From NCBI GenBank assembly GCA_039794845.1, contig JAUQVK010000089.1, positions 3,485-46,875 of the forward strand: a stretch of DNA of 43,391 bases. Reading direction: 5' to 3'. The notes below the pieces were generated by a model, which saw nothing but the letters and a program-made list of their open reading frames with translations, ran no database searches and was not told the DNA's origin. The translations under genes and the position numbers were made by a program. The DNA comes from Thermostichus sp. DRC_bins_24. GTDB lineage: Bacteria > Cyanobacteriota > Cyanobacteriia > Thermostichales > Thermostichaceae. Below, one piece after another: positions 1 to 43,391 of the stretch. Numbering within the stretch: the first letter of the stretch is position 1; the number at the start of each line of letters is the position of its first letter.

Positions 1-107
1 TCCTCAGCCATATTCTCAAAATCTAACTGATTCCACTGCTGAGATCGAAGTAAAGATGCCATCTTTTGTGACCACAGGTAGTAGTCTTGATTATAAAGAT
101 TAATCAT
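1..107 (-). CDS. DUF29 family protein, second tandem copy; 5' part only, runs off the window edge
   Basis: Not in the ORF track. Manual translation from the ATG at 107 gives MINLYNQDYYLWSQKMASLLRSQQWNQLDFENMAE, closely paralogous to the N-terminus of 104..568. ATGA overlap with that gene's stop (104-107). Confidence 0.85.
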   Translation of the reverse strand, partial: MINLYNQDYYLWSQKMASLLRSQQWNQLDFENMAE

Positions 108-568
108 GAGCTTGCCTGATCTGAAGCAGAATTCGGAAGAAAGTCAGAGTTGAGAATATCTTCAATTGCAAAGGGACATTCAGAAGGAAATACTGTAATT
201 CCAAGCCCAGTTTCATCAGCTGCCAGTTGTCTAGCATTTTCATACATTTCTGGGACAATCTCAACCAAGTATGGCTTCAGGCTGGGACTTTCTTTGATTT
301 CTTTTTCAATTCTTTGACGATGCTCTCGGATTGTGTATCTCCAGCTATTGGTTTGTTTGGCTGGCTGATATCTCCACTTGAGCAAATGCATCAAGAGAAT
401 GGTAAGGTTACTCTCAAGGGCACGTCTTTCAGATCGTCCCAAGCTCTCGATCTCCTCGGCGATATTATCGATGTCTAGCTCATCCCAGTGTTTGTTTCGG
501 AGGAGAGCTGCCATTTTTTGTGACCATAGGTAGTAGTCTTGATCATATAGAGAGGTGGGTGCAGTCAT
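104..568 (-). CDS. DUF29 family protein
   Basis: Typical DUF29 motifs: LYDQDYYLW, LDIDNIAEEIESLGRSE, HLLKWRYQP, SPSLKPY, FPSECPF. Confidence 0.9.
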   Translation of the reverse strand: MTAPTSLYDQDYYLWSQKMAALLRNKHWDELDIDNIAEEIESLGRSERRALESNLTILLMHLLKWRYQPAKQTNSWRYTIREHRQRIEKEIKESPSLKPYLVEIVPEMYENARQLAADETGLGITVFPSECPFAIEDILNSDFLPNSASDQASS

Positions 569-570
569 GG

Positions 571-1515
571 TTATCCCTCCAATAACTTGGTTAGGGTGAT
601 TCCTTCAGGTAGATCGCTATCGTGAATAGCTACATCGTAATCGGCAAACTTACGGGGTGTCAGGATCCCGTCTTTGCGCTGGATTTGGATGCGTTCAAAC
701 AGTTTGTGGGCAGGGGCATTGCCGAGTTTTTTCCCATGGCTGAAGATATACAGGCCTCTTGGGGACATCTGACCGCGGCTGGCACTGCGGTCGAGATCCC
801 ACATAAACATCAAGGCATCCCAGAAAAGTTCGAGATCGGTGCTGGTGACGCCAGTTTGCTCAGCCAAATAAGGGGAGAAAAATCCGTGGGCAACATAAAG
901 ACCGTAGGGAATTAGCGTTTTGCGACCCATTTCGGTAACTTTGCCGCCACCTTTTTTGCTGCCATCCTCAGATTCCAACACTTTAGCATCTTCGGGTTTT
1001 GTGATGGCAATTCGAGTGATCGCCATATCCAAAGGCATAATCGGATCCACCGACCGAGCAAAGGTGATCTGGATGGGGCCACGCACTTGCCCACAATTGA
1101 CCCCTGTGGTCATGACTGCGCCAAACATGCGAATGTCATAAAAGTTTTTGCACATCCAGGTGCGTGCCTTGTTGACATCCTCTCGATTTTGCTTTGTGCC
1201 TGTCGATTTAATTTCGGATGCTTCGTAGGCACGGGCATGCAGATCATTGAGGGCAATCCCTTTGTTTTGAACATAGATTTTGGTGGTTTCCTGTTGGCCA
1301 TATTCCAGGTCAATAAAGTTACGGATTTTCCGCTTAAGACAGACATCGGTTACCAAGCCTTGCATCGTTTCGGGATCGGTTCTGGGCAAGTTGCCGCCAT
1401 CGGGATCCCCATTGGGATTGCCATCTACGACATCAAAGAGCAAGACAAAATCATGGCGTTTTTGTGGATCACAATGAATGGGGGTTTGTTTTGTTTGATT
1501 TGTAGTGTCAGTCAT
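571..1515 (-). CDS. cas7: Type I-C CRISPR-associated Cas7/Csd2
   Basis: NPNGDPDGGNLPRTD, TDVCLKRKIRN, FYDIRMFGAV, GQVRGPIQ and MGRK motifs; follows cas8c. Confidence 0.95.
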   Translation of the reverse strand: MTDTTNQTKQTPIHCDPQKRHDFVLLFDVVDGNPNGDPDGGNLPRTDPETMQGLVTDVCLKRKIRNFIDLEYGQQETTKIYVQNKGIALNDLHARAYEASEIKSTGTKQNREDVNKARTWMCKNFYDIRMFGAVMTTGVNCGQVRGPIQITFARSVDPIMPLDMAITRIAITKPEDAKVLESEDGSKKGGGKVTEMGRKTLIPYGLYVAHGFFSPYLAEQTGVTSTDLELFWDALMFMWDLDRSASRGQMSPRGLYIFSHGKKLGNAPAHKLFERIQIQRKDGILTPRKFADYDVAIHDSDLPEGITLTKLLEG

Positions 1516-1960
1516 GGTTCGTATCTCCTTGAGTGTCCATCTGAGCTTGCTTTTTCTTCTCGGCTCCTTCTACGGCGCGGCGGCGGTTTTCCGCCCGTTG
1601 GTGGTAGTAGCCAAGTCCAAATAGGCTCTGCTGTTGCATGGTTAATGATGTGGGCAGTGTGGCCGGATCCAGGCTGGCTGAGATCTCCTCCAATTGCCGT
1701 TCTAGAGCTTCATAGGTTCCTCTGGAGTCCTTGCGGATTTTTGCCAAATGAGGCTGAGCCTTGGCGATGAGATCCCCCAGGATTTTTTTGGGTGTGGTGG
1801 ATGCAGCTGTGTAGTACCGATCCACCAGGGTTGTATTGATGCCTTTTTGGGCAGAGCGTTGGATAATCTCCAGTTGGGCAAAAAGCCGACCACAGTGATA
1901 GGCCGCTTGATCGGGGGGATCCAGCTCTGGGTTGAGATTCAGGGATTCTAGATTGGGCAT
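1508..1960 (-). CDS. cas11: Cas11 small subunit translated from an internal in-frame start within cas8c (150 aa, MPNLESLNLNPE...)
   Basis: In-frame ATG at 1960 preceded by GGAGGAGG (1973-1980, minus strand), just before the helical C-terminal domain. Internal Cas11 translation is established for types I-B, I-C and I-D. Confidence 0.75.
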   Translation of the reverse strand: MPNLESLNLNPELDPPDQAAYHCGRLFAQLEIIQRSAQKGINTTLVDRYYTAASTTPKKILGDLIAKAQPHLAKIRKDSRGTYEALERQLEEISASLDPATLPTSLTMQQQSLFGLGYYHQRAENRRRAVEGAEKKKQAQMDTQGDTNHD

Positions 1961-3274
1961 AGGGTGGGTTGTCCTCCTCCAGTGAGATAACAAAATCAGC
2001 TTGATCAGGGCCGCACGAGCATGGGGAATGTCTCCTTCTACGGCAGTGCGCCGGTTGGCTTTGGCCAGCAGGTGGTCTGGGATCCCTTCACCTGCTAAGG
2101 CACAACGAAGCAGGGCGGTGGGAACCGTGGGCTGCATTTCTTTATTAGGATCCCGGTAAGCACTGGCCGCCAATGCGTAAACTCCAAAGGGTCTGGCGGG
2201 TTGTCCATAGGGATCCACAATGGTTTGACTTTGGAACCATAGCCTGAGGTTGTCTTGCACATGGGGCACGGTGGTCTGTAGCCAGTCCCGCACCACAGCT
2301 CGGGCATTGTTGGCGGTCAGGGAGAGGGCATAAAATTCATTTTCGTGACCCTCAACGGTGTAGTTTTGTTGGCCAGAGAGAGCTGATTTGAGGAGGTTTT
2401 GCACATCCTCAGCTTCGGGTTTGTCTAGAAGGGAAAAAGGATCAAAATCATCGGGATCCCGTGTCCAAAAGACAAATACATTAGGTTTTACCTGCAGATG
2501 GCTTTTCTCGTCTTTCAATAAATGGTTGAGGGCTTTGCCAAATTTCTCGGCAGCCCTACGGGAGATGGGGGAAGTGAATGAATTCTGTAGGCCATAGGAG
2601 GTAAAGGCATTTGCATTGGCCGAAACTAAAGAAGTGCCTGAGGGTTGGCCATCGGGGATCCCTTTGATGGGTTCGGGCAAGCGATCGACGACCTCAGTTA
2701 TCTGCCCGGTTACTAGGCACATCATGACGGGGAGTGGGTCTGGGTTATCCCCACCTGCTGTGTAGCGTGCCCAAAACTCTTGTATAGCGTGGTTGTCTGG
2801 ATGATCATCAGCCGGGATCCTTGTCCCAACTCGAAAGGTCACTGTACCGCCGGGATCAAACCCTTCGGGCAGTTGAGCCTGTGAGGGATCCCACGTTCCC
2901 AAAAAGTTCTCAATGGCTTGAACGGCAGGATCCCGGGTAGCACCCGCACAGGCCTGGACTAGCTGCTTAAATTGTTGATGGCATTTGGCAACCCGCTCTG
3001 GTTTGGCTCCTTCTTTGGGGATCCCTAGAACGTATTCACCCGTATCCGCCAGCAAAATCGGTTGGATCCCAACTGTTCGCTTTTTGGGCAATTTCGGAAC
3101 AGTTTTTGGGATCCCACGTTGGGTGGCTTTGCTGTCTCCCCCCTGTGGAATAAACCCCAGCAGGGATCCCTGTGGATCCAGATCGATTACCCAGCGAACT
3201 GGGGTCTCGCCATACATTTCGGGTGGCAGATTCAGACGAGTATCGGCGAACTCTTTGAGCTTGGTCAAAATCAT
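1508..3274 (-). CDS. cas8c: Type I-C CRISPR-associated Cas8c/Csd1
   Basis: CLVTG, SLVSANANAFTSYG, NNARAVVRDW and C-terminal AYHCGRLFAQLE...FGLGYYHQR; lies between cas5 and cas7. Confidence 0.92.
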   Translation of the reverse strand: MILTKLKEFADTRLNLPPEMYGETPVRWVIDLDPQGSLLGFIPQGGDSKATQRGIPKTVPKLPKKRTVGIQPILLADTGEYVLGIPKEGAKPERVAKCHQQFKQLVQACAGATRDPAVQAIENFLGTWDPSQAQLPEGFDPGGTVTFRVGTRIPADDHPDNHAIQEFWARYTAGGDNPDPLPVMMCLVTGQITEVVDRLPEPIKGIPDGQPSGTSLVSANANAFTSYGLQNSFTSPISRRAAEKFGKALNHLLKDEKSHLQVKPNVFVFWTRDPDDFDPFSLLDKPEAEDVQNLLKSALSGQQNYTVEGHENEFYALSLTANNARAVVRDWLQTTVPHVQDNLRLWFQSQTIVDPYGQPARPFGVYALAASAYRDPNKEMQPTVPTALLRCALAGEGIPDHLLAKANRRTAVEGDIPHARAALIKLILLSHWRRTTHPMPNLESLNLNPELDPPDQAAYHCGRLFAQLEIIQRSAQKGINTTLVDRYYTAASTTPKKILGDLIAKAQPHLAKIRKDSRGTYEALERQLEEISASLDPATLPTSLTMQQQSLFGLGYYHQRAENRRRAVEGAEKKKQAQMDTQGDTNHD

Positions 3275-3985
3275 TGGGGGATCCTCAAAATGCCACGCTC
3301 GAGTCGAGCCCGAAAAAACTTGGGTTGAGCCTTACCTTTGACAACTTGGGATCCCTGACCATTGTGAGTCAGGTATTGAACGGATCCCGACAAATCTTCA
3401 GTAAACTCGACATCCTGCACCATCAAGCCCAGTTCATCACTTAGGGCAATGGGCTGTTCGGTTCCATCGGGCTCTGTAAAATAGGCGGTGAACTCACGGG
3501 TGCCCAGGTAGGGCTGATGATGACATTGCCCTTTGGCCACACGGCGGCGGAATTGATCCCGGTATTTAGCGACAGGATCGGTAGCATGGGGTTTGAGACT
3601 GATATCGGCCCAGATCAGATAGGCCACATCTCGCAAGCAGAGGGTGTGCCGTTGGGCGCGGTCCTCCTCTGCAAAAAATCCTCCGATGCCATCTTTACTC
3701 CATCCCTGAGCAGATCGGTCGCTCTGCCAGGTGGTGATCTCGTTGCGCAAAATTGAAAAGCGGCGAATTGGCCGGAGTACCCATATTTCCTGCAGCTGCC
3801 AGACAAACTCTGGTTTCCTGCAGCTGCCAGACAAACTCTGGTTTCCAAAAGATCGCCTCCAGGATCCCACGGGCCGCACTGGGGGTCATGACCTCGTAGC
3901 TGACCCGTTCTGCCCCAAACTCAGGGCGTGTGAAACAGGCAAAATCTCCCCAAACCTTAACAGAGAGCCAGCTTGGATGGCTCAT
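3271..3985 (-). pseudogene. cas5: Type I-C Cas5 (Cas5d), frameshifted by a 28-bp tandem duplication
   Basis: N-terminal half (VWGDFACFTRPE...ERVSYEVMTPSAARGILEAIFWKP) is in ORF 3695..3985 and C-terminal half (LRDVAYLI...GQCHHQPYLGTREF) in ORF 3271..3879. Removing one 28-bp copy gives an intact 687-nt frame (228 aa). Confidence 0.9.
3786..3846. repeat. Perfect 28-bp tandem duplication bounded by TTTCC microhomology
   Basis: TTTCCTGCAGCTGCCAGACAAACTCTGG at 3786-3813 and 3814-3841, then TTTCC at 3842-3846. Confidence 0.97.
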
Positions 3986-4060
3986 CGCTCCCCCTCCGAT
4001 TCATGCTTTGGCAGATTACAAACTGTTTTGCGACAAAACAGGTATCCTTTGAAGTTTAGC

Positions 4061-6286
4061 CTACAAAATGAGATCCACAGGATCATAGGCTACAGGCTCC
4101 TGGCCCAACTGGATCCCTTTCAGTGGGTCATAGCCCCCTTCCCACAGCCAGAGGTTGGGGGCGATCTCTGTTCGGGATCCTTCGGAGAGGCGAAACTCAT
4201 GGGGGCGCAAGTTGACCAGATAGGGCTGTAGGGCACGGTGGTCACTTGAAAACAGTCCGCGTCTGCGGATCCGCTGCACAATCTCCTCGCACCCTTCATA
4301 GTTCACCACCACCGGCTGGGATCCCTCAGGGATGAGACGCAATCGTTTGGCCACTTCTGGATAGTCCATAGCCTTGCGCAGGGTTTGGATGTTGTGCTTA
4401 TCCAGCTCAACGGTTTGATACAGACGCTGAAAGTAATCTTGAAAAAGTTCTGAATCTGAGAGGTTCAAAGGGTGGTGTTGCAGCAGTTGTTGGGTTGCGG
4501 CGACAGCAGAGGCATATTCTCCCCTGGGCATTCCCCCGGCTTGAGGTTCAAAGATGACCACCCGTCCCAAATCAGGTTGTTTTCCCTCTCGATTACACCG
4601 ACCTGCCGCCTGCACGATGCGATCCAGCGGCCCCAAAGCCCGATACACCACTGGAAAATCCACATCCACCCCGGCTTCTACCACCTGGGTCGAGATCAAC
4701 CAACAGGAATCCCCGGTTTTGAGTCGCTGCCGTACCTCTCTGAGCACCTGTCGACGATGTTGTCCACACAACAAGGTTGAAAGGTGAAAGAGGCCCTCTT
4801 GGGATCCCAAGGCATCGAGTACAGCTAGGGCATCCTTGCGGGTGTTGAGCACCACCAAGGCCTGCTGCTGATCAGTAATGTCTGATGCCAGATCTGACCA
4901 ACTCCAGGGTTGAGGGGGCAGCTCAATTTGAACACGATTGAGCCGGCGAAAATGCTTCCTAGCCCGCTCGGGAGGGATAATGTCTTGAATCGTTTCAAAT
5001 CCTCTCAAATAATGGGAGTTGCCTTCTAGAGCGGGCTGGGTTGCGGTACACAACACTACGGTGACGCGGTAGTGCCGTACCAAATCTGCCAGTACATTCA
5101 GGATGGGATCCAGAAGCCCCAAGGGTAGGGTTTGCACCTCGTCTAAAATCATCACACTGTTGGCAATGTTGTGGAGTTTGCGGCAGTGGCTGGGGCGATG
5201 GGCAAACAGGCTCTCGAACAGTTGCACCGTGGTGGTGACAATCAAGGGGGCATCCCAATTTTGGGTGGCGAGCCGGGCTTGGGCGTAGGCTTGTTGGGCA
5301 TTTTCATCCAGAGTTTCTCCCGAAGCCAGAGGATCCCGCACGGCGCTGTGATGTTCCAACACGGCGTGGGATCCCAAGATCTGACGATAAATCTCGGCGG
5401 TCTGCTCGATGATGCTGGTGTAAGGAACAGCCACGATGACCCGATCCATGGAGTGGGTTAGGGCATGACGAAGGCCAAAGGCCAATCCACTGCGGGTTTT
5501 GCCACCTCCTGTGGGCACCGCCAAGCGATAGACGCCGGGATCCCCTTGGGCGGCATCCAGACAAGCCTGATAGACTTCTGCTCGCACACGATTCACGGCA
5601 GATTGAGTCAGGGCCGGATCGATTTGATTCAAAAAATCCTGCCGCTCCTGCTGAAAGGAGTTCCACAAATCCTCGATAGACGGATAGTTCCCCCGTTGCT
5701 GGGCTTTTTCCGGGTCAAAATGAGCTTCGGTATCCAGATAGTCGGCATCCACCAATGCCGAAAACAAAAAACGGGAAAAGAGTTCCCACCGCCAGGGATC
5801 CCGTCCTAACTGCTGGATTTCCTGTCTGCACTCAGGGGAGGGCTGAAGGGGGATCCCGTCTTGTTCGGCTCGTTGTAAAATATCTCGATAAACCGCTTGC
5901 CAATTGGGATCCCTGCGTTTTTCCGCCAGCTTGTTTTTTAGGTCAGATGGAGCCGGGATCCCACTGTGATGGCCATAGATCAGGGTGGCGAGTGGGGGAA
6001 GAATTTCTGCGGCCAAAAAAGCTCCATGAATGGCATGGGGCTGGCTGCGCCGCGGGAGAGATGTTCCTTGGGTTGTGGCTTTATGGCACTGTTCAAGATA
6101 AGTCTGGAAAGCAGGATTGTATTTTCCTAAGTCATGCCATAGGCCTGCATAAAACCCCAATTGACCCGCTCCTAATCGATGGGAGAAGGATAGCGCCGTA
6201 TTGGCTACTGATCGCAGGTGATCCTTGAGGTCGTGCCAAGTTCCGAGAGGGTTGGGGGTGTGTGCTTTGGAGGAGCTAAGAATCAT
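4061..6286 (-). CDS. cas3: CRISPR-associated HD nuclease/helicase Cas3
   Basis: HD domain (HDLKDHL, WHDLGK, GHHSG, LVDADYLDT) fused to an SF2 helicase (PTGGGKT, ILDEVQ, TAT, QAAGRCNR). Confidence 0.96.
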   Translation of the reverse strand: MILSSSKAHTPNPLGTWHDLKDHLRSVANTALSFSHRLGAGQLGFYAGLWHDLGKYNPAFQTYLEQCHKATTQGTSLPRRSQPHAIHGAFLAAEILPPLATLIYGHHSGIPAPSDLKNKLAEKRRDPNWQAVYRDILQRAEQDGIPLQPSPECRQEIQQLGRDPWRWELFSRFLFSALVDADYLDTEAHFDPEKAQQRGNYPSIEDLWNSFQQERQDFLNQIDPALTQSAVNRVRAEVYQACLDAAQGDPGVYRLAVPTGGGKTRSGLAFGLRHALTHSMDRVIVAVPYTSIIEQTAEIYRQILGSHAVLEHHSAVRDPLASGETLDENAQQAYAQARLATQNWDAPLIVTTTVQLFESLFAHRPSHCRKLHNIANSVMILDEVQTLPLGLLDPILNVLADLVRHYRVTVVLCTATQPALEGNSHYLRGFETIQDIIPPERARKHFRRLNRVQIELPPQPWSWSDLASDITDQQQALVVLNTRKDALAVLDALGSQEGLFHLSTLLCGQHRRQVLREVRQRLKTGDSCWLISTQVVEAGVDVDFPVVYRALGPLDRIVQAAGRCNREGKQPDLGRVVIFEPQAGGMPRGEYASAVAATQQLLQHHPLNLSDSELFQDYFQRLYQTVELDKHNIQTLRKAMDYPEVAKRLRLIPEGSQPVVVNYEGCEEIVQRIRRRGLFSSDHRALQPYLVNLRPHEFRLSEGSRTEIAPNLWLWEGGYDPLKGIQLGQEPVAYDPVDLIL

Positions 6287-6389
6287 GGGTACACCATTAC
6301 CGAGTGCAGCTAAACCAAGCCAATTCTTTGTCTGATGAAGGTGGGAATCTTATGTGGAAAGGCTATAAGCCTATCTTTGCGGAGATCCT

Positions 6390-7163
6390 CTACTGGGATC
6401 CCAAAATGCCCCGATGCTTAGCCACTTGAACAGCCCATCGGAAAGCCACCAGACCCAGGCCAAAATACAGGATCCCACTGGTTACGGCGATGAGCAGGCG
6501 CAACCCATCCAGATCAACATCTCGCACCATGACATCCCGCAAAAGCCCAGCTCCGGCGGTCATGGGCAGCCATTGCCCAACCCATTTTAGGGATCCCTGC
6601 CATTCTTCGGTGGGGGTAGCCAACAGAAATAACAACCCAAATTGACTGAGGATCAACAGTTGTTGGATGCGCTTAAAGATCAAGGCGGCGGATCCAAGTA
6701 AAAAGGCAAATCCGTAGGAGCCAAGTACCACACTGGCCAGGGGCAACACCAAGCTGGGAGGAAACCGCAACTGGCTGCCCGTCAGCAACAAAATGACCCC
6801 TAAAATGGTAATGACAATAGAAAAACGCAACAAAAAACTGGCACAAGCCCTGGCCAAAAAAATTGCAGCGGCCGAAAAAGGAGACAACAGCACTTGTTCT
6901 AGGGTACCGGTTTGGGCTTCGACTTGTAGGTTCAGGGCAATATCGTTGACGACAAAGATGACCAGTGTCCAGAGCACATAGCCAATCACGACGGCATCCA
7001 ATCGTTCGCCAAATTGGGAGGCCGGCCCCGCCACATACTGAGCACCGACAAACAAGGCATAGAAGAAAAAGGTGGTAATGAGGATCCCGCCCAGTGCTTC
7101 AACAGGATAACGAATGTATTGGATCCAGGAGCGCTTTAGTTCGGCAAGAAACAGTTGAATCAT
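6390..7163 (-). CDS. ABC-2 type transporter permease
   Basis: Several hydrophobic helices, EAQTGTLEQVLLSP motif; overlaps the ATPase stop. Confidence 0.85.
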   Translation of the reverse strand: MIQLFLAELKRSWIQYIRYPVEALGGILITTFFFYALFVGAQYVAGPASQFGERLDAVVIGYVLWTLVIFVVNDIALNLQVEAQTGTLEQVLLSPFSAAAIFLARACASFLLRFSIVITILGVILLLTGSQLRFPPSLVLPLASVVLGSYGFAFLLGSAALIFKRIQQLLILSQFGLLFLLATPTEEWQGSLKWVGQWLPMTAGAGLLRDVMVRDVDLDGLRLLIAVTSGILYFGLGLVAFRWAVQVAKHRGILGSQ

Positions 7164-8095
7164 GCTTTCCCATTCCCCTTTTTCAGAAGCTTGAGAAAAA
7201 TATGGGTGAGATCCGCTTCTTTGCGTTTCACATTGAGCAAGGGCAAAGGCCTCAGGATCTCCAGAACCCGATAAAATAACTCGGGATCCCCGGTAAATTG
7301 CATCTGATGGGGCTCGGACAGGGTCACTTCTAGGGATCCCAATTGTTCGGCCCGGATGGGGTCAAGGGCTTGTTCCAGCTCGATTTGGTATGTGCAGGTG
7401 GCACCGGCAAATTGTCGGATGAACTCCCGCGTTGGGGATTGGGCAATGATCATTCCCTGCTGAATCACGGCAACTTGATCCGAGAGGACTTCGGCGATGT
7501 CCAGTTGGTGGGTGGTGAGGAGAATGGCTCGTCCAGAGGCGGCAATTTGACGAATCAAGGATTTAACCGTTTGTGCCGATTCCACATCCAACCCCAAGGT
7601 CGGCTCATCCAACAGCAACAAGGCCGGTTGATGAATCAAGGCGGTGGCAATGGCCAATTTCTGCTGCATACCCCGCGAAAGGGTTTGTACGGCTACATCC
7701 CGTTTTTCCATTAAGCCAAAGGTCTCGAGAAGTTGAAGCCCCCGTTGACGGGCTGTTTTGGCGGAGAGGCCACGTAAGACACCGAAGTATTCCAGGTTTT
7801 GCATCGAGGTGAGCCGCCAGTAGAGGTTGCGATTGCCCTCGAGCACCGCTCCCACTTGGGCCAAGGTTGCCGGATCTTGATGGGGATCCCGTCCCACGAT
7901 GCGCACTGTGCCGGCATCAGGCCGGATCAACCCTGCAATCAGTTTGATGGTGGTGGTTTTGCCTGCCCCGTTCGGCCCCAAAAAGGCCAAGACCTCGCCG
8001 GCGGCAATTGTGAGGGAGACATCTACCACCGCTTGCACCTGCTTGCCCCCTTGCCGGTAGGACTTTTTCAGATGCTGGGCTTCTAGGGTTTTCAT
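7160..8095 (-). CDS. ABC transporter ATP-binding protein (drug-exporter type)
   Basis: Walker A GPNGAGKTT, signature LSRGMQQK, Walker B LLLLDEPT, TTH switch; ATG at 8095 chosen as start. Confidence 0.93.
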   Translation of the reverse strand: MKTLEAQHLKKSYRQGGKQVQAVVDVSLTIAAGEVLAFLGPNGAGKTTTIKLIAGLIRPDAGTVRIVGRDPHQDPATLAQVGAVLEGNRNLYWRLTSMQNLEYFGVLRGLSAKTARQRGLQLLETFGLMEKRDVAVQTLSRGMQQKLAIATALIHQPALLLLDEPTLGLDVESAQTVKSLIRQIAASGRAILLTTHQLDIAEVLSDQVAVIQQGMIIAQSPTREFIRQFAGATCTYQIELEQALDPIRAEQLGSLEVTLSEPHQMQFTGDPELFYRVLEILRPLPLLNVKRKEADLTHIFLKLLKKGNGKA

Positions 8096-8212
8096 GGGCA
8101 AGGGCTCAAACGGGGGAATGGCCGGCCATTCTTGTCCAGTCTGTCATAGCCAGGAGGGGGCCGGCTCTACAGATGGTGGTGAGTGGGAGTTCCATGAGCT
8201 TTTAGGGAGCTT

Positions 8213-11200
8213 TTAAGTTGCCGCTTGGATCCCTGATTCCATTCGTTCACGAGTGAGGGCCAAATTCATTTTTTCCAGCCATTGCAACAGGTTTTCCAGT
8301 TGTTGGGGGGGGGCAACCATGCCCAACCCGCGCACGGTCACTTTGCCGGGTTGATAAACGAACCGGGATTGCAAATGGGAAGGGAGGGCTTCTTTGAGGC
8401 GATTCCAGGCGGGCTCTTCCATGGGGGTTTCCAGGAGAACATGCTCTTTGGCTGGTTTGATGCGGGAGAAGCCCAGGGTGCGGGCGAGCAATTTCAACTC
8501 CATGACGCGCAGTAGTTCCTGGGTAGGTTTGGGCAGAGGGCCAAATCGGTCTTGCCATTCTTGGGTAATTTGAAAAAGCTCAACCCGAGAGCCGGCGGCG
8601 GCCAGTTGTCGGTAGGCCTGCATTTTTTGATCCCCGTCGGGAATGTAGCTCTGGGGGATCATGGCCGTGACATTGAGATCAATTTGGGTGTCGTCCACCT
8701 GTGGGATCTCTTGGCCGCGAATTTCCTTGATGGCATCCTGCAACATTTCCAGGTACAGATCAAAGCCCACCGCGTTTAACTGCCCCGATTGTTGGGTGCC
8801 GAGGAGATTGCCCACCCCACGAATTTCCATGTCTCGCATGGCCAGTTGATAGCCGGATCCCAGTTGGGTGAACTCTTGAATGGCCCGTAAACGTTTGCGG
8901 GCATCTTCGCTGAGCAGACCGTCTTCTCGGTAAAACAACCAGGCATGGGCTTGGATCCCGGCTCGACCCACCCGACCGCGCAGTTGGTACAGCTGCGAAA
9001 GCCCAAAGGCCTGAGCATTTTCAATCAAAATGGTATTTACCCTGGGAATATCCAAACCGGATTCGACGATGGTGGTGCAGACCAATATGTCGGTTTCGCC
9101 GTTGTTGAAGCCGAGCATCGTAGATTCCAGTTCACCTTCTGGCATTTGTCCATGACCGATGGCAATGCGGGCCCCGGGCACCCATTCCCTGAGTTTGGCG
9201 CTGGTTTCTTCGATCCCTTCGATACGATTGACCACGTAAAAAACCTGGCCGCCCCGATCCAATTCCTGGCGGATGGCTGTGCGAATCACCTCGGGGTTGT
9301 AGGGGGAAAGATGGGTTTTGATGGGACGACGAGAGGGGGGTGGGGTTTGAATGAGGCTCATTTCCCGTAGGCCAGACAGGGCCATGTAGAGGGTACGGGG
9401 GATGGGTGTGGCGGTGAGGGTGAGCACGTCCACTTGGGTTTTAAGCGCCTTGATCTTCTCTTTTTGATTGACGCCAAAGCGTTGTTCTTCATCGATAACC
9501 AAAAGCCCAAGGTTCTTGAAGTGAACGTCTTTTCCCAGCAGCTGATGGGTGCCGACAACCACATCTAGTTCGCCACTTTTTAGCCGTGACAACAGTTCTT
9601 TTTTCTCTTCATGGCTACGGAAACGATTGAGTAAGCCCACCTGGATAGGATATGGAGCGAATCGTTCTTTCAGGGTGTGGTAATGTTGCTGGGTTAAGAT
9701 GGTGGTTGGGGCCAAAAGGGCGACTTGTTTCCCTGCAGTAACTGCCTTAAAAATGGCGCGAATGGCCACTTCCGTTTTACCGAATCCGACATCCCCGCAC
9801 ACCAGCCGATCCATGGGGCGATTGGACTCCATGTCTTGCTTAACTTCTTGTATAGAGCGAAGTTGATCCGGGGTAAGGGCATAGGGGAAAGAGTCTTCTA
9901 GTTCCTGTTGCCAGGGGGAATCGGCGGGGAAAGCAAAACCTGTTTGTTCGGCCCGCTTGGCGTAGAGTTCGAGCAGATCAAAGGCAACTTTTTGAATGCT
10001 TTTTTTTACCTTCTGTTTGGTTTTTTCCCAGGCACTCCCGGACATTTTGTTGAGGGCGGGAGGGGTGTCGCTGTTGGCGCGATAGCGCGAGAGGGAATTG
10101 ACTTGGTCGGCAGCCACCCGCAATAGACCGTCGCTGTACTGAATGACCAGATACTCGCGGGTTTCGTTGCTAACGGTCAGGCTTTCTAGTTTCAGAAATT
10201 TGCCGATGCCATGGGCTTTGTGAACGACAAAGTCTCCGGGCTGCAAAAGGTTGGGATCCACCTGGCGGGAGCTGGCTTGGCGGCGCTTACGCACATAGGT
10301 GGGGGTGGCGAGGCTGTGTTGGCCGAAGAACTCGCGGTCGGTGAGGAGAACCAGACCTAGGGTGGGCAGAATGAACCCTTCTAGCTCGGCTAGGCCGGAA
10401 TACTTGAGGGCAACTGGGGTATGGGACTGCACCTGCCGATCTAGGGCTGGGAAGTCTTTGGGGTTGGGCACGTACTGGGCGGGGCAATCGTGTTCTTGCA
10501 GTAGGGCGACGGCGCGAGAGGGTTGGGCGGAGACAATCCACACCTGCAACTGTTGTTTGCGATGCTCACGAATGGCTTTGGCCAGGGATCCAAATTGGTG
10601 GGGGATGGCCTGAACGGCCCGACTTTTGAAATCGATGATCCCCTGGGTTGTGGGGGGCACGATGGGTGCAGGTTCGGATGGGGTTGCCGGGGAAGAGAAG
10701 GATTTGGCGGTTAACCGCGGGAAGGGATCCCAGTCTGGGGCGGTGAGGTCGAAGGGGCAGTGAAAGGGCTGGATGGCCGGTTCAGAGGCTTGAGCCAGTT
10801 GCCACTGTTCTTGGGCGTGGAGGAGCCACTGTTGGCTGTGGGCCCGGCATTGCTCTGGTTCATCGATCAGGATTAGGGTGGAGGGATCCAGATAGGTGAG
10901 CAGGTTGGCGGGGGTGCCGTAGAGCAAGCCCAAAAAACGCCGCAACCCTTCCGGGGGGGCAGTGGGTTGGGTGAGCTGTGCCTGCAGGCTTTCTGAGAGC
11001 TGATCCGCTTGAGCCATGAGGGCGGGCTGCAGGATCGGGCCATAGCCGGTGGGAGTAAGCCAGATGTGGGGGATCCCATCTTGGGAGCGCTGGCTAACGG
11101 GGTCAAATTCCCGCAGTTTTTCCAGTTCGTCGCCGAACCACTCCAACCGCACCGGCCATTCGGAGGCCACCGGAAACAGGTCAAGAATGTCTCCCCTTTG

Positions 11201-11728
11201 GCTCCACTGCCCCTCGCTTTCCACCAAGTTGACCCGTTCGTAGCCGAGGCGAGCCAGGTGTTGCCCCAGGTGTTTAGGGGACATTTCCATACCGGGCTCT
11301 AACTTGAGGCAAAAGGATTGAAACACCTCCGGGGGGGGAAGGTGGGGTTGCAGGGCCCGCTCGGTGGCCACCAAGGCAATTCTTTTTTTGTCTTGAAGGC
11401 AATCGGCTAACACCTGAAACTGGCCCCACACCAGCTCGGGCTCCAGATCAAAGGGTTCATAGGGGGAGGCCTCGGAGGTGGGGTAAAACTGCACGGTCTC
11501 CCAGCCCATGCCCTCCAATTGCGCCGTCCAGCGACCGGCTTCTTCTAGGGTGGCGGTGATCACCAGCAGGGAACTCTGGTGGTGTTGGGCTAGGGCTGAG
11601 GCGATCAATCCCTTGGGGATCCGTCCCAACCCTTGTATTTCTGCCCGTCGCTGGGATCCCAGTTGGGCCAAGAGATCTTGGATTGGGCCGGATTGAGCTA
11701 GGTAGCGCACCAATGGGATAAAGGACAT
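8213..11728 (-). CDS. mfd: Transcription-repair coupling factor
   Basis: UvrB-like N-terminus, [13 protein letters not shown]-interaction domain, [35 protein letters not shown]. Start placed at the ATG at 11728 (alternative 11731). Confidence 0.97.
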
Positions 11729-11809
11729 CATCACCCCCACAATGCAAACGTGGATCCCCAATAGGCGGGGATCCCAATTCTGGCAGGCTTGGCGGGAAAT
11801 CAACAGCCG

Positions 11810-12094
11810 TTAGCCGGGGATACTCTCCTGGAGAGGATCCGGCTCTGGCGAAGGGGGCACCCTTTCCCAGAATTGGGCAAGGTGTTGCAGGCCCACGAAC
11901 CCCAACTGCCAAAGGATCAAGGCTAGGGGACCGCGCTGCTGCTGTTGGAGTTTCAGGGCCAAGGCCAACTGTTTCGGTTGCAGGATATGTTGCTGCTCAA
12001 CGAACCGGCAAAACTGCCGATCCGATTGGCTGAGGGCTAATAAATCCGGCAGGGTCGGTTCCATAGGTCCGGCTTCCCAGAAGGGGGGTTCCAT
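11810..12094 (-). CDS. Small cyanobacterial protein, DUF2949-like
   Basis: LALALK...GPLALILWQLGFVGLQHL pattern typical of DUF2949. Confidence 0.65.
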   Translation of the reverse strand: MEPPFWEAGPMEPTLPDLLALSQSDRQFCRFVEQQHILQPKQLALALKLQQQQRGPLALILWQLGFVGLQHLAQFWERVPPSPEPDPLQESIPG

Positions 12095-12201
12095 CTAAGT
12101 CAGTTCTTCCCAGAGTACGCACCGATGTCGGCTCTCCCCAAGACCAGCCAGAGCAGAGACTACTGTGGTTTGTCGCATGTTTTACCAGGATAGGGAGAAG
12201 G

Positions 12202-13086
12202 TCATCCCCAGGGATCGCCCCAGGGATCCCGAGGATCGCCCCAGTAGCCCCCCTGTTGGGGGGGTGGGGGTTGTGGGGTGGGGGGGGGGGGGATGTACTC
12301 GGTCGGGGCGGGCGGGGGTGGGGTGGGGATGGGGGTGGGTTTCCCCATGTCCTCAAGCCGGGGCAGATCGGCGGGTTTGGGCTCTACACCCAGGCTTCTT
12401 AGCTTGGCTTGCGCCTCTTCCACCTGGGCATTCAATTCTTCGAGGTAGGCGCGGTAGTGGTTGGCGGCCTCTAGGTATTGCTTGGCCTTCTTTTCGTTGT
12501 CGTGGACGACTTCTTGGAGTTCTTTGGTGCGAACGGTATAGTCGGCCTCTTGGTTGGTGAGGTTTTCAATGGCTTGGTTGAGTACGGCACGACGACGCTC
12601 TAGTTGGGCGACGATTTCGGACAGCTGCCGTTCTCGCTCGCTGAGGCTGCGTTCACGGTTCTGGGTTTGTTCCAGTTGAAAGCTGACCTGGCTTAGTTGT
12701 TCTCGTAAGTACATGACCTGAGGCTCGGTTTCGTTGCGTTCCTGCTGCAACTCAAAAACCCGCGCTTCCAGGTTGTCTTTTTCCTGCTGCAACACTTCGC
12801 GTTCGTTCAGTAGGCGGCTGTAGAGCTGATTGATAAAGTCTACCTCCATGACCACCTGACTGAGTTGGGTGGCGTATTCCCCAACTAAGGCCAAATCACG
12901 AGCAAGGTTCTGGGTTTCGCTGGTGGTTTGCTCAGCAAAAAATTGGGGGAGTTGGGTGGTTTCTCTGAGGCGTTGGGTGAACTGCTTGAAGCGGAAGGAG
13001 AAGTTGTTCGCCATTGCGGGTGCGGTAGCCTCGAAGGTCGGGTGATGCCGGTGGTCAGACGTCACGGTGCGTGGTCTGGATCCCAT
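12202..13086 (-). CDS. Hypothetical coiled-coil protein with Pro-rich, DPW-repeat tail
   Basis: Long E/Q/R/L-rich heptad region followed by poly-Pro and WGDPRDPWGDPWG; alternative start at 13014. Confidence 0.75.
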   Translation of the reverse strand: MGSRPRTVTSDHRHHPTFEATAPAMANNFSFRFKQFTQRLRETTQLPQFFAEQTTSETQNLARDLALVGEYATQLSQVVMEVDFINQLYSRLLNEREVLQQEKDNLEARVFELQQERNETEPQVMYLREQLSQVSFQLEQTQNRERSLSERERQLSEIVAQLERRRAVLNQAIENLTNQEADYTVRTKELQEVVHDNEKKAKQYLEAANHYRAYLEELNAQVEEAQAKLRSLGVEPKPADLPRLEDMGKPTPIPTPPPPAPTEYIPPPPTPQPPPPQQGGYWGDPRDPWGDPWG

Positions 13087-13129
13087 TCACCTTAGCATTG
13101 AGTTGGGGCTTTTTTGGGGTAAAAACGCA

Positions 13130-13882
13130 CTAGAGAGGCTTGTCTGGGGTGGACTTAGATGGGGTTTCGGCAGCCGACTCCACGGCCTCTTGGAGGGGAT
13201 CCCTAGACTCCGGTTCGGGGGGAGAGGGAGCAGGCGCAGGCCGGGCTGAAGGGGTATGGGATTCTTGTGACTCTTGGGGAGGGGCCGCAAGCTTGTGGAG
13301 CAACCGTTGTAGGAGCTGGCTGCGACGGCTGCCAATCACGGAAAACTGACTTTCGATCTCTTCGGTGGGGATAGGCTCGATCTGGGCCAGCTCCGGCTCG
13401 CTGAGGAGAAGCACCCGTGCCACCGCGATGGGGATCTGCAAAAACAAGTTGGCCCCCCAAAAACCAAGGGCGGCGATGACCAAACCGGCGATGCGGGTGC
13501 CGTTGCCGGGGGTAAGGGGGGCAAAGAGGGGGGCAAAGTCGTAGAGGCGCTCACAGACCTCCAGCATCAGGATAGCGGCCAAGACTGTTAGGATTTTCTG
13601 TTCGGGGCTGAGGAAGGCGGCCAAGATCCGGCGCTGGTCAGGCGTGAGATCTTCGGGGGGAACCGACACCACCAGCAGACTAAAGATGTTGAAGGGCTTG
13701 CGCCACTGCATGACAAAAATCGGCACAATGCCCACCACCGCCACCCAGGCCTGCTCTACTTCCACGGGCAAGAGGGGATCCCCGGTGGCCAACCCGATCA
13801 GGGTTAAGCCAATCCAGAGGGGGAAGGCGAGGATCCCGGCGGCATGGATCCAGAGGAAGGGCTCCTGCCAGTGTTTGCGCAT
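13130..13882 (-). CDS. Cyanobacterial low-complexity tail membrane protein
   Basis: EPFLWIHAAG, MQWRKPFNIFSLL and GANLFLQIP motifs, four hydrophobic segments, P/S/E-rich tail. Confidence 0.8.
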   Translation of the reverse strand: MRKHWQEPFLWIHAAGILAFPLWIGLTLIGLATGDPLLPVEVEQAWVAVVGIVPIFVMQWRKPFNIFSLLVVSVPPEDLTPDQRRILAAFLSPEQKILTVLAAILMLEVCERLYDFAPLFAPLTPGNGTRIAGLVIAALGFWGANLFLQIPIAVARVLLLSEPELAQIEPIPTEEIESQFSVIGSRRSQLLQRLLHKLAAPPQESQESHTPSARPAPAPSPPEPESRDPLQEAVESAAETPSKSTPDKPL

Positions 13883-13924
13883 GGTGAAAGGTTCTGAGAA
13901 GGGACTAGAGGGGGGAACTTGGAA

Positions 13925-14179
13925 CTAGGGACGGCCCTTGGATTTGTCGACAACTTCCAGCTCCGTCAGGCGAAAGCTGACCAACTTATCCCAGTTGCCT
14001 CCTTCAAAGAGAACGGCAGCCCGGTCATCGGTGACCCGTTGCACCTGTCCTTCGAAGCAGTAGTAGGTATCGGCGGGGTTGATGACGCGCACGGCAACTC
14101 CGGGGTAAATCAAGGGTTCTTCCATCAGGAGTGATGAGGTTGTGGACTGGGGGGATGATTGGGTTGAGGTCATGGTCAT
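13925..14179 (-). CDS. ndhS: NAD(P)H dehydrogenase (NDH-1) subunit S
   Basis: [52 protein letters not shown] matches the NdhS consensus; start may be further downstream. Confidence 0.92.
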
Positions 14180-14282
14180 TTTCTTGAGAAACCCTGTCTT
14201 ATCATTTCATTATGGGGGAAAGCCAATCCCACGCTGAACAAACAAAACGAACAAAACAAACAACAGGCGAAGCTCCAGCACC

Positions 14283-14873
14283 ATGGTTACCGATACCGAG
14301 TCTTCCCGATTGCGTACCTGGCATGTGCTGGTGATCGACGATGATCAGGGGCGGCGGGCCGTGGCTCTGAATGCGGCCACTTATTCCATCGGGCGGGATC
14401 CCAACAGTGCCATTGTGATCCATTCGTCGGCCATCTCTCGGCAACACGCGCTGCTGCTGCGGCTACCGCAAGAGACGGGCCAGTATATCTACCGGCTGCT
14501 GGATGGCAATATCGAGGGCAAGCGCAGTACCAATGGCATTTCGGTGAATGGGGAGAAATGCTTTTCCTGGGATCTCAAGGATGGGGATCGGATCCTGCTG
14601 GGGGATCAGGTGCCGATTCAATACTGCATTCGCCAGTTGTCGGACGAGGACTTTCAGCAGTATCTACAGTCCGCGAGCTTTCGCAGCGTCAAGGCGGAGG
14701 TGGTGGATCGACGCTCGACCACGATGCAGCGGTTTGACCCGCCCTCAACCCAGGTGATTTTGCCGAAGGAGGAGACGACGGAAAATATCAAGGATTTGAA
14801 ACCCCAACGGCGCAGCCCACTGGGGCTACTGATGCAGGCGATCTGGCGACGGTTGAGGAGGGGGCGGGGGTAA
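14283..14873 (+). CDS. FHA domain protein
   Basis: YSIGRD, ISRQHA, STNGISVNG and LKDGDRILLG FHA motifs. Confidence 0.9.
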   Translation: MVTDTESSRLRTWHVLVIDDDQGRRAVALNAATYSIGRDPNSAIVIHSSAISRQHALLLRLPQETGQYIYRLLDGNIEGKRSTNGISVNGEKCFSWDLKDGDRILLGDQVPIQYCIRQLSDEDFQQYLQSASFRSVKAEVVDRRSTTMQRFDPPSTQVILPKEETTENIKDLKPQRRSPLGLLMQAIWRRLRRGRG

Positions 14874-14874
14874 T

Positions 14875-16530
14875 TTAGCGCTCAGGAATACCAACTCCCT
14901 CTGGGTTTGGGAGATCGGTGGGGATCCCGGTCGAGCCCTCTTTGCGGTCTTGTTCTGTCACTTCTGCCTGCAGATCCAGGAGGGAGGGCACTTCTGCAGA
15001 GTCTGGTTCACCGGTGTCAGCTTGTTGAGGGGCCTCTTCCCCGACCAATACCCCCCGCAGCCACAGGGGCGCGATGAAGGTGGTGGCAATCACCATGACG
15101 ATAATGCTGACGTCAAGAGCATCGGAGAGAACGCCGCTGGCGGCCCCAACCCCGGCAAACACCAAGCCCACCTCACCCCGAGGGATCATGCCCACCCCGA
15201 TGGCGTAGCGGTTGATGCCGGGTTTGCCGAATACCCCTAGGCCCGCCGCCAGCTTTCCCAAAATGGCCACCCCGATTAAGAAGACTGCGATGATCAGCCC
15301 CTCGCGGTTGGTAGGAATGGTGGGATTGAGAACAGCGAGGTTGGTTTTGGCCCCGACACAGACGAAGAAAATGGGCACCAACAGGTCAGAAATGGGCTTA
15401 ATTTGTTCTTCTAGTTCCTGCCGTTTATCGGTTTCTGCCAAAATCAGACCGGCAGCAAAGGCTCCCAAAATGGCCTCTAGGTGAATCACTTGCCCCACAT
15501 AAGCCAGCAGAAATGCCAACACGAGAGCAGGCAGAAGGGGGTTGCCGCGGGTTTTCAGACTATTGAGGAGGGCGACAAAGTAAGGACTGAGGAGCCGACC
15601 CAAAACGATGGAACCGACCAAAAAGGCGATGGCACTGATGATGATGGTGCCGATGTCGGTGAGGTTAACTTCTCCGGTTTTGGCCAAGCCTGCCACCACC
15701 GCCAAGATAATGATGCCCAACACGTCATCTAAGACGGCGGCACCGATGATCACCTGTCCTTCTGGGGAGGTAAGTTTTTGCAGCTCCGCCAAGACACGGG
15801 CGGTAATGCCAATGCTGGTTGCGGTCAGGGCGGCCCCGGCAAACACCGCGGGTATGGCGGGCACATGGAACAGGTAAAGCAAGCCCAAGGTTCCGGCTAG
15901 AAAGGGTACCGCTACCCCGATTACCGCCACGGCTGCGGCCTGAGGGCCGACTCGCAACAATTCGCTTAGATCTGACTCGAGGCCAATTTCAAACAACAGG
16001 ATGATCACCCCGATTTCGGAGAGGATGTCGATGATCTCGCTTTGGGAGGAGAACACCTGCACCAGGGATCCTTCGGTAAGGCCAGCGGTGGCTTGCAAAA
16101 ATTGCATCAGTACCGAGGAATGGGCCAAGGCTTGCAGTTCTTCGCCGGAAACCTGCCCTTCCCGGAAAATCAGCAGCCCCAAAGCGGAGGCCCCTACCAT
16201 AACGCCCCCCAACAACTCCCCGAGCACCGGGGGGAAACTAAGGCGAACGGCAATTTCTCCGGCAACGCGGCTGGCCAGGTAGATGACCACCAAGGACATC
16301 AGCACTGCAACCAGGATCAGGGGAGAGAGATTGGCAGCCACTTCGGGTTCAACGGGAGCAGCGGCTTCGGCGGCAAGCAACACGGGATCCAGGCAATTAA
16401 ACAGCAAGATCTCAACCTCAGATGGACAGCCTTTGGTCTTGTGCTGGCCTAAGTGGAGCGGGGGAAAAGGCTTGGGATCCCCCTCAGGCAATCGCTCGGC
16501 CAGAAGACTGTTACAAAAGCTAACCTCCAT
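14875..16530 (-). CDS. Cation:proton antiporter (CPA2, NhaS3-like Na+/H+ antiporter)
   Basis: LLFEIGLES, ATSIGIT, GAAVLDD and GMIPRGEVGL motifs; true start probably downstream of 16530. Confidence 0.9.
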   Translation of the reverse strand: MEVSFCNSLLAERLPEGDPKPFPPLHLGQHKTKGCPSEVEILLFNCLDPVLLAAEAAAPVEPEVAANLSPLILVAVLMSLVVIYLASRVAGEIAVRLSFPPVLGELLGGVMVGASALGLLIFREGQVSGEELQALAHSSVLMQFLQATAGLTEGSLVQVFSSQSEIIDILSEIGVIILLFEIGLESDLSELLRVGPQAAAVAVIGVAVPFLAGTLGLLYLFHVPAIPAVFAGAALTATSIGITARVLAELQKLTSPEGQVIIGAAVLDDVLGIIILAVVAGLAKTGEVNLTDIGTIIISAIAFLVGSIVLGRLLSPYFVALLNSLKTRGNPLLPALVLAFLLAYVGQVIHLEAILGAFAAGLILAETDKRQELEEQIKPISDLLVPIFFVCVGAKTNLAVLNPTIPTNREGLIIAVFLIGVAILGKLAAGLGVFGKPGINRYAIGVGMIPRGEVGLVFAGVGAASGVLSDALDVSIIVMVIATTFIAPLWLRGVLVGEEAPQQADTGEPDSAEVPSLLDLQAEVTEQDRKEGSTGIPTDLPNPEGVGIPER

Positions 16531-16665
16531 CGGGATCCGCTTGCAACGCCCAGATCGGCACTTTTCCAGAACTTTTCCCGACAGAATCCTGAGGGTCTTG
16601 CCGGAGAGGTTGGCCTAGCTTGGCAGGAGTGGTGAGGAGGGGAAGCTGAATCTGACGGGGGGGTT

Positions 16666-18240
16666 ATGGCCTCTTCCTGCCCACGAGGGAGGCTATGGAT
16701 AACTCTACCTTGCGGATCCCTGGGGTTGGGGAAGGGATCCGCCCCTATGATGTGTGGAATGACATGGATTTTTCGCTGGGGCATTTCGCGGGAGCTCTGT
16801 GGACGCTTTTTCAAGCTCTCGGCCTACAACATTCTCTCTAACCTGATGGTGCCCTTGGCGGGGCTCTTGGATGTGGCCTTTTTGGGGCATTTGCCGGAGA
16901 TCGAGCCGTTGGCGGGGGTGGCGCTGGCGACGGTGATCTTCAACTTCATCTATTGGTCGTTTGGTTTTTTGCGCATGTCCACCACCGGGTTGGTGGCTCA
17001 GGCTACCGGACAGGGGCATGGGGATGAGGCGTGGCGTATCGGGCTACGGGCGATGACCCTGGGGTTGGGGATCGGGTTGCTGCTGTTGCTGCTGCATCAC
17101 CCTTTGCGGGAGGTGGGGTTTGCGCTGCTCGAGGGTACGGACACGGTGAAGGCGGCGGGGCGAGCCTATTTCAATGGGCGGATTTTGGGGGCTCCGGCCT
17201 ACTTGCTCAGTTTGGCGATGTTGGGCTGGTTGTTGGGCAAGGAGCGGGGCGGGGCGGTGTTAACCCTTTCGGTGGTGGGGAATGGAGGGAATGTGCTGCT
17301 GAATTATATCGGGGTGGTGCTACTGGGTTGGGGTAGTTGGGGGGCGGGTTTGGCGACGGCGGGTAGCGAGTATTTGATGGTGCTGACGGGGCTGGTTTGT
17401 CTGGTGTGGGCTCCGGAGGAGGGCACGCTTTGGCAAAGGGTGCGGAGGTTGTGGGGATCCCTGCGCGTCTGGCGTACCCTGTGGCAGGGGGCGGATCTGC
17501 GGGTGCTCTTCAGCCTGAATGGGGATATTTGGGTGCGGACGTTTGCGCTGGTTCTGAGTTTTGCCCTGTTTACCCAGTTCAGTGCGGGTATGGGCACGGC
17601 CATTCTGGCGGCGAATACGGTGTTGCTGCAGGTGCTCTCTTTGGCGGCCTATGTTGTGGATGGGTTTGCTTTTGCCACCGAAAGTTTGGCGGGGTTTTTC
17701 TACGGGCGCAAGCAGGGGGAGGCTGGAGAGGGGGCGGTGCAGCAGTTGTGGGGGGTGTTGGGGTTGGCCACCGGGCTGAGTTTGCTGGTGGGGGTGGCGA
17801 TTGCCCTGGGGTTTGTGGGGTTTCCGGGCCGGTTGTTTGGGTTGCTCACAAGCCAAGGGGTGGTTTTGGGGCAGATTGAGCGGTTTGTTGCTTGGTTAAT
17901 TCCGGTGCTGGGGCTGGGATCTTTGGCGTTTGTTTTGGATGGCTATTTTCTCGGCCTCACAGAAGGGGTGACGTTGCGCTGGGCGAGCCTGTTTTCAACA
18001 ACCGTTGGCTTTTTGCCTGTGGGACTCTGGGCTTGGGCAAGGCAGGATCCGCAGCTACTCTGGTTGGCAATGGCGGCGTTTATGGCGGCGCGGGTGATCA
18101 GTCTGGGATCCCAGGTGCCGCGAACTTTAAAATCGTCCTCCGGACGACCCGGAGGGTTATCGTCCTCCGGACGACCCGGAGGGTTATCGTCGAGTACCGA
18201 GAAGACTGATGATGATGCTCCTCTTGCGAAACCTAAGTGA
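16666..18240 (+). CDS. MATE family efflux transporter (DinF-like)
   Basis: NILSNLMVPLAGLLDVAFLGHL, FGFLRMSTTG and DGFAFATE; about 12 hydrophobic segments; start uncertain. Confidence 0.88.
   Translation: MASSCPRGRLWITLPCGSLGLGKGSAPMMCGMTWIFRWGISRELCGRFFKLSAYNILSNLMVPLAGLLDVAFLGHLPEIEPLAGVALATVIFNFIYWSFGFLRMSTTGLVAQATGQGHGDEAWRIGLRAMTLGLGIGLLLLLLHHPLREVGFALLEGTDTVKAAGRAYFNGRILGAPAYLLSLAMLGWLLGKERGGAVLTLSVVGNGGNVLLNYIGVVLLGWGSWGAGLATAGSEYLMVLTGLVCLVWAPEEGTLWQRVRRLWGSLRVWRTLWQGADLRVLFSLNGDIWVRTFALVLSFALFTQFSAGMGTAILAANTVLLQVLSLAAYVVDGFAFATESLAGFFYGRKQGEAGEGAVQQLWGVLGLATGLSLLVGVAIALGFVGFPGRLFGLLTSQGVVLGQIERFVAWLIPVLGLGSLAFVLDGYFLGLTEGVTLRWASLFSTTVGFLPVGLWAWARQDPQLLWLAMAAFMAARVISLGSQVPRTLKSSSGRPGGLSSSGRPGGLSSSTEKTDDDAPLAKPK
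18132..18191 (+). repeat. Two tandem copies of a 27-bp small dispersed element inside the MATE C-terminus
   Basis: ATCGTCCTCCGGACGACCCGGAGGGTT at 18132-18158 and 18159-18185, then ATCGTC; encodes SSSGRPGGL twice. Confidence 0.93.
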
Positions 18241-19087
18241 CCGTTGGCTGCCGATTCTCTCGGTGGGAGTTTTGTTGTTGCTGGTTTGGGATCCCTTGTC
18301 GGTGTGGGTGAACAGTCCGGCGGCGCAGCGGTTGTTGGAACGGGGTACGGCCGATTGCAGTACGGTAGCCGAGTGTGCTCGACAACTGCCTAACCCGGTT
18401 CTGCCTTCTCTAGGGCAGTTGGTCAGCGGGTTGGGGAATATGGCGCTGCCCCTCACGTCCACGAGCACGGTGGGTTACAACGCCCTGATCACGGCAGCCG
18501 AAACGTTGGTGGGTTTGGGGCTGGCTTTGCTGGTGGGCTTTGTGACGGCGGTGGCGCTGGTGTTTTCGCGGGCCTTCGAGCGGATGATGTTGCCCTGGAT
18601 TGTCGCTTCTCAAAATGTGCCGATTGTGGCTTTGGCACCGGTGCTGGCGGTGTTGCTGGGGCAATATGGGGTGCAGGGTTTGTTGCCGAAGGCAATTGTG
18701 GCGGCCTACATTGCTTTTTTTCCGTTGTCGATTGGCATTGCCAAGGGGTTGAGCAGTGTACCGCCCTTGCAGTTGGATTTAATGCGCACTTACCATGCCC
18801 ACCCGCTGCAAGTGTTTCACCTGGTGCGCATGCCGGCGGCTTTGCCGATGCTGTTTACCAGCCTGAAGGTTTCGGCGGCGATGGCCTTGGTGGGGGCGAT
18901 TGTGGCAGAAATTTCGATTGTCAGCTTCGCGGGTCTGGGGCCGATGTTGCTGAGCCGTTCCTACTACAGCGACATGGTGGGGTTGTGGGTGATCATGGTG
19001 GTGGCGGCAGCGTTGGGGATCCTGTTGGTACAGGGGATCGGCCTGCTGGAGAAAGTCTTGATGCGGTGGCAGCGACCTACCCAATAA
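18209..19087 (+). CDS. ABC transporter permease, NitT/TauT family
   Basis: SQNVPIVALAP, AFFPL, GLSSVP...DLMRTYHA, ALVGAIVAE. Confidence 0.88.
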   Translation: MMMLLLRNLSDRWLPILSVGVLLLLVWDPLSVWVNSPAAQRLLERGTADCSTVAECARQLPNPVLPSLGQLVSGLGNMALPLTSTSTVGYNALITAAETLVGLGLALLVGFVTAVALVFSRAFERMMLPWIVASQNVPIVALAPVLAVLLGQYGVQGLLPKAIVAAYIAFFPLSIGIAKGLSSVPPLQLDLMRTYHAHPLQVFHLVRMPAALPMLFTSLKVSAAMALVGAIVAEISIVSFAGLGPMLLSRSYYSDMVGLWVIMVVAAALGILLVQGIGLLEKVLMRWQRPTQ

Positions 19088-19096
19088 ACGAGAAGG

Positions 19097-19864
19097 ATGT
19101 CTGATTGGCCACTGTTTGAGCTAGCGCAGTTTGGGATCCAAGTCCGCGGGCAAAAGCTTTTGCAAGGGGTTTCCTGTCAAATTCCAGAGCAGAAGATCAC
19201 AGCTATTCTGGGGCCGGAAAGAAGTGGAAAAACGCTGCTTTTGCATGCCCTAAATGGATTTGCAGTGTTGCTGGCCACTCAACCCCACAGCAACCTACGA
19301 ACGACAGGGACTCTTCGTTACCGAGGTCATTCCCTAGCCTTCGGCTCAAGCCAAGCCACTGCTTTGGTGGTACCTCAGATGTTTCCGGGGTCGATCTTTG
19401 CCAATGTAGCTTATAGAGTCAGGGCCCAAGGACAGCAGAGGGATCCCTTGAGCTTGGAGGATTGGGTGGCGGAATGTCTCACCAGGGTGGGGTTGGATGA
19501 TGTGATCCCCCGTTGGCAGGATTCGGCGGACTTGCTTTCTCCTGGAGAAAAACAACAGTTGGCCTTAGCCCGAGCGCTGGCGATCCGGCCGGAGGTGCTG
19601 CTCCTGGATGAGCCGTGGACGGGTTTGGATGTGGTAACCCAAGACCATTTGAATGAACTGCTGCAAAGTCTGCGGCAGTATTGTGCCTTGGTGGTAACCG
19701 GTCGTCGCTATCAATCTGCGGTGAGGATTGCCGATTGGTTGCTGCTGCTGGATCGAGAAGATGGGGATGGGCAATTTGTAGCAGCGGGATCCCCGCAGGA
19801 GTTGCTGCTGGCTCCCCCAAGCGGGGCGGTGCAGGACTACTTATCCCGCTACATGAGCACTTGA
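19097..19864 (+). CDS. PstB-like ABC ATP-binding protein, divergent
   Basis: ITAILGPERSGKT, PQMFPGSIFANVAY, LSPGEKQQLALARALAIRPEVLLLDEP; H-loop absent (VVTGRR). Confidence 0.75.
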   Translation: MSDWPLFELAQFGIQVRGQKLLQGVSCQIPEQKITAILGPERSGKTLLLHALNGFAVLLATQPHSNLRTTGTLRYRGHSLAFGSSQATALVVPQMFPGSIFANVAYRVRAQGQQRDPLSLEDWVAECLTRVGLDDVIPRWQDSADLLSPGEKQQLALARALAIRPEVLLLDEPWTGLDVVTQDHLNELLQSLRQYCALVVTGRRYQSAVRIADWLLLLDREDGDGQFVAAGSPQELLLAPPSGAVQDYLSRYMST

Positions 19865-19913
19865 GGGCAGGGGCAGGGATCCCGACCTGGTTTGGGTCAA
19901 ACTCAAGGGATAG

Positions 19914-19946
19914 ATACTCCAGATAATTGGTACTTATCTGGAGTAT
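19914..19946. promoter_or_regulatory. Perfect 13-bp inverted repeat upstream of rca (operator or hairpin)
   Basis: ATACTCCAGATAA-N7-TTATCTGGAGTAT. The repeat is certain; its function is not. Confidence 0.45.
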
Positions 19947-20062
19947 AGAGTCATTTTCTGGGCAGAATCAGCCTTCCCCTCCTCCCGACCTGCCCTTCTC
20001 CGCAGAGCTTCTGATCTTCCCATGACCGACAATGACTGGAGCTACCCTGCGCCGTTGAACCG

Positions 20063-21292
20063 ATGAGCTATTACATCGCCCCCACCTTTCTCAAAGCCGT
20101 CGCCCTCCACCTCACCAAAAACCATCTCGATCTCCCCAACGTGCAAGTTCCCCTTATCCTCGGGATCCACGGACGCAAAGGGGAGGGCAAAACCTTCCAA
20201 TGCGACTTGATCTTCGAGCGCATGAAAGTCCACGCCATTCACATCTCCGGCGGAGAGCTAGAAAGCCCTGATGCCGGGGATCCCGCCCGCATGATCCGCC
20301 TGCGCTACCGAGAAGCCGGTGAGCATATCCGCAAATTTGGCCAAATGGCAGCCTTGATGATCAACGATTTGGATGCCGGTCTAGGCCGCATGAACGCCAT
20401 GACCCAGTACACCGTCAACACCCAACTGGTCAGCGCCACCCTGATGAACATTGCCGACAACCCCACCAACGTGCAGCTCCCCGGCAGCTACGATCCCAAA
20501 CCCCTGCCGAGAGTGCCGATCATCGTCACCGGCAATGACTTCTCCACCCTCTATGCTCCTCTGATCCGCGATGGCCGCATGAGCAAGTTTTACTGGGATC
20601 CCAGCCGCGCCGACCGCATCAACATTGTGCAGGGTATTTTCCAACCCGATGGGTTGTCTTCCAGTCAAATCGAACGCCTGGTGGATACCTTTCCGGAACA
20701 GGCCATCGACTTCTTTGGGGCCCTACGCTCACAACTCTACGACGAACAGGTGTGGCAATTTGTGCAGCAGGTGGGGCTAGAGGGGGTTTCTTTCCGCTTG
20801 CTGAAAAGCAAAGAAGGTGCCCCTCATTTTCAACCCCCGCAAACTTCTCTTGAGCAGTTGATTCAATTGGGTCATCAGCTCAAAGCCGAACAACAACACG
20901 TCGAAACCCGCCGCCTTTCAGAAGAGTATCTCGGCCTTCAGCGCTCCTCCGCTCAAGCTCATTCTCCACAGCCCAATTCCCTCAAGGCTCAACCATCCCC
21001 CTCAGATCCTTCCCTTGCCAAACAGGATCCTCGCTTATCCCCAGAGGTGAAAACCCAAATTCGGCAGCTCTTGTCACAAGGCTATGAAATCCAGGTAGAA
21101 CACGTGGATAAACGACGCTACCGAGTCAACTCCTGGCAGAGCTGTGGAGCCGCACACCTAAAAGAATGGGCCCAAACCTGCGCAGCCGTTGAGCAATGTC
21201 TGAGCCATTTCCCCGGAGAATATGTACGACTGGTGGGAGTGGACCCCGCGAAGAAACAGCGCATGGTAGAGACCATCATCCAGCGCCCTTAA
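20063..21292 (+). CDS. rca: Rubisco activase-like AAA+ protein with C-terminal RbcS-like (SSUL) domain
   Basis: VPLILGIHGRKGEGKTFQC, INDLDAG, TGNDFSTLYAPLIRDGRM; C-terminal EHVDKRRYRVNSWQSC...EYVRLVGVDP. Confidence 0.93.
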   Translation: MSYYIAPTFLKAVALHLTKNHLDLPNVQVPLILGIHGRKGEGKTFQCDLIFERMKVHAIHISGGELESPDAGDPARMIRLRYREAGEHIRKFGQMAALMINDLDAGLGRMNAMTQYTVNTQLVSATLMNIADNPTNVQLPGSYDPKPLPRVPIIVTGNDFSTLYAPLIRDGRMSKFYWDPSRADRINIVQGIFQPDGLSSSQIERLVDTFPEQAIDFFGALRSQLYDEQVWQFVQQVGLEGVSFRLLKSKEGAPHFQPPQTSLEQLIQLGHQLKAEQQHVETRRLSEEYLGLQRSSAQAHSPQPNSLKAQPSPSDPSLAKQDPRLSPEVKTQIRQLLSQGYEIQVEHVDKRRYRVNSWQSCGAAHLKEWAQTCAAVEQCLSHFPGEYVRLVGVDPAKKQRMVETIIQRP

Positions 21293-21330
21293 CCAGGGAT
21301 CCCAACCCTCAAAGCATTGAATTGGAATGC

Positions 21331-21552
21331 TTATTCCAAAACAAAGTGATGGGATCCTCTCGAGATCCTCGAGATCTGAATTTGTTTTTGGCCTACCTTA
21401 TGCAACTTAACGGTAACCACATCAAAGGCGAAGTCAGAAGTGACCTTAACCACCAACCCCGCCCCAAAAGTGGCATGTTTCACCCGTACCCCACGATAAA
21501 GATTGCCGAATAGTTCTGTAGGCATATTTGAAGGATCAGCCGTGGTGGCCAT
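21331..21552 (-). CDS. Small protein resembling a standalone UvrD/PcrA C-terminal Tudor-like domain
   Basis: AGGAG ribosome-binding site before the ATG; GVRVKHATFGAGLVVKV...VTVKLHKVGQKQI pattern. Confidence 0.55.
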   Translation of the reverse strand: MATTADPSNMPTELFGNLYRGVRVKHATFGAGLVVKVTSDFAFDVVTVKLHKVGQKQIQISRISRGSHHFVLE

Positions 21553-21778
21553 ACTGGTTCTCCTGGGTTAAACCTGAACTGATGACTGAGCCGATTCCGG
21601 CAAGTGGTCGCAATAACCTTGAGCCGTTCTTCCCGAGATAGCACTTCGACAGAGGTGGGAAAAACCGTCAACCAATAAAACCACTTGCGATTCACAGGAC
21701 TCACCCGCCTCGTAGCACCGAGACGAGATGGCACAATGAGAGAACCCCTTGCTTTTCTTAAGGATTCAGCCCCTGATC

Positions 21779-22378
21779 ATGCCATTGCTCCGCATCTTCC
21801 TGGTTTTCCTGCTGGTTATCCTGACAAGTTTGTCCGCAGCCCCCGCCAACGCCCTGCTCAACGATGACCATTACGACGGCAACATCTTTGCCCTCTACGG
21901 CTCCAACGGCGGCATGATCCCCCCCCGCGTCACCCTCAAGCAGGCCAAAGAACAAGGGATCCCAGCCCTGCTCGTTTACTACATCGATGACAGCAGCGAC
22001 TGCAAAAAATACGCCGCCACCATCGCCAACCTACAAGTTCGCTATGGCTTGGGGGTGTATTTCATCCCCTATTCGGTCGACTCCCTCATGTCCGAAGATG
22101 ACCCTCCGGGTCGTGCGGAGCACGATGAACGTGGCCGATACTATACCGGCCTGGTGCCCCAAACCCTCCTCTTCGACCCTGAAGGAAATATCGTCTATCA
22201 ATCCGTCGGCAACCGCCCGATCACCGAAGTGGAAAACGCCATTCGCGCCCTCTTTAAGTTGGATCCCGTTCCCCCAGGGGTGATCAAAGCCAAACCCTTC
22301 AACGAAATCCAAACCGGATTTCCCGGATCCCGTTCTCCTGCGGCCCAAGCGCCCACCCCAGCAGAGGCCCAGTCGTGA
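21779..22378 (+). CDS. Thioredoxin-like thylakoid protein (photosystem I accumulation factor family)
   Basis: Signal peptide followed by DDHYDGNIFALYGSNGGMIPP, YYIDDSSDCKKY and VPQT. Confidence 0.8.
   Translation: MPLLRIFLVFLLVILTSLSAAPANALLNDDHYDGNIFALYGSNGGMIPPRVTLKQAKEQGIPALLVYYIDDSSDCKKYAATIANLQVRYGLGVYFIPYSVDSLMSEDDPPGRAEHDERGRYYTGLVPQTLLFDPEGNIVYQSVGNRPITEVENAIRALFKLDPVPPGVIKAKPFNEIQTGFPGSRSPAAQAPTPAEAQS
22097..22128 (-). mobile_element. Single 27-bp small dispersed element, in frame within the CDS
   Basis: GATGA-CCCTCCGGGTCGTGCGGAGCAC-GATGA; 24/27 identical to the reverse complement of the 18132 unit. Confidence 0.8.
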
Positions 22379-22656
22379 CGGCCCTTCCCAATCCCGATCC
22401 TCTGGATCACCTGCAAGAAAAACTGCACACCCTGCAGGCCCGCCTCGCCGACCTGAAAGAACTGGAGCGCATTGCCCAACTCTCACCAGAGCAATGGGCC
22501 GAGATTCAGGCAGAAGCCAGCCACCTAGAGCAACGTCTACAAGCCTACCTGCTAGAGGTGTTTAACCCCATCCCCGCCACCTTCTGGCAAGTGGTTCGCT
22601 TTGGCGGTCTTGGCCTCCTGCTCGGTATTGCCCTCCAACGCTGGGTGCTCAGCTAA
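22375..22656 (+). CDS. Small cyanobacterial hypothetical protein with C-terminal membrane anchor
   Basis: Coiled segment plus FWQVVRFGGLGLLLG; overlaps the upstream stop (GTGA). Confidence 0.7.
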   Translation: MTALPNPDPLDHLQEKLHTLQARLADLKELERIAQLSPEQWAEIQAEASHLEQRLQAYLLEVFNPIPATFWQVVRFGGLGLLLGIALQRWVLS

Positions 22657-22699
22657 CCCTTTAAGATGAAAAAGCTCCTGGATCCCGGTTCCCTTTCCC

Positions 22700-23563
22700 A
22701 TGCGACGTCCCAGCCAGTTCACCCTCGACCTTGATACCTCCCGCTTTCTGCCCCTGATCGGCTTGCTTTTGGCGGCCTTGATCCTCCTGCCCCGCTGTTT
22801 GCTGGTGGTGCAGCCGGGTTATGAAGCCGTCATCTTCAACCGCCTCACAGGAGTGGAAATGACCCCCCGCCGCGAGGGGATCCATCTGCTGATTCCGGTG
22901 TTGCAATTCCCCACCCTCTACGATGTGCGCACCCAAACCTACAACATGACCAGCCAAAGTGAGGAGCGCAGCGTCAAAGCCGACGATACCCTCACCGCCC
23001 TCACCGCCGATGGCCAACGGGTGGATCTGGATGTTTCCGTGCGCTATCGCCTGGATCCGGCCCGAGTTCCCGAAATTCATCAGAATGTTGGCCCGGGTTA
23101 TCTGAACAAAATTATTCGCCCGGCCTCCCAAGCCGTGGTACGCAACGTCATCGCCCGCTACTCTGCCATCGGGGTTTATTCCGAACAACGGGCCGAGATT
23201 CAAGAACAAATTGCCGCTGAGCTATCCAGCTTAATGCAAACAGAAGGGTTGGTGTTACAGAGCTTACTCCTGAGAAATGTAGAATTCTCTAAAGAATTCC
23301 AGTCGGCCATCGAAGCCAAGCAAATTGCCGAGCAGGAAAAACAAAGAGAAGTTTTCCGGGTAGAACAAGCTCAACTGATTAAGCAACGGATGATCGTCAA
23401 AGCCAGCGGCGAAGCTCAAGCCATCACCCTCAAAGGCGAAGCGCTGCGCAACAATCCAAACGTCATTCAACTGGAGTATGTCCGCAATCTGCCCGACGAC
23501 ATCAAAACCATCGTCAGTGAGCAAAACACCATCCTCAACCTTGGGGATTTTCTGAGCAAATAA
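22700..23563 (+). CDS. Prohibitin/SPFH (band 7) family protein
   Basis: N-terminal TM helix, VQPGYEAVIFN, EGIHLLIP, EFQSAIEAKQIAEQ, GEAQAI. Confidence 0.92.
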   Translation: MRRPSQFTLDLDTSRFLPLIGLLLAALILLPRCLLVVQPGYEAVIFNRLTGVEMTPRREGIHLLIPVLQFPTLYDVRTQTYNMTSQSEERSVKADDTLTALTADGQRVDLDVSVRYRLDPARVPEIHQNVGPGYLNKIIRPASQAVVRNVIARYSAIGVYSEQRAEIQEQIAAELSSLMQTEGLVLQSLLLRNVEFSKEFQSAIEAKQIAEQEKQREVFRVEQAQLIKQRMIVKASGEAQAITLKGEALRNNPNVIQLEYVRNLPDDIKTIVSEQNTILNLGDFLSK

Positions 23564-23579
23564 GCCAACAAGAACGGGA

Positions 23580-24515
23580 TCAAAACCCAAGCATCAATCC
23601 CAACATCAAAAGGCCCCAAATCCACAAAACCCGCCGCAACAGCCCAACACTTTCCCGCACCACTTGCGGAGTCAAAGGACGGGTCGGGATCCCCAGCTTG
23701 GGCTTCACCTTTGGGATCCCCTGATAAACATTCGTTCCCCCCAATTGGATCCCTAGTTTCCAAGCAAAAGCCGCCTCACTCCATCCAGAATTGGGGCTGG
23801 GATCCGCCTTCGCATCTTGCCGGCAACGCCGCCAAAACCCCCAGGGATCCCCACTGAGCAACGCCAAAGTCAGTACCGTCAGACGGCAAGGTAACCAAGT
23901 CAGCCCATCCTCACAACGAGCCGGTACAGTGCCCAAGTGGGTAAAAGGGGCATGGCGATAGCCCACCATCGAATCGAGGGTGCTGCTGGCTTTGTAAGCC
24001 AGGGCCAAGGGTGCCCCTCCCCAGCAAGCGTAGAACAAAGGTGCCGTCGCGCCATCCGGGGTATTTTCCGCCACCGTTTCGATCACCGCCCGCAAAATCT
24101 CCGGTTCCGTTAGGGTCTCCGTATCTCGCCCCACATAGCGGCTGAGCCGTTGACGGGCCTGCTCCAGATCTCCCTTTTCCAAGGGATCCAACACCTCCAA
24201 AGCTGCAAACCGCAGACTTCGCCCCCCCAAACAACTGGCCATGAGGACAATCTGAACGAGGATCCCGGCCCACGGGTGAATCCAACGGGATAGCTCAATC
24301 AGCCCCCAGCCCACCCCATAGGATCCCCCCACCAGAACCAGGGTCAGCACCGCCCCTCCCCACCGTTGTGCCCGCGGGGTTGAACAGCAGCCTAAAATCC
24401 AGCTTTGCCCCCAGGCAATCGCCGCCCCCATCACCCGCACAGGATGCGGCCAACCCCAGGGATCCGCCAGCAAAAAGTCCAATCCCAAAGAGACCGCCAA
24501 CACCACAAAAGCCAT
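23580..24515 (-). CDS. cbiB: Adenosylcobinamide-phosphate synthase CbiB (CobD/CbiB family)
   Basis: LADPWGWPHPV, YVGRDT, ETVAENTPDG, STLDSMVGY, SPNSGWSEAAFA; ATG at 24515 chosen as start. Confidence 0.93.
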   Translation of the reverse strand: MAFVVLAVSLGLDFLLADPWGWPHPVRVMGAAIAWGQSWILGCCSTPRAQRWGGAVLTLVLVGGSYGVGWGLIELSRWIHPWAGILVQIVLMASCLGGRSLRFAALEVLDPLEKGDLEQARQRLSRYVGRDTETLTEPEILRAVIETVAENTPDGATAPLFYACWGGAPLALAYKASSTLDSMVGYRHAPFTHLGTVPARCEDGLTWLPCRLTVLTLALLSGDPWGFWRRCRQDAKADPSPNSGWSEAAFAWKLGIQLGGTNVYQGIPKVKPKLGIPTRPLTPQVVRESVGLLRRVLWIWGLLMLGLMLGF

Positions 24516-24537
24516 CCGTTGGGCTGGAAAAAACAGC

Positions 24538-25023
24538 TCAGACCACAAACCCGCTCTCCTGATTCTGAGCCGCCTGCCAGCTCCGAGCATCGAAATACAG
24601 ATCTTCCAAAGTGGTTTCCTCCAACACCTGCTGCACCCGTCGGGCAATCCGCTCCCACAGGGCTGCCGTCACCCAGTCCAGCCGTTCCCCAGAGTCGTTC
24701 CCAGATGTATGGGTGAATGCAGCATTCATTCCCATCTCAAAACCATCCGCAGCCAAAGGCTCCAGGGATTCTCCCACCGCCGCCAAAATCGCACTCAACG
24801 GGATCCGCCGCGGCACGCGAGCCAACCGATACCCCCCCTGTGCCCCCCGTTGGGAACGCACCAAGCCGGCCTGACGCAATTCAATCAGCAACTTTTCCAA
24901 ATAGGGAGCCGGAATGTGCTGCCGCTCAGCAATAGCCCGCACCGAAGCCATTTGCCCCGATCCGAGCATGGCCAGATCCAACATCGCCCTGATGCTGTAC
25001 GTGGCCCGCGTGGTCAAACGCAC
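24538..25023 (-). CDS. Rrf2 family transcriptional regulator lacking Fe-S cysteines
   Basis: RLTTRATYSIRAMLDLA, YLEKLLIELRQAGLVRSQRGAQGGYRL; no Cys triad; GTG start at 25023. Confidence 0.9.
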   Translation of the reverse strand: MRLTTRATYSIRAMLDLAMLGSGQMASVRAIAERQHIPAPYLEKLLIELRQAGLVRSQRGAQGGYRLARVPRRIPLSAILAAVGESLEPLAADGFEMGMNAAFTHTSGNDSGERLDWVTAALWERIARRVQQVLEETTLEDLYFDARSWQAAQNQESGFVV

Positions 25024-25267
25024 CAGGATTCCTCTACACAACGCCCCTCGATCCTGCCACAGAGATCCACAGAGGATGGCGTCGATCGATCACCCAACGT
25101 AGAGAAAGAAAAATTCGCATCAACTTGGAGCCTTCTGTGACAAGTAATACACAGATTCCCTAAAGAATCCCAGAGAATAAGTCTGTATCGTAGTCTGTAC
25201 TACTCAATGCTGTCTCTTTCGGTTCCTCCTCAGCATTGCCGAAGCAGGCAGCAAATGCTTTTGCTCT

Positions 25268-27286
25268 ATGGCTGAGACAGAGAACACTTGGCCAGATCAG
25301 GATCCCAGTGTCTACGACACACTGGAGCAGACCGGGCTGCGGAACCCCCAGGTCATGTATCGCGGGCGTCCGGTGGAAAATCGGGGGCGGGCCGTGCTGC
25401 GCACCATGTTCGAGAGCGTCAGCGATGGACTGTTCATCGTAGAACGACTCCTTCCAGAACAAAAGACAGGAGCAGCTCAGCCGTGCTATCGGTTTTTGGT
25501 TTGTAACCCTGCCTTTCGGAGGATGTTTTTCCTCCCCTCCAAGCCCATCGAAGGGGAAGAGTTACATGTCTGTCTGCCGACTTCCCTGGCTGCACAAATT
25601 CAACTGCACGCCAAACACTGCCTCAAACATCGACGGCGAGTCAGCTTCGAGATCAGCCTAGGGGACCCTGCAACCGCCTCCGCAGACTGTGAGCATACCC
25701 ACGTCGTCATCGTCACCCTATCCCCGGTAATTGATGGGGACAAACCCATCAGCCAAATTGTCGGCTCCTGTCAAGACATCACCGAGCGCAAACAGGTGGA
25801 ATGGACGCTCCAACGCAGCCAGGAGCGGCTGCTCGAACAAAACCATGCCCTGATGACCCTGACCCGCCACAAAGCCCTCAACCAAGGGGATCTGCAGGCA
25901 GCCCTTCGGGAAATCTGCGTCACCGCTGCCCACACATTGCGCGTAGAGCGGGTGGGGGTTTGGCTCTACACCCCTGATCGCTCCAGCATTCGCTGCGTCA
26001 ATCAATTTGAGCTCAGCCAAGACAACCCTCAGGGATCCCATACCGAAGGAGCAGAGATCTCCGCCAAAGATTATCCCCGCTATTTTCACGCCCTAGAGCA
26101 AGAGCGCACCATTGCCGCCGATCAAGTGGCCAAAGATCCGCGCACCATCGAGTTCCGCAATTCCTACCTAACCGGAATGGGAGTGGTGTCGATGTTGGAT
26201 GCCCCCATTCGCCTGGAAGGACGGATGGTCGGTGTTCTCTGTCACAGTCATGTCGGCTTTCCCCGTCACTGGACCCTCGAAGAACAAAACTTTGCCGGAT
26301 CCCTGGCGGATTTGGTCTCTCTCGCCCTAGAGATCTCAGAGCGGCGACAAACAGAAGAGGCCCTGCGTCGTGCCGAAGAACGCTATCGCAACTTTTTCGA
26401 AAATGCAGTGGAAGGGATCTTCTTCACGGATGCGGCAGGCCGATATCTTTCCGCCAACCCGATGCTGGCCCGAATTTGTGGCTACGACTCCCCCGAAGCG
26501 TTGATGCAAGAAGTGAACAACGTCGGTACCCAGCTCTACGTCGATCCCAGTCAACGAGAAGAATTTGTCCGCCTGCTCCACGAGCAGGGATCCGTGCGTG
26601 GCTTTGAGTACCAAATTCGCCGCCGGGATGGCACGATCATCTGGGTGCGAGAAAATGCCCGGCTGGTGCGAGACAGCCAAGGCAACGTTGTGGGGTACGA
26701 AGGCATCTCAGAAGACATTACGGCCCAAAAGCAAAACCTGGCTAACATCGAATTTCGAGCCCACCACGATGTTCTCACTGGGTTGGTAAACCGCGAACGC
26801 TTCGGCGATCAACTGCAGCAAGCTCTGAAGCAATACCGCAATGAAATGCTGGCACTCCTCTTCGTGGATTTGGATCGCTTCAAAGACATCAACGATACCC
26901 TCGGCCACAGTGTCGGGGATGCCCTTTTGCGCGGGGTAGCCCAGCGGCTAACCGAGTGCGTGCGCTCCGGCGATACCGTTGCCCGCTGGGGAGGCGATGA
27001 GTTTACCCTGCTGCTGCCCCAAATTGGCAACCCGATGGTGGCGATGCGCTTGGCGCAGCGGATTCTCGATGCCTTTCAAGCTCCCTTCTCCTGCCAGGGC
27101 CACTCCATTTCCGTTACCTGCAGCATTGGCATTGCCCTTTATCCCCAGGATGGCCAAGAAGTACGCACTCTCCTGCACCATGCCGATTTGGCCCTCTACC
27201 AGGTGAAAGAAAATGGCCGCAATGGTTTTCAACTCTACAGCCCTGTGCCAGGGATCCCGGCAGCAGTTCACAACACAATCCTGTAA
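25268..27286 (+). CDS. PAS-GAF-PAS diguanylate cyclase
   Basis: Two PAS/PAC units, a GAF domain (SMLDAPI...WTLEEQNF), intact GGDEF with RSGD I-site; no EAL domain. Confidence 0.93.
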   Translation: MAETENTWPDQDPSVYDTLEQTGLRNPQVMYRGRPVENRGRAVLRTMFESVSDGLFIVERLLPEQKTGAAQPCYRFLVCNPAFRRMFFLPSKPIEGEELHVCLPTSLAAQIQLHAKHCLKHRRRVSFEISLGDPATASADCEHTHVVIVTLSPVIDGDKPISQIVGSCQDITERKQVEWTLQRSQERLLEQNHALMTLTRHKALNQGDLQAALREICVTAAHTLRVERVGVWLYTPDRSSIRCVNQFELSQDNPQGSHTEGAEISAKDYPRYFHALEQERTIAADQVAKDPRTIEFRNSYLTGMGVVSMLDAPIRLEGRMVGVLCHSHVGFPRHWTLEEQNFAGSLADLVSLALEISERRQTEEALRRAEERYRNFFENAVEGIFFTDAAGRYLSANPMLARICGYDSPEALMQEVNNVGTQLYVDPSQREEFVRLLHEQGSVRGFEYQIRRRDGTIIWVRENARLVRDSQGNVVGYEGISEDITAQKQNLANIEFRAHHDVLTGLVNRERFGDQLQQALKQYRNEMLALLFVDLDRFKDINDTLGHSVGDALLRGVAQRLTECVRSGDTVARWGGDEFTLLLPQIGNPMVAMRLAQRILDAFQAPFSCQGHSISVTCSIGIALYPQDGQEVRTLLHHADLALYQVKENGRNGFQLYSPVPGIPAAVHNTIL

Positions 27287-27322
27287 GCTGGTTGGGTCAG
27301 AAGCCCTTCGGGTTCGTGATTT

Positions 27323-29047
27323 GTGCATCCGGGTCGTAGTTATCGGCGCCTAGTTCCCTTCATTCAGCCCCACCTGTGGATGCTGCTGTTGGGGTTGACC
27401 TGTACCCTTGGCTTTGTGCTGACCATGCCCGCCCTCGCCTACTTGATCGAGTGGGTGGCCCGCTCCATTGGCGCCGGGGATCTGGGGCAATTGCGCACGC
27501 TCGCCCTGATCGGGGTGGTGTTTTTCTTGGTGCGTGGCGCGTTTCAGTACGGCCAAGATACCCTCATGGCGCGAGCTTCCCTCCAAATGGTTTTGGAATT
27601 GCGGCAACGGGTCTATGCCCACCTGCAGGCACTGGATTTGGACTATTTTTCCGGCAACCGCACCGGAGATCTGGTTTATCGCCTAACCGGGGATCTGGAT
27701 CGGGTGGGGGAAGTGGTGCAGCGATTTTTTCATCGCTTCATCCCTAGTGTGCTCACCATTGTGGCCGTAGTGGGGTATCTGTTTTATCTCAACGGTATCC
27801 TCACCCTGACCACGTTGCTGATGGCCCCCCTAATGGGAGCCTTGATCAGTTGGTTCGGGGATCGCCTCTTGTTTCGCTCCCGCCTCAACCAAGAGAGCAT
27901 GTCGGATCTGGCCGCCCTCTTGACCGAAGTCTTTGCCGGAATTGGCCTGATTCGCGCCTTTGCTGCAGAAGAATATGAGATTCGTCGCTTCAGTACCATT
28001 GCCGAAAGCAATCGCTTGGCCCGGTTTCAAACCGAACAGGTGAAGGCCATCCAAGACCCCGTGGTGGGCTTTCTGTACGCCATGAGTGTGTTGGGAGTGT
28101 TTTGGATTGGCGGGTGGCAAATTAGCCAGGGTAACCTGACCGGCAGCCAGTTTCTCGGTTTTATTGCCGGCATTGCCATGTTGATCGACCCGATTGTTCA
28201 CATCACCAACAACTACAGCGAGCTAAAACAGGGCGAAGCTTCGGTAGAGCGAATCTTCGAGCTGTTGGATACTCGCTCACAGGTGTGTGACCTCCCCGGC
28301 GCCAAACCCCTGCCCCCCATTCAAGGTTGGGTGGAGTTCGATCAAGTTTCTTTTCGCTACAAACCAGATCAACCTGTGCTCAAGCAGCTCAGCTTTAAGA
28401 TCTCCCCCGGCGAAATTGTCGCCTTAGTGGGATCCTCCGGCGCCGGAAAATCCACCTTGGTCAGCCTCATCCCCCGCTTTTACGATCCGCAGCAGGGCTG
28501 TATCCGCATCGACGGCATTGATATCCGCACGGTAACCCTACAAAGTCTGCGCCGCCAAATCGGCATCGTCCCCCAGGAGATCACCCTGTTCTCCGGAACC
28601 ATTGCCAGCAACATTGCTTACGGACAAGAACACTTTGACCTAGAGGCCGTGCGTCAGGCAGCCCAGGTCGCCAACATTCACTCCTTTATCGAGAGCCTCC
28701 CCGATGGGTACGCCACCCTGGTGGGGGAACGGGGGGTAACCCTCTCCGGAGGACAACGGCAACGCCTGGCCATCGCCCGAGCTGTGTTGCTGAACCCGAA
28801 AATCTTGATTTTGGATGAGGCTACCTCCGCGTTAGACAACGAGTCGGAAGCCCTGGTGCAAGAAGCCCTACAACGGTTGATGCAACGCTGCACCGTCTTT
28901 GTGATTGCCCATCGCCTCTCCACGGTGCGCACCGCCCATCGCATTTTTGTGTTGGAACAGGGGCAGCTGCTAGAGCAGGGCAATCATGGAGAATTGCTGG
29001 GTAAAGGCGGGCGTTATGCCCAGTTTCATCTGCGCCAGTTTCAATAA
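27323..29047 (+). CDS. ABC exporter, fused permease/ATPase (MsbA-like family)
   Basis: N-terminal transmembrane domain; GSSGAGKST, LSGGQRQR, ILDEATSALD, IAHRLST. Confidence 0.93.
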   Translation: MHPGRSYRRLVPFIQPHLWMLLLGLTCTLGFVLTMPALAYLIEWVARSIGAGDLGQLRTLALIGVVFFLVRGAFQYGQDTLMARASLQMVLELRQRVYAHLQALDLDYFSGNRTGDLVYRLTGDLDRVGEVVQRFFHRFIPSVLTIVAVVGYLFYLNGILTLTTLLMAPLMGALISWFGDRLLFRSRLNQESMSDLAALLTEVFAGIGLIRAFAAEEYEIRRFSTIAESNRLARFQTEQVKAIQDPVVGFLYAMSVLGVFWIGGWQISQGNLTGSQFLGFIAGIAMLIDPIVHITNNYSELKQGEASVERIFELLDTRSQVCDLPGAKPLPPIQGWVEFDQVSFRYKPDQPVLKQLSFKISPGEIVALVGSSGAGKSTLVSLIPRFYDPQQGCIRIDGIDIRTVTLQSLRRQIGIVPQEITLFSGTIASNIAYGQEHFDLEAVRQAAQVANIHSFIESLPDGYATLVGERGVTLSGGQRQRLAIARAVLLNPKILILDEATSALDNESEALVQEALQRLMQRCTVFVIAHRLSTVRTAHRIFVLEQGQLLEQGNHGELLGKGGRYAQFHLRQFQ

Positions 29048-29151
29048 AGTTTCAATAAAAATAAAAAAATAAAAATGACAAATGCTACGAGAAATACAGC
29101 TGACGGGGTGACAAAGCCGTGTGGAAAGCTTACGGGACAAGGGATTGACCT

Positions 29152-29321
29152 TACAGCCCTTGCGCGGGTTTTCTACAGCAGGGATTGTGCTTCCTGTTCT
29201 CGCTCCGCAAGGTGCGGAGCACTAGCCTTCTAGAGATCGGATCCTAACTCCCTCCTAACTCCCACAGTTGTTCTACGCGACCGGCGGACACGCCGGTGTG
29301 CCCTGGGCGTAAAGGGCTGTA
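29152..29321 (+). mobile_element. MITE-like element, copy A (170 bp)
   Basis: TACAGCCCTT...AAGGGCTGTA terminal inverted repeats; internal blocks shared with the copies at 39394 and 40846. Confidence 0.8.
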
Positions 29322-29450
29322 TCAATTGGATAACTAAGTGCGGTTACTGTACTAGCTAATTAGCGAAAGGGCTGTATTCTCGAACTACAGTTGGTGATGC
29401 AGCCGGGACTGCTTCTGCTCAGGCGAAAAGATTATGGAAGAAAGATGATG

Positions 29451-29599
29451 GAAGGTGTAGTCGCACCGTCCTCTGAGGATTCGTTACCGAGAGAAGCACA
29501 GGGTGGGGCAAGTCGATATGTTGGTGGACATCAAGTGTCACGCGATACATGGTCGTCTCCCACCCTGCCTCCCGGTCCTGAGGCTGAGCCTACACCCTC
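29451..29599. ncRNA. Candidate long imperfect rod-like hairpin, unidentified
   Basis: Nested complementary blocks: GAAGGTGTAG (29451-60)/CTACACCCTC (29590-99), CCTC/GAGG, AGGA/TCCT, CAGGGTGGG (29499-507)/CCCACCCTG (29559-67), CGATATGT/ACATGGTCG. No family recognised. Confidence 0.3.
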
Positions 29600-29645
29600 T
29601 GCTTCAGTCCTGTCCCCCCATAAAGAGCGATATAGAGATGCGATG

Positions 29646-29724
29646 TAGGAAAGAGAAACGAGAAACGAGAAGTGAGTAATGAATCCTCCCCCTCACTCCT
29701 CACTTCTCCATCCTCACTTCTCCA
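29646..29724 (+). repeat. Heptamer-hairpin element, copy 1 (79 bp, intergenic)
   Basis: TAGGAAA-GAGAAAC-GAGAAAC-GAGAAGT-GAGTAAT-GAATCCT-CC-CCCTCAC-TCCTCAC-TTCTCCA-TCCTCAC-TTCTCCA; identical to copy 2. Confidence 0.95.
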
Positions 29725-29893
29725 CGGCCGGTGCCGCGCTGCGAAGGGGGGGAGGGAGCTGTTTCAGCCTTCAGGTGCAGTTGCCCGTTTTCATCTTTCT
29801 TCGGGCTGGAGACCCCCGCTGTAGCGTAAACTCAGTGCTGGGTAATTTACTTGCCCTATGAGCATTCTGGCTGCAGATGGTTCAGCTGTAAAC

Positions 29894-29936
29894 TGTTTCT
29901 GAAGTTACAAAACCCAGCGAAGGGATCCCTTAAGCT
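29894..29936 (+). promoter_or_regulatory. Putative NtcA-activated promoter
   Basis: tGTT-N8-TACa (29895-29908; one mismatch to GTA-N8-TAC), then 22 nt, then TAAGCT (TAN3T) at 29931. Confidence 0.55.
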
Positions 29937-30065
29937 CACCCTAACTTTGCAAGCCTTCGAGGGGAGCTTTTGGCCCATGACTGCCGTTCTCAGCCCCAGC
30001 ACTGCCGCTGACCGGCTCGCCGCCTGTATAGCGGAATGGCAAGGGATCGAGCTGATTACAGAGAG

Positions 30066-30144
30066 TAGGAAAGAGAAACGAGAAACGAGAAGTGAGTAAT
30101 GAATCCTCCCCCTCACTCCTCACTTCTCCATCCTCACTTCTCCA
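30066..30144 (+). repeat. Heptamer-hairpin element, copy 2 (79 bp, intragenic)
   Basis: Identical to copy 1; interrupts the oxidoreductase after ...LITE. Confidence 0.95.
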
Positions 30145-30395
30145 CCGAGATCAGCCCTATTCTCAGTGGGCAATTGGCGGATAAGCGCGCGCATGTCGTC
30201 GCCCGGCCCGCAGATGAGGCGCAAGTGATTCGCATTGCCCGTACCTGTGCCCAAAAGCGGATCCCGATCACCCTGCGGGGAGGGGGAACCGGCAATTATG
30301 GGCAGGCTGTGCCTCTGTACGGTGGCGTGGTTTTGGATCTATCGCGTATGCAGCGGATCGGTTGGCTGAAGCCGGGTTTGGCACGGGTAGAAGCA

Positions 30396-30467
30396 TAGGA
30401 AAGAGAAACGAGAAGTGAGTAATGAATCCTCCCCCTCACTCCTCACTTCTCCATCCTCACTTCTCCA
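30396..30467 (+). repeat. Heptamer-hairpin element, copy 3 (72 bp, intragenic)
   Basis: Same sequence minus one GAGAAAC unit; interrupts the oxidoreductase after ...RVEA. Confidence 0.95.
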
Positions 30468-31643
30468 TGGATTGGGAGCTGCGCATGTTCCCTTCCACAG
30501 CGGCCACCTCCACCTATGGGGGCTTTTTGGGAGGGGGCTTCGGTGGTGTTGGCTCGGTCAACTACGGCATTTTGAAAGAGCCCGGCAATGTCTATGCGGT
30601 GCGGGTGGTGACGCTGGAGGACGAACCACGGGTTTTGGAGTTGCGGGGATCCGATGTGGGACAAGTCACCCATTCTTGGGGCATGAGCGGCATCATCACG
30701 GAGCTGGAAATTTCTTTGGCACGGGCCCAACCCTGGGCGGAGTGTATCCTTGCGTTCTCAAATGTGATGGATTCGGTACGCTTTGGGTTTGAGTTGGCCA
30801 AGGCCCCCGGGATCCCTACCCGCTTGGTGAGTCAACATGCCTGGCCGATCCCCAGCTACTTCACCGCCCTACGAGACCACATTCCCGTCGGATCCCACTG
30901 TGTACTGGCGATTTTCACCGAATCTGGATATGAAGCCCTGCAAGATCTGGCTCAAGAGCATGGGGGCACCCTCTGCTTGGCCAAAGCCGCTGCGGAAGCC
31001 GGCAAAGGAACGACCCTCACCGACTACTGCTTTAATCACACCACCCTGCACGCCCGCGCAGCGGATCCCGGACTCACCTACATTCAAAGTCGGTTTCCTG
31101 CTGACCAAGCCGAGAGTTTGCGGTTAATTGAGCAGATGATCCAGCACTTTGGGGAAGAAGTGGTCATGCATATCGAGTTTCAACGGGTGGGGGGGCGAGT
31201 TATCGCCGGGGGTGGGCAGGTGGTGCGCTATTCTACTCCCGAACGACTGCAAGAAATTATGGCCTTTCATGAGCAGCAGGGCGTAACCATTCCCAACCCC
31301 CACACCTACATTTTGGAAGAAGCTGGCAAGAAGGTCGTGGATCCCAAGCAGGTGGAGTTTAATCGGCAGGTGGATCCCTATGGGTTGCTCAACCCGGGCA
31401 AGACTCTTTCTCGCCCGGCTTTTAATCATTTCAATGCGTAAAGAAAGGGTTCATTTGGATTCTGTTTGCGACCAAAAGATCATTGCTTTCTTAAACAAGA
31501 GACTTATATTCCCTCTGTCAATCTGAACCTTGATTGGGGCAGCTCATTATTTCTCAATGTCTTTCCAGTTGACCAGACTGAGTATCTCTCTCGGAGTTCC
31601 TCCCAGTTGAAGCTCTGCAGCCGTCATCCAAAAAACAGAATTT

Positions 31644-31687
31644 TGTAGCTACCTACACAAAAAAATGGGCGGCAAGGTGTTTACCGT
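31644..31687 (+). promoter_or_regulatory. Putative NtcA-type promoter
   Basis: tGTA-N8-CACa (31645-31658) in A/T-rich flanks, then 23 nt, then TACCGT (TAN3T) at 31682. Confidence 0.45.
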
Positions 31688-31735
31688 TGAGGTCGAGTTA
31701 ATCATTTGCAGGCTTTACCGGAATAGTGTCTAGCA

Positions 31736-32821
31736 ATGCTGTTTCTGAAAGGGTTTTATGGAGGTTTGGCGTTTATGAAGCCGGGTTTTAGCACAGGGAT
31801 CCCCCAAGGGCTGATGGCAGGGATGACCTGGGCTGTGGTCAGTGTTGGTATGGGATCCCCGTTGATGGTTGGATCCCTTGGAAGCCTTGCCCAAGCCCAA
31901 AGCCAAACTCTTGATCAAGTGACTTTTGGCACTAGTTGGTATGCCCAGGCGGAGCACGGCGGCTTCTATCAAGCGGTGGCCACAGGCATTTACGAAAAAT
32001 ATGGCCTGGATGTAACCATTCAGATGGGCGGCCCGAACGTCAATAACGTGCAGTTGTTGATGGGGGATGTTCTGGATTTGATGATGGCCCCCAACAATTT
32101 GACGGTGCTCCGACCTCTGGAAGAGGATGTGCCGATCATGGCAGTGGCTGCCATTTTCCAGAAAAATCCGCAGGTGATTATTGCCCATCCCGACGTAGAA
32201 TCTTTGGCAGATTTGAAAGGGCGACCCATTTACATTAGTGCCAGCGCCGCGATGGGCTATTGGCCTTTTCTGGAGTCGAGATTTGGCTTTACCGAAGATC
32301 AAAAGCGCCCCTATAATTTCAGCGTTTCCCCCTTCATTGTCGATCCCACCTCAGCCCAGCAGGGGTTTCTCACCTCGGAGCCGCTGGCGGTGGAGCGGGA
32401 AGGAGGATTCACCCCGTCAGTGTTTTTGCTGGCTGATGCCGGCTGGGCTCCCTACGGCAGTTTGATCGCCACCAAGCGCGACACGGTTGAGTCGAATCCC
32501 GATTTGGTGCAGCGCTTTGTCAATGCTTCTATCGAAGGTTGGTACAGCTTTTTCAAAGATCCGCAGCCCGCGTTTGAGCTGATCAAGATCGACAACCCCG
32601 ACATGAGCGACGAACAACTGGCCTATTCCTTCCAGAAGCTACAGGAGTACGGCATCATCGACTCGGGCGATACCGCTACCCTGGGCATTGGCGCCATGAC
32701 CGATGAACGTTGGGAAACCTTCTTCAAGGAAATGGTTGAGGCTGGGGTATTGCAAGCCGAAACTGACTTTCAGCAGGCTTACACCCTCGATTTTGTCAAC
32801 CAAAGAGTTGGCATGGATTGA
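31736..32821 (+). CDS. ABC substrate-binding protein, NMT1/THI5 family
   Basis: FGTSWYAQAEHGGFYQA, GGPNVN, AAIFQKNPQ, QQGFLTSEP, GIGAMTDERW. Confidence 0.9.
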   Translation: MLFLKGFYGGLAFMKPGFSTGIPQGLMAGMTWAVVSVGMGSPLMVGSLGSLAQAQSQTLDQVTFGTSWYAQAEHGGFYQAVATGIYEKYGLDVTIQMGGPNVNNVQLLMGDVLDLMMAPNNLTVLRPLEEDVPIMAVAAIFQKNPQVIIAHPDVESLADLKGRPIYISASAAMGYWPFLESRFGFTEDQKRPYNFSVSPFIVDPTSAQQGFLTSEPLAVEREGGFTPSVFLLADAGWAPYGSLIATKRDTVESNPDLVQRFVNASIEGWYSFFKDPQPAFELIKIDNPDMSDEQLAYSFQKLQEYGIIDSGDTATLGIGAMTDERWETFFKEMVEAGVLQAETDFQQAYTLDFVNQRVGMD

Positions 32822-32841
32822 CGTTTCACCTGCGTAGGATC

Positions 32842-34224
32842 ATGACCACCACCTTTCTCACCCCCCAACAAACCTCGGCTTGGCAGGCATTTCTGGCCCA
32901 ATTGCAAGGGATCCCTTTAATTACGGATGAGGCCCAAATTGCCCGTCTTTCCCAGGATTGGCACAGCCTCAGCCCGGTGTTGTCGCGGCAACTTTCGGAC
33001 AAACGCGGGGATCTGATCGTCTGCCCCGGCCATGAGGCGGAAGTGGTGCAGGTGGCCCAAGCCTGTGTTGCCCATCGCGTGCCGCTCACCATTCGGGGGG
33101 GTGGAATGGCCAACTACGGGCAGTCTGTCCCTCTGCAGGGGGGCATCGTCCTGGATATGTCGCGTATGCAGCAGATCTGCTGGTTAAAGCCGGGATCCGC
33201 GCGGGTGGAGGCGGGGGTGCGCCCCTTGGCCCTAGAAAAGCAAGCGCGAGACATGGGCTGGGAACTGCGGTTGATCCCTTCTACCTTTCGCACAGCCACG
33301 ATGGCAGGGTTCATCGCTGGAGGCAGTGGCGGTGTTGGCTCCATCGCGTTTGGGGGTTTAAGAGCCCGTGGCAATGTTCTTGGGGTGCGTGTCGTCACCT
33401 TGGAGGATCCGCCGCGAGTCTTGGAGCTGCGGGGGGATGAAATCCAGAAGGTGAACCACGGCTGGGGCTTAAACGGCATCCTCACCGAGGTGGAGATTCC
33501 TTTGGCTCCGGCCTCGCCTTGGGCAGAGGCGATCCTGGCTTTTCGGCCCGAACCCGGCGAAACCCCTCAACAGGCCTTGATGCGGGCGGTGCGTTGTGGT
33601 TATGCCTTGGCAGCCAGTGACGGGATCCCGAAACGGCTCCTCAGCTTGCAGGCATGGCCCATTCCCACCTATTTCCCAGCTTTACGGCCCTTGGTCCCAG
33701 AGGGATCCCATTGTGTGCAGGTGATTTACTTTGAGCCCAACCATGAGGCCCTAGCAGACTTGGCTCAAGAGTACGGTGGCAGCCTTTGTTGGCAAAAGCC
33801 TGCCGGAGAGGTGGGCCGCTCCCCCACCCTGATGGAATACTGCTTCAACCATACGGTTTTGCACGCCCGAGCCGCAGACCCCGGCATTACAGCCATTCAG
33901 GGCAAATTTCCCGCTCAGGGCGGCCCGGAGATGGTGGAGCACTTGGTCGAACACTTCGGCGACGAGCTGATGATGCACTTCGAGTACAACCGCATCAACG
34001 GTACGATCACCGGCGGTAGCGGCCATTTGGTGCGTTTTAGCAGCGAAGAACGCCTGCAGGAAATGATGCGCTACGAAAAAGAACTGGGCTGTTTGGGGCC
34101 CAATGTCCACAGCTATTTGATCGAAGAAGTTGGGCGCAACACCCCCCAGCTCATCCTCGACTTTAAGCGAGAGGGGGATCCCTATGGGCTGCTGAATCCC
34201 GGAAAAACCCGCTGCCTACTGTAA
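32842..34224 (+). CDS. FAD-binding oxidoreductase (intact paralog)
   Basis: RGGGMANYGQ, WELRLIPST, GFIAGGSGGVGS, DPYGLLNPGK. Confidence 0.9.
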   Translation: MTTTFLTPQQTSAWQAFLAQLQGIPLITDEAQIARLSQDWHSLSPVLSRQLSDKRGDLIVCPGHEAEVVQVAQACVAHRVPLTIRGGGMANYGQSVPLQGGIVLDMSRMQQICWLKPGSARVEAGVRPLALEKQARDMGWELRLIPSTFRTATMAGFIAGGSGGVGSIAFGGLRARGNVLGVRVVTLEDPPRVLELRGDEIQKVNHGWGLNGILTEVEIPLAPASPWAEAILAFRPEPGETPQQALMRAVRCGYALAASDGIPKRLLSLQAWPIPTYFPALRPLVPEGSHCVQVIYFEPNHEALADLAQEYGGSLCWQKPAGEVGRSPTLMEYCFNHTVLHARAADPGITAIQGKFPAQGGPEMVEHLVEHFGDELMMHFEYNRINGTITGGSGHLVRFSSEERLQEMMRYEKELGCLGPNVHSYLIEEVGRNTPQLILDFKREGDPYGLLNPGKTRCLL

Positions 34225-34301
34225 CAGGAATCTAGAGAATCCCTGCGCAGAGAGGGGCCAAGACCTTTATACTTGCGGCTGACCTGAGCGCGAGGCCAAG
34301 T

Positions 34302-35579
34302 ATGCTCTCACCGCAAGCTGTTAGTCCCCAAGGGGCTGAGATCCTCTGCATTGGGACGGAATTGCTTTTGGGGGAGATCACCAACACCAATGCTCAGTAT
34401 CTGGCGACGGAACTGGCCCAGTTGGGGATCCCGCACCATTACCAAACCGTGGTAGGGGATAACGAAGCCCGCATTCATCATGCCCTAGAAGTGGCCTGTG
34501 GCCGCGCCGACTTGATTTTGACCACAGGAGGCTTGGGGCCGACCCCCGATGATCTCACCCATGAGGCTTTGGCCTCTTTTTTTGGTGTAGAGATGGTGGA
34601 CCACCCACAGGTATGGGAAGAGATCCTGCAAAAGTATGGGCAGCGGGGCATTGTCCCCTCTCCCAGCAATCGCAAGCAAGCCTTCTTGCCAAAGGGGGCG
34701 CAGGTGCTGCCGAATCCGATGGGAAGCGCCTGTGGGCTGATCTGGCAGCCCAGACCCAACCTGAGGATCCTCACCTTTCCGGGGGTGCCCCGGGAAATGC
34801 GCCGTATGTGGCAGGAAACGGCCGTACCTTACTTGCGCTCCGTCGGCTGGGGGCAAGAGGTGTTTTTCAGCCAGGTGTTGCGCCATTGGGGTATTCCCGA
34901 ATCGACGTTGGCCGAACGGGTGGGATCCCTACTGACGGGTGAAAACCCCACCGTAGCGCCCTATGCCAGCCGGGGAGAAGTGCGTCTACGGGTCACCGGG
35001 CGAGCCCCAACCCGCGAACAGGCACAAGCCTTGATTGCCCCAGTGGTCCAGCAGATCTTGGCAATTGCCGGAGAAGATTACTTCGGTAGTGATGAAGCGA
35101 CCTTGGCTTCGGTGGTGGGAGAGCTGCTGCTGAAACGAGGGCAAACCCTGGCGGTGGCTGAATCCTGCACGGGGGGGCTGCTGGGGCAATTGCTCACCGG
35201 GATCCCGGGCAGCTCGGGCTATTTCCTCGGTGGGGTGGTAGCTTATGACAACCGCATCAAAGAGCGTCTGTTGGGAGTAGCCCCAGTCACCCTAGAGCAG
35301 CATGGGGCTGTCAGCGAGCCGGTGGCTGCCCAGATGGCCTTAGGGGCAAAACAGACCCTCGGCTCGGATTGGGCCTTGAGCATCACAGGGATTGCTGGGC
35401 CGGAGGGTGGCACCGCTACCAAGCCCGTCGGTTTGGTTTACCTGGGCTTGGCGGATCCCGACGGGAAAACAGAGGTGTACGAGTACCGGTTCGGCAGCTT
35501 GCGCGGCAGAGAGGGGGTACGCTGGTGGAGCGCTCAAACCGCCCTGGATCGTCTACGGCGGCAACTGCTCAAGCGGTAA
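34302..35579 (+). CDS. cinA: Competence/damage-inducible protein A (NMN deamidase domain)
   Basis: IGTELLLGEITNTNA, TGGLGPTPDDLT, AVAESCTGG, SITGIAGP, KPVGLVY. Confidence 0.95.
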   Translation: MLSPQAVSPQGAEILCIGTELLLGEITNTNAQYLATELAQLGIPHHYQTVVGDNEARIHHALEVACGRADLILTTGGLGPTPDDLTHEALASFFGVEMVDHPQVWEEILQKYGQRGIVPSPSNRKQAFLPKGAQVLPNPMGSACGLIWQPRPNLRILTFPGVPREMRRMWQETAVPYLRSVGWGQEVFFSQVLRHWGIPESTLAERVGSLLTGENPTVAPYASRGEVRLRVTGRAPTREQAQALIAPVVQQILAIAGEDYFGSDEATLASVVGELLLKRGQTLAVAESCTGGLLGQLLTGIPGSSGYFLGGVVAYDNRIKERLLGVAPVTLEQHGAVSEPVAAQMALGAKQTLGSDWALSITGIAGPEGGTATKPVGLVYLGLADPDGKTEVYEYRFGSLRGREGVRWWSAQTALDRLRRQLLKR

Positions 35580-35618
35580 GCTGGGGAAACAAGCAGATCC
35601 GCAACAGGAGCAGGCTTA

Positions 35619-37796
35619 ATGATCTCCGATGCTGTTCGGGCAGGCAAAGAAGCGCTGCGCCAGGGCCGCTTTCAAGAAGCGGTTGAATTGCTAGAAAACT
35701 ATCTTCTGGCGGCAGCCCCAGACCCCAACGGAGCCATCGAAGCCAAAATGAACCTGGTGCGGGCCTATCATCAACTGGGCCTGATGCAAAAAGCGCGCGC
35801 CCTCTGTCTGGAACTGCTGCAACACCCCAATCCACAGGTGCAAAGCTGGGCCCAGAAAATTCTGCCCCGCCTGCCCGCGGTAAAAAAACCCCCAGAAGCT
35901 CCCCCGGAAAAACCTGCTGCCCCGTCCCCCCCCGCCCCTCAAGATTCCTCATCCCTATCCCTACCTGAACCCTCACCCAGACCGCCACGTCAACGGGCCA
36001 CCCAACTGGGCATGAAGCTCCCGTTGCCGGATCGAGCGGGGCCTCTGCGCTGGGCCAAGTGGGGATCCCTGGTGGTGGCGATTGCCCTGCTCTGGTGGCT
36101 TTGCTTTGTGCTGGTGGGGGGACAACTGGATTTCAGCCGTTTGGGTTTTCCGCGGCAACTGTCTTGGTTGCGAGGCTTGCTGCCCTGGGTGCGCAATGGC
36201 TTGCGTGGGTTGGTGGCTGGTAGCCTAGCGGTCAATTTTGGCGTGGGGATTTTGTTTTTTGCCCCTTGGTTGATGGATCAACTCCACCAGCGGCTACACA
36301 AATTGCGTTGGGCCAGCCTCAGTGAAATCGAGCGCCACAGCCCCGAAACCGCCCGCCTCCTGCAACGCATCTGTGCCCAAAAACAGTTGAAACAACCCCG
36401 CCTGGGGGTGCTCCCGGATGCCGGACCGCTGGCTTTTGTCTATGGCACTTTGGCCGATGGCTGCCGAATTGTCGTCACCCAAGGGCTGCTGGAGCAACTC
36501 TCTGAAGACGAAATTGCTGCCGTGTATGCCCAGGCTTTGGGGCGAATCCTCAATGGGGATGTTCTATTCATGACGCTGCTGGGATCCCCGATTCAGCTGG
36601 TTTACCTGGCGTTGGAACAGGTGAGCAAGCTTGGCGAGGGGCGAGGCCGGAGTCGACGCAAAGATTTGATCGGCCATGTTGCCCCCCTCCTTTACCTGGT
36701 CTACACATTGTTGTCCTACCCGCTTTTTTTCTTGTGTCGTCTTGGCACCTACCATGCCGACCATTTCGCCATCGAGGTGACAGGCAATCCCAACGGGTTG
36801 ATCAGCGCCTTGCTCAAAAGTGCCGATGGGATCCAAGAAGCCTACAAATCCATCAAACGGCCCTCTTCTCTGCTGCATTGCACCCGCCTGTTTAGCCTCT
36901 TGGATTTCAAAGCCACGACCGCGGCCGGAGCAGCCAATCGGGTGGCGGATCCGGAGCTGGCAGGGCGGGTCTTTCTTTGGGATCAGTACAATCCCTGGGC
37001 GCGGTGGATGCAGGCCAATTCTAGCCACCCGTTGATGGGGCACCGACTTAAGCTCTTGGCCGGCTATGGAGAACGGTTGCGCTTGCCCATCGAGCTGGGA
37101 CTGAACCGCAAAGACGGACAAAAATTGGATGCCACCCGGCTGAAGGGGCAGTTCTGGCTGGATCTGGCCCTTTATGCGGCTGAGGTGGTCGGGATCCTGA
37201 TCGGCTGGGTGGTGGGGGTAATCCTCTATTTGGCGCTGCAAAATCGGCTGGATCCGAAGGTGATCTTGGCGGCGGTGGTGGTGGGCTATGGGGTGGGGCT
37301 GTGGGCCAAGGCGGGCTTGATGTATCCCCGCACCCCGGAAGCAAAGCCCACGGATGTGCTGACTTTGGTTGCGGATCCCTATGCGGATCCCCGGCGGGGC
37401 CAGTGGGTGGAACTGAAAGGGGAACTGGTGGGCTTGGGGCGATCTGGCTATCAACTGGGGGCAGAGCTGAAGCTGCAAGATGCGACGGGGTTGATCCCGG
37501 TGCGCTTTACCTCCCCTTTGGGGCCGGTGGGCAATGTCTTTTCTGGCCTGAAGCGGATCCGTGCCTCGGTGGGCAAACAGGTCAAATTGGTGGGCTGGTT
37601 TCGCCGGGGCAATACCGCTTGGTTGGATCTGGCCTACGTGCAGGTGGGCAACGAAAAACTGCACAGTCGCCCGCGCCTGTGGCTGATCCTGTTTGGAGCA
37701 GGCGTAGTCGCGGCTGGGATCTGGGGGGCCTTCTACTTCCCGAATTTGGCCTTTTACCTGCGGCAGCGGGGGCGACCCCAATTTTGGTTTGGCTAG
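35619..37796 (+). CDS. M48/HtpX-like membrane protein with N-terminal TPR-like region and degenerate active site
   Basis: PLAFVYG, IVVTQGLL, ADHFA...TGNPNGL and SSHPL...RL are present, but the HEXXH position reads QALGR. Confidence 0.8.
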   Translation: MISDAVRAGKEALRQGRFQEAVELLENYLLAAAPDPNGAIEAKMNLVRAYHQLGLMQKARALCLELLQHPNPQVQSWAQKILPRLPAVKKPPEAPPEKPAAPSPPAPQDSSSLSLPEPSPRPPRQRATQLGMKLPLPDRAGPLRWAKWGSLVVAIALLWWLCFVLVGGQLDFSRLGFPRQLSWLRGLLPWVRNGLRGLVAGSLAVNFGVGILFFAPWLMDQLHQRLHKLRWASLSEIERHSPETARLLQRICAQKQLKQPRLGVLPDAGPLAFVYGTLADGCRIVVTQGLLEQLSEDEIAAVYAQALGRILNGDVLFMTLLGSPIQLVYLALEQVSKLGEGRGRSRRKDLIGHVAPLLYLVYTLLSYPLFFLCRLGTYHADHFAIEVTGNPNGLISALLKSADGIQEAYKSIKRPSSLLHCTRLFSLLDFKATTAAGAANRVADPELAGRVFLWDQYNPWARWMQANSSHPLMGHRLKLLAGYGERLRLPIELGLNRKDGQKLDATRLKGQFWLDLALYAAEVVGILIGWVVGVILYLALQNRLDPKVILAAVVVGYGVGLWAKAGLMYPRTPEAKPTDVLTLVADPYADPRRGQWVELKGELVGLGRSGYQLGAELKLQDATGLIPVRFTSPLGPVGNVFSGLKRIRASVGKQVKLVGWFRRGNTAWLDLAYVQVGNEKLHSRPRLWLILFGAGVVAAGIWGAFYFPNLAFYLRQRGRPQFWFG

Positions 37797-37832
37797 TCGG
37801 CTCCCTCTGGGTGGGATGCTTGCTTCAAAGCT

Positions 37833-38600
37833 CTAAAATCCGCGACTCAGGGCACTCCCCGGCCCCTGAAACAACAGCCAAGAAATGAGAAAGTTGGTCA
37901 CAAACACCCCCAGCAACGCCGTCACCACCGCATCGGTTGTGGAACGCCCCACCCCTTTTGCCCCACCGGTTGTGGAGAGACCCCAGCTGGATCCCACAAT
38001 AGCGATCAGGGAGCCAAACACCATCGCCTTTAGGCAACAGACGATCAAATCCCAGGGGGCCAGTAGGTTTTGAGCAGAGTTGAGAAACACATTGGGAGAG
38101 ATGTTGTAGCCAGAGGCACAGATGATCATGCCCCCCACCAACCCCGTCAGCAAAGACAGGATGGTAAGCACCGGCAGCATCAGCCCGGAGGCCATAACGC
38201 GGGGGATCACCAGATAATCCACCGGATCGGTGCGCAACAGTTGCAGGGCATCGATCTGCTCCGTCACTTTCATGGTGCCCAACTCGGCAGCAAAAGCGGA
38301 TCCGACCCGACCTGCCAAGATCACGGCTGTAACCACCGGTGTCAGTTCGCGGGTGAGGGCAATCGCCAAAACCCCCCCAATGAGGGAGGAAGCGCCGAAA
38401 TTGATGAATTCCCGCGCCAGCTGGATCGTAAATACGCCGCTGATCACCACTGCCGTAATCAAAACAATCAGCAAAGACTCCAGCCCAACGGCAGAAAGTT
38501 GATCCAGGGTGTTGCGGCGGTGAATCCGGCCCCGGCTCAAGTGCAAAATTACCTGCCCCGTCAAGAGCAAGCTGTTGCCAACACGGTTCAACCAGTTCAT
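37833..38600 (-). CDS. mlaE: MlaE family lipid ABC permease
   Basis: RELTPVVTA, AGRVGSAFAAELGTMKVTEQIDAL, GGAKGVGRSTT. Confidence 0.93.
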   Translation of the reverse strand: MNWLNRVGNSLLLTGQVILHLSRGRIHRRNTLDQLSAVGLESLLIVLITAVVISGVFTIQLAREFINFGASSLIGGVLAIALTRELTPVVTAVILAGRVGSAFAAELGTMKVTEQIDALQLLRTDPVDYLVIPRVMASGLMLPVLTILSLLTGLVGGMIICASGYNISPNVFLNSAQNLLAPWDLIVCCLKAMVFGSLIAIVGSSWGLSTTGGAKGVGRSTTDAVVTALLGVFVTNFLISWLLFQGPGSALSRGF

Positions 38601-38617
38601 CTGCCCTCTTCCTTACC

Positions 38618-39253
38618 TTAGGAGGCCGAGACTTCCGCTGGCTCAGCCTCGGGTTCCGCCGGAAGTTGAAAACTGGGCACAAAAGAGGCGCGGGTCAGCG
38701 GTTGATCGAGGATCAGACCTTCTCCTCCCAAGACTTCTAGGGCGCGGCCCTCCACCGAGATCCATACCCGTGCGCCGGGGTTTTGGCTGGTGGCCGTGTA
38801 AAGCACCTGAGTGATCCGGCTCATCATCATGGTAGAGCCTCCCCCTTGGGTGAACTCAGGGGAGAAATTCAGGAAAATATCGTTACCCTCCAGCCGCACA
38901 TCCAGCACCTTCGTTTCCGGTGGGATGGCAGAAGTCAGTTGCGGGTCGGTGGGGCCAGCAATCAGCTCCTCCAACGCAAGGCGGATCCCTTCCTGGGCAT
39001 CGAGGGCGCGAACGGTCCGCTCCTGCTGCACGTAGTAGATGGTGTTGTCTGCGGTGGTCAGCCAATAAACAGAGAGGGTTTGCTGCGGCCCAATGCTGTA
39101 CCACCAGGCTCCCCCCATCAACCCTAGGCCCATCAAAAAGCCGAGGATCCCCAATTGCAGGGCCTGGCCTTGCCGCCGGCGGGAACGCCGCCCGCCCGAC
39201 CCGATGGAGCTAAGCTCCGCCGTGCGCCCTCCGTAGTGGCTCATAGTTGGCAA
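38618..39253 (-). CDS. GerMN domain protein
   Basis: TM anchor, LIAGP, TSAIPPETKVL, FTQGGGS, QVLYTAT, LGGEGL. Confidence 0.88.
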   Translation of the reverse strand: MPTMSHYGGRTAELSSIGSGGRRSRRRQGQALQLGILGFLMGLGLMGGAWWYSIGPQQTLSVYWLTTADNTIYYVQQERTVRALDAQEGIRLALEELIAGPTDPQLTSAIPPETKVLDVRLEGNDIFLNFSPEFTQGGGSTMMMSRITQVLYTATSQNPGARVWISVEGRALEVLGGEGLILDQPLTRASFVPSFQLPAEPEAEPAEVSAS

Positions 39254-39393
39254 TCCCTCTGTCTCACCTAGCTCTAGGGTAGCGAAGAAAGACCGGCTCT
39301 GCGGGGGATCCCTGTGGGCAGGCGGTAAAGCGCAGTGGACAGGTGCAAAACTGGCACGATTGCAGCCGCACAGGAAAGCTTCGTCAAGGAGAG

Positions 39394-39573
39394 TACAGCC
39401 CTTTACACCCAGGGCACGCTAATACGTTCGCCCACCATAGGGCACCGCCGGTCACGTGTAACAACAACTGTGGAAGTTGAGATCCCCTCTCTAGAAGGAT
39501 GGCCCTCCAGGCCCCGCGAAAGCAGGAGTGGGAATCACAATCCCTGCTGTAGGAAACCCGCACAAGGGCTGTA
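39394..39573 (-). mobile_element. MITE-like element, copy B (180 bp, inverted relative to A)
   Basis: Reverse complement reads TACAGCCCTTGTGCGGGTTTCCTACAGCAGGGATTGTG...GTGCCCTGGGTGTAAAGGGCTGTA, homologous to copy A. Confidence 0.8.
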
Positions 39574-39589
39574 ACCCAAATGCTATGGG

Positions 39590-40369
39590 TCAAAGGGCCA
39601 CAATCACAGGCGTGTGGTCACTGGGTTTTTCCGCTCGGCGCGGTTCTATATCAATCCAACAGGCGGTGGCTTTCTCGTACAAGTCCGCCGTGAGATAGTG
39701 ATGATCAATTCGCCAACCTCGGTTGCGCTGAAACCCACCGGAACGATAGTCCCACCAGCTAAAGTGGCCGGGATCCGCCGTAAACTTGCGAAAGGCATCG
39801 TGAAACCCCAAAGCCAGGATCTCTCGTAGGGCTTGTCGCTCCGGTTCAGAGGCCATAATTTCACCTGCTTTCTTGGGATCGTAAATATCCCGATCTTCCG
39901 GGGCAATGTTGAAATCTCCGCAGATCAGCATGGGATCCCCTTGTTGAAGGGCAACCGTAAGGTAATCCTTGAGCATCCTTAGCCAGCGTAATTTGTAGGC
40001 ATATTTATCGGATCCCACCTCGGAACCGTTGGGCACATATAGGTTAAGAATGCGGATCCCGTGATATACAGTACTGATCAGCCGCTTTTGATCATCTAAA
40101 TCCTCAGCAAATGGAAGAAGCGCGGCGAACCCGCGCTCAACTTTTTCCAAGGGATCCCGGCTGACCAGAGCCACGCCATTGTAGGACTTCTGCCCATACA
40201 CCTCCACATGAAAGCCCCGTTCCTCAAAGGCTGCTCGGGGAAAATCTTCATCCACCACCTTGGTTTCTTGTAAGCAAAGCACATCCAGGGATCCCTGACT
40301 TTCCAGCCAAGTTAGAACCTGTTCTAAACGAGTGCGAATGGAGTTCACATTCCAGGTGGCAATTTGCAT
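39590..40369 (-). CDS. xth: Exodeoxyribonuclease III
   Basis: MQIATWNVNS, LCLQETK, YVPNG, CGDFNIAP, RIDH, SDHTPV. Confidence 0.96.
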   Translation of the reverse strand: MQIATWNVNSIRTRLEQVLTWLESQGSLDVLCLQETKVVDEDFPRAAFEERGFHVEVYGQKSYNGVALVSRDPLEKVERGFAALLPFAEDLDDQKRLISTVYHGIRILNLYVPNGSEVGSDKYAYKLRWLRMLKDYLTVALQQGDPMLICGDFNIAPEDRDIYDPKKAGEIMASEPERQALREILALGFHDAFRKFTADPGHFSWWDYRSGGFQRNRGWRIDHHYLTADLYEKATACWIDIEPRRAEKPSDHTPVIVAL

Positions 40370-40389
40370 GATGGAAAACACTCAGGAGT

Positions 40390-40697
40390 TCAGAAAAACT
40401 TCTGGAAGAGAGTTAAGAAATCTCGACGGCCGCTAACCACTCGTAGAATCTCGACCCCATCCTCTAAGACTCGATAGAAAATAATATAACCTTCCAGAGA
40501 CAGTCTCCGAATGTCGGGATGAATTTCTGGATATTTTTTGCCACTTTGAGGGAATGCGACCAGTTGCCGACACTTACGATTGAATGCCTTAAAAAACTCC
40601 TCTCCAGTCGTCAGGTTGTTTTCTGTAAAGTAGTAAAGTAGTCAGCAATGGCATTGAGATCTTGGCCAGCAAGAAGGTTAATTACATAGCGACTCAT
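40390..40697 (-). pseudogene. RelE/ParE family toxin frameshifted by an 8-bp tandem duplication
   Basis: Not in the ORF track. Removing one GTAAAGTA copy (40625-40640) restores 99 aa: MSRYVINLLAGQDLNAIADYFTENN...FPQSGKKY...GYIIFYRVLEDGVEILRVVSGRRD. Confidence 0.85.
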
Positions 40698-40845
40698 GCC
40701 TGCTGCGCTTGTCGAAGCCGTTCCAAGATTTGATTCACAAATGTCTCTCCATCAATTGGCGACATCCAATTTGAGGTTTCAAAAGCAGCTTCAATTTTTG
40801 CTCGCACTTCTTCCACTCTGCCTCAGAACGCTCATATTCATCGAG
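40694..40845 (-). pseudogene. Antitoxin remnant (ParD-like), 5'-truncated at MITE copy C and internally frameshifted
   Basis: LDEYERSEAEW and EEVRAKIEAAFETSNWMSPIDGETFVNQILERLRQAQQA* lie in two different frames; ATGA overlap with the toxin start. Confidence 0.65.
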
Positions 40846-40990
40846 TACAGCCCTTACGCGGGTCTTCCAGGACAGGGCTAGCCCTCCAGAGGTTAGAACT
40901 CAACTTCCATAGTTGTTACACATGACTCGCGGTGCCCTATGGGCCGCCATGGGCGAACGCGCCAGCGTGCCCTAGGCGTAAAGGGCTGTA
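40846..40990 (+). mobile_element. MITE-like element, copy C (145 bp, internally deleted)
   Basis: TACAGCCCTTACGCGGG...CTCAACTTCCATAGTTGTTACAC...GTGCCCTAGGCGTAAAGGGCTGTA. Confidence 0.8.
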
Positions 40991-41250
40991 AAGATGTTGA
41001 TCTGCAGGGATCCCATCTGGTGGCATTGTTGGGTCGAAGCCGCCTGTTGGAAGATGCAGAGGGGTCTTGGCGCAGTGGATTGGTGCGGGTGTCTGAGCAG
41101 GGCTCCCTGACCCCCATTGTCCGGATCCCGGAGGATTTTGGGTTGGTGCCGGAGAAGGTGGTAGTGGATGATTCTGGGTTTGGGCTGGCAGCTTGCTCAG
41201 AGCCTTCCGACTCCTGTGTAATCTACCGCGTGGTTTTGAGTGGAGAGTAG
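40991..41250 (+). pseudogene. Probable 3' fragment of an unknown gene truncated at MITE copy C
   Basis: Protein-like open frame (KDVDLQGSHLVALLG...VIYRVVLSGE*) whose upstream ATG lies inside the MITE. Confidence 0.4.
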
Positions 41251-41393
41251 GAGTTGTTGTTGTGGGTGAAATAATCTCTCGGCTGAGAACACGTCTCCGT
41301 CTGCCTAGTTAGGAGTTACAGCAGGCCCAGTTCTCATAGGGGAAACGGGGTGGCTTGGGCTATGCTTTGAGTATCCCCCGCCCGCAATCCAGC

Positions 41394-42647
41394 ATGGACA
41401 ACATCACGGCCAACTCTGATCCGGATCCCAAAACCCCTGCGGATCCCAGCGCTCCCGAGCTGATACTACGCCCCGCCCAGCTTGGAGATCTGGATGCAGT
41501 GGAAGAGATTTTTGCCGAAGCCTTTGACGAAGAGTACGGCAGCCGCTCAGTGGATATTCGCCGTCAGGTGCGTCGGTTGCGCCAATGGTATGGAGCCTTG
41601 AAAACCCTTAGCCTGTTTCCCAACCGTTTTCAGCACATGTTTACGGTGCATGTGGCGGAGTTGGAGGGCAAGATTGTGGGGGTGATCCAGGTTTCTCCGT
41701 TTAACCATTCCCGAAGTACTTGGCGCGTGGATCACATTGCAGTGGCGAACTCAGCCCAACGGCAAGGGGTGGGATCCCGGCTGCTCAAGCATTGTATGGA
41801 ACACTTCCGCGAGGCGCACACCTGGATTCTGGAGGTGAACATCCACAACAAAGGGGCGATGGCCCTCTACCGCCGCAATGGCTTTCAACCCCTAGCCCAG
41901 ATCACCTACTGGTCGATCCCCGTCGAGATCCTCACCGCCCTGAGCCAGCACGAGCCCAAGTTGCCCAATCTGGTGCCGGTGACCAACCGAGATGCCTACG
42001 CCATTTACCAGCTGGATACGGGATCCATGCCCGCCAATGTGCGCCAGGTGTACGACCGCGAGGTGAGTGATTTTCGCACCAGCCCCCTAGACTGGGCCAT
42101 AGAACGGGCCAAACGCTCCATCAGCCACACGGAACGGGTGGAGGTGTGTGTCTACGAGCCTGAACGCAAAACTGCCATCGGCTATTTCAACCTGAAGCTG
42201 GATCGCACCGGGCAACAACCCCATGTGGCTAAGCTCACGGTTCACCCCGCCTACACCTGGCTCTACCCTGAGTTAATGGCCAAGATGGCCCAGCTTACCC
42301 AAGCCTATCCGCCGCAATCTCTGGCTTTGGCCTCCACCGATTACCAGCCGGAACGGGAGGAGTTTTTGCTGAAGCTGGGGGCCCAAGATTTGGAACGGAC
42401 ATTGCTGATGTCCCGTTCCGTGTGGCACAAGATCCGCGAGAGCCGCTTCAGTTGGGATAATGCCTATTTCAACGCCGTGCTCCGGGGGTTGCAGGTAAAA
42501 CAGCCGGTACCCGAACGGTTTGAGGGGCCACCCGAGGGCTGGCTGGAGCATTACTTCCATCCCATTAACCCAAGTGAGTTGGAACCCAACTCTGATCCGG
42601 GGCAGGCTTCCGATGCTCCTCCGCCCCCCGGTCAGCACCCCAGCTAG
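41394..42647 (+). CDS. GNAT family N-acetyltransferase
   Basis: QRQGVGSRLL acetyl-CoA motif, LEVNIHNKGAMALYRRNGF, TVHPAYTWLYPEL. Confidence 0.92.
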   Translation: MDNITANSDPDPKTPADPSAPELILRPAQLGDLDAVEEIFAEAFDEEYGSRSVDIRRQVRRLRQWYGALKTLSLFPNRFQHMFTVHVAELEGKIVGVIQVSPFNHSRSTWRVDHIAVANSAQRQGVGSRLLKHCMEHFREAHTWILEVNIHNKGAMALYRRNGFQPLAQITYWSIPVEILTALSQHEPKLPNLVPVTNRDAYAIYQLDTGSMPANVRQVYDREVSDFRTSPLDWAIERAKRSISHTERVEVCVYEPERKTAIGYFNLKLDRTGQQPHVAKLTVHPAYTWLYPELMAKMAQLTQAYPPQSLALASTDYQPEREEFLLKLGAQDLERTLLMSRSVWHKIRESRFSWDNAYFNAVLRGLQVKQPVPERFEGPPEGWLEHYFHPINPSELEPNSDPGQASDAPPPPGQHPS

Positions 42648-42652
42648 CCCTT

Positions 42653-43270
42653 GTGAAGAATCTGCAGAATAACTCAGCGATGGATGCCTCATGGCGTGCT
42701 CGGCTCCAGGCAGCCCTGCACCGCAACCGCAGCGATCCCGGTGCACGATATCTGCAATTGGCTACAGTGGATCCCCAAGGGCATCCCCGTAACCGTACGG
42801 TAGTTTTTCGCGGATTCTTAGGCCACAGCGACTGCATTCAATTGGCGGTGGATAGCCGTAGCGAAAAAATCCAACAGATTGCCCATTGCCCCCAAGCCCA
42901 GATCTGCTGGTATTTCAGCAAAACCCGCGAACAATTCCGCATTGCGGGTACCCTTGAGGCCATCGCCGCCGATCACCCGGATCCCCAAGCCCAACGCCAG
43001 CGGCAGCAGTTGTGGCAGCAGATATCTGAAAAAGGTCGGCTGCTGTGGTTCTGGCCGGAACCCAAAGGCTGTCTGGCCCCGTCAGAGGCCTTTGTGCAGG
43101 AGTTGCCGGCGGAGAACGTGGCAGAGCCCCCCCAGACGTTTGTGGTGCTGCTTCTGGAGCCAACTGAGGTGGATCACTTGCAACTGAAGGGAGATCAAGC
43201 CTATCCGCAACGGCGGACGGTGTATGAGCGCAGCCCTCAAGGCTGGCAACGGCAGGCGGTCAACCCCTGA
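42653..43270 (+). CDS. Pyridoxamine 5'-phosphate oxidase-like FMN-binding protein
   Basis: LQLATV...PRNRTVVFRGF, DSRSEK, CWYFSKTREQFRIAG, VDHLQL. Confidence 0.9.
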   Translation: MKNLQNNSAMDASWRARLQAALHRNRSDPGARYLQLATVDPQGHPRNRTVVFRGFLGHSDCIQLAVDSRSEKIQQIAHCPQAQICWYFSKTREQFRIAGTLEAIAADHPDPQAQRQRQQLWQQISEKGRLLWFWPEPKGCLAPSEAFVQELPAENVAEPPQTFVVLLLEPTEVDHLQLKGDQAYPQRRTVYERSPQGWQRQAVNP

Positions 43271-43391
43271 GCGGGATGCCAACCGCTTCCCCCGGTCAGT
43301 CCTGAGTGGGTGAACGATGGGATCCCTTGTTCCCTCCCATTGTTTTCCATGACCTTCCGCCAGAATAGACGTGTTAGCGTAGCTGAACGTT

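Follow-up and report, generated by a model that had tools for sequence, protein, structure and literature searches.

How a short DNA hairpin that encodes no enzyme of its own can come to lie inside a gene with host bases missing, rather than duplicated, is the question that this locus raises. The window, i.e., the whole stretch of 43,391 nt analysed here, corresponds to C89:3485-46875 of a 3.5-Mb metagenome-derived assembly (115 contigs, 99.9% complete by marker genes) from a cyanobacterial genus of hot springs and carries three copies of such a hairpin, two of which split the gene of a FAD-binding oxidoreductase (FAD-oxidase gene hereafter). The initial annotation had read them as a recent, locally spreading element that inserts and replaces, for example by template switching, RNA-templated repair or patching of nuclease cuts. 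Many bacterial genomes are full of small hairpin repeats (REP, SDR, STRR-like arrays), and the route of spread is understood for few of these. The events studied here are young, with both junctions readable and the untouched allele persisting in a neighbouring population, and their signature is unusual in that the target is overwritten rather than duplicated.

The hairpin element and its copies in the window

The three window copies come from one family of a non-autonomous, 72-79-nt repeat and lie as direct repeats on the + strand (Table 1). The segments 29645-29725 and 30065-30145 are 100% identical across 81 nt (that is, the core plus one base on each side), and 30388-30468 is the same element without one GAGAAAC unit; the repeat analysis of the window therefore bears out the earlier description of three same-orientation copies that differ by a single such unit. 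The cores start TAGGAAAG and end CTTCTCCA. In each copy, two 30-nt arms that are 77% complementary and spaced 10 nt apart form an imperfect inverted repeat, GAGNNNN heptamers of the purine arm facing their complement in the pyrimidine arm, and Tandem Repeats Finder reports periods of 7 and 14 in both arms. The arms extend to both ends of the element, which means that terminal inverted repeats are present; the earlier statement that there are none is a matter of wording, the paired arms themselves being such repeats.

Compared with shuffled sequences, the element folds well as single-stranded DNA (z of -3.2 for the + strand and -4.6 for the - strand), with folding energies of -14.9 kcal/mol on the - strand vs. 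-11.1 kcal/mol on the + strand as DNA, and of -37.8 vs. -23.3 kcal/mol, respectively, as RNA. G-T/G-U pairs account for this large advantage of the - strand. An Rfam search of the element returned at best 29 bits or less against cut-offs of 47-100 (sub-threshold microRNA-precursor look-alikes, i.e., generic hairpin matches), and a terminator and promoter scan did not call the elements.

Table 1. Features of the locus and further copies of the hairpin element. Positions without a contig prefix are those of the window.
Feature	Position	Strand	Remarks
Unrelated MITE with inverted ends	29152..29376	.	Abuts X; well over 100 matching pieces in the genome
Repeat unit X	29377..29771	+	395 nt, carries copy 1; three genome copies (C26 97.7%, C94 95.5%)
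Hairpin copy 1	29646..29724	+	79 nt, two GAGAAAC units, inside repeat unit X
48-nt tail of X	29724..29771	+	Common to a ~130-nt repeat family of ~20-30 copies
FAD_binding_4 oxidoreductase gene	29977..31441	+	Split by copies 2 and 3: 29977-30065, 30146-30395, 30468-31441
Hairpin copy 2	30066..30144	+	79 nt; replaces 29-34 nt (~11 codons) of the FAD-oxidase gene
Hairpin copy 3	30396..30467	+	72 nt, one GAGAAAC unit; replaces 39-40 nt (13 codons)
Intact paralogue	32818..34224	+	Pfam PF01565; aligned with the split gene
Element copy	C26:30993-31073		In repeat X, same setting as copy 1
Element copy	C94:364-429		In repeat X, same setting as copy 1
Copy a	C14:33902-33985	opposite	Variant
Copy b	C14:34819-34871		3' end truncated
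Copy c	C14:34875-34951		Full copy adjoining truncated b
Copy d	C14:35061-35130		Without the first 7 nt

Host bases are overwritten at copies 2 and 3

The split FAD-oxidase gene, whose middle piece gives the Pfam match PF01565, has uninterrupted orthologues in G004 (C1:114192-115622) and G010 (C100), the two nearest species. At the site of copy 2, both orthologues and the paralogue have 34 nt in the alignment vs. 80 nt in the window. The letters (G)TA at the left joint and CAC at the right joint are common to element and host, and therefore at least 29 nt were replaced; that is, 75-80 nt went in and 29-34 nt went out. For copy 3, the corresponding figures are 40 nt in these three sequences and 72 nt in the window, i.e., 72 nt in and 39-40 nt out.

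The untouched allele could also be read in a close relative. Two hot-spring samples of one study contain this stretch, X1 (the probable source) and X2, and a 694-nt, element-free contig of X2 shows 17 differences from the window over 560 aligned letters (~97% identity). Between 30394 and 30467 this contig has 40 other letters where the window has the 72-nt element, and it has ~57 letters vs. the window's 104 at 30066-30169 (joint from 30065 to 30170; the 57 is arithmetic from coordinates). An exact pre-insertion sequence is available for copy 3 alone, from a 97% strain, and those of the other copies are taken from orthologues of ~75-81% DNA identity. The loss of about 11 codons at copy 2 and 13 at copy 3, which the initial annotation had deduced from the paralogue, agrees with the orthologues, the paralogue and the contig of the element-free strain. 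The alignment with sister orthologues that it had proposed finds the 29-34 and 39-40 nt still present in element-free relatives: G004, G010 and X2 all keep the codons that a simple insertion would have found already missing. Host DNA is replaced, not duplicated, at copies 2 and 3. As a general description, insertion with replacement is not universal, since copy a on C14 lost only ~0-3 nt; copy 1 lies outside host DNA.

The age of the events can be judged from the gene itself. Among the differences between the X2 strain and the window in the coding pieces, 21 of 24 fall at third codon positions, and the three host pieces contain no other stop or frameshift and are all open; the FAD-oxidase gene was therefore under selection until recently. 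Together with the ~100% identity of all nine copies found (below), this supports the earlier reading of the insertions as recent.

Copies elsewhere in the genome

The genome search for further copies that had been suggested yielded, by BLAST against the whole assembly, nine copies on four contigs (C89, C26, C94 and C14), all ~100% identical. They are strongly clustered, with three inside 0.8 kb and four inside 1.25 kb of a 3.5-Mb genome, and nine pairs of copies lie 1.3 kb or less apart vs. ~0.03 expected for nine random places in 3.5 Mb (by arithmetic). The local spread that the initial annotation had proposed is supported. The presence of the element on three contigs besides that of the window also means some long-range movement; at two of these (C26 and C94), the element may simply ride in repeat X. 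A longer parent element, which the initial annotation had suggested looking for, did not appear: the whole-assembly BLAST returned just the nine short copies and chance matches, with no insertion sequence of matching ends, in an assembly whose 115 contigs could leave such a parent unassembled. A genome scan for a purine run followed by a pyrimidine run recovered the known copies and one other heptamer hairpin (C6:73948-74077), the remaining matches being short GC-rich hairpin repeats of another kind.

The element has no match in the two nearest species, G004 and G010; G005, G006 (a closed genome of 3,046,682 bp) and G008 contain diverged look-alikes that are 75-80% identical to it. The hairpin sites of G005 are variable linkers or intergenic spacers at which all genomes differ, with no clean filled and empty lengths. 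Exact scans of public collections, which may omit the genome itself or very near ones, found the 26-base centre of the element in 0 metagenome contigs and 0 genome contigs, and a 25-base piece of the pyrimidine arm in 0 genomes and one unrelated metagenome contig (L062) that carries a different heptamer hairpin. In the literature on JA-3-3Ab hairpin/heptamer repeats and on STRR heptamers, we found no element of this kind.

The cluster on C14 shows three further outcomes. Copy d lies inside a SpoIID-like gene, where G004 has ~30 nt (10 codons) vs. ~73 nt in the window's genome. Copy a is flanked by a BioY gene and an inositol-monophosphatase-family gene, at a site that is empty in seven relatives, and 0-3 nt at most were lost there. 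Copies b and c form a truncated-plus-full tandem between the end of the phosphatase gene and codon 206 of the SpoIID-like gene, whose first 205 codons are absent from the assembly. In relatives the two genes are on separate contigs (G004) or 92 kb apart on opposite strands (G006), and the b/c tandem therefore marks a rearrangement junction (a synteny break). Hence, the sample of events consists of three clean replacements, one simple insertion and one rearrangement junction, all from one metagenome-derived assembly.

Junction anatomy

The junction sequences, as read, contain no target-site duplication or flanking direct repeat at any copy, as the initial annotation had observed for the window. 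The element ends are ragged. TAGGAAAG is the start of seven copies, and that of copy d is shifted inward by 7 nt; CTTCTCCA is the end of five, copies c and d stop 3 nt earlier with identical non-canonical letters, and copy a ends within the pyrimidine arm. The three C14 copies a, b and c are all preceded by GG before the core. Microhomology ranges from 0 to ~5 nt: copy 2 shows 3+3 nt, copy 3 has 0-1 nt and the right end of copy c ~4-5 nt (~CTTC), and the left end of copy d is weak in this respect; these values depend on pre-insertion sequences taken mostly from orthologues of ~75-81% identity.

Four of the nine copies are genic, all in the sense direction of the host gene. As a side observation, the loop of the element offers a start codon in the reading frame of the host piece that follows in 4/4 genic copies, for which the chance expectation is ~0.2 (two of the three frames offer one). 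The lost segments (three or four only) show no common motif evident by eye, and their BLAST against the genome gave chance-level matches of at most ~16 nt.

Candidate machinery and CRISPR

A domain scan of the window ORFs (32 of the 46 that reach 150 aa, along with one of 99 aa; the others are overlapping alternative frames) found no transposase, consistent with what had been noted from the sequence. In the whole assembly, RVT_1 (PF00078) and GIIM (PF08388) were not found, and control genomes did give matches; searches of the assembly for Ku and 23S_rRNA_IVP were likewise negative. The sole Y1_Tnp match (PF01797, weak, 21 bits; C103:11473-11631) has its frame broken by stops or frameshifts, i.e., it is a relic, and no element lies on that contig. 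TnpB gave 20 matches in the assembly, 0 of them on the element contigs C89, C14, C26 and C94; one match shares a contig, at a distance of ~3 kb, with the ~130-nt repeat family that has the tail of X. A driver gene could be unassembled given 115 contigs.

Type I-C cas genes lie at the start of the window and a CRISPR array further upstream on the contig. The initial annotation had remarked that the lost segments are about the size of a CRISPR spacer, and a search lends this no support: 0 of the 26 assembled repeat-plus-spacer units (C5, C13 and C89) match them, and the longest match to the genes, 14 nt, falls outside the lost segments, the arrays touching contig ends and the spacer set thus being incomplete.

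Repeat X and related sites in sister species

Copy 1 is carried by repeat X, ~200 nt upstream of the FAD-oxidase gene; neither X nor an element-free version of it was found in 11 other genomes of the genus. The copies of X show ~12 substitutions outside the hairpin and none inside, where ~3 would be expected, a difference that hints that the hairpin may be younger than X or may be kept uniform. Further, the members of the ~130-nt family have a GC-rich hairpin of ~30 nt at the position that the heptamer hairpin occupies in X, and this one comparison suggests that the hairpin may have been put into X rather than being native to it.

A parallel exists in sister species. A DUF1156-type methylase gene that is uninterrupted in G004 has heptamer hairpins at two sites in G008, one of them with a 23S-IVS-protein gene inside, surrounded by heptamer hairpins. 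G011 has different, GC-rich hairpin repeats at both of these sites, and one of them contains a DUF559-like segment (read from the sequence). The methylase reading frame is open through the inserts in both genomes. Compared with G004, 27 and 33 nt are replaced in G008, with boundaries taken from a protein alignment to an orthologue that is 70-78% identical.

Mechanism

The reading that we favor, tentatively and at somewhat less than an even chance, is that the hairpin was copied from a nearby donor, as a patch, by template switching during the repair of a break or gap or during replication. Under this hypothesis, copy 1 would have arrived within the 395-nt repeat unit X, and a nearby copy would then have served as the source of copies 2 and 3, whose entry into the gene would have displaced 30-40 nt each time and killed or split the FAD-oxidase gene. 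Copying rather than cutting would be involved: the event would start at a break or gap, or with a nascent strand that has stalled, and priming would take place on a nearby hairpin copy via 0-5 nt of microhomology; the tract would be copied roughly from stem foot to stem foot, with the hairpin setting its limits, and the strand would then resume on its own template after skipping a few tens of bases. No element-encoded enzyme would be needed. We infer the nearby copy as the donor, breaks or gaps as the trigger and the stem as the boundary of the tract.

Several lines of evidence lead us to prefer copying. There are three genic replacements (copies 2, 3 and d, the last with ~73 nt in and ~30 nt out), target duplication is absent and the ends are ragged. 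Extra letters are common within clusters (copies 1 and 2; the GG of a, b and c), microhomology occurs at some joints (GTA/CAC at copy 2 and ~CTTC at copy c) and the clustering is extreme. Moreover, the b/c tandem sits exactly at a synteny break, a junction of the sort produced by template switching, no partner enzyme was found in the assembly, and SPDIR, i.e., short-patch double illegitimate recombination (below), is a known precedent. Taken together, copying from a nearby donor fits the signature better than cut-and-paste transposition does. Template switching or patching, two of the routes named in the initial annotation, would fit best. Generic template switching predicts neither the identical 75-nt unit each time nor three losses within 29-40 nt; microhomology is weak for copy 3 (0-1 nt) and on the left side of copy d, the presence on three other contigs asks for movement over longer distances, and the donor-to-recipient direction is one that we infer.

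Because copying leaves the constant unit and the 29-40-nt losses unexplained, a hairpin-specific enzyme that cuts twice stays a serious rival, even though we consider it rather unlikely. Such a dedicated enzyme would act in trans, recognize the folded hairpin and integrate it while cutting the target at two points 30-40 bp apart, with the piece between them lost; it would be akin to a REP-associated or IS200/IS605-type single-strand transposase, to an integron-type recombinase that works on a folded strand, or to a twice-cutting nuclease, and would be undescribed, unassembled or lost. The far better folding of the - strand is what one would expect if one folded strand is the substrate, the heptamer hairpins that surround the inserted 23S-IVS-protein gene in G008 point the same way, and in size and shape the element is like the REPINs (PMC3116915). 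However, no intact candidate gene was found in the assembly (Y1_Tnp is a frameshifted relic, and RVT_1 and 23S_rRNA_IVP were not found), the ends vary by 3-7 nt among copies, one copy lost no host bases, and no motif is evident by eye in the lost segments, although these number just three or four.

It is intriguing to speculate that heptamer hairpins represent a distinct class of mobile DNA that moves by “copy and overwrite”, with a defined machinery that removes 30-40 bp (approximately three to four helical turns) and fills the place with a copy of the folded element; we would call this unlikely on the present data. If true, target-site deletion, not duplication, would be the hallmark of the class and hairpin repeats would overwrite one another, which would explain the heptamer hairpin of X vs. 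the GC-rich hairpin of the related ~130-nt family as well as the different hairpin repeats of two sister species at the same two methylase sites.

Alternatively, free single-stranded hairpin DNA (e.g., a nuclease-resistant remnant of a degraded strand that had carried the element) might anneal at microhomologies on exposed lagging-strand template and be incorporated in the manner of an Okazaki fragment, as in SPDIR, an explanation that we regard as clearly improbable. A stable stem would protect such a fragment and define its ends within a few bases, and classical end joining is unlikely since Ku was not found. The sizes in and out fall within the 3 to ~100 bp of SPDIR, and same-genome sources and microhomologies are SPDIR features (10.1101/2023.11.22.568220); the same source gives a very low rate for the process, just above 1e-13 per cell and locus in the wild type, which speaks against this explanation. 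Further, a diffusible fragment leaves the tight clustering unexplained, and no extended microhomology between donor flanks and targets was found by eye.

The remaining alternatives are considerably weaker. A two-step history, i.e., simple insertion, death of the gene and then unrelated small deletions beside the hairpin, draws on the fact that hairpins provoke deletions nearby and on copy a, which is a plain insertion with 0-3 nt lost. We nevertheless find it very improbable: copies 2 and 3 retain the two element ends in full, so the deletions would need to begin exactly at the element edge, three independent losses of 29-40 nt would have to occur with nothing else changed in the gene and all three host pieces open, and samples X1 and X2 contain no intermediate allele. 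RNA-templated repair or retro-insertion of the hairpin RNA, the remaining route of the initial annotation, appears highly improbable: the sense orientation of 4/4 genic copies and the great stability of the hairpin as RNA speak for it, but neither RVT_1 nor GIIM turned up in an assembly that is 99.9% complete, it is the strand antisense to the host genes that folds better, and inheritance from a local donor would explain the orientation as well.

Finally, that the three-element locus is an artefact of assembly is extremely improbable, even though repeats break de Bruijn assemblies and no contig of the samples crosses the whole element, since independently built contigs of X1 tie every unique flank to 19-30 nt of the element, host bases are missing exactly at those joints and the same signature is present on another contig (C14). 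The junction support that had been sought was accordingly obtained in part: all unique flanks run into the elements, and no X1 contig spans a whole element or reaches a 31-nt bridging criterion. Summed contig depth in X1 was 1293 over the arms vs. 17 at the unique flanks, a figure that mixes in the repeats of other organisms and gives no copy number.

The choice between copying and a dedicated enzyme matters beyond this locus. If host repair or replication alone multiplies a structured repeat, this would be “selfish” spread without a transposase and a way in which genes are lost and rearranged in these hot-spring cyanobacteria; a dedicated two-cut enzyme, if at work, would represent a new integration chemistry. 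Either way, the locus provides a concrete test bed for how such repeats move.

Comparison with known systems

The element shares with MITEs its small size, terminal inverted repeats (the two arms), lack of an ORF and several identical copies, but differs from them in having no target-site duplication, variable ends, replaced host bases and no parent insertion sequence in the assembly. Its 7-nt periodicity recalls the cyanobacterial STRR heptamer arrays reportedly described by Mazel et al. 1990; STRRs, however, are tandem arrays at fixed places, whereas the element is a purine array facing its complement in identical, dispersed copies. The SDRs of the Nostocaceae, attributed to Elhai et al. 2008, are said to be tiny, non-autonomous cyanobacterial repeats with hairpin potential, an association with heptamer arrays and no transposase of their own. 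Nesting without transposon hallmarks is a further likeness, copy 1 lying within X and copy c abutting the truncated b. SDRs reportedly measure 21-27 nt, as opposed to the 72-79 nt of the element, and according to PMC5861425 none were found outside the Nostocaceae.

REPINs (PMC3116915) are similar in being imperfect hairpins of two inverted halves, ~70-110 nt long, non-autonomous and near-identical among the copies of one genome. They are extragenic, whereas 4/9 copies here lie inside coding sequence and host bases were lost. REPINs are mobilised by RAYT (Y1 HUH) transposases; they accompany a single-copy RAYT gene, usually flanked by the repeats, whereas no intact Y1 gene was found here. Membership among retrons, group II introns or other retroelements receives no support, as no reverse transcriptase gene was found in the assembly.

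Alternative end joining and FoSTeS/MMBIR produce a small deletion together with an insert copied from nearby, at 0-5 nt of microhomology, and complex rearrangement junctions. The templated insertions of these processes also come close to what we see, with the difference that arbitrary nearby sequence is copied there, as opposed to the same structured unit each time. The closest described process is SPDIR (Harms et al. 2016, as described in 10.1101/2023.11.22.568220), in which a heterologous patch of 3 to ~100 bp is taken up at microhomologies. As in that description, a short host stretch is replaced by a short patch (here, at three sites, 72-80 nt in for 29-40 nt out), donors from the same genome are possible, and there is neither target duplication nor an element-encoded enzyme. 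SPDIR as described there, however, is a rare, one-off event with varied donors, whereas here one 72-79-nt hairpin has been used at least five times, in tight clusters, and has become fixed in a natural population.

Start and stop codons in the element loop

The loop of the heptamer hairpin element carries stop and start codons that overlap (TAATG and GTGA), as seen at 30092-30102 and 30415-30425 of the window and at about position 2582 of the extracted contig C14 locus (L013). Since a start codon shares the reading frame of the downstream host piece in each of the four genic copies, the host-gene fragments could be translated by re-initiation, although the probability of such an outcome by chance is ~0.2 and we draw no conclusion from it.

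On contig C14, a truncated copy (b) and a full copy (c) of the element stand in tandem and join an inositol-monophosphatase-family gene to a SpoIID-like gene, which is entered at codon 206; its first 205 codons are absent from the assembly.

Coordinates of the CRISPR-Cas locus, repeats and gene inserts (window coordinates unless a contig or locus is named; G000, this assembly; G008 and G011, sister-species genomes)
Feature	Location	Remark
Type I-C cas genes (Cas7, Csd1/Cas8c, Cas5d, Cas3) and CRISPR array	571-6286; C89:30-905, upstream of the window	- strand (571-6286)
Element tandem, truncated (b) and full (c)	L013 (G000:C14) 2320-2455	Synteny break
Different heptamer hairpin	G000:C6:73948-74077 (L040)	Second kind in G000
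~130-nt repeat family with GC-rich hairpin	29724-29771; ~20-30 other G000 places, e.g., C13:41639-41688, C98:24828-24877	
DUF1156-type methylase gene, G008:C61 (L033)	Inserts 488-964 and 1061-1339	
DUF1156-type methylase gene, G011:C19 (L038)	Inserts about 1770-1905 and 2013-2705	

Neighboring repeats and the CRISPR-Cas locus

Repeat X, the 395-nt unit that carries the first window copy, is adjoined by a MITE with inverted ends (29152-29376), and the genome holds well over 100 pieces that match the family of this MITE. Within the ~130-nt family, tiny insertions seem to be nested, because an internal segment of ~27 nt is present in some members and missing from others.

Beyond the cas genes, further upstream on the contig of the window, lies a CRISPR array with 13 repeats or more. 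The Cas5d reading frame (3271-3879) contains a 28-nt perfect tandem duplication (3786-3846), and cas5d may be damaged, given that the Pfam match is confined to the C-terminal two thirds of the frame. Elsewhere in the window, a 27-nt perfect tandem repeat of 2.2 copies with hairpin potential (18132-18191) is placed where the MatE and ABC-permease reading frames meet, and a long G-rich stretch with runs of G and GGGGT-like units (12258-12339) adjoins an unannotated reading frame.

Hairpins and inserts in a methylase gene of sister species

The purine arm of the second kind of hairpin contains three 21-nt units, and this hairpin resembles the 21-nt array in the methylase insert of G008 (~80% identity). 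The inserts of G008 comprise heptamer hairpins and a 23S-IVS-protein gene in another frame; those of G011 comprise GC-rich hairpin repeats and a DUF559-like segment. The methylase gene of a further sister-species genome (G004) is insert-free, and in both G008 and G011 a single open reading frame persists across the large inserts, which occupy the identical two sites.
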